From Patescibacteria group bacterium (GTDB taxonomy: Bacteria > Patescibacteriota > Minisyncoccia > 2-02-FULL-40-12): a stretch of 52,759 nt of DNA. Of this stretch, positions 1 through 52,759 are shown piece by piece (within the stretch, counting starts at the first letter, position 1; the number at the start of each line of letters is the position of its first letter). The position numbers were made by a program, and so were the translations under genes. The stretch spans positions 1 through 52,759 of the forward strand of contig JBBTXZ010000010.1 in assembly GCA_038062015.1 (NCBI GenBank). The letters are read 5' to 3'. The notes beneath the pieces are model-generated. The model did no database searches and was not told where the DNA came from. It worked only from the letters and a program-made list of their open reading frames with translations.

Positions 1-2
1 TA

Positions 3-1247
3 GATCAAAAGAAAATAGTGTCTTTGCGTTTTCCGACATTTTGGTTTGAACCAACTCCGCAGGGGCTCTTTATGTTGCAAGTGGCGTTCGGGCAATCCAA
101 GTATTACAGCGATAACCTTGCTGAAAATATCAAGCGTGGAATCCGCCAAAAATTGCGCCGAGGCGAATGGCTGAACCTCGCGCCGTTCGGGTATCAAAAT
201 AATCCGCTGAAACACAATATTGAACCGCACCCGACCGAAGCGCGGATTGTTCGCCTCGCTTACAAGGAATACGCGAAAGGTAGTTATGGTTACGAATCAC
301 TAGCGCAATTTTTGGCGGATTTAGGAGTGGTAAGCAAGAACGGAACGCCACTTGCCAAAATTTCCATCAAACGACTTTTAACGCACAGAGCATATCTCGG
401 CTTCGTCAAACACGGCGATGAATGGTTTGATGGAAATTTTGAGCCAATTTTAACTCCCGCATTGTTTGAAGCCGTGCAAAAAATACTTCGCGCCAAAGAA
501 CGACCGCGCAAGCGAAAAGCGAGACACGATTTTCCGTTCACGGGATTATTTCGGTGCGCGGAATGTAGCTCAATGATTTCCGCACAATGGGCAACTGGAA
601 AGTCGGGTCACCGCTATCGCTATTATCGTTGCTCTAAAAAGCGCGGTCGTTGTTCACAACCATATATTCAAGAAGTGGAATTGGCGCGACAAATAAAGGC
701 ACGGCTTCAAACAATCTCGCTTTGCGACCGATACACCAACTGGATGTTTGCGAAAGTCGAGGAATGGGAAAAAGAGGAAATGTCGGTGTCGCAAAGCGAG
801 GTTCAAAATCTTTCTTCAAATATCAAAGCGAACGAGGAGCGCATGGAAAAATTGGTGAGCGTATATCTTGATGGCGATATTCCAAAGCAAAATTATCTCA
901 CCAAAAAAGATACGCTCATGCGCTCTCTCGCCGCTTTGCAAGAGAAAAAGAAAGATTTTGAACGCGGGAGAAAAAATTGGGTCGAACCCCTGCGGGAATG
1001 GATTTTAGATACGAAACAAGCCGATTTTTTGAAGACATCGGATGATTTTCACCAAATCAAAACATTTGTTCAAAAAATCGGAACGAACCCTTTGGTTCGG
1101 GCAAAATCCGCCCTTTTTGAATTCCCCCCGCCGAGCCAATTCGCCGCTTCGCGGCGAGAGGAATTGTCGCGCGCCGTGCGCCCATCACGGCGCGCGTCCG
1201 CTCTTTCAAATCGCGAAGTATCAATCTGCGGAGACGGGAGGATTTGA
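3..1247 (+). CDS. Large serine recombinase, 5'-truncated by window edge (recombinase + Zn-ribbon + coiled-coil domains)
   Basis: Frame is open back to base 3; NIKRGIRQK..G..APFGY motif, FTGLFRCAECSS..YYRCS..C zinc ribbon; stop lies inside the antisense tRNA-Ser. Confidence 0.92.
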   Translation, partial: DQKKIVSLRFPTFWFEPTPQGLFMLQVAFGQSKYYSDNLAENIKRGIRQKLRRGEWLNLAPFGYQNNPLKHNIEPHPTEARIVRLAYKEYAKGSYGYESLAQFLADLGVVSKNGTPLAKISIKRLLTHRAYLGFVKHGDEWFDGNFEPILTPALFEAVQKILRAKERPRKRKARHDFPFTGLFRCAECSSMISAQWATGKSGHRYRYYRCSKKRGRCSQPYIQEVELARQIKARLQTISLCDRYTNWMFAKVEEWEKEEMSVSQSEVQNLSSNIKANEERMEKLVSVYLDGDIPKQNYLTKKDTLMRSLAALQEKKKDFERGRKNWVEPLREWILDTKQADFLKTSDDFHQIKTFVQKIGTNPLVRAKSALFEFPPPSQFAASRREELSRAVRPSRRASALSNREVSICGDGRI

Positions 1248-1311
1248 ACCTCCAAGCCCATAAGGGCGCCGCATTTCAAGTGCGGTGCATTAGCCGTTCT
1301 GCCACGTCTCC
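1229..1311 (-). tRNA. tRNA-Ser(TGA), integration site of the upstream LSR element
   Basis: Acceptor GGAGACG/CGTCTCC, anticodon arm CCGCA-CTTGAAA-TGCGG, long variable arm, GGTTCAAATCC T-arm; CCA not encoded. Confidence 0.95.
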
Positions 1312-1368
1312 AGTTTAACGACTCAACGAACGTTGAGCCGTTAAAATTCTATCAATTTTCTTATCCAT

Positions 1369-1397
1369 TTGCAATTTTAAATTTGATATGCTATAGT
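1369..1397 (+). promoter_or_regulatory. sigma70-type promoter for RRM gene
   Basis: TTGCAA-17 bp-TATAGT with extended TG; followed by a stem-loop leader 1400-1458. Confidence 0.6.
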
Positions 1398-1523
1398 TTT
1401 TTTACCTGTTAATTCTGCATCTCATTTTAATGGGTGCGTGCGTCGAGCAGGTTAAAAATACAGATCTTAATAATCAGGGAAAGTGAGTTTCAACCACGCA
1501 CCCAAAGTTATTAGGTAAGTTAA

Positions 1524-1862
1524 GTGGCTAAAAGATTATACGTAGGAGGTCTTCCTTATGAGACTACCGATGACGAGCTGAAGGAGCTTTTTTCTGAAGC
1601 CGGAGCGGTTGAGTCGGCGAAAGTGGTGACCGACCGATACTCCGGCCGAAGCCGTGGATTCGGATTCGTGGAAATGTCCAACGATGATGAGGCTATGAAA
1701 GCCATCGAATCAATGAACGGCAAGCAAGTCGGAGAAAGAGCTATCACCGTCAATGAGGCCAAGCCCATGGGTGAAAGAAGCGAAAGGGGCGGATTCGGCG
1801 GCGGTCAGAGACGGGGCGGATTCGGCGGCGGTCAGAGAGGCGGATTCGGAAGACAGTACTAA
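1524..1862 (+). CDS. RRM (RNP-1) RNA-binding protein with Gly/Arg-rich tail
   Basis: RNP2 LYVGGL, RNP1 RGFGFVEM, repeated GGFGGGQR tail. Confidence 0.95.
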   Translation: MAKRLYVGGLPYETTDDELKELFSEAGAVESAKVVTDRYSGRSRGFGFVEMSNDDEAMKAIESMNGKQVGERAITVNEAKPMGERSERGGFGGGQRRGGFGGGQRGGFGRQY

Positions 1863-1880
1863 TCACGCTTGGCGTGATAA

Positions 1881-1915
1881 AACTCAAAAACGGCCTCTCG
1901 GGCCGTTTTTGAGTT
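1881..1915. terminator. Bidirectional terminator-like hairpin
   Basis: Perfect 15-bp IR AACTCAAAAACGGCC/GGCCGTTTTTGAGTT after the RRM gene. Confidence 0.7.
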
Positions 1916-1998
1916 GGAGACGGTGTATTCTTGAAGTTGCTCGAACCGAATTTCCTCGCCGCGCTTCGCGCGGCTCGGATTAGGCGGGCGGGCAAAAT

Positions 1999-2195
1999 GC
2001 TTGTACTGAGCGAAGTCGAAGTGAATTAAAAAGCCGAGAGCATTAACAATTTTCCTTCAACAAGTTCAGGATGGTGAGCTTGTCGAATCCACAAGTTTTT
2101 AATTGAGTTAAGTATAACTCAATTCAGTGAATTTTTCAATTTGGAATTGATTGAAAAATTCACTGGCTTTGCTTGTCCTGAGTTTATCGAAGGGG
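1999..2195. repeat. Cluster of REP-like short palindromes
   Basis: Three related TGAG-n4/6-TCGAA units (1999-2023, 2073-2090, 2171-2195) interleaved with AT-rich hairpins. Confidence 0.6.
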
Positions 2196-2275
2196 CGGCA
2201 AATTCTCGCTCTTTGAATTATGAAAAAAGAAAAAGCCGGCGCCTCACGAGAGGCACCGGCCGGTGTTGAAAGAGC

Positions 2276-2857
2276 CTAGACAGCGATCAACTTCTTGTTT
2301 TGCCGTGCCCTGAACTGCTGGGTTGGCATGCACGATAGAAGCGGGAAGCGATCCCTCTGTGCGTCGAAGTCGTAGGTCACTGTGTAATCGACTTTCTTCG
2401 ACGCATCGTAGTAGCCGACGTGCTGACCTGCCTCGAGGACGACGAGTGCCTGCATTCGATAGAGCCCTCCGCCCGTTTGTAGCACCTCGAATCCTTGTAC
2501 TGGGATGCTATCGTACGAAGCGGGAATGTACCCTGCCGAAGTGTGGGTGCTTACGAACTCGAGAAACACGAGTGCCCTCGAATCTGTCGTGTCCGCCTTG
2601 AGTCCGTGCTTCGCTTTCGCGAAGACGAACTGGGAGCTCTCACCCACTTGCAGAAGTTTCGCACTTCTCATGAGATGGACTCTGCCAGCGACGAGAACGT
2701 GTGAAGCCGGAGATGACGGCGCGAGTGCAACAGTCTTCTCGTCTCCCCACGACTGCTCGTTCTTTCCCAGACGGAGAAGAAAGGTGCGAAGCGCCTCGTC
2801 TCGCGAGAGCGCAATGCCGAGATGGGTTGCCCCATCGACTACGGTGTAGCAGTTCAT
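2276..2857 (-). CDS. Hypothetical protein, GC-richer than flanks
   Basis: 193-aa ORF with ATG start, terminator-like hairpin GCCGGCGCCTC/GAGGCACCGGC (2235-2260) downstream. Confidence 0.7.
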   Translation of the reverse strand: MNCYTVVDGATHLGIALSRDEALRTFLLRLGKNEQSWGDEKTVALAPSSPASHVLVAGRVHLMRSAKLLQVGESSQFVFAKAKHGLKADTTDSRALVFLEFVSTHTSAGYIPASYDSIPVQGFEVLQTGGGLYRMQALVVLEAGQHVGYYDASKKVDYTVTYDFDAQRDRFPLLSCMPTQQFRARQNKKLIAV

Positions 2858-3257
2858 AAGAACTTCCAGTTGGATTGTTCGCCGATGCTGTAGTACATCG
2901 ACGGCTACTCATAGGTAGCGCGCTGGCAATAAATAAATTACAGCCAATGCGCTACCCATGAATTCATTACAAAGGTCTACGCCCAATGATAGTAAATTAA
3001 GCAATAAAGGTCAATAGTCGCGGATTGAAATTGAAGACGTAAGTCGGCAAGCTTGCCGACTATTGGAAAAAATCTTATGAAAAAATTTTGGATCATCTAT
3101 TTAATTTGGTTGATAGCGAGTAAAGAATAGTTGCTCTTTTAAAGGATAATCTGATAGTTTTCTGCCATGATTCGCGTGTATGAAAACATTACACGCGAAA
3201 TCTCTATCTTAGGCATACACAAATTACAACACCTAAAGGTGTTTTAATTTGCCATAA

Positions 3258-3343
3258 CGGAGAGGGTGGGAGTCGAACCCACCGGACTCCTTTCGGAGTC
3301 AGTGTTTAGCAAACACTTGCACGAGCCGCTATGCGTCCCCTCC
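3258..3343 (-). tRNA. tRNA-Ser(GCT)
   Basis: Acceptor GGAGGGG/CTCTCC, anticodon arm AGTGT-TTGCTAA-ACACT, variable arm GACTCC-GAAA-GGAGTC, GGTTCGACTCC; position 8 is A rather than U. Confidence 0.9.
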
Positions 3344-3368
3344 AAATTTTTTAAGTTTATCATTTTTC

Positions 3369-4121
3369 TTAACCGCGGGCAATCGCAAGGCCGATTATCT
3401 CTTTGGCGCCGGCTTCTTTTAAAACCTTGGCGCATTCTTTCATTGTTTCACCGGTAGTATAGACATCGTCAAAAAGAATGATTTTTCTACCAGCGGCCAG
3501 CCATGGTTTAGCGCAAAGGAAAACATCTTTTAAATTTTCAAGCCGTTTGTTTCCTTTGAGCTTGGCTTGGTCTTTTGTTATTTTATTTTTAGCAAGGCAG
3601 TCTTTAAATATTTCAAAATTTAGATATTTCGAGATTTGCTCGGCAATCAGTTCTGATTGGTTATACCCTCTTTGATTATATTTTCTTTTATGAAGCGGTA
3701 CTGGAATAATAATTGTATCTTTTAAGTCGATTTTGCCTTTAATTTTGTCGAGATAGGAAATCATTAGCCGACCAAGAGGTTGATCCAAATTTTTTATGAA
3801 GCGGTATTTAAAAGCCTTAATAACTTTCTGAATAGCCTGGTCTTTATATGAAAAAGGATAAAACAATTGGTCTAAGTAAAAATTGTTTTCGGCATTACTG
3901 ATAATCAGACGGCAGGAAAAACAGAGCTCCCCGTCAAAAGTTTTGGCTTCGCACAAGGGGCAATAAAAATCAAGCGACGGCGATAAAGCTTTCAAACAAT
4001 CGGTGCAGATTAACTTGTTTTTCTTTTTATCCCCCGTTTCCTTTCCGCAGACAGCGCATTTTATCGGGAACAGCAATTCCAGAAGATAATCTTTAGCCGA
4101 TGTTAATAACTTGAATGTCAT
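3369..4121 (-). CDS. comF: ComF family competence protein (double zinc ribbon + PRTase)
   Basis: FP..C..C, C..C, IPVPLH..K...RGYNQS, LFDDVYTTG motifs. Confidence 0.95.
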   Translation of the reverse strand: MTFKLLTSAKDYLLELLFPIKCAVCGKETGDKKKNKLICTDCLKALSPSLDFYCPLCEAKTFDGELCFSCRLIISNAENNFYLDQLFYPFSYKDQAIQKVIKAFKYRFIKNLDQPLGRLMISYLDKIKGKIDLKDTIIIPVPLHKRKYNQRGYNQSELIAEQISKYLNFEIFKDCLAKNKITKDQAKLKGNKRLENLKDVFLCAKPWLAAGRKIILFDDVYTTGETMKECAKVLKEAGAKEIIGLAIARG

Positions 4122-4156
4122 ATTATCTATTTTGGAGTATTATATAAGAAAAACCA

Positions 4157-5200
4157 ATGGCTTTATTCGGTTCTAAATCAGTTTTAGGGGTTGATTTAGG
4201 CACGGCTGGAATAAAAATCGCCGAGCTTTCCCGTTCCGGAGATCGTTTTGAATTGAAAAATTACGGCCTTCTCGATTTTTCGGTTAAAGAAAGCGCTGGC
4301 GCCCCGCTCAGCGGGGCTGGCGTCAAAATCAGCGATGATCTCTTAATCGGCGGGTTAAGAGACCTTTTAAACCGAATTAAGCCCTCGACTAAAGATGCGA
4401 TCGCCTCGATATCCTCTTTTTTGACTTTTGCCACAGTTATTGAGATGCCTTATTTGTCGGCCAAGGATCTTGAAAAGGCGATTCCTTTTGAAGCCAGGAA
4501 ATATATTCCGATTCCTCTTTCAGAAGTGGTTTTGGATTGGTCAATAATCAATGTCAAAGAATTTTCTCAACATCCCAATGTTGAGATTTTTCTGGCGGCT
4601 GTTCCCAAGAACGAGGCTGAAAGATACAAAAATATTTTTCTTTCGGCCGGATTAAACATCAAGGCTCTTGAACTTGAAAACATTGCTTTATCAAGAGTTT
4701 TGATCGGCGATGATAATTCTCCTTTGGCCGTTGTAAATTTCGGCGGAAGAAGCACTTCAATTATCATCATTGATAAGGGCTTTGAAAGAGTGTCCCGGAA
4801 TTACGAGCTCGGCGGGTTTGAAGTAACTAAGGCCCTGTCTGTTTCTTTGGGGATCAGTTTTGAAAGAGCGGAAGAGCTGAAGAAAAAAGAAGGATTAAAA
4901 GGAAGTTCTCCTTTCGCCGAAGCAGCGGCGCCCTTAATCGATATGATTATTTTTGAAGCGAAAAAAACAATAGCCAATTACGAGGAAAGCAAAAAGACCA
5001 AAATAGCCAAAATTATTTTGACCGGCGGCCAATCCCAAATGCCCGGCCTTAAAGAATACTTCGGCCAGAAGATTGGCAAAGAGATTCTAATCAGCGACCC
5101 CCTGAAAAAAGTTTCTTTCACCAGCGCCCTAGAGGATACTTTGAGAAGTATAGGGCCTTCTTTAGCCGTGGCCCTGGGTCTCGCGATGAGGAAGATTTAG
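4157..5200 (+). CDS. pilM: Type IV pilus assembly protein PilM
   Basis: LGVDLGT..IK, FEARKYIP.P, ILTGG, AVALGLAMR actin-like motifs. Confidence 0.95.
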   Translation: MALFGSKSVLGVDLGTAGIKIAELSRSGDRFELKNYGLLDFSVKESAGAPLSGAGVKISDDLLIGGLRDLLNRIKPSTKDAIASISSFLTFATVIEMPYLSAKDLEKAIPFEARKYIPIPLSEVVLDWSIINVKEFSQHPNVEIFLAAVPKNEAERYKNIFLSAGLNIKALELENIALSRVLIGDDNSPLAVVNFGGRSTSIIIIDKGFERVSRNYELGGFEVTKALSVSLGISFERAEELKKKEGLKGSSPFAEAAAPLIDMIIFEAKKTIANYEESKKTKIAKIILTGGQSQMPGLKEYFGQKIGKEILISDPLKKVSFTSALEDTLRSIGPSLAVALGLAMRKI

Positions 5201-5205
5201 CAGAA

Positions 5206-5318
5206 AGAACTTAGAACTTAGAACTTAGAATGGTTGTGGATAATTTTTAGTTAATTAATCAATAATTTATATTACAATAAATACAGTTCTTATTCTATAT
5301 TCTATTTACTAAATTCTA
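5206..5318. repeat. Heptamer tandem repeats (AGAACTT)x3 with degenerate inverted counterpart
   Basis: AGAACTT repeats 5206-5230 and TTCTA-based heptamers 5287-5318 in the pilM-pilN spacer. Confidence 0.6.
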
Positions 5319-5329
5319 TACTTTAAAAT

Positions 5330-5863
5330 ATGCCAGAATTAGAACTTCTTCCGGAAAAAACAAAAAGAATAGACAGCGGCGCCAAAATGACTTTTGGACC
5401 CGTGGTTTTGGTTTTGATTATTATTCTTGTTTTGTATGGCGGTTTGCTTTTTTACAATAAAATTTTGGAAAACAAAATTAAGGAATTAGATGTTGCTTTT
5501 GTTAATTTTTCCAGTGCCCGCAATAAAGCAGAAGAGGCCAGAGTCGATGAAGTTAAGTCAAAGTTAGACCAATCCCAAATTTTTCTGGAAGAACACACTC
5601 TTTGGTCAAAAGGATTTAAAAAAATCCAGCAATTGATTCTGCCAGCGGTTCAGTTTAAATCACTGGCTGCTTCTTTGCCGGAGCTGAAATTTGAATTCAA
5701 GGCGACTAGCCCTAATCTTACTTCGATTGCCAGGCAAAGCGCGAATTTTTTAGCCGACGAATCAGTTAGCAATGTTTCCATAAATCAAATCAAAGTTTTA
5801 ACCACCGGCCAGACCGAGTTTGTGGTTAAAATCACTTTTGACCGGAATAAATTCCTGAGATGA
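5330..5863 (+). CDS. PilN-like membrane protein
   Basis: Single N-terminal TM, coiled coil, position after pilM. Confidence 0.75.
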   Translation: MPELELLPEKTKRIDSGAKMTFGPVVLVLIIILVLYGGLLFYNKILENKIKELDVAFVNFSSARNKAEEARVDEVKSKLDQSQIFLEEHTLWSKGFKKIQQLILPAVQFKSLAASLPELKFEFKATSPNLTSIARQSANFLADESVSNVSINQIKVLTTGQTEFVVKITFDRNKFLR

Positions 5864-6381
5864 ACAACAAAATTCTTTCTTCAATCGTTGCCGCCGGTTC
5901 TATCCTGATTTTTTCCCTTTTAGTTTTGCCGGCTTTCGACCAGACCCGGATGCTTTTGAGTTCAATCAAAGAAAGAGAGGATATTTTTCGGGAAGCAGGG
6001 GAAATATCAAGTCAGGTGAAGAATTTGAACCGTGAAATAGAGGCCAGGAAAAACGACATAGACAAGCTTGACCGGCTTTTTCCGCGGGAAAAAGAATTGC
6101 CAGAATTTTTGTCTAATATTGAATCAATCGTTTCCGCTTCGGGCATGATTCTTTCGGAAATGAATCTTTCAGAAGTCCCTGGTCAGGGGAAAATCAGGAA
6201 AATCAATGGAACTCTGAAGCTTAACGGCAGCTACCCCTCTTTTGTCAATTTACTTGATCTTCTTGAGAAAAATTTAAGGCTGATTGAAGTCACAACCCTG
6301 GATGCGGCCGCTCAATTCACCGGAGGGGCTAAAACATTGAATTATGATTTAAGTTTTGAAATTAATTATTTAGCCCAATGA
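5860..6381 (+). CDS. pilO: PilO-like protein
   Basis: TM, coiled coil, GSY..F..LL..LE...RLI motif. Confidence 0.85.
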   Translation: MNNKILSSIVAAGSILIFSLLVLPAFDQTRMLLSSIKEREDIFREAGEISSQVKNLNREIEARKNDIDKLDRLFPREKELPEFLSNIESIVSASGMILSEMNLSEVPGQGKIRKINGTLKLNGSYPSFVNLLDLLEKNLRLIEVTTLDAAAQFTGGAKTLNYDLSFEINYLAQ

Positions 6382-6671
6382 TTAAATTACCAAATATTAA
6401 AACAGGCGGTTCTTCTTTGCCGATGATTTTAGTTTTGCTGGCCTTGATTACCAGCCTAATTTTCTATTTCCAAATAATCAGGCCCGGCCAAGCCAATAAA
6501 TATGAAATTTTGCCGGACGTCCAAAAAGAACTTTTAAAACTCCGAACTTTCAAGGACTTTCAGCTGGATTTTTCGATTTTTGACCGAGCGGATTTCAAAA
6601 GTTTGAGGACTTTCGGAGAAATTCCGGTAAAGACTTCGCCCGGCGGGAAGGCTGATCTCTTTAGCCAATGA
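6378..6671 (+). CDS. Small membrane protein of the pilus operon (PilP-like position)
   Basis: TM segment, C-terminal GK.DLF resembling the G(R/K)xxPF motif; ATGA coupling. Confidence 0.65.
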   Translation: MIKLPNIKTGGSSLPMILVLLALITSLIFYFQIIRPGQANKYEILPDVQKELLKLRTFKDFQLDFSIFDRADFKSLRTFGEIPVKTSPGGKADLFSQ

Positions 6672-8410
6672 TAAAAATCCCTCAAACTTTAATCGAAGAA
6701 TTGATTAGGAGAAAAATCTTGGACCAAAAGACGGCTGAGGCTTTTATCCAAAAAGTAAAATCGGAAGACAAGGATTTTACCCAGATCGCCGTTGAAGGAA
6801 AAATTATTTCCGACTCAGACCTGCTGTCTCTTAAATCGGAGTTTTACCGCCTTCCCTCTGTTTCTTTAAAAGATGCAGAGATAAAACCCGATGTTTTAAA
6901 AACTTTGCCTGAAAACATTGCCGAATTTTACAGGATTATCCCTTTTGACAAAGAAGAAAATACATTAAGAGTGGGGATGTTAAATCCGGAAGACACCGAC
7001 GCCTTGGAAGCGCTTAAATTTATCGGTCACGATTTGGGCTTGGCTATCGAAAAACATATAATCAGCTTCGGAGATTACTTTACGGTTTTGAAAAAATACC
7101 GGACGCTTTCAAGCGAAGTTAAGGAAGCTTTGGAAGAGTTGAGTGAAGAACTTAGGAAAGAGGAGATTAAAAAAGCTCCGTCGGAAAAATTAGCCCAGAT
7201 TTCGGAAGAGGCGCCGATTATCAAAGCCGTGGCCGTGATCATAAAGCACGCAATTGAATCCCGGGCATCGGACATCCATATCGAGCCGCAGGAAGATAAA
7301 ATCAGGGTTCGTTTTAGGATCGACGGCATTATGTATGTCTCCTTAACTCTTCCCAAGAGCATTCATTCAGCCATCATCACCAGGATAAAAATTCTTTCCG
7401 ATTTGAAGATAGACGAAACCAGGGTCCCTCAGGACGGCCGGTTCAGCACCATGGCCGGAGACCAAAAAATTGATTTTCGGGTGTCCATTTTACCGACCCG
7501 GTACGGCGAAAAGGCGGTTTTGAGGATTTTGGATCCTTCGCTTGGTTTAATCGATTTGCCCGACCTCGGTCTTGCTGGCCGGAATTTAAAGCTGGTAGAA
7601 AAATATATTCAAAAACCATTTGGGAGTATTTTAATCACTGGACCGACCGGGTCAGGCAAAACCACGACTCTTTATTCTGTTTTAAGGAAGATAAACGATG
7701 AAAGCGTAAATATAATTACCCTTGAGGATCCGATCGAAATTCTTTTGCCGGGGATCAACCAGTCGCAGGTTCAGGAAGAAATCGGTTACACCTTTGCTTC
7801 CGGCCTCCGTTCAATTTTAAGGCAGGATCCTGATATAATAATGGTGGGCGAGATAAGGGATTCTGACACGGCCAATTTAGCCACTCACGCTTCTTTAACA
7901 GGCCATTTGGTTTTTTCGACTCTTCATACCAACGATTCAATCGGAGTGATTCCCCGGTTGATTGATTTGGGGGTGGAAAAGTATTTAATCGCTCCGACTT
8001 TGAATCTGGCCATGGCCCAAAGATTGCTGCGCCGGCTTTGTCCGGTCTGCAAAGTCAAGTCAAAGCCCGATAGCGCCGAGGAAAAAATCATTAAAGAAGC
8101 AATAGACCAGATGCCGGAAGAGGTTAGCAAGAATTTGGCCAAGACCTTTTCGGTTCATAAGGCTAGTGATAATGGATGCCCGGAGTGTCAAGGCAAAGCC
8201 CATAAGGGCCGGGTGGCGATTTTCGAAATTCTTGAAATAACCGATGGCGTCGAAAAAATCATTTTATCCGGATTGTCCGAGTCGGCTTTAAAAGAGGAAG
8301 CGAAGAAGCAGGGGATGCTGACGATGTTCCAGGACGGGATACTGAAAGTGATTGAAGGGATGGTGTCGCTTGAAGAATTATTAGAAGTGGCCGAAGTGGG
8401 GAACGCATAA
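6668..8410 (+). CDS. pilB: Type IV pilus assembly ATPase PilB/GspE
   Basis: ASDIHIEP, GPTGSGKTTT, LRQDPDIIMVGEIRD, tetracysteine Zn motif. Confidence 0.97.
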   Translation: MIKIPQTLIEELIRRKILDQKTAEAFIQKVKSEDKDFTQIAVEGKIISDSDLLSLKSEFYRLPSVSLKDAEIKPDVLKTLPENIAEFYRIIPFDKEENTLRVGMLNPEDTDALEALKFIGHDLGLAIEKHIISFGDYFTVLKKYRTLSSEVKEALEELSEELRKEEIKKAPSEKLAQISEEAPIIKAVAVIIKHAIESRASDIHIEPQEDKIRVRFRIDGIMYVSLTLPKSIHSAIITRIKILSDLKIDETRVPQDGRFSTMAGDQKIDFRVSILPTRYGEKAVLRILDPSLGLIDLPDLGLAGRNLKLVEKYIQKPFGSILITGPTGSGKTTTLYSVLRKINDESVNIITLEDPIEILLPGINQSQVQEEIGYTFASGLRSILRQDPDIIMVGEIRDSDTANLATHASLTGHLVFSTLHTNDSIGVIPRLIDLGVEKYLIAPTLNLAMAQRLLRRLCPVCKVKSKPDSAEEKIIKEAIDQMPEEVSKNLAKTFSVHKASDNGCPECQGKAHKGRVAIFEILEITDGVEKIILSGLSESALKEEAKKQGMLTMFQDGILKVIEGMVSLEELLEVAEVGNA

Positions 8411-8443
8411 CTAGATATATCGATATATTGAAATATCCGAATT

Positions 8444-9514
8444 ATGCCTGACTACCGTGAATTACTAAACGAATTATTGATTTACACGGCTTCTCAAAAA
8501 GCCTCGGATTTACATTTATCGCCGGGAAATTATCCAACTTTAAGACTATTTGGCCGTTTAACGCCTTTAAAAAAATACAGCATTCTTGATCCGGAAACGC
8601 TTCAGGGCATAATCGATTCTTTACTCGAAGATAAAAAATCAAGATTCCTTGTTGAGAAAGAAATTGATTTTTCATATTCCTTAAATCAGGAAGCCCGCTT
8701 CAGGGTTAATATCTACCGGACTAAAAACATTCCGGCCGCGACTTTTCGCTTCATCCCTTCCCAGATTCCAGATATTGACCAGCTTAATCTCCCACCGATA
8801 GTTAAAATTTTCAGCCGGATCAGCCAGGGTTTTGTTTTGGTGGTCGGACCGAATGGTCATGGTAAGACCACCACGCTCGCTAGTCTGGTCAATTTAATCA
8901 ACCGTGAAAAGAGCTATAAGATCATAACCATTGAAGACCCGATTGAATATGTGTTTTCTTCCGACAAAAGCATTATTGACCAGCGCGAGCTTTTTTCAGA
9001 TACTCTTTCTTTCCATAAAGCCCTGCGTTCAACTTTCCGCCAGAACGCCGACGTGATTTTAGTCGGCGAGATGAGGGATTATGAAACGATGTCGGCGGCC
9101 GTGACCGCGGCCGAGACCGGTCATTTGGTTTTTGCCTCCCTTCATACCAATAACGCCAGCCAGACCGTGGAAAGAATCATTGATAGTTTTCCGGCAACCC
9201 AGCAATCTCAAATCAGGACCCAGCTGGCTAATACCATCTCTGGAGTTATCTCCCAGCGCTTGATCCCGGGAATTAAAGGGGGGTTAGTTCCGGCGGTCGA
9301 AGTGATGATCGCCAACTCCGCAGTCAGGAACCTGATTAGGGAAAATAAGTTTAATCAGTTGAATCTGGTCATTGATACAAGTTCTGACATCGGGATGGTT
9401 TCTTTGAATCAATCCTTGGCTGCTTTGGTCAAAAAAAATGAAATTTCGATGGAGCAGGCGGAATTTTATTCATTGAATCCGATGGAGCTTAAAGAATTAG
9501 TAACTGGCAACTGA
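8444..9514 (+). CDS. pilT: Retraction ATPase PilT
   Basis: ASDLHL, GPNGHGKTTT, TIEDPIEY, AAETGHLVF, AVRNLIRE. Confidence 0.96.
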   Translation: MPDYRELLNELLIYTASQKASDLHLSPGNYPTLRLFGRLTPLKKYSILDPETLQGIIDSLLEDKKSRFLVEKEIDFSYSLNQEARFRVNIYRTKNIPAATFRFIPSQIPDIDQLNLPPIVKIFSRISQGFVLVVGPNGHGKTTTLASLVNLINREKSYKIITIEDPIEYVFSSDKSIIDQRELFSDTLSFHKALRSTFRQNADVILVGEMRDYETMSAAVTAAETGHLVFASLHTNNASQTVERIIDSFPATQQSQIRTQLANTISGVISQRLIPGIKGGLVPAVEVMIANSAVRNLIRENKFNQLNLVIDTSSDIGMVSLNQSLAALVKKNEISMEQAEFYSLNPMELKELVTGN

Positions 9515-9518
9515 TTTT

Positions 9519-10748
9519 ATGGAATTTTTATATCAGGCAAAAAATAAAGCCGGACAGGTGGCTGAAGGCATAATTGAAGCCCATGATGAAAACGAGGCTG
9601 TTTCTGTTTTGCACAATCAAGGGTTTATAATTTTAGCCCTGGAGCCGAAAGAAAGGGGCCTTTTAAGAAAAGATGTCGGAACGATTTTAATAAAACCATC
9701 AAGTCGGGACATTGTCTTTTTTTCAAGACAACTCGCCACTTTAATTGACGCCGACGTTCCCTTGGTCGGCGCTTTAGGTACTTTAGCCGAGCAAGCCTCT
9801 AATCCGGCTTTTAAAAAGATTTTGCAGGATGTGACTGAAATGGTTGATGCCGGGAGCTCGCTTTCCAAGGCTTTGGCCAAGTACCCGAAAATTTTCTCCG
9901 ACTTTTTTATAAGTTTGGTAAAATCAGGCGAAACAGCCGGGAAACTTCATGAAGTTTCCAATTATTTGGCTGATTATTTGGAAAAGCAGGCCGAAATAAA
10001 ATCAAAAACCATGGGGGCCTTGATTTATCCGGCCTTTTTGTTTTTGGCGGTCGTCGCCGTTTTTATAGTTTTGTTTTTCGGCTTTCCTTTGCTTGATTTG
10101 CCGCCGGTTATCCCCCAGATTTTGTCCATTGTTCAGGAAGCGGGAGTGGAAGATTTGCCTTTGACCACCCGTTCTTTGATTTTTGTAAATACCCTTCTTC
10201 TTAATTATTGGTATTTGATCTTAGGCCTTTTGGCCATATTGGGTTTTTGGCTTTTTAACTACTTAAAGACGCCCGAGGGTTTGGAAAAATATGATCAACT
10301 GAAACTTAAACTGCCTTTTTTGAAAAAAGCGATTCAGGGAATATATCTGGCCAGGATGAGCGAGACTCTGGCCACCTTGGTTAAAGCCGGTGTGCCGATT
10401 TTGGATTCTTTGGATATAACTTCAACCGTAGTCGGCAACAAAGTTTATGAGAAAATCATTTTGGAGGCGAAAACCGAAGTCAGCCGGGGAGCTAAAATTT
10501 CTGAAGTCTTCATAAAATATCCGACCGTGATTCCGCCGATCATCACCCAGATGATTACCATCGGCGAAAAGACCGGCAAGCTGGATTTGATTCTGGAGCA
10601 TATCTCTCGTTTTTATTCCAACGAAGCCGACGCTATTATCCGGAATTTACCTTCAATTATCGAGCCTGTGATAATTTTGATTTTCGGGGCGATAGTGTTT
10701 ATAATTGTATCTGGCGTGTTATTACCGTTATTTAGTATTATTAGGTAA
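9519..10748 (+). CDS. pilC: Inner-membrane platform protein PilC/GspF
   Basis: FSRQLATLI, GETAGKL, GEKTGKLD, IEP motifs. Confidence 0.96.
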   Translation: MEFLYQAKNKAGQVAEGIIEAHDENEAVSVLHNQGFIILALEPKERGLLRKDVGTILIKPSSRDIVFFSRQLATLIDADVPLVGALGTLAEQASNPAFKKILQDVTEMVDAGSSLSKALAKYPKIFSDFFISLVKSGETAGKLHEVSNYLADYLEKQAEIKSKTMGALIYPAFLFLAVVAVFIVLFFGFPLLDLPPVIPQILSIVQEAGVEDLPLTTRSLIFVNTLLLNYWYLILGLLAILGFWLFNYLKTPEGLEKYDQLKLKLPFLKKAIQGIYLARMSETLATLVKAGVPILDSLDITSTVVGNKVYEKIILEAKTEVSRGAKISEVFIKYPTVIPPIITQMITIGEKTGKLDLILEHISRFYSNEADAIIRNLPSIIEPVIILIFGAIVFIIVSGVLLPLFSIIR

Positions 10749-10778
10749 GGTCGATATAATTAAAATTAGAAAAACAGT

Positions 10779-11321
10779 ATGAATAAATTGATTTTAAGAA
10801 AAGAAAAAGGTTTTACTCTGGTTGAGCTTTTAGTGGTTATCGCCATCATCGGCGTTTTAGCCACTTTGCTTTTGCTTCAGCTTGGCGGAGCCAGAGCCAA
10901 AGCCCGGGATGCTAAAAGGATTTCTGATATCTCCCAGATAAGAACGGCCATTGAACAGTATTTTGACGATAATTCCGGTTCTTATCCGGCTATGAGTCTT
11001 TACGACATTTCTGATCCGTTGAAGCCTTATCTTGGAACCGGAAGAATGGCAGGCACCCTTGATCCTTTGGACCAAGCCCAATACGGGTATGCAACGGCGC
11101 CGGCGATTTCAACCAAGATTTTGCGATATCAGGTTTGGGTGGAAATGGAGAATGGCAACCCGGCTTTAAAGAGCGACGACGACATCACTACGACCGGCTG
11201 GACCGCAAGATCAACCGGCCGAATGGGAGTTTTGACCAACGGAGCTGACCCGGCTACAGGCAGTTGCGCCGACAATGATATCTCCAACAATAACTGTATA
11301 TTTGACGTTGGCATAAAATAA
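10779..11321 (+). CDS. Type IV (major-type) pilin
   Basis: KGFTLVELLVVIAIIGVLA class III signal; ARAKARDAKRISD helix. Confidence 0.93.
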   Translation: MNKLILRKEKGFTLVELLVVIAIIGVLATLLLLQLGGARAKARDAKRISDISQIRTAIEQYFDDNSGSYPAMSLYDISDPLKPYLGTGRMAGTLDPLDQAQYGYATAPAISTKILRYQVWVEMENGNPALKSDDDITTTGWTARSTGRMGVLTNGADPATGSCADNDISNNNCIFDVGIK

Positions 11322-11339
11322 TTCAATAAGACCAATTGG

Positions 11340-11408
11340 ACCCCGTTAGAGGTAACCTCGCTTGGCGGAATATCGATTCAAGTTTGTGAATTGGACCTCT
11401 AACGGGGT
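11340..11408. mobile_element. 69-bp MITE-like palindromic element (CCCGTTAGA family)
   Basis: 14-bp IR ACCCCGTTAGAGGT/ACCTCTAACGGGGT flanked by GG duplication; interrupts a short ACCAAT repeat tract. Confidence 0.75.
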
Positions 11409-11452
11409 GGACCAATAAGACCGATTGGACTGATTGGTCTTATTTGGTTAGT

Positions 11453-12256
11453 ATGAGTTTTTTAATTTTTATTTTTGGTTTGGCAATCGGTAGTTTTTTG
11501 AATGTTCTGATCTTCCGACTGCCCGAAAACAAAACCATTTTAGGTTTTTCAAAATGCCCCGGTTGCCGGAAGAGAATTAGCTGGTATGATAATATCCCGG
11601 TTTTAAGTTTTTTGTTTTTGAAGGGCCGTTGCCGCCGCTGCAAATCAAAGATTTCTTGGCAATATCCTTTAGTTGAACTTTTGACCGGCGTTTTGTTTTT
11701 GGTTTATTTTTTGACTCGTTTCCGGGGCGATGGTTCTTTCAGCTCTTTAATCTACGGACTTTTTATCATTTCTTTACTGATCGTAATCGGGGTTATAGAT
11801 TTTAAGCATTTCATTATTTTTAATAAACTTGTTTTAACGGGGTTTATTGCGGCAGTTCTCATTCTTCTATTTTTTCCTTTTTATTCAATTGCCGGCGGAG
11901 ACGTTATGATGATTGAACCTTTTTGTTCTATTGTCAGCTGTTTCCCTGAAAACTCTTTTTACGGTCTGTTTTTTTTCGCCGGGATTCTTTTATTTATATT
12001 TTTAATTTCAAAAGGCCGTTGGCTTGGTTTTGGAGATGTAAGTGTAGGGGCCCTATTAGGCTTTACCTTTGGCCTTAAAAATTCAATCAATGTCTTTTAT
12101 CTCACCTTTTTTATCGGTTTTATTATTGCTATAATATTATTGGTTTTCAAAAAGGCCGGTTTAAAATCAAAGGTGCCATTGGGCTCTCTGATGGCTCTAG
12201 CCAGCATCTTATTTTTACTATCCGGTTTTAATCTATTAGATTTTCTTGGGCTATGA
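11453..12256 (+). CDS. pilD: Prepilin peptidase
   Basis: GSFLNV.I.RLP, S.CP.C..WYDNIPVLS..L.GRCR.C, ID, G.GD catalytic motifs. Confidence 0.95.
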   Translation: MSFLIFIFGLAIGSFLNVLIFRLPENKTILGFSKCPGCRKRISWYDNIPVLSFLFLKGRCRRCKSKISWQYPLVELLTGVLFLVYFLTRFRGDGSFSSLIYGLFIISLLIVIGVIDFKHFIIFNKLVLTGFIAAVLILLFFPFYSIAGGDVMMIEPFCSIVSCFPENSFYGLFFFAGILLFIFLISKGRWLGFGDVSVGALLGFTFGLKNSINVFYLTFFIGFIIAIILLVFKKAGLKSKVPLGSLMALASILFLLSGFNLLDFLGL

Positions 12257-12696
12257 TGGCTAAATTAAAGAAGAAAAACAGGTATGTTATTTTTAAAAGC
12301 CGCGATTTTTGGCTGGTTATATTAGTTTTGATTTACGGTTTTTATTCCGGTTTATTCGGCGATTTGTTTAATTATTCAATTAATGGATGGGGATCTTTAA
12401 ATTCGGCCAGAATTGAAATTGACTATGGAATAAAGCGTCGGGCTTTTGAAGGCGATGTTCTGTTGGATATGTCTATACTTGACGCTCTTTTAGCCGCCTC
12501 CCGCGGCGGCGATTTCGAGATTCGCTACGTCCTTTTAAGAGATAAGACCGATATTATGAAAATAAACGGCTTATCCGAAGACGGCCTTAATGGAAAAAGA
12601 TGGCTTTTTTACTTGAATGGAGAAGAGATTCGGGCTGATGAAATCCATAAAATTAAAGTAAAGCCCGGCGATAAGATTTTAGCCGAGTTCAAGTAA
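12253..12696 (+). CDS. Membrane-anchored DUF4430-like protein
   Basis: TM then SILDAL..I.KING...W.FYLNG...VKPGDKI motif. Confidence 0.7.
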   Translation: MMAKLKKKNRYVIFKSRDFWLVILVLIYGFYSGLFGDLFNYSINGWGSLNSARIEIDYGIKRRAFEGDVLLDMSILDALLAASRGGDFEIRYVLLRDKTDIMKINGLSEDGLNGKRWLFYLNGEEIRADEIHKIKVKPGDKILAEFK

Positions 12697-13275
12697 ATGA
12701 AAAATGGTTTTGCCCCATACGAAACAAAGGCACGCTGCGAGCCCTCGCGGTTTCGTTCAGGGTTTACTCTGATTGAAATGCTTGTTTCTATTTTTATCAT
12801 CGGTGTTTTAAGCGCCGCGCTACTTTTGAATTACCGGAGCGGCCAGAACGAAGCGTTTTTAACCCGGGCCGCCGCTGTCTTTGAAACGGATTTAAGAGGA
12901 GCTCAAAATCTGGCCATATCCAGTAGAGAATCCAACGGTCTGGTTCCCTGTGGATACGGCCTCCACTATGTAGATAACAGAAGATATTCTATTTATGCCG
13001 GTCAGCGAAGCGGCGCCTCAAGTTGCCAAACCTCAAATCAAAACTACCAATCCGGTCTGGATTCAGTTTATGAGGAAAATCAAATTATTGAATCTGCTGT
13101 GATTTTTAAAACCAGCTGGCCAGATATTTTTTTTGAGCCGCCTGACCCAAGTGTTTATATCAATAAAATTAAATTAGTCGGTACTTCGGCTACGATCCAA
13201 TTTTGTCTGGAAAATGATTTAACCAAGTGTCGGAATTTAACTGTTGATACGGCTGGAAGAATAGCAACCCAATAA
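12697..13275 (+). CDS. Minor pilin (FimT/GspH-like) with duplicated GF leader motif
   Basis: GFTLIEMLV; DLR.AQ.LA..; YGLH; 54-nt palindromic insert in leader. Confidence 0.88.
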   Translation: MKNGFAPYETKARCEPSRFRSGFTLIEMLVSIFIIGVLSAALLLNYRSGQNEAFLTRAAAVFETDLRGAQNLAISSRESNGLVPCGYGLHYVDNRRYSIYAGQRSGASSCQTSNQNYQSGLDSVYEENQIIESAVIFKTSWPDIFFEPPDPSVYINKIKLVGTSATIQFCLENDLTKCRNLTVDTAGRIATQ

Positions 13276-13332
13276 GGGCTTTGTCTAAATTTTCAAGTTT
13301 GAAGAACGTAGAAAATTTAGCTACAAAACCTT

Positions 13333-13434
13333 ACCGAGCACATAATCTATTTCTATGAATTATATGTCTTACTCAATTAATGATAAAAAAAAGCTAAAAA
13401 AAGGTTTATTAAAAAAGAAAAATTATGTGCTCGG
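13333..13434 (+). mobile_element. Internally deleted derivative of the GIY-YIG IR element
   Basis: Same termini as 39020-39284 (ACCGAGCACATAAT ... ATTATGTGCTCGG) with flanking hairpins, but only about 100 bp long. Confidence 0.8.
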
Positions 13435-13948
13435 CGCTCAATTTTGTGGTTGTTCGCTTCGCTCACAAACAAAATTGGCAGGCTTTACTTTAATTGAAGT
13501 AATTGTTGCCATTGGAATAATTTCTTCTGTTACTGTCGGGGCAATATCCGGCATAAGTTTGAGTTTATCAAGCGCCGCCAGAATCAAAAATAATCTGATT
13601 GCCGCCAATCTGGCCCAAGAGGGATTGGAAATCACAAGAAGCATCAGGGATAGAGATTGGCATTTGGGGAATAGTTTTGGCGCCTCCTTGGCTAATGGAA
13701 TTTATATTGTTGATTGGAGTTCGCAATCTTTAATCTCTTTTTCCGATACATTTTTGAAAATTGATTCTAACGGTTTTTATAATTATGCTTTGGGCCAGGA
13801 TACAATTTTCAAAAGGAAAATAACTATTGAAAATTCGAGCCAAAATCCAGCTACGGTTGAGAAAACGGCAAAGGTTGAAATTTCATGGCAGGAGAAAAGC
13901 GGCCCTAAATTAATCCAAGCAGAATTAAGATTATTCAATTGGCGATAA
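13355..13948 (+). CDS. Minor pilin (PilV-like); start codon supplied by inserted element
   Basis: GFTLIEVIVAI, A.NLAQEGLE..RSIRD, ends LFNWR. Confidence 0.88.
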   Translation: MNYMSYSINDKKKLKKGLLKKKNYVLGAQFCGCSLRSQTKLAGFTLIEVIVAIGIISSVTVGAISGISLSLSSAARIKNNLIAANLAQEGLEITRSIRDRDWHLGNSFGASLANGIYIVDWSSQSLISFSDTFLKIDSNGFYNYALGQDTIFKRKITIENSSQNPATVEKTAKVEISWQEKSGPKLIQAELRLFNWR

Positions 13949-14457
13949 TGAGCAAAAAAGGCTTTACTTTAGTGGAACTTATTGTTGCGGTATTTATATT
14001 TTCGGTTTTGATGGTTATTGCCGTCGGTTCTTTTGTCAGTGCTTTAAGCTTGCAACGGCGGGCCTTGAATATTAAGAAAGTTGAAGAGAATAGCCGGTTT
14101 ATCTTGGAGCTTATGGCAAGAGAAATCCGAGTGGCAAATCCAATCAATACTACCGATAACGGCTGTCCGGGTTCTGGAACCTCAATTTTAACTTTTCAGC
14201 ATCCGGTAAATGGCTTAATTGAATATTCTTTGTCCGGGAATCAGGTTCATCGAAAAGTTGATGGGGCGGACAGTATAATTTCAAATCCAGACATAGAGGT
14301 TTCACGGCTGACTTTTTGTGTATCGGGCAATGCTGTCAGTGATGATAGGCAGCCAAGAGTGACAATAATTTTAAGTTTGAAAACCGGCGGTGCCGCGGCT
14401 GAAAAAGCTAACATAGATTTACAAACCACCGCGTCGCAGAGAGTTTTAAGCGATTAA
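13948..14457 (+). CDS. Minor pilin (PilW-like)
   Basis: MSKKGFTLVELIV, RF.LE.MAREIR, QPRVTI, LQTT.SQR. Confidence 0.9.
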   Translation: MSKKGFTLVELIVAVFIFSVLMVIAVGSFVSALSLQRRALNIKKVEENSRFILELMAREIRVANPINTTDNGCPGSGTSILTFQHPVNGLIEYSLSGNQVHRKVDGADSIISNPDIEVSRLTFCVSGNAVSDDRQPRVTIILSLKTGGAAAEKANIDLQTTASQRVLSD

Positions 14458-14463
14458 TTATTT

Positions 14464-15120
14464 ATGAATCCCGTTAGAAATAAAAAATCAGAGATTTTTG
14501 CCGGCGCGCCAAAGGCGAGTCGGATTTCTAACGGGATGAAAGGAACAGCTTTGATTTATGTAATACTGACCGTTGGAGTTATCTTAGGCATTGTTTTCTT
14601 TACGACGGCTATTTTTGCTTCAAAATTAAGATTGGCTTTTGATTTTCCAAGCTCTGTCACTGCTTTGTATTCAGCCGAAAGCGGATTAGAGTGGCAGCTT
14701 TATAATACTTTTAAAGATCCGGATGCCAATCAGCCGGTATTAACTAATGGGTCTACTTTTACGACTTCGGTTTCACCGCTCAAATCAATTGGTAAATTCC
14801 GTGGAGTTAGCCGTTCTTTTGAGATAAGTTCCGGTATTGTCCCTTCTCCGACGCCTACACCCATTCCAACGCCGACGCCTCCGCCAGGGCCGCCTTGGAA
14901 TTGCAGTATTTGCGGGGGAATACAAGAAGGGACGCCGAGCGATCCGTTCTGCTATGCCCGCAATGTCTGCGAAACAGAATTTAGTATTTCTAATTTCCAC
15001 TCGTGCTTAGGGGCTCAAGGCGGATTTGACTGTTCAAGTAATAAGACATGCGCGAATTGCTGTGGCGACGGCGTCAGATTTGATAGATTTGACGTCTGGT
15101 GCCGGATGCCTGCCTATTGA
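14464..15120 (+). CDS. PilX-like minor pilin with Pro/Thr linker and 10-Cys C-terminal domain
   Basis: KGTALIY, ALYSAESGLE, SIG.F....RSFE; PSPTPTPIPTPTPPP linker. Confidence 0.82.
   Translation: MNPVRNKKSEIFAGAPKASRISNGMKGTALIYVILTVGVILGIVFFTTAIFASKLRLAFDFPSSVTALYSAESGLEWQLYNTFKDPDANQPVLTNGSTFTTSVSPLKSIGKFRGVSRSFEISSGIVPSPTPTPIPTPTPPPGPPWNCSICGGIQEGTPSDPFCYARNVCETEFSISNFHSCLGAQGGFDCSSNKTCANCCGDGVRFDRFDVWCRMPAY
14468..14537. mobile_element. 70-bp MITE-like palindromic element (CCCGTTAGA family), in frame
   Basis: 14-bp IR ATCCCGTTAGAAAT/ATTTCTAACGGGAT with GA duplication; adds 24 codons (MNPVRN...ISNG) before MKG. Confidence 0.85.
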
Positions 15121-15156
15121 TTTTACTGGCAGTTAATATTATTAAAGGGCTTAACT

Positions 15157-17169
15157 ATGGCTGTAGGAAATTTTTCAAAAAGCGAAGCCGGGCTAAGAAT
15201 AAAAAAACTCAAAAAACTGATAAACAAATACCGTTACCACCGGCTGGTTTTAGATAAGCCGTTGATTTCGGAACAGGCCGAGGATTTCTTGAAAAAGGAA
15301 CTTTTTGATTTAGAGCAAAAGTTCCCCGGCCTTATCACTCCTGATTCGCCATCGCAACGTGTCGGCGGTAAAGCCCTTGAAAAATTCAAAAAGATTCAGC
15401 ATCCAGAACCGATGCTTTCTTTTAACGACGCTTTTTCAAAAGAGGACATGGCTGACTGGGTTGAAAGACAGGAGCGTCTCTTTAAAGGAGCGGTTAAGGG
15501 CGGCTATTATGTTGAACTTAAAATTGACGGTTTGGCTATCGAGCTTATTTACCGAAACGGCATTTTGGAAACTGGCTCAACCAGGGGAGATGGCTTGATC
15601 GGCGAAGACATTACTGCTAATTTAAAAACAGTTGAGGCAATTCCTTTAAAACTATTAGGCAAAGAATGGCCTAGGGAGCTAGTCGTCAGGGGAGAGGTCT
15701 TTATGAATAAAAGGGAATTTAACCGGCTGAATCTGGAGCTAAAAAAAAAGAAAGAAAAAGTATACGCTAATCCTAGAAACCTGGCGGCTGGTTCGATCAG
15801 GCAGCTTGATCCCAAAATTACTGCTTCCCGAAAGTTAAATTCTTTTACTTATGCTTTGGTTACTGATTTAGGGCAGAAAAATCATGAAGAGGAACACTTG
15901 ATTCTTGAGGATTTTGGTTTTCCGGTAAATCCTCATAATAAATTTGTCAAAGATTTAGAGGAAGTCGAGAAATTTAGAAATTACTGGGAGAAAAACCGGG
16001 GGAAGATTGATTATGAAATTGATGGCATAGTCGTAACAATTAACGATAATGAGATTTTTAGTAAGCTTGGCGTGGTTGGCAAGTCGTCCCGCGGAGCGAT
16101 TGCTTATAAATTTTCGCCCAGAGAATCCACGACCAAAGTCAAGGGTATTACTATCTCGGTCGGACGGACCGGCGTTTTAACCCCAATTGCGATTTTGGAA
16201 CCAGTTGAAATCGGCGGAGTCCGAGTTAGCCGGGCAACTTTACACAATGAAGATGAGATTAAAAGACTAGGAATAAAAATTGGCGATACGGTCGTGGTCG
16301 GCCGGGCCGGCGATGTGATTCCTGACGTGATCAAGGTTTTGAAAGAGTTGAGAACCGGCAAAGAAAAAGAGTTCCGTATGCCAAAGCGTTGTCCGATTTG
16401 CGGGGGTTCGGTTAAAAGGATTGAAGGCGAGGCGGCTCATCGCTGCGTCAATAAAAATTGCCCGGCAATCAAGAGGGAAGCGATCTACCATTATACTGGA
16501 AGGAACACAATGGATATTGCCGGCGTTGGGCCGAAAATTATTGATAGTCTTATGGATGCAGGATTAATCAAAGACGCGCCCGATTTGTATTTTTTGAAAA
16601 AAGAAGATTTATTAAATCTACCCCGTTTCGCTGAAAAATTAGCCGAGAATACAGTCAATTCTATTCAGGGGAATAAAAATCCATCTTTAGATAAATTTAT
16701 TTTTGCTTTGGGAATCCGCCATGTCGGCGAAGAAACCGCTTTTGATTTGGCTAAAAAATTCGGGAGCATTAAAGAATTGGTCGATGCTTCCCTGGAAACA
16801 CTGTCCAAAATTCCAAACATCGGCGAAGTCGTGGCTAAAAGCGTTTATGAGTGGTTCCGGAATAAATATAATCTGAATCTTTTAGCCAAGTTTAAAAAAG
16901 CCGGAGTCCGGCCGAAAGAATTCAAAGTTGCCAAAACGATGACCAGGCTGGCCGGAAAAATTTTTGTTTTAACCGGCGGACTTGAGTCAATGACCCGTGA
17001 AGAAGTTAAAGAAAGAATCCGGGAGCTTGGCGGCGATATTTCGTCCGATGTTTCTAAAAATGTTGATTATGTCGTAGCCGGTCTAGAACCAGGCTCAAAA
17101 TATGAAAAAGCAAAAAAGCTGGGGGTAAAGGTAATCAGCGAGAAAGAGTTTCTAAGTATGATAAAATAG
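15157..17169 (+). CDS. ligA: NAD-dependent DNA ligase
   Basis: ELKIDG adenylation motif, STRGDG, NPRNLAAGS, Zn finger, BRCT. Confidence 0.98.
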   Translation: MAVGNFSKSEAGLRIKKLKKLINKYRYHRLVLDKPLISEQAEDFLKKELFDLEQKFPGLITPDSPSQRVGGKALEKFKKIQHPEPMLSFNDAFSKEDMADWVERQERLFKGAVKGGYYVELKIDGLAIELIYRNGILETGSTRGDGLIGEDITANLKTVEAIPLKLLGKEWPRELVVRGEVFMNKREFNRLNLELKKKKEKVYANPRNLAAGSIRQLDPKITASRKLNSFTYALVTDLGQKNHEEEHLILEDFGFPVNPHNKFVKDLEEVEKFRNYWEKNRGKIDYEIDGIVVTINDNEIFSKLGVVGKSSRGAIAYKFSPRESTTKVKGITISVGRTGVLTPIAILEPVEIGGVRVSRATLHNEDEIKRLGIKIGDTVVVGRAGDVIPDVIKVLKELRTGKEKEFRMPKRCPICGGSVKRIEGEAAHRCVNKNCPAIKREAIYHYTGRNTMDIAGVGPKIIDSLMDAGLIKDAPDLYFLKKEDLLNLPRFAEKLAENTVNSIQGNKNPSLDKFIFALGIRHVGEETAFDLAKKFGSIKELVDASLETLSKIPNIGEVVAKSVYEWFRNKYNLNLLAKFKKAGVRPKEFKVAKTMTRLAGKIFVLTGGLESMTREEVKERIRELGGDISSDVSKNVDYVVAGLEPGSKYEKAKKLGVKVISEKEFLSMIK

Positions 17170-17177
17170 CGATATCT

Positions 17178-17477
17178 ATGTCATTAAGTAAAATGGAAAT
17201 CGAACATATTGCAAAGTTGGCCCGTCTGGGGCTAAGCGAAAAAGAAAAAGAAAAATTATCTCAAGAATTGAGCGGCATTTTGGATTATATGAAAAAGTTA
17301 AATGAAATTGATACTAAAAATGTAGAACCCACTGCCCAGGTTAGTGGATTATTAAATATTTTTAGAAGCGATGGTTCGCCCCAAAAGATAGATGTCGAAA
17401 GAATAAAAAAGATAATCAGTCAAGCCCCCGAAAGAGAGGATAATTTCGTAAAAACCAAACCGATACTGGGACGCTAA
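17178..17477 (+). CDS. gatC: Asp/Glu-tRNA amidotransferase subunit C
   Basis: IEHIAKLARL, IDT.NVEPT; precedes gatA. Confidence 0.95.
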   Translation: MSLSKMEIEHIAKLARLGLSEKEKEKLSQELSGILDYMKKLNEIDTKNVEPTAQVSGLLNIFRSDGSPQKIDVERIKKIISQAPEREDNFVKTKPILGR

Positions 17478-17512
17478 GCGTTCCTTACTATCATGCTTAG
17501 CGTGATGGAAAA

Positions 17513-18913
17513 ATGACAGATATCAAAAAATTAACCATCAAAGATACTATCAAAGCCTTTAAGGAAAAAGAGTTTTCTTCTGAAGAATTAAGGCGCGAAT
17601 TTTTAAAGTCGATAAAAAAAGAAAATAAGGAGCTTAATGCGTATTTAAGCGTTTTTGAAAAAGAGGCGTTAAATGAAAAAAACGATGGCGTTTTTTCGGG
17701 CGTTCCCTGCGCCGTCAAAGACAATATATTGATAGAAGATACGATTTGTACCGCCGGATCAAAAATTCTTGGAAATTATGTTTCAACTTATGACGCCACG
17801 GTGATAAAAAAACTCCGCGAGGCCGGAGCGGTTTTTTTGGGGAAAACCAATCTGGATGAATTTGCCATGGGATCTTCAACCGAAAATTCCGCTTTTGGGC
17901 CGACTAAAAATCCGCATGACCTGACTCGCGTTCCCGGCGGTTCATCCGGCGGTTCAGCAGCGGCAGTTGCCGCGGGCCTTGCCGTTTTTGCTTTAGGTTC
18001 TGATACCGGCGGTTCAATCCGTTTCCCGGCCAGTTTTTGCGGCGTTGTCGGGTTAAAGCCGACCTATGGCCGGGTATCCAGACGCGGTTTGATGGCTATG
18101 GCCTCGTCTTTAGATCAGATTGGGACTTTGACCAAAAATGTTTATGATGCGGCTTTGGTCTTAAATATCATCGCCGGCCGGGATGAATTTGATTCAACAA
18201 CAGTTATGGGGAAGGTTCCTGATTACACCGACGGCATAGACAAGTCGATCAAGGGCTTAAAAATCGGCGTGCCAAAAGAATATTTTGGCGAGGGGTTGGA
18301 CGATGAAGTGAAGAATTCAATAAATAAAGCGATTTCAAAACTGCAAAATTTGGGAGCCGAAATTATTGATATTTCTCTGCCTCATTCAGAATATGCCCTC
18401 GCCGCTTACTATATAATTATGCCTTGCGAGGCTTCGGCTAATTTAGCTCGTTATGACGGGATAAAGTACGGATTTTCCGAGGCGGGCAAAGTAAATAACT
18501 TGCTGGATGTTTATCTTGGAAGCAGGGGAAATGGCTTTGGCGAGGAAGCCAGGAGAAGGATAATGCTTGGCACTTATGCCTTGTCAGCCGGCTATTACGA
18601 CGCCTATTATAGAAAAGCTCAACAGATCCGGACATTGGTTAAGAATGACTTTGATGAAGCATTTAAAAAAGTTGATGTGATTATTGGTCCGACTGCGCCG
18701 ACAGTCGCCTTTAAGTTGGGAGAAAAAACAGCTGATCCCTTAGAAATGTATCTTTCAGATATTTATACCGTAGCCATTAATTTAGCCGGAGTCCCGGCAA
18801 TAAGCATTCCCTGTGGCTTTATAAATAAATTACCAGTTGGTTTGCAAATTATCGGCAGGCATTTTGACGAAGCCACGATTCTAAGAGTCGGACATAATTT
18901 CGAAAATAATTAA
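17513..18913 (+). CDS. gatA: Asp/Glu-tRNA amidotransferase subunit A
   Basis: [38 protein letters not shown] amidase signature. Confidence 0.98.
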
Positions 18914-18914
18914 T

Positions 18915-19394
18915 ATGAGTATCGGCGAAGCAGTTACAATTATTTCCTTAATTTTGATTATTGCCTTTGTTTTTTTAATTGTTTTATTTCTTCTAAAAGC
19001 AAAAAAAATAAAGTCGGGAAAGTCCGCCGAAGGCGGATCCGCCTCTGGCGGAAAAGAGGGGAGCGAGGTCAATTTGGAAAAATTGAATCAAAACTGGCAG
19101 GATGTTTTAGACCATTTGAATTCAGCTAATGAAAGCGAGTGGAAGTTGGCGATTATCGAAGCCGATAAAATCATTGATGACTTACTGGTTCAAAAAGGTT
19201 ATCAAGGCGAATCATTGGCGGAGAGGCTTAATATGATAGACAAAAAAAATATGAAAAGCTTTGATCTTTTGTGGGAAGCCCATAAAGTCAGGAACAGAAT
19301 TGCTCACAAACTTGATTTCAGAATAAATCGCAATGAGGCGTTAAGAGTTATTTCTTATTACGAAGAGGCCTTGAAAGACCTACAAACGCTGTAA
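18915..19394 (+). CDS. Conserved membrane-anchored hypothetical protein
   Basis: TM, WKLAIIEADK..D, G.SL.ERL, WEAHKVRNRIAH; carries in-frame SAEGGSASGG palindrome. Confidence 0.85.
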   Translation: MSIGEAVTIISLILIIAFVFLIVLFLLKAKKIKSGKSAEGGSASGGKEGSEVNLEKLNQNWQDVLDHLNSANESEWKLAIIEADKIIDDLLVQKGYQGESLAERLNMIDKKNMKSFDLLWEAHKVRNRIAHKLDFRINRNEALRVISYYEEALKDLQTL

Positions 19395-19399
19395 TTGGT

Positions 19400-19642
19400 T
19401 TATAGTTCTTCAATCACCAGTTTTTTAATTTTAGGTTCAGCCGGCTGAAAAACTTTTTTATCTTTGCTTTCATCTATATCGCCCAGCAGTTTTTCCACGT
19501 CTTCAACTTTATAAACCCGGTAATTATTAATCGGATTTCGATAAGCCTGAAGCTTGCCGCGTTTATCCCAGTTGCGGACGGTTAAAGAGGTAACTCCTAA
19601 AATCTTAGAAACCTGTTTTACGCTTAAAAATTGTTTAGGCAT
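19400..19642 (-). CDS. MerR-type HTH DNA-binding protein
   Basis: LSVKQVSKILGVT..TVRNWDKRGKL..YRNPINNYRVY. Confidence 0.88.
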   Translation of the reverse strand: MPKQFLSVKQVSKILGVTSLTVRNWDKRGKLQAYRNPINNYRVYKVEDVEKLLGDIDESKDKKVFQPAEPKIKKLVIEEL

Positions 19643-19960
19643 ACTGTTAGAAAGTAGAAATTAGAATTTAGTAAGTAGAATACTTTTACTAATCTTTTCA
19701 CTACAAAGTTTATCAAGCTTTTATTCTATAAGTTTAGCTCTACTTATTACTTTTTAGTAGTTTATTAGCTGTGGATAAAAATAATGCCATCAAAAGTTTA
19801 ATTACGAAGTAAATTTTTACGGGGGCACCAGATATTAGAGAATTTACGGGAGATTTATGCGTTTGGGAGTATATATTGAAACAGAAAAGAAAGCCCCAAG
19901 CAGAAGTGTTCTACTTAGGGCTCGAGCTGATAACACTTTATACGTACTTTATACGATCGA

Positions 19961-20245
19961 TTAGCTACGACTCGAGAAGTGCTGGGCGAGTGGCCGAAGT
20001 CCGGAGAGGCGCTTTCCATACTTGTCCTCGATCATGGTGAGACTTCGTAGATCCTCCAGCAGTTCAAGTCGAGGATCGTTCGAGCGAGAAATGTTTGAGT
20101 TGCACATCACATACATGACGAGGCAGCGGAAGTCCTCGAGAGGAACCCGATGTCCTCCGATTCGGAGGTCTATTTCTCCGTCAGATATTGTGAATGTGTT
20201 TGCCTCGATGAGCTTCGGCTCCACCCCTTCCATTACCAAAGACAT
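19961..20245 (-). CDS. Hypothetical protein (cassette 1 cargo)
   Basis: AGGAGG RBS upstream, terminator hairpin near 19892-19922, atypical composition. Confidence 0.7.
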   Translation of the reverse strand: MSLVMEGVEPKLIEANTFTISDGEIDLRIGGHRVPLEDFRCLVMYVMCNSNISRSNDPRLELLEDLRSLTMIEDKYGKRLSGLRPLAQHFSSRS

Positions 20246-20404
20246 AGCGTGCCTCCTTTTCTCTACTACACTGCTCCCGTGAATGGGCTTGTTAAAAAGA
20301 ACTACAGAAATACCTTAGCAGATTCCTTGGTTATTGAAAAGAAAAGAGCCAATGGTGGCCGATTTGACATGTTTCTGTTACTTGAAATATAATAGAATTA
20401 ATTT

Positions 20405-20662
20405 ATGAAAACTAAAAAAATAAAAGTAGAAGTGAAAACTTTGTACGGCATATTTAATGTTGTTCTTGAACCAGAGCCGGATATGGGCGGATATATGATT
20501 ACTGTTCCAAAAAAGCCAGATGTAGTCTCTTGGGGTAAAACATTATCTCATGCCAGAAAGATGGCTAAAGAAGCCATTGAGTGTTCAATCGAAGGAGATA
20601 TCCTTATCGCCGCTGAAAAGGAAAAGGCGATAACTATTAACAGGCAGCGAATTCATGCATGA
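20405..20662 (+). CDS. hicB: HicB-family antitoxin
   Basis: EPEPD.GGY.ITVP..P.V.SWGKTL..A..MAKEAI; promoter TTGACA-18-TATAAT at 20364-20393. Confidence 0.9.
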
Positions 20663-20880
20663 GTATAGTTCCAATGCTTGCTGCCCGCGAGGTGCTTAGG
20701 AGATTGCTTCGTGCCGGTTTTCGAATAGTTTCTTCCAGGGGGAGTCATATAAAACTATATAACTCTATAACCGGCAAACGGACCGAAGTTCCGATGCACC
20801 CCGGTGATTTAGGACGTAAACTAATTTCAAAGATTCTTAAACAAGCGGGGATCTCAATTAACAAGTTTTTAAAGTTGTAA
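20659..20880 (+). CDS. hicA: HicA-family mRNase toxin
   Basis: L.RAGF....RGSHIKL....VPMH.GDL......ILKQAG. Confidence 0.92.
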
Positions 20881-20895
20881 TTTACTAAAAACCTA

Positions 20896-20942
20896 TTGGC
20901 ATCGCTTAGCAGTTCGGATACAAAAAGAAAAACAGGCGACTG
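20896..20942 (+). repeat. Relic of LSR 3' end / attP arm (copy 1)
   Basis: TTGGCA...AGTTC.GA.ACA.AAAGAAAAACAGGCGACTG, homologous to 23021-23067 and to 30529-30543. Confidence 0.75.
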
Positions 20943-20971
20943 CTTCTTTACGAAGTGCTTGCCGTGAGCAA

Positions 20972-21003
20972 GTAAAAGCCCGAACATTTGTTCGGGCTTT
21001 TAC
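20972..21003. terminator. Perfect 14-bp hairpin, bidirectional terminator-like
   Basis: GTAAAAGCCCGAAC-attt-GTTCGGGCTTTTAC. Confidence 0.7.
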
Positions 21004-21115
21004 GCGTCGAATGGTTGCAGAGGTAGGACTGAATTGAAACCAAGTGATATTAAATATAAAAGAAATCTATACATTAAGTTTTATATGAAAAGAGGGTAGT
21101 CGATGTAAGAATCGA

Positions 21116-22228
21116 CTACCCTAGGTTGGCAATCTCGATCAAGCGAGTAGAGGTTATTTCTGTAGCATTGGTTTCGGGAGCTCGCCAGTTGCGGCGCAAG
21201 AACCTGACTTTTTCTGGATTTAAAGCTTCGGCGATGACTGAAGACCAATCGCTTTTAGATCGGACCGCTAGCGCCTCTTCCGCTTGAACATCAGGCAGAT
21301 AATTCGGCGGCTTGAGGAGTAGGGATTCTTCAAACCATTGCCTGACCTTTGGCCCCATCAAGTGAATCACCAGCGGGCCACCCATCAGCCAGTTCTTGAT
21401 GTCATCGGTGGCGGTGATAGAAATGATAACATCGGAAGCAAGACAAAGTTCCTCGCCTCTTAAGTTGTCAGCTCTAATAAGTCGCACACCGTTCTGCTGG
21501 CAGAGATGCCGTAAGTCAGTGTAGATACTTTCTACATAGCCAGACTTGAGCTTATCTAGTTTCGGATGGACTCTTGGAATGAAGACAGAATGTGGAGTTT
21601 TCGATCCTAGTGACCTAATGCCTTCTGTCATCATCTCTAGGTCTTCCTCGATTACTTCCGGCATGCCTTGAGAGAACCAGAGGAATGCTTTTTCTTCCTC
21701 TTGAATCCCCAAAGCCAAGCGTTGTTCTCTTCGGACTAGATCCTTTTTGGGAATCAGTTCCAGACAAGAATCGAAAGCTGGCTGGCCAACAACTTTTACC
21801 CGATCAGGATTTAGTAACGGTCTTAAAGCACGAATCGCCTGAGCGTGGGCTTCGTTGATGGCGAACCAAAAATCCGCATTATCCTCACGCCATTTGTAGC
21901 CATGATTGAAAAAACCATCAGCTCCGAACACAACTGGCTTGATTCCAGAAAAAGCTCGGGCAAAGGCCTTCTCAACTTTATTAGCACTGGCGCAGGTGCT
22001 AATAAAAACAAGGTCGGGTGTTTCAGTCGGCAGACGGTGTAATCCCGATACTGATTCGAACTGAACTTGAAAGTTCGTTCTTGTTTCGATCAGAACTTGA
22101 AATCCCATCCCTTCTCCATCAAACACAAACTCAACTTTGTGGCCGAGGCTTTCAAGTTTCTGAGCGATCAATACCATCATCCTTGTCCCACTTAGATCCC
22201 CACAGATAAACAGGAAATTCTTATCCAA
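21116..22228 (-). CDS. GT-B-fold protein (glycosyl/glycerophosphate transferase-like), cassette 2 cargo
   Basis: VVGQPAFD and RVHPK motifs typical of GT-B sugar/phosphate transferases; AGGGGG RBS before TTG. Confidence 0.6.
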   Translation of the reverse strand: MDKNFLFICGDLSGTRMMVLIAQKLESLGHKVEFVFDGEGMGFQVLIETRTNFQVQFESVSGLHRLPTETPDLVFISTCASANKVEKAFARAFSGIKPVVFGADGFFNHGYKWREDNADFWFAINEAHAQAIRALRPLLNPDRVKVVGQPAFDSCLELIPKKDLVRREQRLALGIQEEEKAFLWFSQGMPEVIEEDLEMMTEGIRSLGSKTPHSVFIPRVHPKLDKLKSGYVESIYTDLRHLCQQNGVRLIRADNLRGEELCLASDVIISITATDDIKNWLMGGPLVIHLMGPKVRQWFEESLLLKPPNYLPDVQAEEALAVRSKSDWSSVIAEALNPEKVRFLRRNWRAPETNATEITSTRLIEIANLG

Positions 22229-22486
22229 TCAGCACCCCCTTAATGTAAAATGACTAAAAACAAAATACCGCAAAGGCGGGGTTTTTGTCAATAGAAATAT
22301 GAATCCGTGCTCCTGTCCAAAGCCTTAATGTGGTTCATTTCAGGGGTGTCTGACCAACGCGGTGGTTCAATGAATTCACCACGGGTCAGCCACCCTCCCG
22401 CTTCGCGAGGCTCGCCTAAAAGGCGGCTTTTTGTTTTTGGGAAAATACTTGTTTTCAAAATAAGTTTTTGTTATAATACGGCTAAT

Positions 22487-22753
22487 ATGCCTCAATCATT
22501 TCAAGCAACCAGAGAAATAAAAAGTGCTTATCAAAAAGCCTTAAGAAAATACCCTCCATTAGACACACTTGATCTTCTAAAACAAGAAGTAGAACTGCTT
22601 CGTTCTTTGGTGATAAGCGTTGTCGGAAAAGACAAAGAAGGAGAATACAGGCCAGAGTTCGTTAAAAGAATCTTAAAATCAGCCAGATCAAAACCGAAGT
22701 ACACATACAAAGATTCAAAAACATTTTTATCTCAACTCGGATTGCGCAAATAA
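22487..22753 (+). CDS. Putative antitoxin
   Basis: Immediately upstream of a RelE-like gene; TATAAT promoter just upstream; D.EGEYRPEFV..IL motif. Confidence 0.65.
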   Translation: MPQSFQATREIKSAYQKALRKYPPLDTLDLLKQEVELLRSLVISVVGKDKEGEYRPEFVKRILKSARSKPKYTYKDSKTFLSQLGLRK

Positions 22754-23014
22754 ATGATTGTTGTTTTCAGTGACGATTTCCTCAATTCTACTAAAGAACT
22801 TCCGTCCAAACTAAAAATAAAGTTAAACAAGCTAATTCAAATTTTGAAAGAAAACCCATTTCATCCCTCTTTGCATACAAAACATTTAAGCGGCAAGTTT
22901 TCCGGTCTGCTCTCTTTCAGAATCACTCGTGACTGGCGGGTGATTTTCAGGTTTTTTGAACCCGATGTCGTTCAGCTTCTCGAGGCAGCTGATAGAAAAG
23001 ATATTTATAAATAA
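22754..23014 (+). CDS. RelE/ParE-family toxin
   Basis: NPFHPSLHTK.L.G.....SFRIT.DWRVIF......DRKDIY. Confidence 0.9.
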   Translation: MIVVFSDDFLNSTKELPSKLKIKLNKLIQILKENPFHPSLHTKHLSGKFSGLLSFRITRDWRVIFRFFEPDVVQLLEAADRKDIYK

Positions 23015-23229
23015 ACTCTTTTGGCACCACCCAGTAGTTCAGACACAGAAAGAAAAACAGGCGACTGGCTGCCTGTTTCTCCTGCTTTGTTGCGGGGGAT
23101 GGAAGACTTCAGAACCAGTATAATGCAGTATTCGGATTATTTGAGGTTTGCGTTTGTGAGGGGGTGGTAGATTACGAATTTAAAAGGCAGAAAGTAAAAT
23201 TGAGTTATAAATTAAATTGAGATACCATT

Positions 23230-23508
23230 TTGCTAATGGTTCAAAGGGGAGTAAAGGAGCAGTCAGAACTTTATATTTATAGTATGTTTTCTTTCGGAGC
23301 AACTGCTGGTTTTATTTCAGTATGTTTATTTAGTGGCTTTGCTTTGGAATACGCTTTATTGCTAATAGGTTTGATGTGCACAAGTATGACACTTAGTTCT
23401 AAGTGGCAGAATCTTGGGGATATTACACATACAACAGTAATAAGTGTAAGCACCTTGCTTTTATTGGTTTTTGTTATATATTGTATTTTTACTAAACACG
23501 ATGAATGA
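23230..23508 (+). CDS. Small hydrophobic membrane protein
   Basis: Three hydrophobic segments; start uncertain. Confidence 0.45.
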   Translation: MLMVQRGVKEQSELYIYSMFSFGATAGFISVCLFSGFALEYALLLIGLMCTSMTLSSKWQNLGDITHTTVISVSTLLLLVFVIYCIFTKHDE

Positions 23509-24199
23509 TTTAAAAGCTAATATTACTAAAGGTATTTTTGTGGTAATTGGTGGTCTACTATTTGTGGCCGCCGGTGCTTGGATTACTGGACAAATAAGAA
23601 AAGAGGAAGTGCCACCGAAAAAAGAAATTGTTTCTTGTCCTACTGACCGTCTTTCTTATAATCTTATTAGTCAGAATCAAAACCAAGTTATTAAATTGAT
23701 TCCTGAAAGGAAACAAATGTTTGCTGAAAATGGGGAGTTTATTAATTTACAAGTTGTGATAACAAAAAGTGAAACAAAGGATTCTAAAATAGCGTGTGGC
23801 TATCTTTTTGTTCGGGTAGGCACACAAACCTATGGAGCATTACAAGACTGGGAGAATATCTACATAAATCCAAATCAGTTTGGCGGACATATCTATTCTA
23901 AAAGTGCTTTTTCTATAAATGAAGGTAAAGACTTTTCTGAATATATATATTCATTAGATAAGATTCAGTATTGGCGGAGTAGAAATGAACAGAATATCTT
24001 AAATGCTGATTGGGCTTCGCTTCTTAATGTTTCTCCCGAAATATCTTTTATAATAGCTTTGAACACTGAAGATAAGGCTGGATTTATTGATGAGCTATCT
24101 ATTGCTTATAAATGTTGGAATCCAACAACTGGAGAGGAAAATACTGGTTGTAAGTTAAACATAAAAGATTCAAGTGTTCAAAAAACACCCGAACTTTAA
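23501..24199 (+). CDS. Membrane-anchored exported hypothetical protein
   Basis: N-terminal TM, four Cys. Confidence 0.7.
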   Translation: MNDLKANITKGIFVVIGGLLFVAAGAWITGQIRKEEVPPKKEIVSCPTDRLSYNLISQNQNQVIKLIPERKQMFAENGEFINLQVVITKSETKDSKIACGYLFVRVGTQTYGALQDWENIYINPNQFGGHIYSKSAFSINEGKDFSEYIYSLDKIQYWRSRNEQNILNADWASLLNVSPEISFIIALNTEDKAGFIDELSIAYKCWNPTTGEENTGCKLNIKDSSVQKTPEL

Positions 24200-24402
24200 T
24201 GGCCAATCTTTAAAAAAATAAGGGGCTGTAATACCTCCACGCAGGCTTAATTATTTACAAATTCACATTTAGAGCCTACACACAAAAATTAGAGCCTACT
24301 TTTAGTCAACAAACCAGAGAATCAAAGCTCCGATTCCGATAACAATAAGAGAAGGCCAATCAAGGCCAAGTTCGTGAATGAATTTAGTGATTTTATTCAT
24401 AG

Positions 24403-25671
24403 CTATTGAGTCAAAGATTTCTTTTGTAGTAAGTCATTTACTGTAATTGGGACTATTTCTAATTCTCCTTCTTTATCTAATCTTTTAATTTCTTCTATGG
24501 CGTCTCCGGTAAAGCCAAAAGAAATAAAGTAGCCTCTCTTTCTTTTATCTCTACGCATAGCTGTTTCAAAGTTATCTATATCTGGTCTGCCTGCTTTATC
24601 TTTTTGTTTAACTTGAATCGGGTAATAAATATCTATATCGCCAAATAATCCTTTCTCGTCTGATTTAACTCTTTCTTGTTCTATTGGATACAACTTACCA
24701 TCAATTCCATAATCGCCGACTTTAATTCTATTTGGGATACCACCGAGAGCAATAACTGCCCAATTCTGGAATTCAAAGTGCGGCAGTTTCATTAGTTCTT
24801 CTTCTGATTTCGGTAAGTCGCTAAGAATGAAGTCCTTTCCTTCTACAAGCCTAAATCCGTCAGTTAAACGCTGTGCCATAACTCGGCAAGCTGTCGGCGA
24901 TATATCTATGCCAATCCATTTACGGCCAAGTTTTTGAGCGGCAACTAAAGTTGTGCCACAACCACAGAAAGCATCCAAAACAACATCGCCTTCTTTACTG
25001 CTAACTTTTACAATGCGCTCAAGTAGTCTGACTGGCTTTTGAGTAGGATAGCCGAGTCTTTCTTTTTCCGAAGGCATAAGAGGTTGTATATCCCAGACAT
25101 CGTCAGGATGCTTCCCTAAAGGATTTGCTTCGTATTTGTCATAAACTTTATCGCCTCTAAATGCCCGTGCTTTGTATTTCAATCTTTCTAAAGATTCTTT
25201 AGAGTAAGGAGTTCTAACTTCATCAACATTAAAAATCCAACCTTTCCCTCTGGTGTAAAAGAAAATTGAATCGTGTCTTCGGCCAAACCTCTTTTTAGAA
25301 ACACCGCCTCCTCTATACCACCAGATAATTTCATTTTGGAAGTTATTGAAATCAAAAATCTGGTCAAGCATTAGTTTCACATAATGGCTGGCGTGCCAAT
25401 CACAATGGTAATAGAAGCTACCGTTTTTCTTTAAGACACGATAAAGCTCCAAAACTCTTGGACGCATATATCGGATATATGCTTCGGCATCGCCAAATCT
25501 ATCTTCAAAGGCTCTTTTCTCTTGAATATCACCCCAGAATACTTCGTAGTTGCGATTACTATTAAAAGGCGGGTCAATATAGATTAAATCTACAGACTCA
25601 TCAGGAATTTCTTTAAGCATCTGCAGATTGTCTCCGCAGTAAATAATACTGGTTGTAAGTTGTTTTGGCAT
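24403..25671 (-). CDS. N4/N6 DNA methyltransferase (beta class) fused to Mrr-like PD-(D/E)XK endonuclease domain
   Basis: IYIDPPFN, YPTQKP, LDAFCGCGTT; C-terminal GDYGIDG..IQVKQ....GRPDIDNF. Confidence 0.88.
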   Translation of the reverse strand: MPKQLTTSIIYCGDNLQMLKEIPDESVDLIYIDPPFNSNRNYEVFWGDIQEKRAFEDRFGDAEAYIRYMRPRVLELYRVLKKNGSFYYHCDWHASHYVKLMLDQIFDFNNFQNEIIWWYRGGGVSKKRFGRRHDSIFFYTRGKGWIFNVDEVRTPYSKESLERLKYKARAFRGDKVYDKYEANPLGKHPDDVWDIQPLMPSEKERLGYPTQKPVRLLERIVKVSSKEGDVVLDAFCGCGTTLVAAQKLGRKWIGIDISPTACRVMAQRLTDGFRLVEGKDFILSDLPKSEEELMKLPHFEFQNWAVIALGGIPNRIKVGDYGIDGKLYPIEQERVKSDEKGLFGDIDIYYPIQVKQKDKAGRPDIDNFETAMRRDKRKRGYFISFGFTGDAIEEIKRLDKEGELEIVPITVNDLLQKKSLTQ

Positions 25672-25815
25672 ACCTGTAGTGGGTTTTATTTTTGCTGACG
25701 AGGGCTAAAACACAAAGCCCGCCGCCAGCGATGACTTTCGCCACCCATACACCTTTCGGCGCATGACCCACTACAGGTGCTCTGACGACGAGCTTAATAT
25801 CCTGTAGTGGGTTTT
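25672..25815 (-). ncRNA. Structured leader RNA with antisense/target triplet upstream of the methylase
   Basis: 14-bp closing stem 25715-25728/25782-25795, two GAAA-tetraloop hairpins, 13-nt segment complementary to copies at 25672-25684 and 25801-25812. Confidence 0.65.
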
Positions 25816-25975
25816 TATGCCATACCTCGCAGTTAAACCACGAGGGTTAGGCGGCTATTAAATTGTTGTTTTTAAAATACCCTACTTTTGCTAAAAAATA
25901 AAGCATCCGGCGCTTATGATAAATCTTGAAAAACAAGTAAAAATCAAGTAAAATTAAAAGAAAATTACAATTACT

Positions 25976-26695
25976 ATGGATAAATTAGCTAAAAAATACA
26001 AAGAGCTTTTTTATAGATTCTCCAGTCATTCTGATTTTGAAAAAAAAGTTGAAACCGTAAGAAACCGTTTTGGTATAGATGAAGACAATCCCGAGAAGTT
26101 TTTAATAAGAAAACTTAGCTTAAAAGAAGGAGAAGTGTGGCAAGATGCTATTTATGACATCGTTTTTGCAATTATACCGAAGTATATGGAAGCCGAAGGA
26201 GACTTTTTATTTACGGCAACAGAGACATATGTTATCGGCGGCAAAAATAGGGTTGATGATTATCTAAACGGTGATGTATTTTATTCATACGGAATGCAAT
26301 TATTTAAAAATCTGGATGCTAAACATCTATCAAAATTTGGCGATATATACAAAAAAGGATTGTTTATTTATATTTCCCCTTACACATCAAAGAGTGATTT
26401 AATCTTGGCAGTAAATAAAAAATGGCCGGAGATTAAAAATGAGCTTCAAAAGAAAAATATCAATAATAAGAATTTGAAAGGCCTACTTAGGGTTAGAAGT
26501 CATACTAAAAAAGAAAGGGATAAGATGATTTTTGATTTATATAATAAGTCTCGTGAAGAATTGGGTTTGAAAAGGGGAGAATATAAAGAAATTATAGTTT
26601 CTTTGCTTTTAAAAAAACAAGGCATAGATGTCCAGCCAGAAAATGTAAAAATGATTGTCTTAAGACAAAGAAAATTGAGAAAAGGTAACATTTAA
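25976..26695 (+). CDS. Hypothetical protein, basic C-terminus (possible DNA-binding regulator)
   Basis: 239-aa ORF; RD..IF.LY..V..IV.RQRK C-terminus. Confidence 0.7.
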   Translation: MDKLAKKYKELFYRFSSHSDFEKKVETVRNRFGIDEDNPEKFLIRKLSLKEGEVWQDAIYDIVFAIIPKYMEAEGDFLFTATETYVIGGKNRVDDYLNGDVFYSYGMQLFKNLDAKHLSKFGDIYKKGLFIYISPYTSKSDLILAVNKKWPEIKNELQKKNINNKNLKGLLRVRSHTKKERDKMIFDLYNKSREELGLKRGEYKEIIVSLLLKKQGIDVQPENVKMIVLRQRKLRKGNI

Positions 26696-26812
26696 GAAGT
26701 CTATATAAAACTATTGTCGGGATTTTTTTTGTTTCTTTACACTACAGACATAACTGTAGTTTTTTTATTTTAAGTTTAAATTTTTTAAGATACGAACGAC
26801 TAAAAAATTTCA

Positions 26813-27064
26813 ATGAAAAACATATTAAAAGAAAAAGATTTCTTTAAAACATCTGATATTTCTTTGTGTTCTGCGCTTTGTTGCTATGGCTACCAGATAG
26901 AGGAAGTGGATAAGCAGAGCCAATCTAAAGCAATTTTTCTGATTAAGAAGGACGAAAATTTAGAAGATTTAATTCAAAGATACTTTACCCATCAACTCAC
27001 GGTAGAACCGTTGAGTTTTTTTAATTATCTAAAAGAAATAAAAACAAGGATTTATAACATTTAG
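26813..27064 (+). CDS. DUF5659-like small protein
   Basis: F.TSD..L.S.L...GY.I..VDK....FL....L.VEP..FF..LK.IK.RIY pattern. Confidence 0.7.
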   Translation: MKNILKEKDFFKTSDISLCSALCCYGYQIEEVDKQSQSKAIFLIKKDENLEDLIQRYFTHQLTVEPLSFFNYLKEIKTRIYNI

Positions 27065-27253
27065 ATGTTGCCACCAAAAACAGTTAAAGAATTTAAAGAG
27101 TTATTTCGTAAATTTTACAAAATTGAACTCTCTGACGAAGAAGCGTCTTTTCGGGCAAATAATTTATTCAATCTATATGAGGCTGTTTATGGCGGACAAA
27201 AACTAAACAAAGATAATCAGAAAACCTACAAAAACCTACAATCTAAAACCTAA
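27065..27253 (+). CDS. Small hypothetical element protein
   Basis: EFK.LF...Y.IELSDEEA...A.NL.NLY; coupled to upstream ORF. Confidence 0.65.
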   Translation: MLPPKTVKEFKELFRKFYKIELSDEEASFRANNLFNLYEAVYGGQKLNKDNQKTYKNLQSKT

Positions 27254-27276
27254 CAAAACCTCACATTTCCAGAATT

Positions 27277-27504
27277 ATGAAATCAATAGAAAGACGATTT
27301 AAGAATATAACCGAAAAGAATCCTTACTGGAGTTCTTACACTTGTTTTTTTGAGGCTATAAAAGGTCAAGGTTTCGGCAAACAAGCAATTCATCGCTGGT
27401 TTAATAAACTGGTTGATAAAGATGATTATGCCAAGAATGAGAAAAAGGGGGTTCTGGCACACCTTAGGAGTTTTTCAAAACGCATTGAGGACGACAAGAA
27501 ATAG
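27277..27504 (+). CDS. Small hypothetical element protein
   Basis: 75-aa ORF in the element operon. Confidence 0.65.
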   Translation: MKSIERRFKNITEKNPYWSSYTCFFEAIKGQGFGKQAIHRWFNKLVDKDDYAKNEKKGVLAHLRSFSKRIEDDKK

Positions 27505-27559
27505 GCGATGGGTGGCTCAAGGAAGCGTCTAAACACTTCATCAATACATATTTATTATT

Positions 27560-27904
27560 ATGAAAATTAATATCCAAGAAGTTAGATTCACAATTAAAAC
27601 TGTAGAAGACGGGAAATATCCGGATTTGATGGCTTATGTATCAATAACTTTCTTTGATGATAAGCGAAGGCATTTTACCGAAAATGGTTTTAATTTAAGA
27701 AAAAGTAAATTTGAGGGCGGTAAGCCGTATCTAACAGCCCCTTCTAAGAAATCAAGCAAGGGCTATTATAAATTTAATCTGGTTGAGAAGACTCTTTGGA
27801 AAGAAATGGAAAGAGAGGTCATTGAACAGTATGAATATGAAACAATCCCGATTATTAATAAAAATAAAGACGAAGATAAAGAGCTTACTATAGAAGCATT
27901 TTAA
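27560..27904 (+). CDS. SpoVG-like nucleic-acid-binding protein (tentative)
   Basis: AYVSITF..F...GF.LRKS....YL.APS...YYKF, acidic tail. Confidence 0.5.
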   Translation: MKINIQEVRFTIKTVEDGKYPDLMAYVSITFFDDKRRHFTENGFNLRKSKFEGGKPYLTAPSKKSSKGYYKFNLVEKTLWKEMEREVIEQYEYETIPIINKNKDEDKELTIEAF

Positions 27905-28295
27905 GCAATACTACTATAGTAATTACTTTAGTTAATACTTCAGTCTATATTATTCTTCTAAGAGATGATTCTTATAAAACTAAATTAAATACTATAGTAA
28001 AAGAATATTCTGACACGATAAAAAACGATAAGAATCGTTGATAACAACGAGGAAACAGTGAAGTATCCGTTTAAATCGGTTTAAAAACGGAAGAAAAACC
28101 GGAATGATGCTACTAACAGTATGAATAACAGTATAATACCTACCCTGATATAACAGGAATTACAAGCAAGCTATGCCCCTGCTTAACAGGCAAATAACAG
28201 GGGGAACAAGGATTATAACAGGATTGTGTAGCATCCAATTAAAAATGGTGGAAAATGGTTGAACGCTTTAACCCCTACCCCGTAAGTTAAACTTA

Positions 28296-28463
28296 ATGAC
28301 AATAACAAAAAACCAGATTAAAAAGTTGGAAAAACAAGCGGAGGAATGGCAAGATGCTCACGGGGATTACCAATATATTTTTAGGAGTAAGGAGGAACTT
28401 GAAAAAGCTAAAAAAGAAGGTCGGGTAAAAAAGGATGCGAGAGTAATAATTTTGGATATATGA
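28296..28463 (+). CDS. 55-aa hypothetical protein (below ORF-track cutoff)
   Basis: Open ATG..TGA overlapping next start by ATGA. Confidence 0.55.
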   Translation: MTITKNQIKKLEKQAEEWQDAHGDYQYIFRSKEELEKAKKEGRVKKDARVIILDI

Positions 28464-28837
28464 GTGAAAAATTCTGCCAATTTATTAAGACCGATGGTGA
28501 AAAATGCGAAGCGTGGGCAATGACTAACAATGATTTTTGTTTTAGCCATAATCCAGAAATGGATGAAGCCAAAAAAGAGTCAGTAATCAGAGGAGGGCAA
28601 TCACCTAAAAAGAACTTTAATCCCTTGCCGCCGGTTAAGGTTAAAGATAGTAAAGATGTAGTAAAACTGGTGTCTCAAGTTATAAACGAGGTAAGGCAGG
28701 GAATCATTGATATTAGAGTGGCCAACTGCCTCTTTTACGGCTCTGGGATGCTTATAAAAGCCCTTGAAATTGCTGATTTAGAGGATAGAGTCGGTAAATT
28801 GGAAGAAACTTTAAACAAAAGAGATATTGGGGTATAA
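28460..28837 (+). CDS. Hypothetical protein with CCCH zinc-finger N-terminus
   Basis: CQFIK.DG.KC.A.A.....FCF.H motif followed by RGG. Confidence 0.7.
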   Translation: MSEKFCQFIKTDGEKCEAWAMTNNDFCFSHNPEMDEAKKESVIRGGQSPKKNFNPLPPVKVKDSKDVVKLVSQVINEVRQGIIDIRVANCLFYGSGMLIKALEIADLEDRVGKLEETLNKRDIGV

Positions 28838-28844
28838 TAAAGAT

Positions 28845-28956
28845 GTAGCCCGCAGTTGTAATAATTCCGTGATTTTTTATTAGTTTCTGCCCTATAAGGG
28901 GCGGCTGCCAGAAGCTAATCTTCACGGAAAAGCAACTGGGCTACCAGCCGTCCCTT
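28845..28956 (+). ncRNA. Structured (pseudoknot/switch) 5' leader of the recombinase gene
   Basis: TATAAT at 28833-38; nested stems and 12-bp loop-to-3'-tail complementarity. Confidence 0.65.
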
Positions 28957-28965
28957 TAAGTTTAT

Positions 28966-40899: not shown

Positions 40900-42399
40900 A
40901 TGAACAGATATGAGCCGGTAATCGGGCTTGAAATCCATACCCAGTTAAAGACCAAAACCAAGATGTTTTGCGATTCAAGAAACGACCCGGACGAGAAGCA
41001 TCCGAATGTGAATATATGCGAAGTTTGCGCAGGCCAGCCCGGAACCTTGCCGGTTGCCAATTTGGAGGCGATAAAAAAGACTATTCTTCTTGGCATGGCT
41101 TTGGATTGTAAAATCGCCGAGCACACTTTTTTTGAGAGAAAGAATTATTTTTACCCGGACCTGCCGAAGGGTTACCAAATATCCCAGTATCAGGCGCCGC
41201 TTTGCGAAAATGGGGAGCTGGTTATTGATGGTAGAAAAATTAGGATAAGGAGGATACACATTGAAGAAGATACCGGAAGATTACTTCATAATCCAAATGG
41301 AAAATACAGCCTGATTGATTTTAACCGGGCCGGAGTGCCGCTTTTGGAGTTAGTTACTGAACCTGATTTGCGTTCGGGCGAGGAGGTTAAAAAATTCGGC
41401 GAAGAATTGCAGATGATTTTAAGATATCTTGGTATCTCGGACGCTGATATGCAGAAAGGCCAGATGCGGGTTGAAGTGAATATATCACTTTGGAAGCCAG
41501 AAGCCGGAGGCTGGAGGCCGGAGAAGTTAGGAGCAAAGGTGGAGTTAAAAAATATAAATTCGTTCAAGTTTGCCGCTCAAGCGGTTGATTATGAAATTAA
41601 AAGGCAGACCGAATTTTTGGAAAACGGAAAAAAAATAATTCAGGAAACTAGGGGTTGGGACGAGATGAAACAGGAAACCTTTTCTCAAAGAACCAAAGAA
41701 GAAGCCCAGGATTATCGTTACTTTCCAGAACCGGATCTACCGCCGATAAATACGAAAAATTTGGACTTGGAAGGAATCAAAGCGATGTTGGTTGAATTGC
41801 CCAGTCAAAGACGCGAAAGATTTAAAAAATTATACAATCTGCCGGAACACGATGTTGACGTTTTAACCGTAAATAAACAACTTGGCGATTATTTTGAGAA
41901 AGTGGTTTCGGAGCTGAAAGGATGGGATAAATTAAGCCATATCAAAAAGCCGCCACAAGAACACGAAGAAAGATTGGTCAAATTAGCATCCAACTATTTG
42001 ATTACCGAGTTGGCCAAATTACTATACGAAAGAGGAACTGGCTTGGAAGAAATGGAGCATATTAAAATAACTCCGGAGAATTTTGCCGAATTCATTGCCC
42101 GGATTTATCATCAGGAGATTTCATCTTCCGGTGCGCAGGTTTTATTAAAAGAAATGTTTGAAACCGGAGAAGATCCAAGCGTGATTATAGAGAAAAAAGA
42201 TTTAGCCCAGGTTTCGGATGTCGCAGAACTCGAAATTGCGGCGAAAGAAGTTATTGCTAAAAACCCAAAGCCAGTTGAGGATTACAAAAAAGGTAAAAAA
42301 GAATCTTTGCAATTCTTAGTTGGGCAGGTGATGAAGAAGACCAAAGGAAAAGCCAATCCGCAGGTGGCGAGAGAGGTTTTAAAAAAAGAGCTTAAATAG
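40900..42399 (+). CDS. gatB: Asp/Glu-tRNA amidotransferase subunit B
   Basis: VIGLEIH.QL.T.TKMFC, RKNYFYPDLPKGYQISQ, DYRYFPEPDL. Confidence 0.98.
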   Translation: MNRYEPVIGLEIHTQLKTKTKMFCDSRNDPDEKHPNVNICEVCAGQPGTLPVANLEAIKKTILLGMALDCKIAEHTFFERKNYFYPDLPKGYQISQYQAPLCENGELVIDGRKIRIRRIHIEEDTGRLLHNPNGKYSLIDFNRAGVPLLELVTEPDLRSGEEVKKFGEELQMILRYLGISDADMQKGQMRVEVNISLWKPEAGGWRPEKLGAKVELKNINSFKFAAQAVDYEIKRQTEFLENGKKIIQETRGWDEMKQETFSQRTKEEAQDYRYFPEPDLPPINTKNLDLEGIKAMLVELPSQRRERFKKLYNLPEHDVDVLTVNKQLGDYFEKVVSELKGWDKLSHIKKPPQEHEERLVKLASNYLITELAKLLYERGTGLEEMEHIKITPENFAEFIARIYHQEISSSGAQVLLKEMFETGEDPSVIIEKKDLAQVSDVAELEIAAKEVIAKNPKPVEDYKKGKKESLQFLVGQVMKKTKGKANPQVAREVLKKELK

Positions 42400-42699
42400 T
42401 TACTTACACTCTCCTTGATGCGCAACCTCTGCTCCGGCGGCAGAGGCGAAACAGGAGTTCGAATATGTCCGGTTATCTTTCCCGCAGACCGGATCATAAA
42501 TCAAAATGCAAGCTACTTCGCCGCCTTCAGCTTTTTTAGTGTCTTCCTGGAGCTGGTTCAAAAGGTTTTCCAGTTTTTGAATTTCTATTTGGATTTCTTC
42601 GGCTGTTTGAGGCGGTTTGTTTTTTTGACTGTTCCAAATCAAGTAGCCGACCAATGCCGCAACGGCAACTATTAGTATTACTGCTAAAGTTTTTTTCAT
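42400..42699 (-). CDS. Membrane-anchored Kazal-type protease inhibitor domain protein
   Basis: C..IYDPVCG.D.RTYSNSC.A......H.GEC. Confidence 0.88.
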   Translation of the reverse strand: MKKTLAVILIVAVAALVGYLIWNSQKNKPPQTAEEIQIEIQKLENLLNQLQEDTKKAEGGEVACILIYDPVCGKDNRTYSNSCFASAAGAEVAHQGECK

Positions 42700-42743
42700 C
42701 AGGAGTCCAGCTTACAAATAATGATATATCATTATTTGTAAGC

Positions 42744-43982
42744 TCATATTGTTTTATCGACTATTTCTTTTTTCATTTTTTCGATTAATTTCTCTATTTT
42801 AATTTCCCGCCCTTGGCGAGGCTCGTCCTTGGCGGCTTCTTCCTTGTCTTTGTGTCGAACATTGACTGATTTGTTTTTTTCTTCTTTTTCGCCGATAACC
42901 AAAATATAGGGGATTTTTTGAAGTTCGGCTTCGCGGATTCTTTTGGGTAAAGTTTCTCCGGAGCCGTAAATCTCGGCGCGGATTCCGCTTTCTTTCAGTT
43001 CCTCAAGAATTTTTCCGGCGGATTTTTGCTGTTTTTCCGAAACCGCAATCAAAACCGCCTGCACCGGCGCAAGCCACAAAGGAAAAGCGCCCTGGAAATG
43101 TTCAGTCAGTACGCCAATAAATCTTTCAAAAGTTCCGAAGATTGCCCGATGAATAATCGCCGGCCTTTGGGGCTTTCCGTTTTCATCTATGTATTCTAGT
43201 TCCATTCTTTCAGGAATTTGGAAATCAAGCTGGGCGGTGGCCAGAGTCCAGGTTCTATCCAAAGAATCTTTAATATCAAAATGAACCTTTGGTCCGTAAA
43301 AAGCGCCTTCGCCCTCAAGGACTTTATATTTGAGCTCTGCTTCTTTAAGTGCTTTTTCCAAAAACTTTTCGGCTTCGTCCCATAATTTTTTATCGCCCAT
43401 CGCTTTTTCGGGACGGGTGGCCAAGCCATACGAAACCGGCAAGCCGAGTTTTCTATAGAACTCTTCGGTCATCTCGAGTATTTTTACGAATTCTGATTTT
43501 ATCTGGTCTTTGCGGCAATAAATATGGGCGTCGTCCATGGTAAATTGACGGACCCGGAAGAGCCCTCCCAAGACACCGGACAATTCATTGCGGTGAAGCC
43601 GGCCAAGCTCGGCCAGCCGCAAAGGCAGGTCGCGGTAGCTTCTGATTTTCGTTTGGTAAACCAAGGCGCTTTCGGGGCAGTTCATCGGTTTTAAGTAAAA
43701 TGTCTGGGCTGGTTCATTTTCTTCACCAACAAGAACTTTAAACATATTTTCTTTGTAGTTTTCCAGATGCCCTGATTTTTTGAAAAGTTCTTCCTTGACC
43801 ATAATCGGTGTTGAGATTTCCTGATAGCCGTTTTGGTCTTGGAGTTCCCGGATATATTTTTCCAGTTCTTTGAAAATTATCATTCCTTTGTGGTGCCAAA
43901 ACGGCGCTCCCGGCGCCACTTCGTGAAAACTAAAAAGATCAAGCTCTCTGCCGATATCGCGGTGGTCTTTCGATTCGTTCAT
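42744..43982 (-). CDS. thrS: Threonyl-tRNA synthetase lacking N-terminal TGS/editing domains
   Basis: Starts at DHRDIG; LKPMNCP, HRNE.SG.L.GLFRVRQF.MDDAH, GAFYGPK, IHRAI.G.FERF. Confidence 0.96.
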   Translation of the reverse strand: MNESKDHRDIGRELDLFSFHEVAPGAPFWHHKGMIIFKELEKYIRELQDQNGYQEISTPIMVKEELFKKSGHLENYKENMFKVLVGEENEPAQTFYLKPMNCPESALVYQTKIRSYRDLPLRLAELGRLHRNELSGVLGGLFRVRQFTMDDAHIYCRKDQIKSEFVKILEMTEEFYRKLGLPVSYGLATRPEKAMGDKKLWDEAEKFLEKALKEAELKYKVLEGEGAFYGPKVHFDIKDSLDRTWTLATAQLDFQIPERMELEYIDENGKPQRPAIIHRAIFGTFERFIGVLTEHFQGAFPLWLAPVQAVLIAVSEKQQKSAGKILEELKESGIRAEIYGSGETLPKRIREAELQKIPYILVIGEKEEKNKSVNVRHKDKEEAAKDEPRQGREIKIEKLIEKMKKEIVDKTI

Positions 43983-44087
43983 TTACTCTTGAGATTACCA
44001 AATGGAGAGAAGAAAATCAAAACTAATTTTTTAAATTGCGGATAAATTTGTGATTTTTGATAGAAGTTGGTATTTTAGATAAATCTT

Positions 44088-44313
44088 ATGAATAAGATTT
44101 TAGTATCTCCACAAGGCAAACTTTTTTGGCAAGGTAAAGAATATAAATGATAATCCGCCAATTTCAGGAAAGGGTAGTGCTATTTTTATGCATATAACTA
44201 GATCCGAATTTACGCCGACGGACGGGTGTATCGCGTTGGATTTGCAGAGTCTTTTAGAAATTGTAGAATCAATTACCCCAAGTGCGGAAATATGTATTCA
44301 AGGCGAAAAGTAA
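44088..44313 (+). pseudogene. L,D-transpeptidase-family pseudogene with internal deletion/frameshift
   Basis: MNKILVSPQGKLFWQGKEYK* joined out of frame to NDNPPISGKGSAIFMH...PTDGCIAL (catalytic H..GC motif). Confidence 0.7.
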
Positions 44314-44472
44314 AGGAGGATAGTTATGGATGGGATAGAAAAAGGGATTCAGTTAGGCCGCATGGTCCCGTCCAGCGGCCTTTCGTTTTCCGGCTCTAAA
44401 ATTTTTTATAATCATCTACTTAATTAGATTACACGTGTAATCTAATTAATAACGTTAAATTAATTCATTTAT

Positions 44473-47400
44473 TTACGAGAGTGTCGCTACCGGCGTTACT
44501 TCCTGGCATACGATCTTCGGCACGCCATCCTTCTCATTGACCCGGCCCGAGACCACAACAATATTATTTTCCTGCCACAGCGCCGGATTTTTTTGGATCA
44601 GGTCGTTGAAAACAATAAGTTCCACTTTTGAATTTACATCTTCAATCTGGGAAAAAATCATAGGCTGATTATTGCGGGTAAGAACTTTTTGGATTCTGGT
44701 CAGGAGTCCGCCGATTTTCACGTTTTGCCCTATTTTTGAAAAAATTTCTTTTATCTCAGAAACTTTATAATCAAGTTTTAATTTTTCCTGATAATCCTTC
44801 ATCGGATGCTCCGAAATAAAAAGCCCAAGCAGTTCTTTTTCCCAATTTATTTTTTCCCATTTGCTCAAAGCCGGCGCTTCTTTTAATCGTAGAGGCGGTA
44901 ACTGAATTTCAGTTTGACCAAAGAGGCTTACCTGTCCGAATGACTTATGTTTTTGGATTTCCCGGGCGTATAAGAGCAGATCCTCAAGGTTATATAAAAA
45001 TGTGTTTCTTTGGCCAAGAGAATCCAGCGCCCCGCACTTAATCAAACTCTCAAGCGATTTTTTGTTGAGATCTTTGTGCCGGACCCGGCTGATAAAGTCT
45101 TCCAAAGAAATAAATTTACCACCCGTTTCTCTTTCTTGGATTATCGCTTGAACGATATTTCCCCCGACATTTTTAATTGAGAGGAGACCGAAACGAATTT
45201 TTGCTTCTTTGCTGTCTCCCGGAATAACCGAGAAAAGCGCGAAACTTTCGTTGATATCTGGCGGCAAGACCGAAATTTTCATAGCGACACCTTCATCAAT
45301 CAGGAAAGAGATTTTTTCCACGTCGCCCGAATGGCTATTCATCAAGGCGGCCATAAATTCAACCGGATAATGGGTTTTGAGATAAGCGGTTTGGTAGGAA
45401 ATCATAGCGTAAGAAACCGCATGGCTCAAATTGAACCCATAGCGGTTGAAGGGTTCAATCAAGGCCCAGAATTTTTTGGCAATTTCCGGCGGCGTTTCGT
45501 TTTTCAGCGCACCTTCCATAAATTTTGCTTCTTGTTCGTAAAGTAGTTTCTTAATTTTTTTACCGACTGCTTTTCGCAAAACATCTGCTTCGGCCAAGGT
45601 AAAACCCGCCAAAGCCTGAACTGCTTCTAAGAGTTGTTCTTGGAAAATCATTATGCCGTAGGTATTTTTTAAAATTGGTTCTAACTTCGGATGAAGATAT
45701 TCAACTTTTCTCTTGCCGTATTTACGGGCGATGAATTCAGGAATAAGTTCCATTGGGCCCGGGCGATATAAGGAAATCATTATGGCAATATCTTCAAATT
45801 CGGTTGGCTTAAGTTCTTTCAAGTAACGCCGCATACCATCTCCTTCAAGTTGAAACACACCTGCAGTCTTTGCTTCTCTCAAAAGCCGAAATGTTTCTTT
45901 GTCGTCAAGCGGAATTTCATCAATATTTATTTTAATCCCGTGAATTTTTTCAATCAGCCTCAAAGCGTTTTCAATAATAGTCAGATTGGCCAAGCCCAAG
46001 AAGTCCATTTTTAAAAGACCAAGATCTTCAACCGAACGCATCTCGTATTGGGTAATAACTGTGTTCCCGCCACGCTGAGCGTGGCTCGTTGGGACGCTAA
46101 GCGTCCCGTTTTGAACCGACTCCCTATCTTTATTTTTTTCGGCAGTGGCCCGCTGCAACGGCACTTGTTCAATAAGAGGTTCTTTGGTGATAACCACGCC
46201 GCAGGCGTGAGTGGAAGCGTGGCGGGCCACGCCTTCAAGCCGCATCGCCGAATCAATCAGGCTTTTTGCTTGAGCGTCGCCGCTATATATTTCTTTCAGT
46301 TCCGTTACCAGCTCAAGAGCTTTTTTCAGAGGAAGGTTAAACGGTATGGTTTTAGCAATTTTGTCGCAAAAATCATAGCTTAGACCAAGAGCCCGGCCGG
46401 CGTCGCGAATTGCTCCCCGAGAGGCCATTGTTCCGAAAGTTATAATTTGGGCGACATGGTCATTCCCGTATTTTTTGGCCACGTAATCCAAAACTTCGTA
46501 TCTTCGAGCATCGTCAAAATCCAAATCAATATCCGGCATTGAGATTCGTGAAGGGTTTAAAAAGCGCTCAAAAATCAATCCATATTTTAGAGGATCAACT
46601 CCGGTAATATTTAAGAGGCAGGCGACAAGACTTCCTGCGACCGAGCCTCGGCCCGGCCCGACAATGATTCCCTGGGTTTTCGCCCAATTGACCAGATCCT
46701 GAACGATTAAAAAGTAAGTGGCAAAGCCGGTTTGCTTGATGACCGACAGTTCATAATCGAGCCGTTCTTTAATTTGTTCTTGGGTTGCCGCTATTGTTTT
46801 CTTTTTCAGTCCCTCATAACATAGGTATTTTAAGTATTCGTCAGCATCTTTGTATCCTTGAGGAATTTCAAAATGAGGCAGTTGGATTTTGCCAAGCTCC
46901 AATTCAAGGTTACATTTTTCGGCAATAAGCCGGGTGTTTTTAAAAATTTGGTCCAGTTCCGGTTCCGTGAGTCCGTTTATCAGTTTGAATTTTTTATAAG
47001 TTTCTTCCGGGTCGGTTAAAGAAAAATCATCTACTTTCATAGTTAGTCGATCCCTGTCATCAGTCCGGTTATTTGTCTGGACAGCCAGCAAAACATCATG
47101 AGCATGGCTGTCATCAGGTCTTAAGTAATGAGAATCTTGTGTTCCGACTAAAGGTATTTTTGTTTTTCTGGCCAGTTCCAGAATTAAAGGATTAACAAGA
47201 TTTTGGTCTTCAATGTTAGGATGCTGCTGGATTTCAAGAAAATAATTTTCTTGGCCGAAAATTTCCTGATGTTCGTATGCGACTTTTTCACCCGCTTCAA
47301 TTCCTTTATTCAAAAGCGTTTGGGAAATTTCTCCTCCAAGACAAGCGGATAAAGCAATTAGGCCTTCCGAATGCTGTTTCAGTAATTCTTTATCAACCCG

Positions 47401-47751
47401 GGGCTTGTAATAGAATCCGTCCAGGTGCGATTTAGATACGAGCTTGATTAAATTTTTGTAGCCGATTAAATTTTTTGCCAAAACTACAAGATGATATCGT
47501 TCGTCATCAATATTCGGTCTTTTATCAAGATGACTGCCGCGAGCAACGTACAATTCTACTCCGATTATCGGTTTTATTCCGGCGGCTTTTGCTTTTTTGT
47601 AAAATTCAATCGCGCCGTAAAGATTGCCGTGATCGGTCAGCGCGACTGAATCCATCCCCAATTCTTTAACCCGGGAAATTAAATCATCTATCTTTGAGAG
47701 GCCGTCCAAGAGAGAGTAGTGGGAGTGGGTATGGAGGTGAGTGAACTTCAT
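44473..47751 (-). CDS. dnaE: DNA polymerase III alpha subunit
   Basis: HLHTHSHYSLLDG PHP, GPGRGS.AGS, MPDIDLDF, LLKMDFLGL. Confidence 0.98.
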   Translation of the reverse strand: MKFTHLHTHSHYSLLDGLSKIDDLISRVKELGMDSVALTDHGNLYGAIEFYKKAKAAGIKPIIGVELYVARGSHLDKRPNIDDERYHLVVLAKNLIGYKNLIKLVSKSHLDGFYYKPRVDKELLKQHSEGLIALSACLGGEISQTLLNKGIEAGEKVAYEHQEIFGQENYFLEIQQHPNIEDQNLVNPLILELARKTKIPLVGTQDSHYLRPDDSHAHDVLLAVQTNNRTDDRDRLTMKVDDFSLTDPEETYKKFKLINGLTEPELDQIFKNTRLIAEKCNLELELGKIQLPHFEIPQGYKDADEYLKYLCYEGLKKKTIAATQEQIKERLDYELSVIKQTGFATYFLIVQDLVNWAKTQGIIVGPGRGSVAGSLVACLLNITGVDPLKYGLIFERFLNPSRISMPDIDLDFDDARRYEVLDYVAKKYGNDHVAQIITFGTMASRGAIRDAGRALGLSYDFCDKIAKTIPFNLPLKKALELVTELKEIYSGDAQAKSLIDSAMRLEGVARHASTHACGVVITKEPLIEQVPLQRATAEKNKDRESVQNGTLSVPTSHAQRGGNTVITQYEMRSVEDLGLLKMDFLGLANLTIIENALRLIEKIHGIKINIDEIPLDDKETFRLLREAKTAGVFQLEGDGMRRYLKELKPTEFEDIAIMISLYRPGPMELIPEFIARKYGKRKVEYLHPKLEPILKNTYGIMIFQEQLLEAVQALAGFTLAEADVLRKAVGKKIKKLLYEQEAKFMEGALKNETPPEIAKKFWALIEPFNRYGFNLSHAVSYAMISYQTAYLKTHYPVEFMAALMNSHSGDVEKISFLIDEGVAMKISVLPPDINESFALFSVIPGDSKEAKIRFGLLSIKNVGGNIVQAIIQERETGGKFISLEDFISRVRHKDLNKKSLESLIKCGALDSLGQRNTFLYNLEDLLLYAREIQKHKSFGQVSLFGQTEIQLPPLRLKEAPALSKWEKINWEKELLGLFISEHPMKDYQEKLKLDYKVSEIKEIFSKIGQNVKIGGLLTRIQKVLTRNNQPMIFSQIEDVNSKVELIVFNDLIQKNPALWQENNIVVVSGRVNEKDGVPKIVCQEVTPVATLS

Positions 47752-48079
47752 GACAAGTTAATTTTAGTTTTCTGAAATCAAGAGAGCAACTGTTGAAAAG
47801 ATGGAAATTAAAAAGCTACCCTCGGTCTATCGTTTTCTTCATAGGGGTAGCCCTTCTTGTAAATTGAATCTCTGTTACTTTGCTCGAGTTGCCGATAAGT
47901 AGGGCGTGTCTACCCCTTTATCCCCTACCTTATATACGGCAACTCTTCGCAAAGATACCAGCAATTTACAAGATACTTCCCAAATTCAGAAAACGATACG
48001 CCTCGCGCTTTTTACGCTTTTTAATTTCCCTTATTTATAATAACTTGAAAATTATTTTCAGTACTGCTATGTTAATTTT

Positions 48080-48540
48080 ACTTCCCAATCATGGCCCTGA
48101 TGGTGGTTTGAAAAAGGGTATTCAGGGCGAGAGTGCATCCGATAGCACAACCGAAAGGCGTAGGCGGGAAGTTCCAGCGACTGGCGAGTAGCCCAAAAGG
48201 ATGGCCTAGGGCCCTTGCGGGTTTGCACTCTCGTTAGTGAAAGGGCTTTCTTCTAACCATCGAGAAAGCTCTTTTTTCTTTTCGGGCTTCGCCGGTGCGA
48301 GCTTGGCGAGCAGCGGAATCTGAATTAAAAATTGTGAGACATATCCGTTTTCTGAACTACAAGGGAGCAGCTCACAAATAACCGAAAGAGAGTAAAAATT
48401 TGCCGGCAACAATAAAGGGTGGAGGGTCGCCCCTTTTTGTCGGCAAATTTTAATGAAGACAATTTCTTAATTACGAACGGTACTTTCTGAGGATTATTTG
48501 TCTGTGAGCTTGAGAGAAGAAAACGGATATGTCTCGCGAA
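48080..48540 (+). ncRNA. Candidate structured ncRNA(s) of unknown family
   Basis: Promoter TTGAAA-17-TATGTT at 48045-48073; multiple long stems with G-U pairs favouring the + strand; no credible ORF. Confidence 0.5.
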
Positions 48541-48583
48541 TACTTTCTTGATTGAGATTAAGCAAAGTGATACGATAAAACCC

Positions 48584-48955
48584 ATGTTAAAAATCAGGTT
48601 AATGCGAATCGGGAAAAGGGGCCAGGCCTATTTCAGGGTCGTGGTTCAGGAAGCCAGAAGCAAAAATCAAGGCAAGTACCTTGAGGATTTGGGTTCTTGG
48701 AATCCGCACCAAAATATATTCCAGATAAAAGAGGGAAGAGCGAAGCATTGGTTATCAAACGGCGCCCAGCCCTCTGACACGGTTCATAATTTTCTGGTGG
48801 ACAAAGGATTGGTTGAAGGGCCAAAGATTAAGAAAGTAAGGCCGAAGAAGAAGCAAGGCGAAGAAAAGGTTCAAGAAACAGCGCCAGCGGCAAAAACAGA
48901 AAAGGCGTCGGAAGCGCCAACTCAAGTAGAACAGCCAATTCAAGAAATCTCATAA
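48584..48955 (+). CDS. rpsP: 30S ribosomal protein S16 (probably leaderless mRNA)
   Basis: MLKIRL.R.GK.....FRVVV..LG..NP..WL..GAQPS.TV; promoter TTGATT-17-TACGAT ends 7 nt before ATG. Confidence 0.96.
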   Translation: MLKIRLMRIGKRGQAYFRVVVQEARSKNQGKYLEDLGSWNPHQNIFQIKEGRAKHWLSNGAQPSDTVHNFLVDKGLVEGPKIKKVRPKKKQGEEKVQETAPAAKTEKASEAPTQVEQPIQEIS

Positions 48956-49153
48956 AATCAAGGTTTTTGTGGTAATGTAAGTATCAGGCTGAAAAAGGCC
49001 TAAAAACAGCACTTTTATATACATCATTATATTATTTGCTAAGTTAGTTGCGGGTCAGAAAATACTTAAATAACCTCTGACCCGCAACTAATAGGCGAGC
49101 CTGGGGCTTCGGCAAGATGCCGGAGTGAGGGGCAAGCCAAAGGAGAAGAGAAA

Positions 49154-49804
49154 ATGGCAGCAAAGAACGTTTCGGCGGTGGTCTCTGGCGCGGGTTTTGC
49201 GGCGGCCTTCTGGGTCGCTTTGGACAAGGCTTGCCGCCAGCGGGGTGTTGAAGATGAGGGGATTTACAATGCTCTCAAGGATGGCAGTCCGCTCGTTGAG
49301 CGGTTTGCCGATTTCATCTCCGAATCGGCGTTGCGCGTCTTCGCGATTTGGAAGACCATCAAGCTCGGCCTTCACAAGTCGCCCGAGGCCTACGAGAATA
49401 CGTTTGAGGCCGCCAGCTTCAGGATCAGCGACTACGCGCGCAAGATTCTGAAGAAGATTTCGGTTTCCCAGACCGAGGTTGAGCTTGACCTGGTCAAGGT
49501 CACGCCTGCTGGCTTGGATCTCAAAAACCCAACCTATCAGCGGATCTGCGACCGGGCCATCGAGCTGGGACTCGAGAAGTGCCCCCGCGAAGTCGGACCG
49601 GCCCTCCGGCTGGCTTACCAGAACCAGCCCTACAGGGAGTGGCTCTGGGTGGCGATGGAGCCGGAAGCTGGTTCGGACGGCGTTCTGCGCGTGTTCGGTG
49701 TTGTTCGCGACGACGACGAGCTGTGGCTCCACGCGCTTTGGTTCTCTCCGCGGAGCACCTGGCGCGGCGACGATCGATTCGTCTTCGTCCGTCCCCGCAA
49801 GTAA
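49154..49804 (+). CDS. DGR target-like protein (CLec-type C-terminal variable region)
   Basis: AGGAG RBS; GLE.CP.EVGP.LRL.Y..QP..EW; C-terminus VF.V.RDDDELWL.A.W..P...W....RFVF; adjacent to TR/avd/RT. Confidence 0.75.
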   Translation: MAAKNVSAVVSGAGFAAAFWVALDKACRQRGVEDEGIYNALKDGSPLVERFADFISESALRVFAIWKTIKLGLHKSPEAYENTFEAASFRISDYARKILKKISVSQTEVELDLVKVTPAGLDLKNPTYQRICDRAIELGLEKCPREVGPALRLAYQNQPYREWLWVAMEPEAGSDGVLRVFGVVRDDDELWLHALWFSPRSTWRGDDRFVFVRPRK

Positions 49805-49834
49805 GACCCTTGGACATTCGGTCCTTGGGCACTC

Positions 49835-49861
49835 GACCGGTTGAGCTTGTCTCAACCGGTC
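49835..49861 (+). terminator. GC-rich hairpin after target gene (terminator and/or DGR target-recognition hairpin)
   Basis: GACCGGTTGAG-cttgt-CTCAACCGGTC followed by T-run. Confidence 0.7.
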
Positions 49862-50039
49862 TTTTTCTTTTTCAAAAAATAAACTATCATTGATTTGGCG
49901 ACGTGTTTGCGGTCACGGCTTCAAGCGGCCTCTAAAAAATAAAAGATACTTGGTATGGCAAACTAGGGTATTGTGATACCGAATTCGATACAGTCCCGAG
50001 AGCATTCAAAGGACAGTGGCACAGAAGATATTCCGTACG

Positions 50040-50155
50040 ATAATCTGGGCCGTGAACGCGAACTGGAACTCGGCTAACCGCGGCTGGAACGTGAATGCCA
50101 ACTCCGTTGAGAACCCGAACGAGTGGAATGTGGGCAACCAGGTTGTCTCTCGCTA
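50040..50155 (+). ncRNA. DGR template repeat (TR)
   Basis: 11 in-frame AAC/AAT codons between invariant codons (WAVNANWNSANRGWNVNANSVENPNEWNVGNQVVSR); upstream of RT. Confidence 0.88.
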
Positions 50156-50521
50156 CTTTTTTCTTTCTTCCGCTTTAACGGCGGAAGTTTTGCTTATCAG
50201 GCCTCTTTTCCATCCGCCGACCATTTTGCCTAAACTTTCCATATCGGTTCCGAGAACCGTATACTGATTATTAGAGATGAGTCGTGTTTCCCATAAAAGT
50301 TGAATAAAGAAACGAAGAGAATCAATTTTAACAATTGCGTCATCAAGTATTTTAATTTTTTCTTCAATTGACGAATAAACGGCTTTTCTAAGCAATTCAA
50401 GAAGTTCCAGGAATAATAAATCTATTTTTGTCCCTATGCCGAACCGTTCCGCTCTGGGGATATTGCGGTGCATTTCAACCCAGTTTTTGTAAATTGCTTT
50501 GGCCTTTTCCAAAAGAGGCAC
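50153..50521 (-). CDS. avd: DGR accessory variability determinant Avd (four-helix bundle), antisense to TR/RT
   Basis: IPR.ERF.IG.KID..FLELLE; ID.LRFF.QL.WE...I...QY; GKMVGGW. Confidence 0.88.
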   Translation of the reverse strand: MPLLEKAKAIYKNWVEMHRNIPRAERFGIGTKIDLLFLELLELLRKAVYSSIEEKIKILDDAIVKIDSLRFFIQLLWETRLISNNQYTVLGTDMESLGKMVGGWKRGLISKTSAVKAEERKK

Positions 50522-50559
50522 GCTGTTTTTTTTGGGGGGGGCTTAAGAGAATCTTTTTT

Positions 50560-51540
50560 ATGAAAACTATATTCCGCCATAAATTTGAAGATATTATCAG
50601 CGTTGAGAATATCTTAGAGGCCTGGAGAGAATTTGTGAAGGGGAAGAGAAAGAAAAAAGATATTCAGGGTTTTGCTTTTAATTTATTTAAAAATATTTCG
50701 GTGCTTAACTGTGATTTAAAAAGTTTTAAATATAACCATGGCGGTTACAAAGCTTTTAATATAAATGACCCGAAGCCGAGAAATATCCATAAGCCAACCG
50801 TCAGAGATAGATTATTACATCATGCTATTTACCGAAAATTGTATCCGTTTTTTGACAGAACATTTATAGCTGATTCTTTTTCCTGCCGAGTTGAAAAAGC
50901 AAATCTTAAAGCCATAAACAGATTTCGTAGTTTTACTTACAAAGTCAGCAAGAATCGTACTAAAACCTGCTGGGTTTTAAAATGCGACATCAGGAAGTTC
51001 TTTGAAAATATCAATCACGATATTTTATTGGAAATTTTAAAAAAATACATCTTCGATAAAAAGATTATCTGGCTTCTCGAAAAAGTAGTCCGCAGCTTTT
51101 CTTCAAAACCAGACGCCGGTCTGCCTCTTGGCAATCTCATCTCTCAACTCTTGGTAAATATTTATATGAATGAATTTGATCAGTTTGTTAAACATAAACT
51201 TAAAATCAAACCCTATATCAGATATGCAGATGATTTTGTGGTTATATCGGAGGATAAAAACTGGCTTAAACGACAAATACAACCAATCTCTGATTTTTTA
51301 TCCAATCAACTAAAATTAGAGCTCCACCAGGACAAGATATTCATCAAAACTCTTGTTTCTGGGGTTGATTTTCTTGGCTGGGTGCATTTCCCAGACCATA
51401 GAGTTTTAAGGACTATGACCAAGAGAAGAATGTTCAAGAGATTAAAAGAATCACAAACATTGGAAACCATTAGTTCTTATTTGGGTTTGCTAAAACATGG
51501 GAATACTTATAAATTAAGAAAGTTAATTCTCGAGGCTTGA
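50560..51540 (+). CDS. DGR reverse transcriptase
   Basis: DPKPRNIH...RDR..HHA, LKCDIRKFF..I.H, GLPLGNL.SQ (DGR SQ signature), YIRYADDF, GVDFLGW. Confidence 0.93.
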   Translation: MKTIFRHKFEDIISVENILEAWREFVKGKRKKKDIQGFAFNLFKNISVLNCDLKSFKYNHGGYKAFNINDPKPRNIHKPTVRDRLLHHAIYRKLYPFFDRTFIADSFSCRVEKANLKAINRFRSFTYKVSKNRTKTCWVLKCDIRKFFENINHDILLEILKKYIFDKKIIWLLEKVVRSFSSKPDAGLPLGNLISQLLVNIYMNEFDQFVKHKLKIKPYIRYADDFVVISEDKNWLKRQIQPISDFLSNQLKLELHQDKIFIKTLVSGVDFLGWVHFPDHRVLRTMTKRRMFKRLKESQTLETISSYLGLLKHGNTYKLRKLILEA

Positions 51541-51564
51541 CAGCATTATTGGTTTTGCTAAACT
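51537..51564 (+). promoter_or_regulatory. rRNA promoter overlapping the RT stop codon
   Basis: TTGACA-16-TAAACT with extended TG; boxA-like GGTCTTTAAAAA near 51696. Confidence 0.6.
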
Positions 51565-51783
51565 TAAATTAATATGTAAGATGATTAAAATTTAATAGCC
51601 CGCCATTGCTAAAGCTATGGCGAGGCAATGCAATTAAAAGATTGTATGACCGCGATTTCTTCTTTACGGAGGAAATCGCGGTTGTATTTTGGAAAGGTCT
51701 TTAAAAATTCAATAGCCCTCCTTCGCATGAAGCTATGGAGGGCGATGCAGGTTCATCATAGTCAATCAGACGCAGATTTTTTT

Positions 51784-51823
<40 letters not shown>

Positions 51824-51846
51824 GATAAGGCATGCAAGTCGTGCGG

Positions 51847-52275
51847 ACGCAATCGCCAACTTCTAATCTCTAATCTATAATTAGGTCAATGAAAGGAAAT
51901 TTCCGAGAATTTAAAGTTTATAGAGATGCAAAGGATTTAGTAATTAAGGTATTTCAGTTGACACGTAAATTTCCAAAAGAATTTTATTATTTATCTGACC
52001 AAATAAATAGGAGCGCTTTATCAGTTGTTCTTAATATTGCTGAAGGATCAGCAAAAGGAAGCGATAAAGACTTTAATAGATACATAAAAAATTCTCTTGG
52101 GTCGGCAACTGAGTTATCCTCGGCATTAGAGATTACAGAAGACCTAAAATTGATAGATGAAAAAGAATATTCATTACTTGATACACAGATACAAGAAATC
52201 ATTAAACAATTAGGCGGCTTCTCTAAATATCTTTTGAGGCGTTAGCGATTGGTGATTGGAAGTTGGTGGTTGCGT
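51847..52275 (+). mobile_element. Intervening sequence in 16S helix 6 (V1)
   Basis: 29-bp stem 51847-51875/52247-52275 (1 mismatch, G-U pairs) enclosing an ORF. Confidence 0.9.
51889..52245 (+). CDS. Four-helix-bundle intervening-sequence protein (IVP)
   Basis: F....VY..A......FP.E...L.DQI.RSALSV..NIAEG....DF.RY...SLGS..E. Confidence 0.92.
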   Translation: MKGNFREFKVYRDAKDLVIKVFQLTRKFPKEFYYLSDQINRSALSVVLNIAEGSAKGSDKDFNRYIKNSLGSATELSSALEITEDLKLIDEKEYSLLDTQIQEIIKQLGGFSKYLLRR

Positions 52276-52759
52276 AAGCGGCGAACGAGTCAGTAATACC
52301 TTGGTACGTACCCCTGACGCGGAAATAACTCTGCGAAAGCAGAGCTAATATCCGATGGTCTCGATGGAGCAATCTATCGAGTAAAGGTAATCAGCAATGA
52401 TTGCCGGTCGGGGAGCGGCCTAGGTCCGATCAGCTTGTTGGTGGGGTAACGGCCTACCAAGGCGACGACCGGTAGGGGGCCTGAGAGGGTGATCCCCGAC
52501 GATGGAACTGAGAACGGTCCATACATCTACGGATGGCAGCAGCCGAGAATATTCGACAATGGGCGAAAGCCTGATCGAGTGACGCCGCGTGGAGGAAGAA
52601 GGGCTTCGGCCTGTAAACTCCTTTTCCCTGGGAAGAACTCTGACGGTACCAGGGGAATAAGGGATTGCTAACTCTGTGCCAGCAGCAGCGGTAATACAGA
52701 GATCCCGAGCGTTATCCGGAATAACTGGGCGTAAAGAGCGAGCAGGGGGATTTGTTAGT

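Follow-up and report, generated by a model that had tools for sequence, protein, structure and literature searches.

LOOT RNA, a likely on/off switch for cargo genes of mobile DNA in Patescibacteria

The leader of a DNA methylase gene in a Patescibacteria group bacterium (GenBank assembly GCA_038062015.1, contig JBBTXZ010000010.1) carries a strand that can pair with the bases just before the start codon. This raises the question of what kind of RNA the leader encodes and whether its role is tied to restriction-modification (R-M). A preliminary description of the 52,759 nucleotides analysed here (the window) had proposed such a tie, namely an antisense RNA acting as an establishment or timing switch for an R-M gene in place of a C protein. 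We found that the antisense 13-mer on which this proposal was built, ACCTGTAGTGGGT (25766-25778, minus strand), is 100% complementary to both of its suggested targets, 13 nt just before the ATG (25672-25684) and 12 nt further upstream (25801-25812). The targets belong to a 15-nt perfect direct repeat with copies 128 nt apart. At up to two mismatches the window holds exactly three copies of the 13-mer, all of them exact, with about one chance match expected at that looseness. The 14-bp stem rich in G-U pairs was also found, between AAGCUCGUCGUCAG (25782-25795) and CUGGCGGCGGGCUU (25715-25728) with three G-U pairs, as were the two GAAA hairpins (25746-25765 and 25730-25745).

The cmscan search against Rfam that had been suggested as a check identified the RNA. 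The flagged stretch is part of LOOT (RF03000), a catalogued bacterial RNA family; the match on the minus strand (25853-25730) covers model positions 1-121, the full length, and scores 90.3 bits where the gathering score is 46.4. The hairpins P1, P2, P3 and P4, common to the Rfam model and the window locus, are present in the consensus order, and the start of LOOT at 25853 lies upstream of the limit drawn previously. It is the sole LOOT copy in its genome (0.51 Mb, 92.5% complete). A SAM/SAH riboswitch was considered as well and dropped, as no known aptamer matched at E ≤ 10. The 121-position model ends at P4 and is without four further elements of the leader, b', the U-rich run, b2 and a2. From 5' to 3' on the minus strand, the order is P1, A-rich linker, a1, b1, a', P3, P4, b', U-rich run, b2, a2 and the ATG (25671):

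25860..25866, minus strand: ACAAUU motif, found immediately 5' of P1 in 55 of 94 loci, whereas a control window has it in 1 of 94
25730..25853, minus strand: LOOT RNA, full-length match to RF03000
25818..25852, minus strand: P1 hairpin with internal loop CCUAAC (25851-25846) / UAUGG (25824-25820)
25801..25815, minus strand: a1, the 5' strand of P2 plus A-rich linker (a1 proper 25812-25801); the upstream target of the preliminary description and predicted default partner of a'
25782..25795, minus strand: b1, strand in the P2 loop, AAGCUCGUCGUCAG; 5' arm of the 14-bp stem
25766..25778, minus strand: a', the 3' strand of P2, ACCTGTAGTGGGT; antisense 13-mer with a1 or a2 as partner
25746..25765, minus strand: P3 hairpin, 8 bp with a GAAA loop; candidate ligand of the P1 receptor
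25730..25745, minus strand: P4 hairpin with a GNRA loop
25715..25728, minus strand: b', CUGGCGGCGGGCUU; complement of b1, outside the Rfam model
25707..25716, minus strand: U-rich run, UUUGUGUUUU, where b' ends; predicted to be the tail of a terminator or the 3' terminus of a short RNA
25694..25706, minus strand: b2, incomplete repeat of b1; pairs anew with b' in read-through transcripts
25672..25687, minus strand: a2, copy of a1 directly ahead of the start codon

The ACAAUU motif (25860-25866) probably lies at the transcript start. The 171-nt region folds with a z-score of -7.6, and none of 200 shuffles folds as well.

LOOT and the methylase gene sit inside a 7.5-kb serine-recombinase element integrated at tRNA-Met. 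We call it an integrated element because it has 55-nt repeats, one of them over the tRNA-Met, and a serine recombinase gene (28966-30693). Its relevant features are:

24403..25671, minus strand: methylase-nuclease gene, the cargo behind LOOT; 422-aa N6/N4 DNA methyltransferase with a C-terminal Mrr_cat-like domain
25976..26695, plus strand: divergent gene of 239 aa, no known family
28966..30693, plus strand: large serine recombinase encoded by the element; its gene extends into tRNA-Met
23049..23103, strand not given: left att-like repeat, 84% identity over 55 nt with 30530-30584
30530..30642, minus strand: right att-like repeat, overlapping the 3' end of tRNA-Met (30642-30571)

In Pfam, the cargo protein matches PF01555 (E 2e-58) and PF04471 (E 7e-5, the latter over the cut-off). 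The divergent 239-aa gene has no family in Pfam, PADLOC or PHROGs and falls only into unnamed clusters in the Atlas; a possible role as a C protein or another regulator found no backing in these four resources. PADLOC returned no match for the two genes neighbouring the methylase. To the left of the element, an extra partial att-like repeat (20888-20942, 23013-23103), displaced by 2.1 kb, suggests tandem integrations at tRNA-Met, and a RelE/ParE-like toxin-antitoxin pair occupies the interval between the left att-like repeats (20888-20942 and 23013-23103).

The antisense strand, a', can thus pair either with a1 or with a2, and b' competes through b1. We refer to the folds with a1:a', b1:b' and a':a2 as A, B and C. 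For the transcript up to the U-rich run, the multibranch fold has a predicted energy of -65.3 kcal/mol, compared with -70.1 kcal/mol for the fold with the 13-mer on the upstream copy. The multibranch RNA of the preliminary description therefore holds as an alternative fold, which co-varies across the family, but not as the predicted ground state; likewise, its upstream "target" (25801-25812) is complementary to the 13-mer but is really the default P2 partner of that strand, a1. At full length, the energies are -88.8 (A), -89.8 (C) and -69.7 kcal/mol (B), and the difference of 1 kcal/mol between A and C is within model error. In equilibrium snapshots of the growing transcript, A stood at 0.99 from about 100 nt onward; once a2 had been synthesised, C took over at about 0.84, and b':b2 paired after read-through. 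When a1 was held unpaired, b1:b' formed at the U-rich run with 0.96-0.98 here, and the same switch to B was predicted in 89 of 91 loci.

LOOT is common in the phylum: it was found in 29/151 genomes of a class sample, 30/151 of a phylum sample and 39/105 of an order sample, and in 0/14 control genomes. We fetched 97 loci, a part of all search matches, and kept 94 after parsing, leaving out one mis-parsed locus (L176) and two near-duplicates (L165 and L167). Fold energies were counted on 91 loci (further omitting L018, L022 and L172), and 5 loci have no called open reading frame (ORF). Column pair counts were dropped in favour of counts at anchored positions, since MAFFT did not keep the variable helices in register. 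Covariation among homologues, named beforehand as the test on which the antisense reading could fail, was found across these 94 loci.

The clearest case is b1:b'. When each P2 loop is paired with the first 25 nt 3' of the P4 from its locus, the mean is -24.7 kcal/mol, compared with -13.7 kcal/mol for swapped partners (94 loci), and 0/5000 permutations reach the cognate value, a figure that overstates significance because LOOT loci are related to each other. In 92/94 loci the cognate partner is better than those of the three nearest-scaffold neighbours, which eases the relatedness concern and does not remove it. Every anchored position of b1:b' has changes on both sides. A U-rich tail (at least 6 of 10 bases) follows in 58/94 loci, against 8/94 thirty bases further on. 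Because of this co-varying stem and U-rich run, b1:b' represents a family-wide alternative structure outside the Rfam model. It is not a textbook terminator, however; G's interrupt the U-run, and a structured loop of 66 nt lies within the stem. The re-pairing of b' with b2 co-varies too and is locus-specific (0/5000 in within-group permutations, likewise inflated by kinship). A negative control, a':b' pairing, gave no signal in the 94 loci.

A copy of a1 at the start codon is found in a part of the family. The locus's own a1 9-mer (at least 8/9 nt) recurs within 100 nt downstream in 24/94 loci, compared with 0.73% of 8702 swapped pairs. An ORF was called for 23 of these copies, and 21 of them end between -1 and 7 nt from its start codon; these 21 loci carry 18 different 9-mers. 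The start-codon arm is optional, since 70/94 loci do without a2. The suggestion that the antisense strand can cover the start codon is thus borne out: a2 is complementary to a', lies directly before the ATG and co-varies across loci; the 99% a':a2 pairing seen across the 21 loci follows from how these loci were chosen. Similarly, the 83 distinct a' 10-mers in 94 loci are equally expected of a plain cis helix. In a locus with a methylase 81% identical to that of the window (L007), a1, a' and a2 have changed in concert; a locus with a methylase 46% identical (L004) has LOOT and no a2. A Shine-Dalgarno-like word precedes the start in 0/21 a2 loci as compared to 8/59 others. Comparison across loci thus shows conservation of three mutually exclusive helices: a1:a'; b1:b' with its U-rich run; and, in about a quarter of the loci, a':a2 over the start codon.

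As a separate observation, the sequence before the start codon in one locus (L158/L217, genome G308) fits the a1 of another LOOT (L018) and not its own. No LOOT matching this a2 was found in that genome, which suggests that module swapping can leave a2 unmatched.

P1 has features of its own. It ends in CCUAA[A/C] and [C/U]AUGG, the pattern CCUAAN/NAUGG, a six-plus-five-letter consensus that we take to be that of the 11-nt GAAA-tetraloop receptor. The variable pair co-varies (A.C in 64 loci, C.U in 24, C.C in 5 and G.U in 1; Fisher p 1e-17). The conserved C-G, U.A and A-A steps are present in LOOT P1, with the GAAA loop of P3 at constant spacing: 10 nt separate the end of a' from this loop in 79/94 loci, P3 has 8-9 contiguous pairs in 77/94, and the linker measures 8 nt in 55/94. 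The loops of P4 vary among GNRA forms. Because our parse required a GAAA loop and an AUGG-like strand, only the covariation and the spacing count as independent. The base steps of the receptor are described in the available parts of bioRxiv 10.1101/2022.12.15.518780 and PMC3494683. LOOT P1 resembles it in the conserved core steps and the compensatory outer pair, but the step below the A-A platform is G.U in the known receptor and mostly A.C or C.U in LOOT. Thus, P1 looks like an 11-nt GAAA-tetraloop receptor, with docking to P3 predicted from the spacing only.

From these folds we propose the following course of events. During transcription, a1:a' would form first, hiding b1, permitting read-through and leaving the start codon open (fold A, ON), and contact of the P3 GAAA loop with the P1 receptor would stabilise this state. 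If a1 were occupied, folding predicts that b1:b' forms at the U-rich run (fold B), where the transcript would end and a short RNA with an exposed a' would be released; in transcripts that read through, the freed a' would cover the start codon (fold C, OFF). Occupancy of a1 would therefore turn the leader off twice, by the terminator-like helix and by the covered start codon. The simplest occupant would be a' from another copy of the RNA, as fold B exposes this strand. In the least certain step, the short RNA would build up and bind, in trans, the a1 of new transcripts or a2 directly; a co-fold test gave only -6.8 and -10.0 kcal/mol, gained by opening b1:b'. The outcome would be a negative-feedback loop of the P4 CI/C4 type, with the variable a sequence determining its specificity and with the methylase gene expressed when the element first arrives and damped later. 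We are highly confident of a leader role with alternative folds, and repression through a2 is probable. We lean toward termination at the U-run, as predicted by folding, and put forward the self-targeting switch as a whole, trans trigger included, tentatively.

An entirely cis-acting kinetic switch is possible, with a rather low probability. Here, the transcript would fold into A, be translated for a while and then relax to C, with a fixed fraction taking B and stopping there, so that each mRNA delivers a set dose and no RNA acts in trans. This agrees with the near-equality of A and C and the late synthesis of a2, as well as with the small difference between A and B across loci (mean -1.4 kcal/mol; within 3 kcal/mol in 38/91). 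It is also in line with the search for remote targets. Copies of a1 were not enriched in the 42 LOOT units of 41 loci with wide flanks, nor by short BLAST, and no target of a' or b' was found within about 10 kb on each side, at recombinase starts (19 starts; 9/28 were dropped for having no N-terminal motif) or at other ORF starts, with a single exception. About 2600 nt downstream of the LOOT at L112, an exact 16-nt copy of a1 occupies codons 2-7 of a serine recombinase gene (L214, genome G168); this LOOT has no local a2 and is the sole remote-copy case among the 41 wide loci. On the other hand, the equilibrium winner in the 21 a2 loci is A in 13, C in 7 and B in 1, so that in the 13 a2 would stay idle unless something frees a'. 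A purely cis-acting switch also leaves unexplained why B is conserved in loci without a2.

Alternatively, though this we consider unlikely, the leader could sense a ligand or protein: fold A with the receptor contact would detect an ion, a metabolite or a protein of the element, and b1:b' with the U-run would serve as the expression platform. The conserved geometry of receptor, linker and P3 would fit a sensor, as would the terminator-like alternative helix and the position of LOOT at the head of transcription units. However, the conserved nucleotides are largely explained by the receptor and the tetraloops, and no riboswitch family matches at E ≤ 10. A same-strand ORF can be called within 230 nt in 89/94 loci, and these first genes have no metabolic theme in common: most of their products are unassigned, and the others include membrane-anchored, zinc-ribbon, DUF4352 and nuclease-like proteins; a serine recombinase cluster lies within -8/+6 kb in 26/41 wide loci, and apart from recombinase and methylases no neighbour protein recurs in more than 13/41.

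It is improbable that a2 is a DNA relic of duplication or cargo capture, or that a1, a' and a2 are recombination or inversion sites, the pairing at the start codon having no regulatory role. Such an origin could account for the copy at L007, which takes in upstream linker bases, for the L158 a2 with its foreign a1 match, and for the 70/94 loci that do without a2. It does not explain a fixed position at the start codon shared by 18 different sequences, nor a locus (L141) where a' pairs better with a2 than with a1. GNRA loops and an excess of G-U over A-C in helix cells (176 versus 2, partly an effect of how the helices were picked) also favour an RNA on the LOOT strand. Last, a free-standing small RNA that uses a' against mRNAs elsewhere in the host or in phages, its downstream gene being there by coincidence, is hardly credible: Rfam types LOOT as "Gene; sRNA" and L112 has its a1 copy in the recombinase gene, but the same-strand ORF follows in 89/94 loci, a2 and b2 co-vary in cis and remote targets are not enriched.

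The self-targeting switch could have a further layer, RNA-only autoregulation combined with element recognition in ultra-small bacteria, which we regard as a long shot. The short form would contact new transcripts both through the a'-to-a1 code and through an intermolecular P3-P1 dock, and the two contacts would rebuild the geometry of fold A between two molecules. If this were true, dozens of switches that do not cross-react would time methylases, R-M operons and surface cargo on cell entry.

We then compared LOOT with known systems. The target-antisense-target layout noted in the preliminary description is present, with a1 and a2 flanking a' in the same leader. The P4 CI RNA with seqA and seqC, and IsrK of Gifsy-1, likewise have an antisense strand between an upstream and a downstream target in their own leader, on a mobile element. 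In the available text of PMC4825925, CI pairs with the flanking seqA and seqC, adopts alternative folds and occurs in short and read-through forms. CI silences the replication genes of its element, whereas the LOOT of the window precedes a cargo gene whose transcription runs away from the recombinase operon, and targets for CI-like silencing were not enriched at the 19 recombinase starts, L112 excepted. Premature termination induced by antisense pairing, as in P4 CI, is predicted for LOOT. The Rho RNA-binding domain was not found in the genome (92.5% complete), a result that we do not count as evidence. The P1/P7 C4 antisense RNA, as described in the accessible portion of PMC5320573, resembles LOOT in its several helices, its variable specificity strand and its targets at a translation start. 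The C4-type combination of a variable antisense strand with a co-varying target at the translation start occurs in 21/94 LOOT loci, including that of the window. C4 differs in being about 77 nt long, cut out by RNase P and equipped with antisense elements in loops, while in LOOT a' is hidden in a helix by default and P1 is receptor-like. An RNase P RNA is present in the genome, which makes C4-like processing possible, no more.

Membership in either family was rejected. P4 CI gave no sequence or Rfam match, LOOT being the only family over its gathering threshold and no phage antisense family appearing at E ≤ 10; C4 is absent from the four matches at that cut-off. By analogy, LOOT likely works like CI or C4 and is a member of neither.

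As for R-M, the link made in the preliminary description found no support in the wider sampling. DNA methylases are the first gene in only 7/89 LOOT loci. Behind a2, methylases of three Pfam types are enriched (6/21 against 1/68; Fisher p 5.5e-4, uncorrected for kinship), and two a2 loci stand before type III Mod-like genes. Nor is LOOT bound to this methylase family: among relatives of the methylase in other genomes it precedes 0/20 by Rfam (20 of 80 loci) and 0/80 by a custom nhmmer profile. Because 0/80 of these loci carry LOOT, we conclude that it moves with the element rather than the enzyme family. There is also no separate restriction gene whose expression would be delayed, as methylase and Mrr_cat-like domain are fused in a single gene and the next gene is convergent. 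A timing role for an R-M gene is an extrapolation, and expression that peaks early and is then damped would remain suitable for a methylase. In an R-M context, RNAs that block a translation start are described for EcoRI and Eco29kI, alongside C proteins, in the available part of PMC12707154; there, the nuclease is the target, either of RNAs from reverse promoters inside the restriction gene or of hairpins at its start. In contrast, LOOT carries the antisense strand in its own leader, and the start that it covers is that of a fused methylase and nuclease; LOOT mostly heads non-R-M genes. As the strand matching the methylase start changes in step across relatives, LOOT likely serves cargo genes of mobile DNA as an RNA switch between on and off, and not as a methylase-specific control.

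A literature search, with most subscription journals outside its scope, found no published function for LOOT. In the figure legend of the Rfam 14 paper (PMC7779021), the ZWD-derived LOOT is shown as a metagenomic RNA. The CaCoFold preprint (bioRxiv 10.1101/2020.02.04.933952) lists, in its available part, 28 cross-covariations for the family and no mechanism; LOOT is a table row in the supplement of PMC7657543, and PMC5737381, reportedly the discovery paper, leaves the motif unnamed in its main text. The anatomy of the switch is well supported and apparently unpublished; the supplement of the discovery paper may describe some of its features, such as the receptor or the 3' helix. With its co-varying helices, an orphan family gains a concrete model with an antisense strand, a stop point of transcription and a covered start codon. 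If the model is true, mobile elements in minimal-genome bacteria control cargo genes by RNA alone, LOOT offers a natural set of orthogonal RNA switches, and a cis-encoded, leader-borne route joins the known controls of methylase expression.

Several further observations concern the family and the window. In viral contigs, a strict LOOT pattern gave 0 matches and a looser one 2, of which, judged by eye, one is LOOT-like and one a chance match. Two pairs of loci (L152 and L007; L155 and L172) have the same a sequence within the pair and unrelated cargo genes, which suggests cargo exchange behind a fixed leader. L180 and L191 each have, at a distance of 7-8.6 kb, another LOOT that is degenerate but has an identical a1; it is surrounded by repeated blocks of genes. 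Within the window, a small hairpin followed by a long T run (26738-26770, plus strand) lies upstream of a DUF5659 gene; its 5' arm has 8 nt in common with a1, not above chance, and the hairpin sequence CACTACAG (about 26740) stays below 10/12 matches as an a1-like target. The recombinase gene is preceded by a highly self-complementary leader (28837-28965, plus strand) without an Rfam match, and a similar leader precedes the recombinase of L178. Inverted repeats of 137 nt, 93% complementary (30815-30951 and 32187-32323), adjoin a tRNA-Met and flank a 316-aa ORF, a possible mobile or invertible unit. Finally, the 16S rRNA alignment (51778-52271) has about 413 unaligned bases near the 5' end, possibly an insertion or intron.
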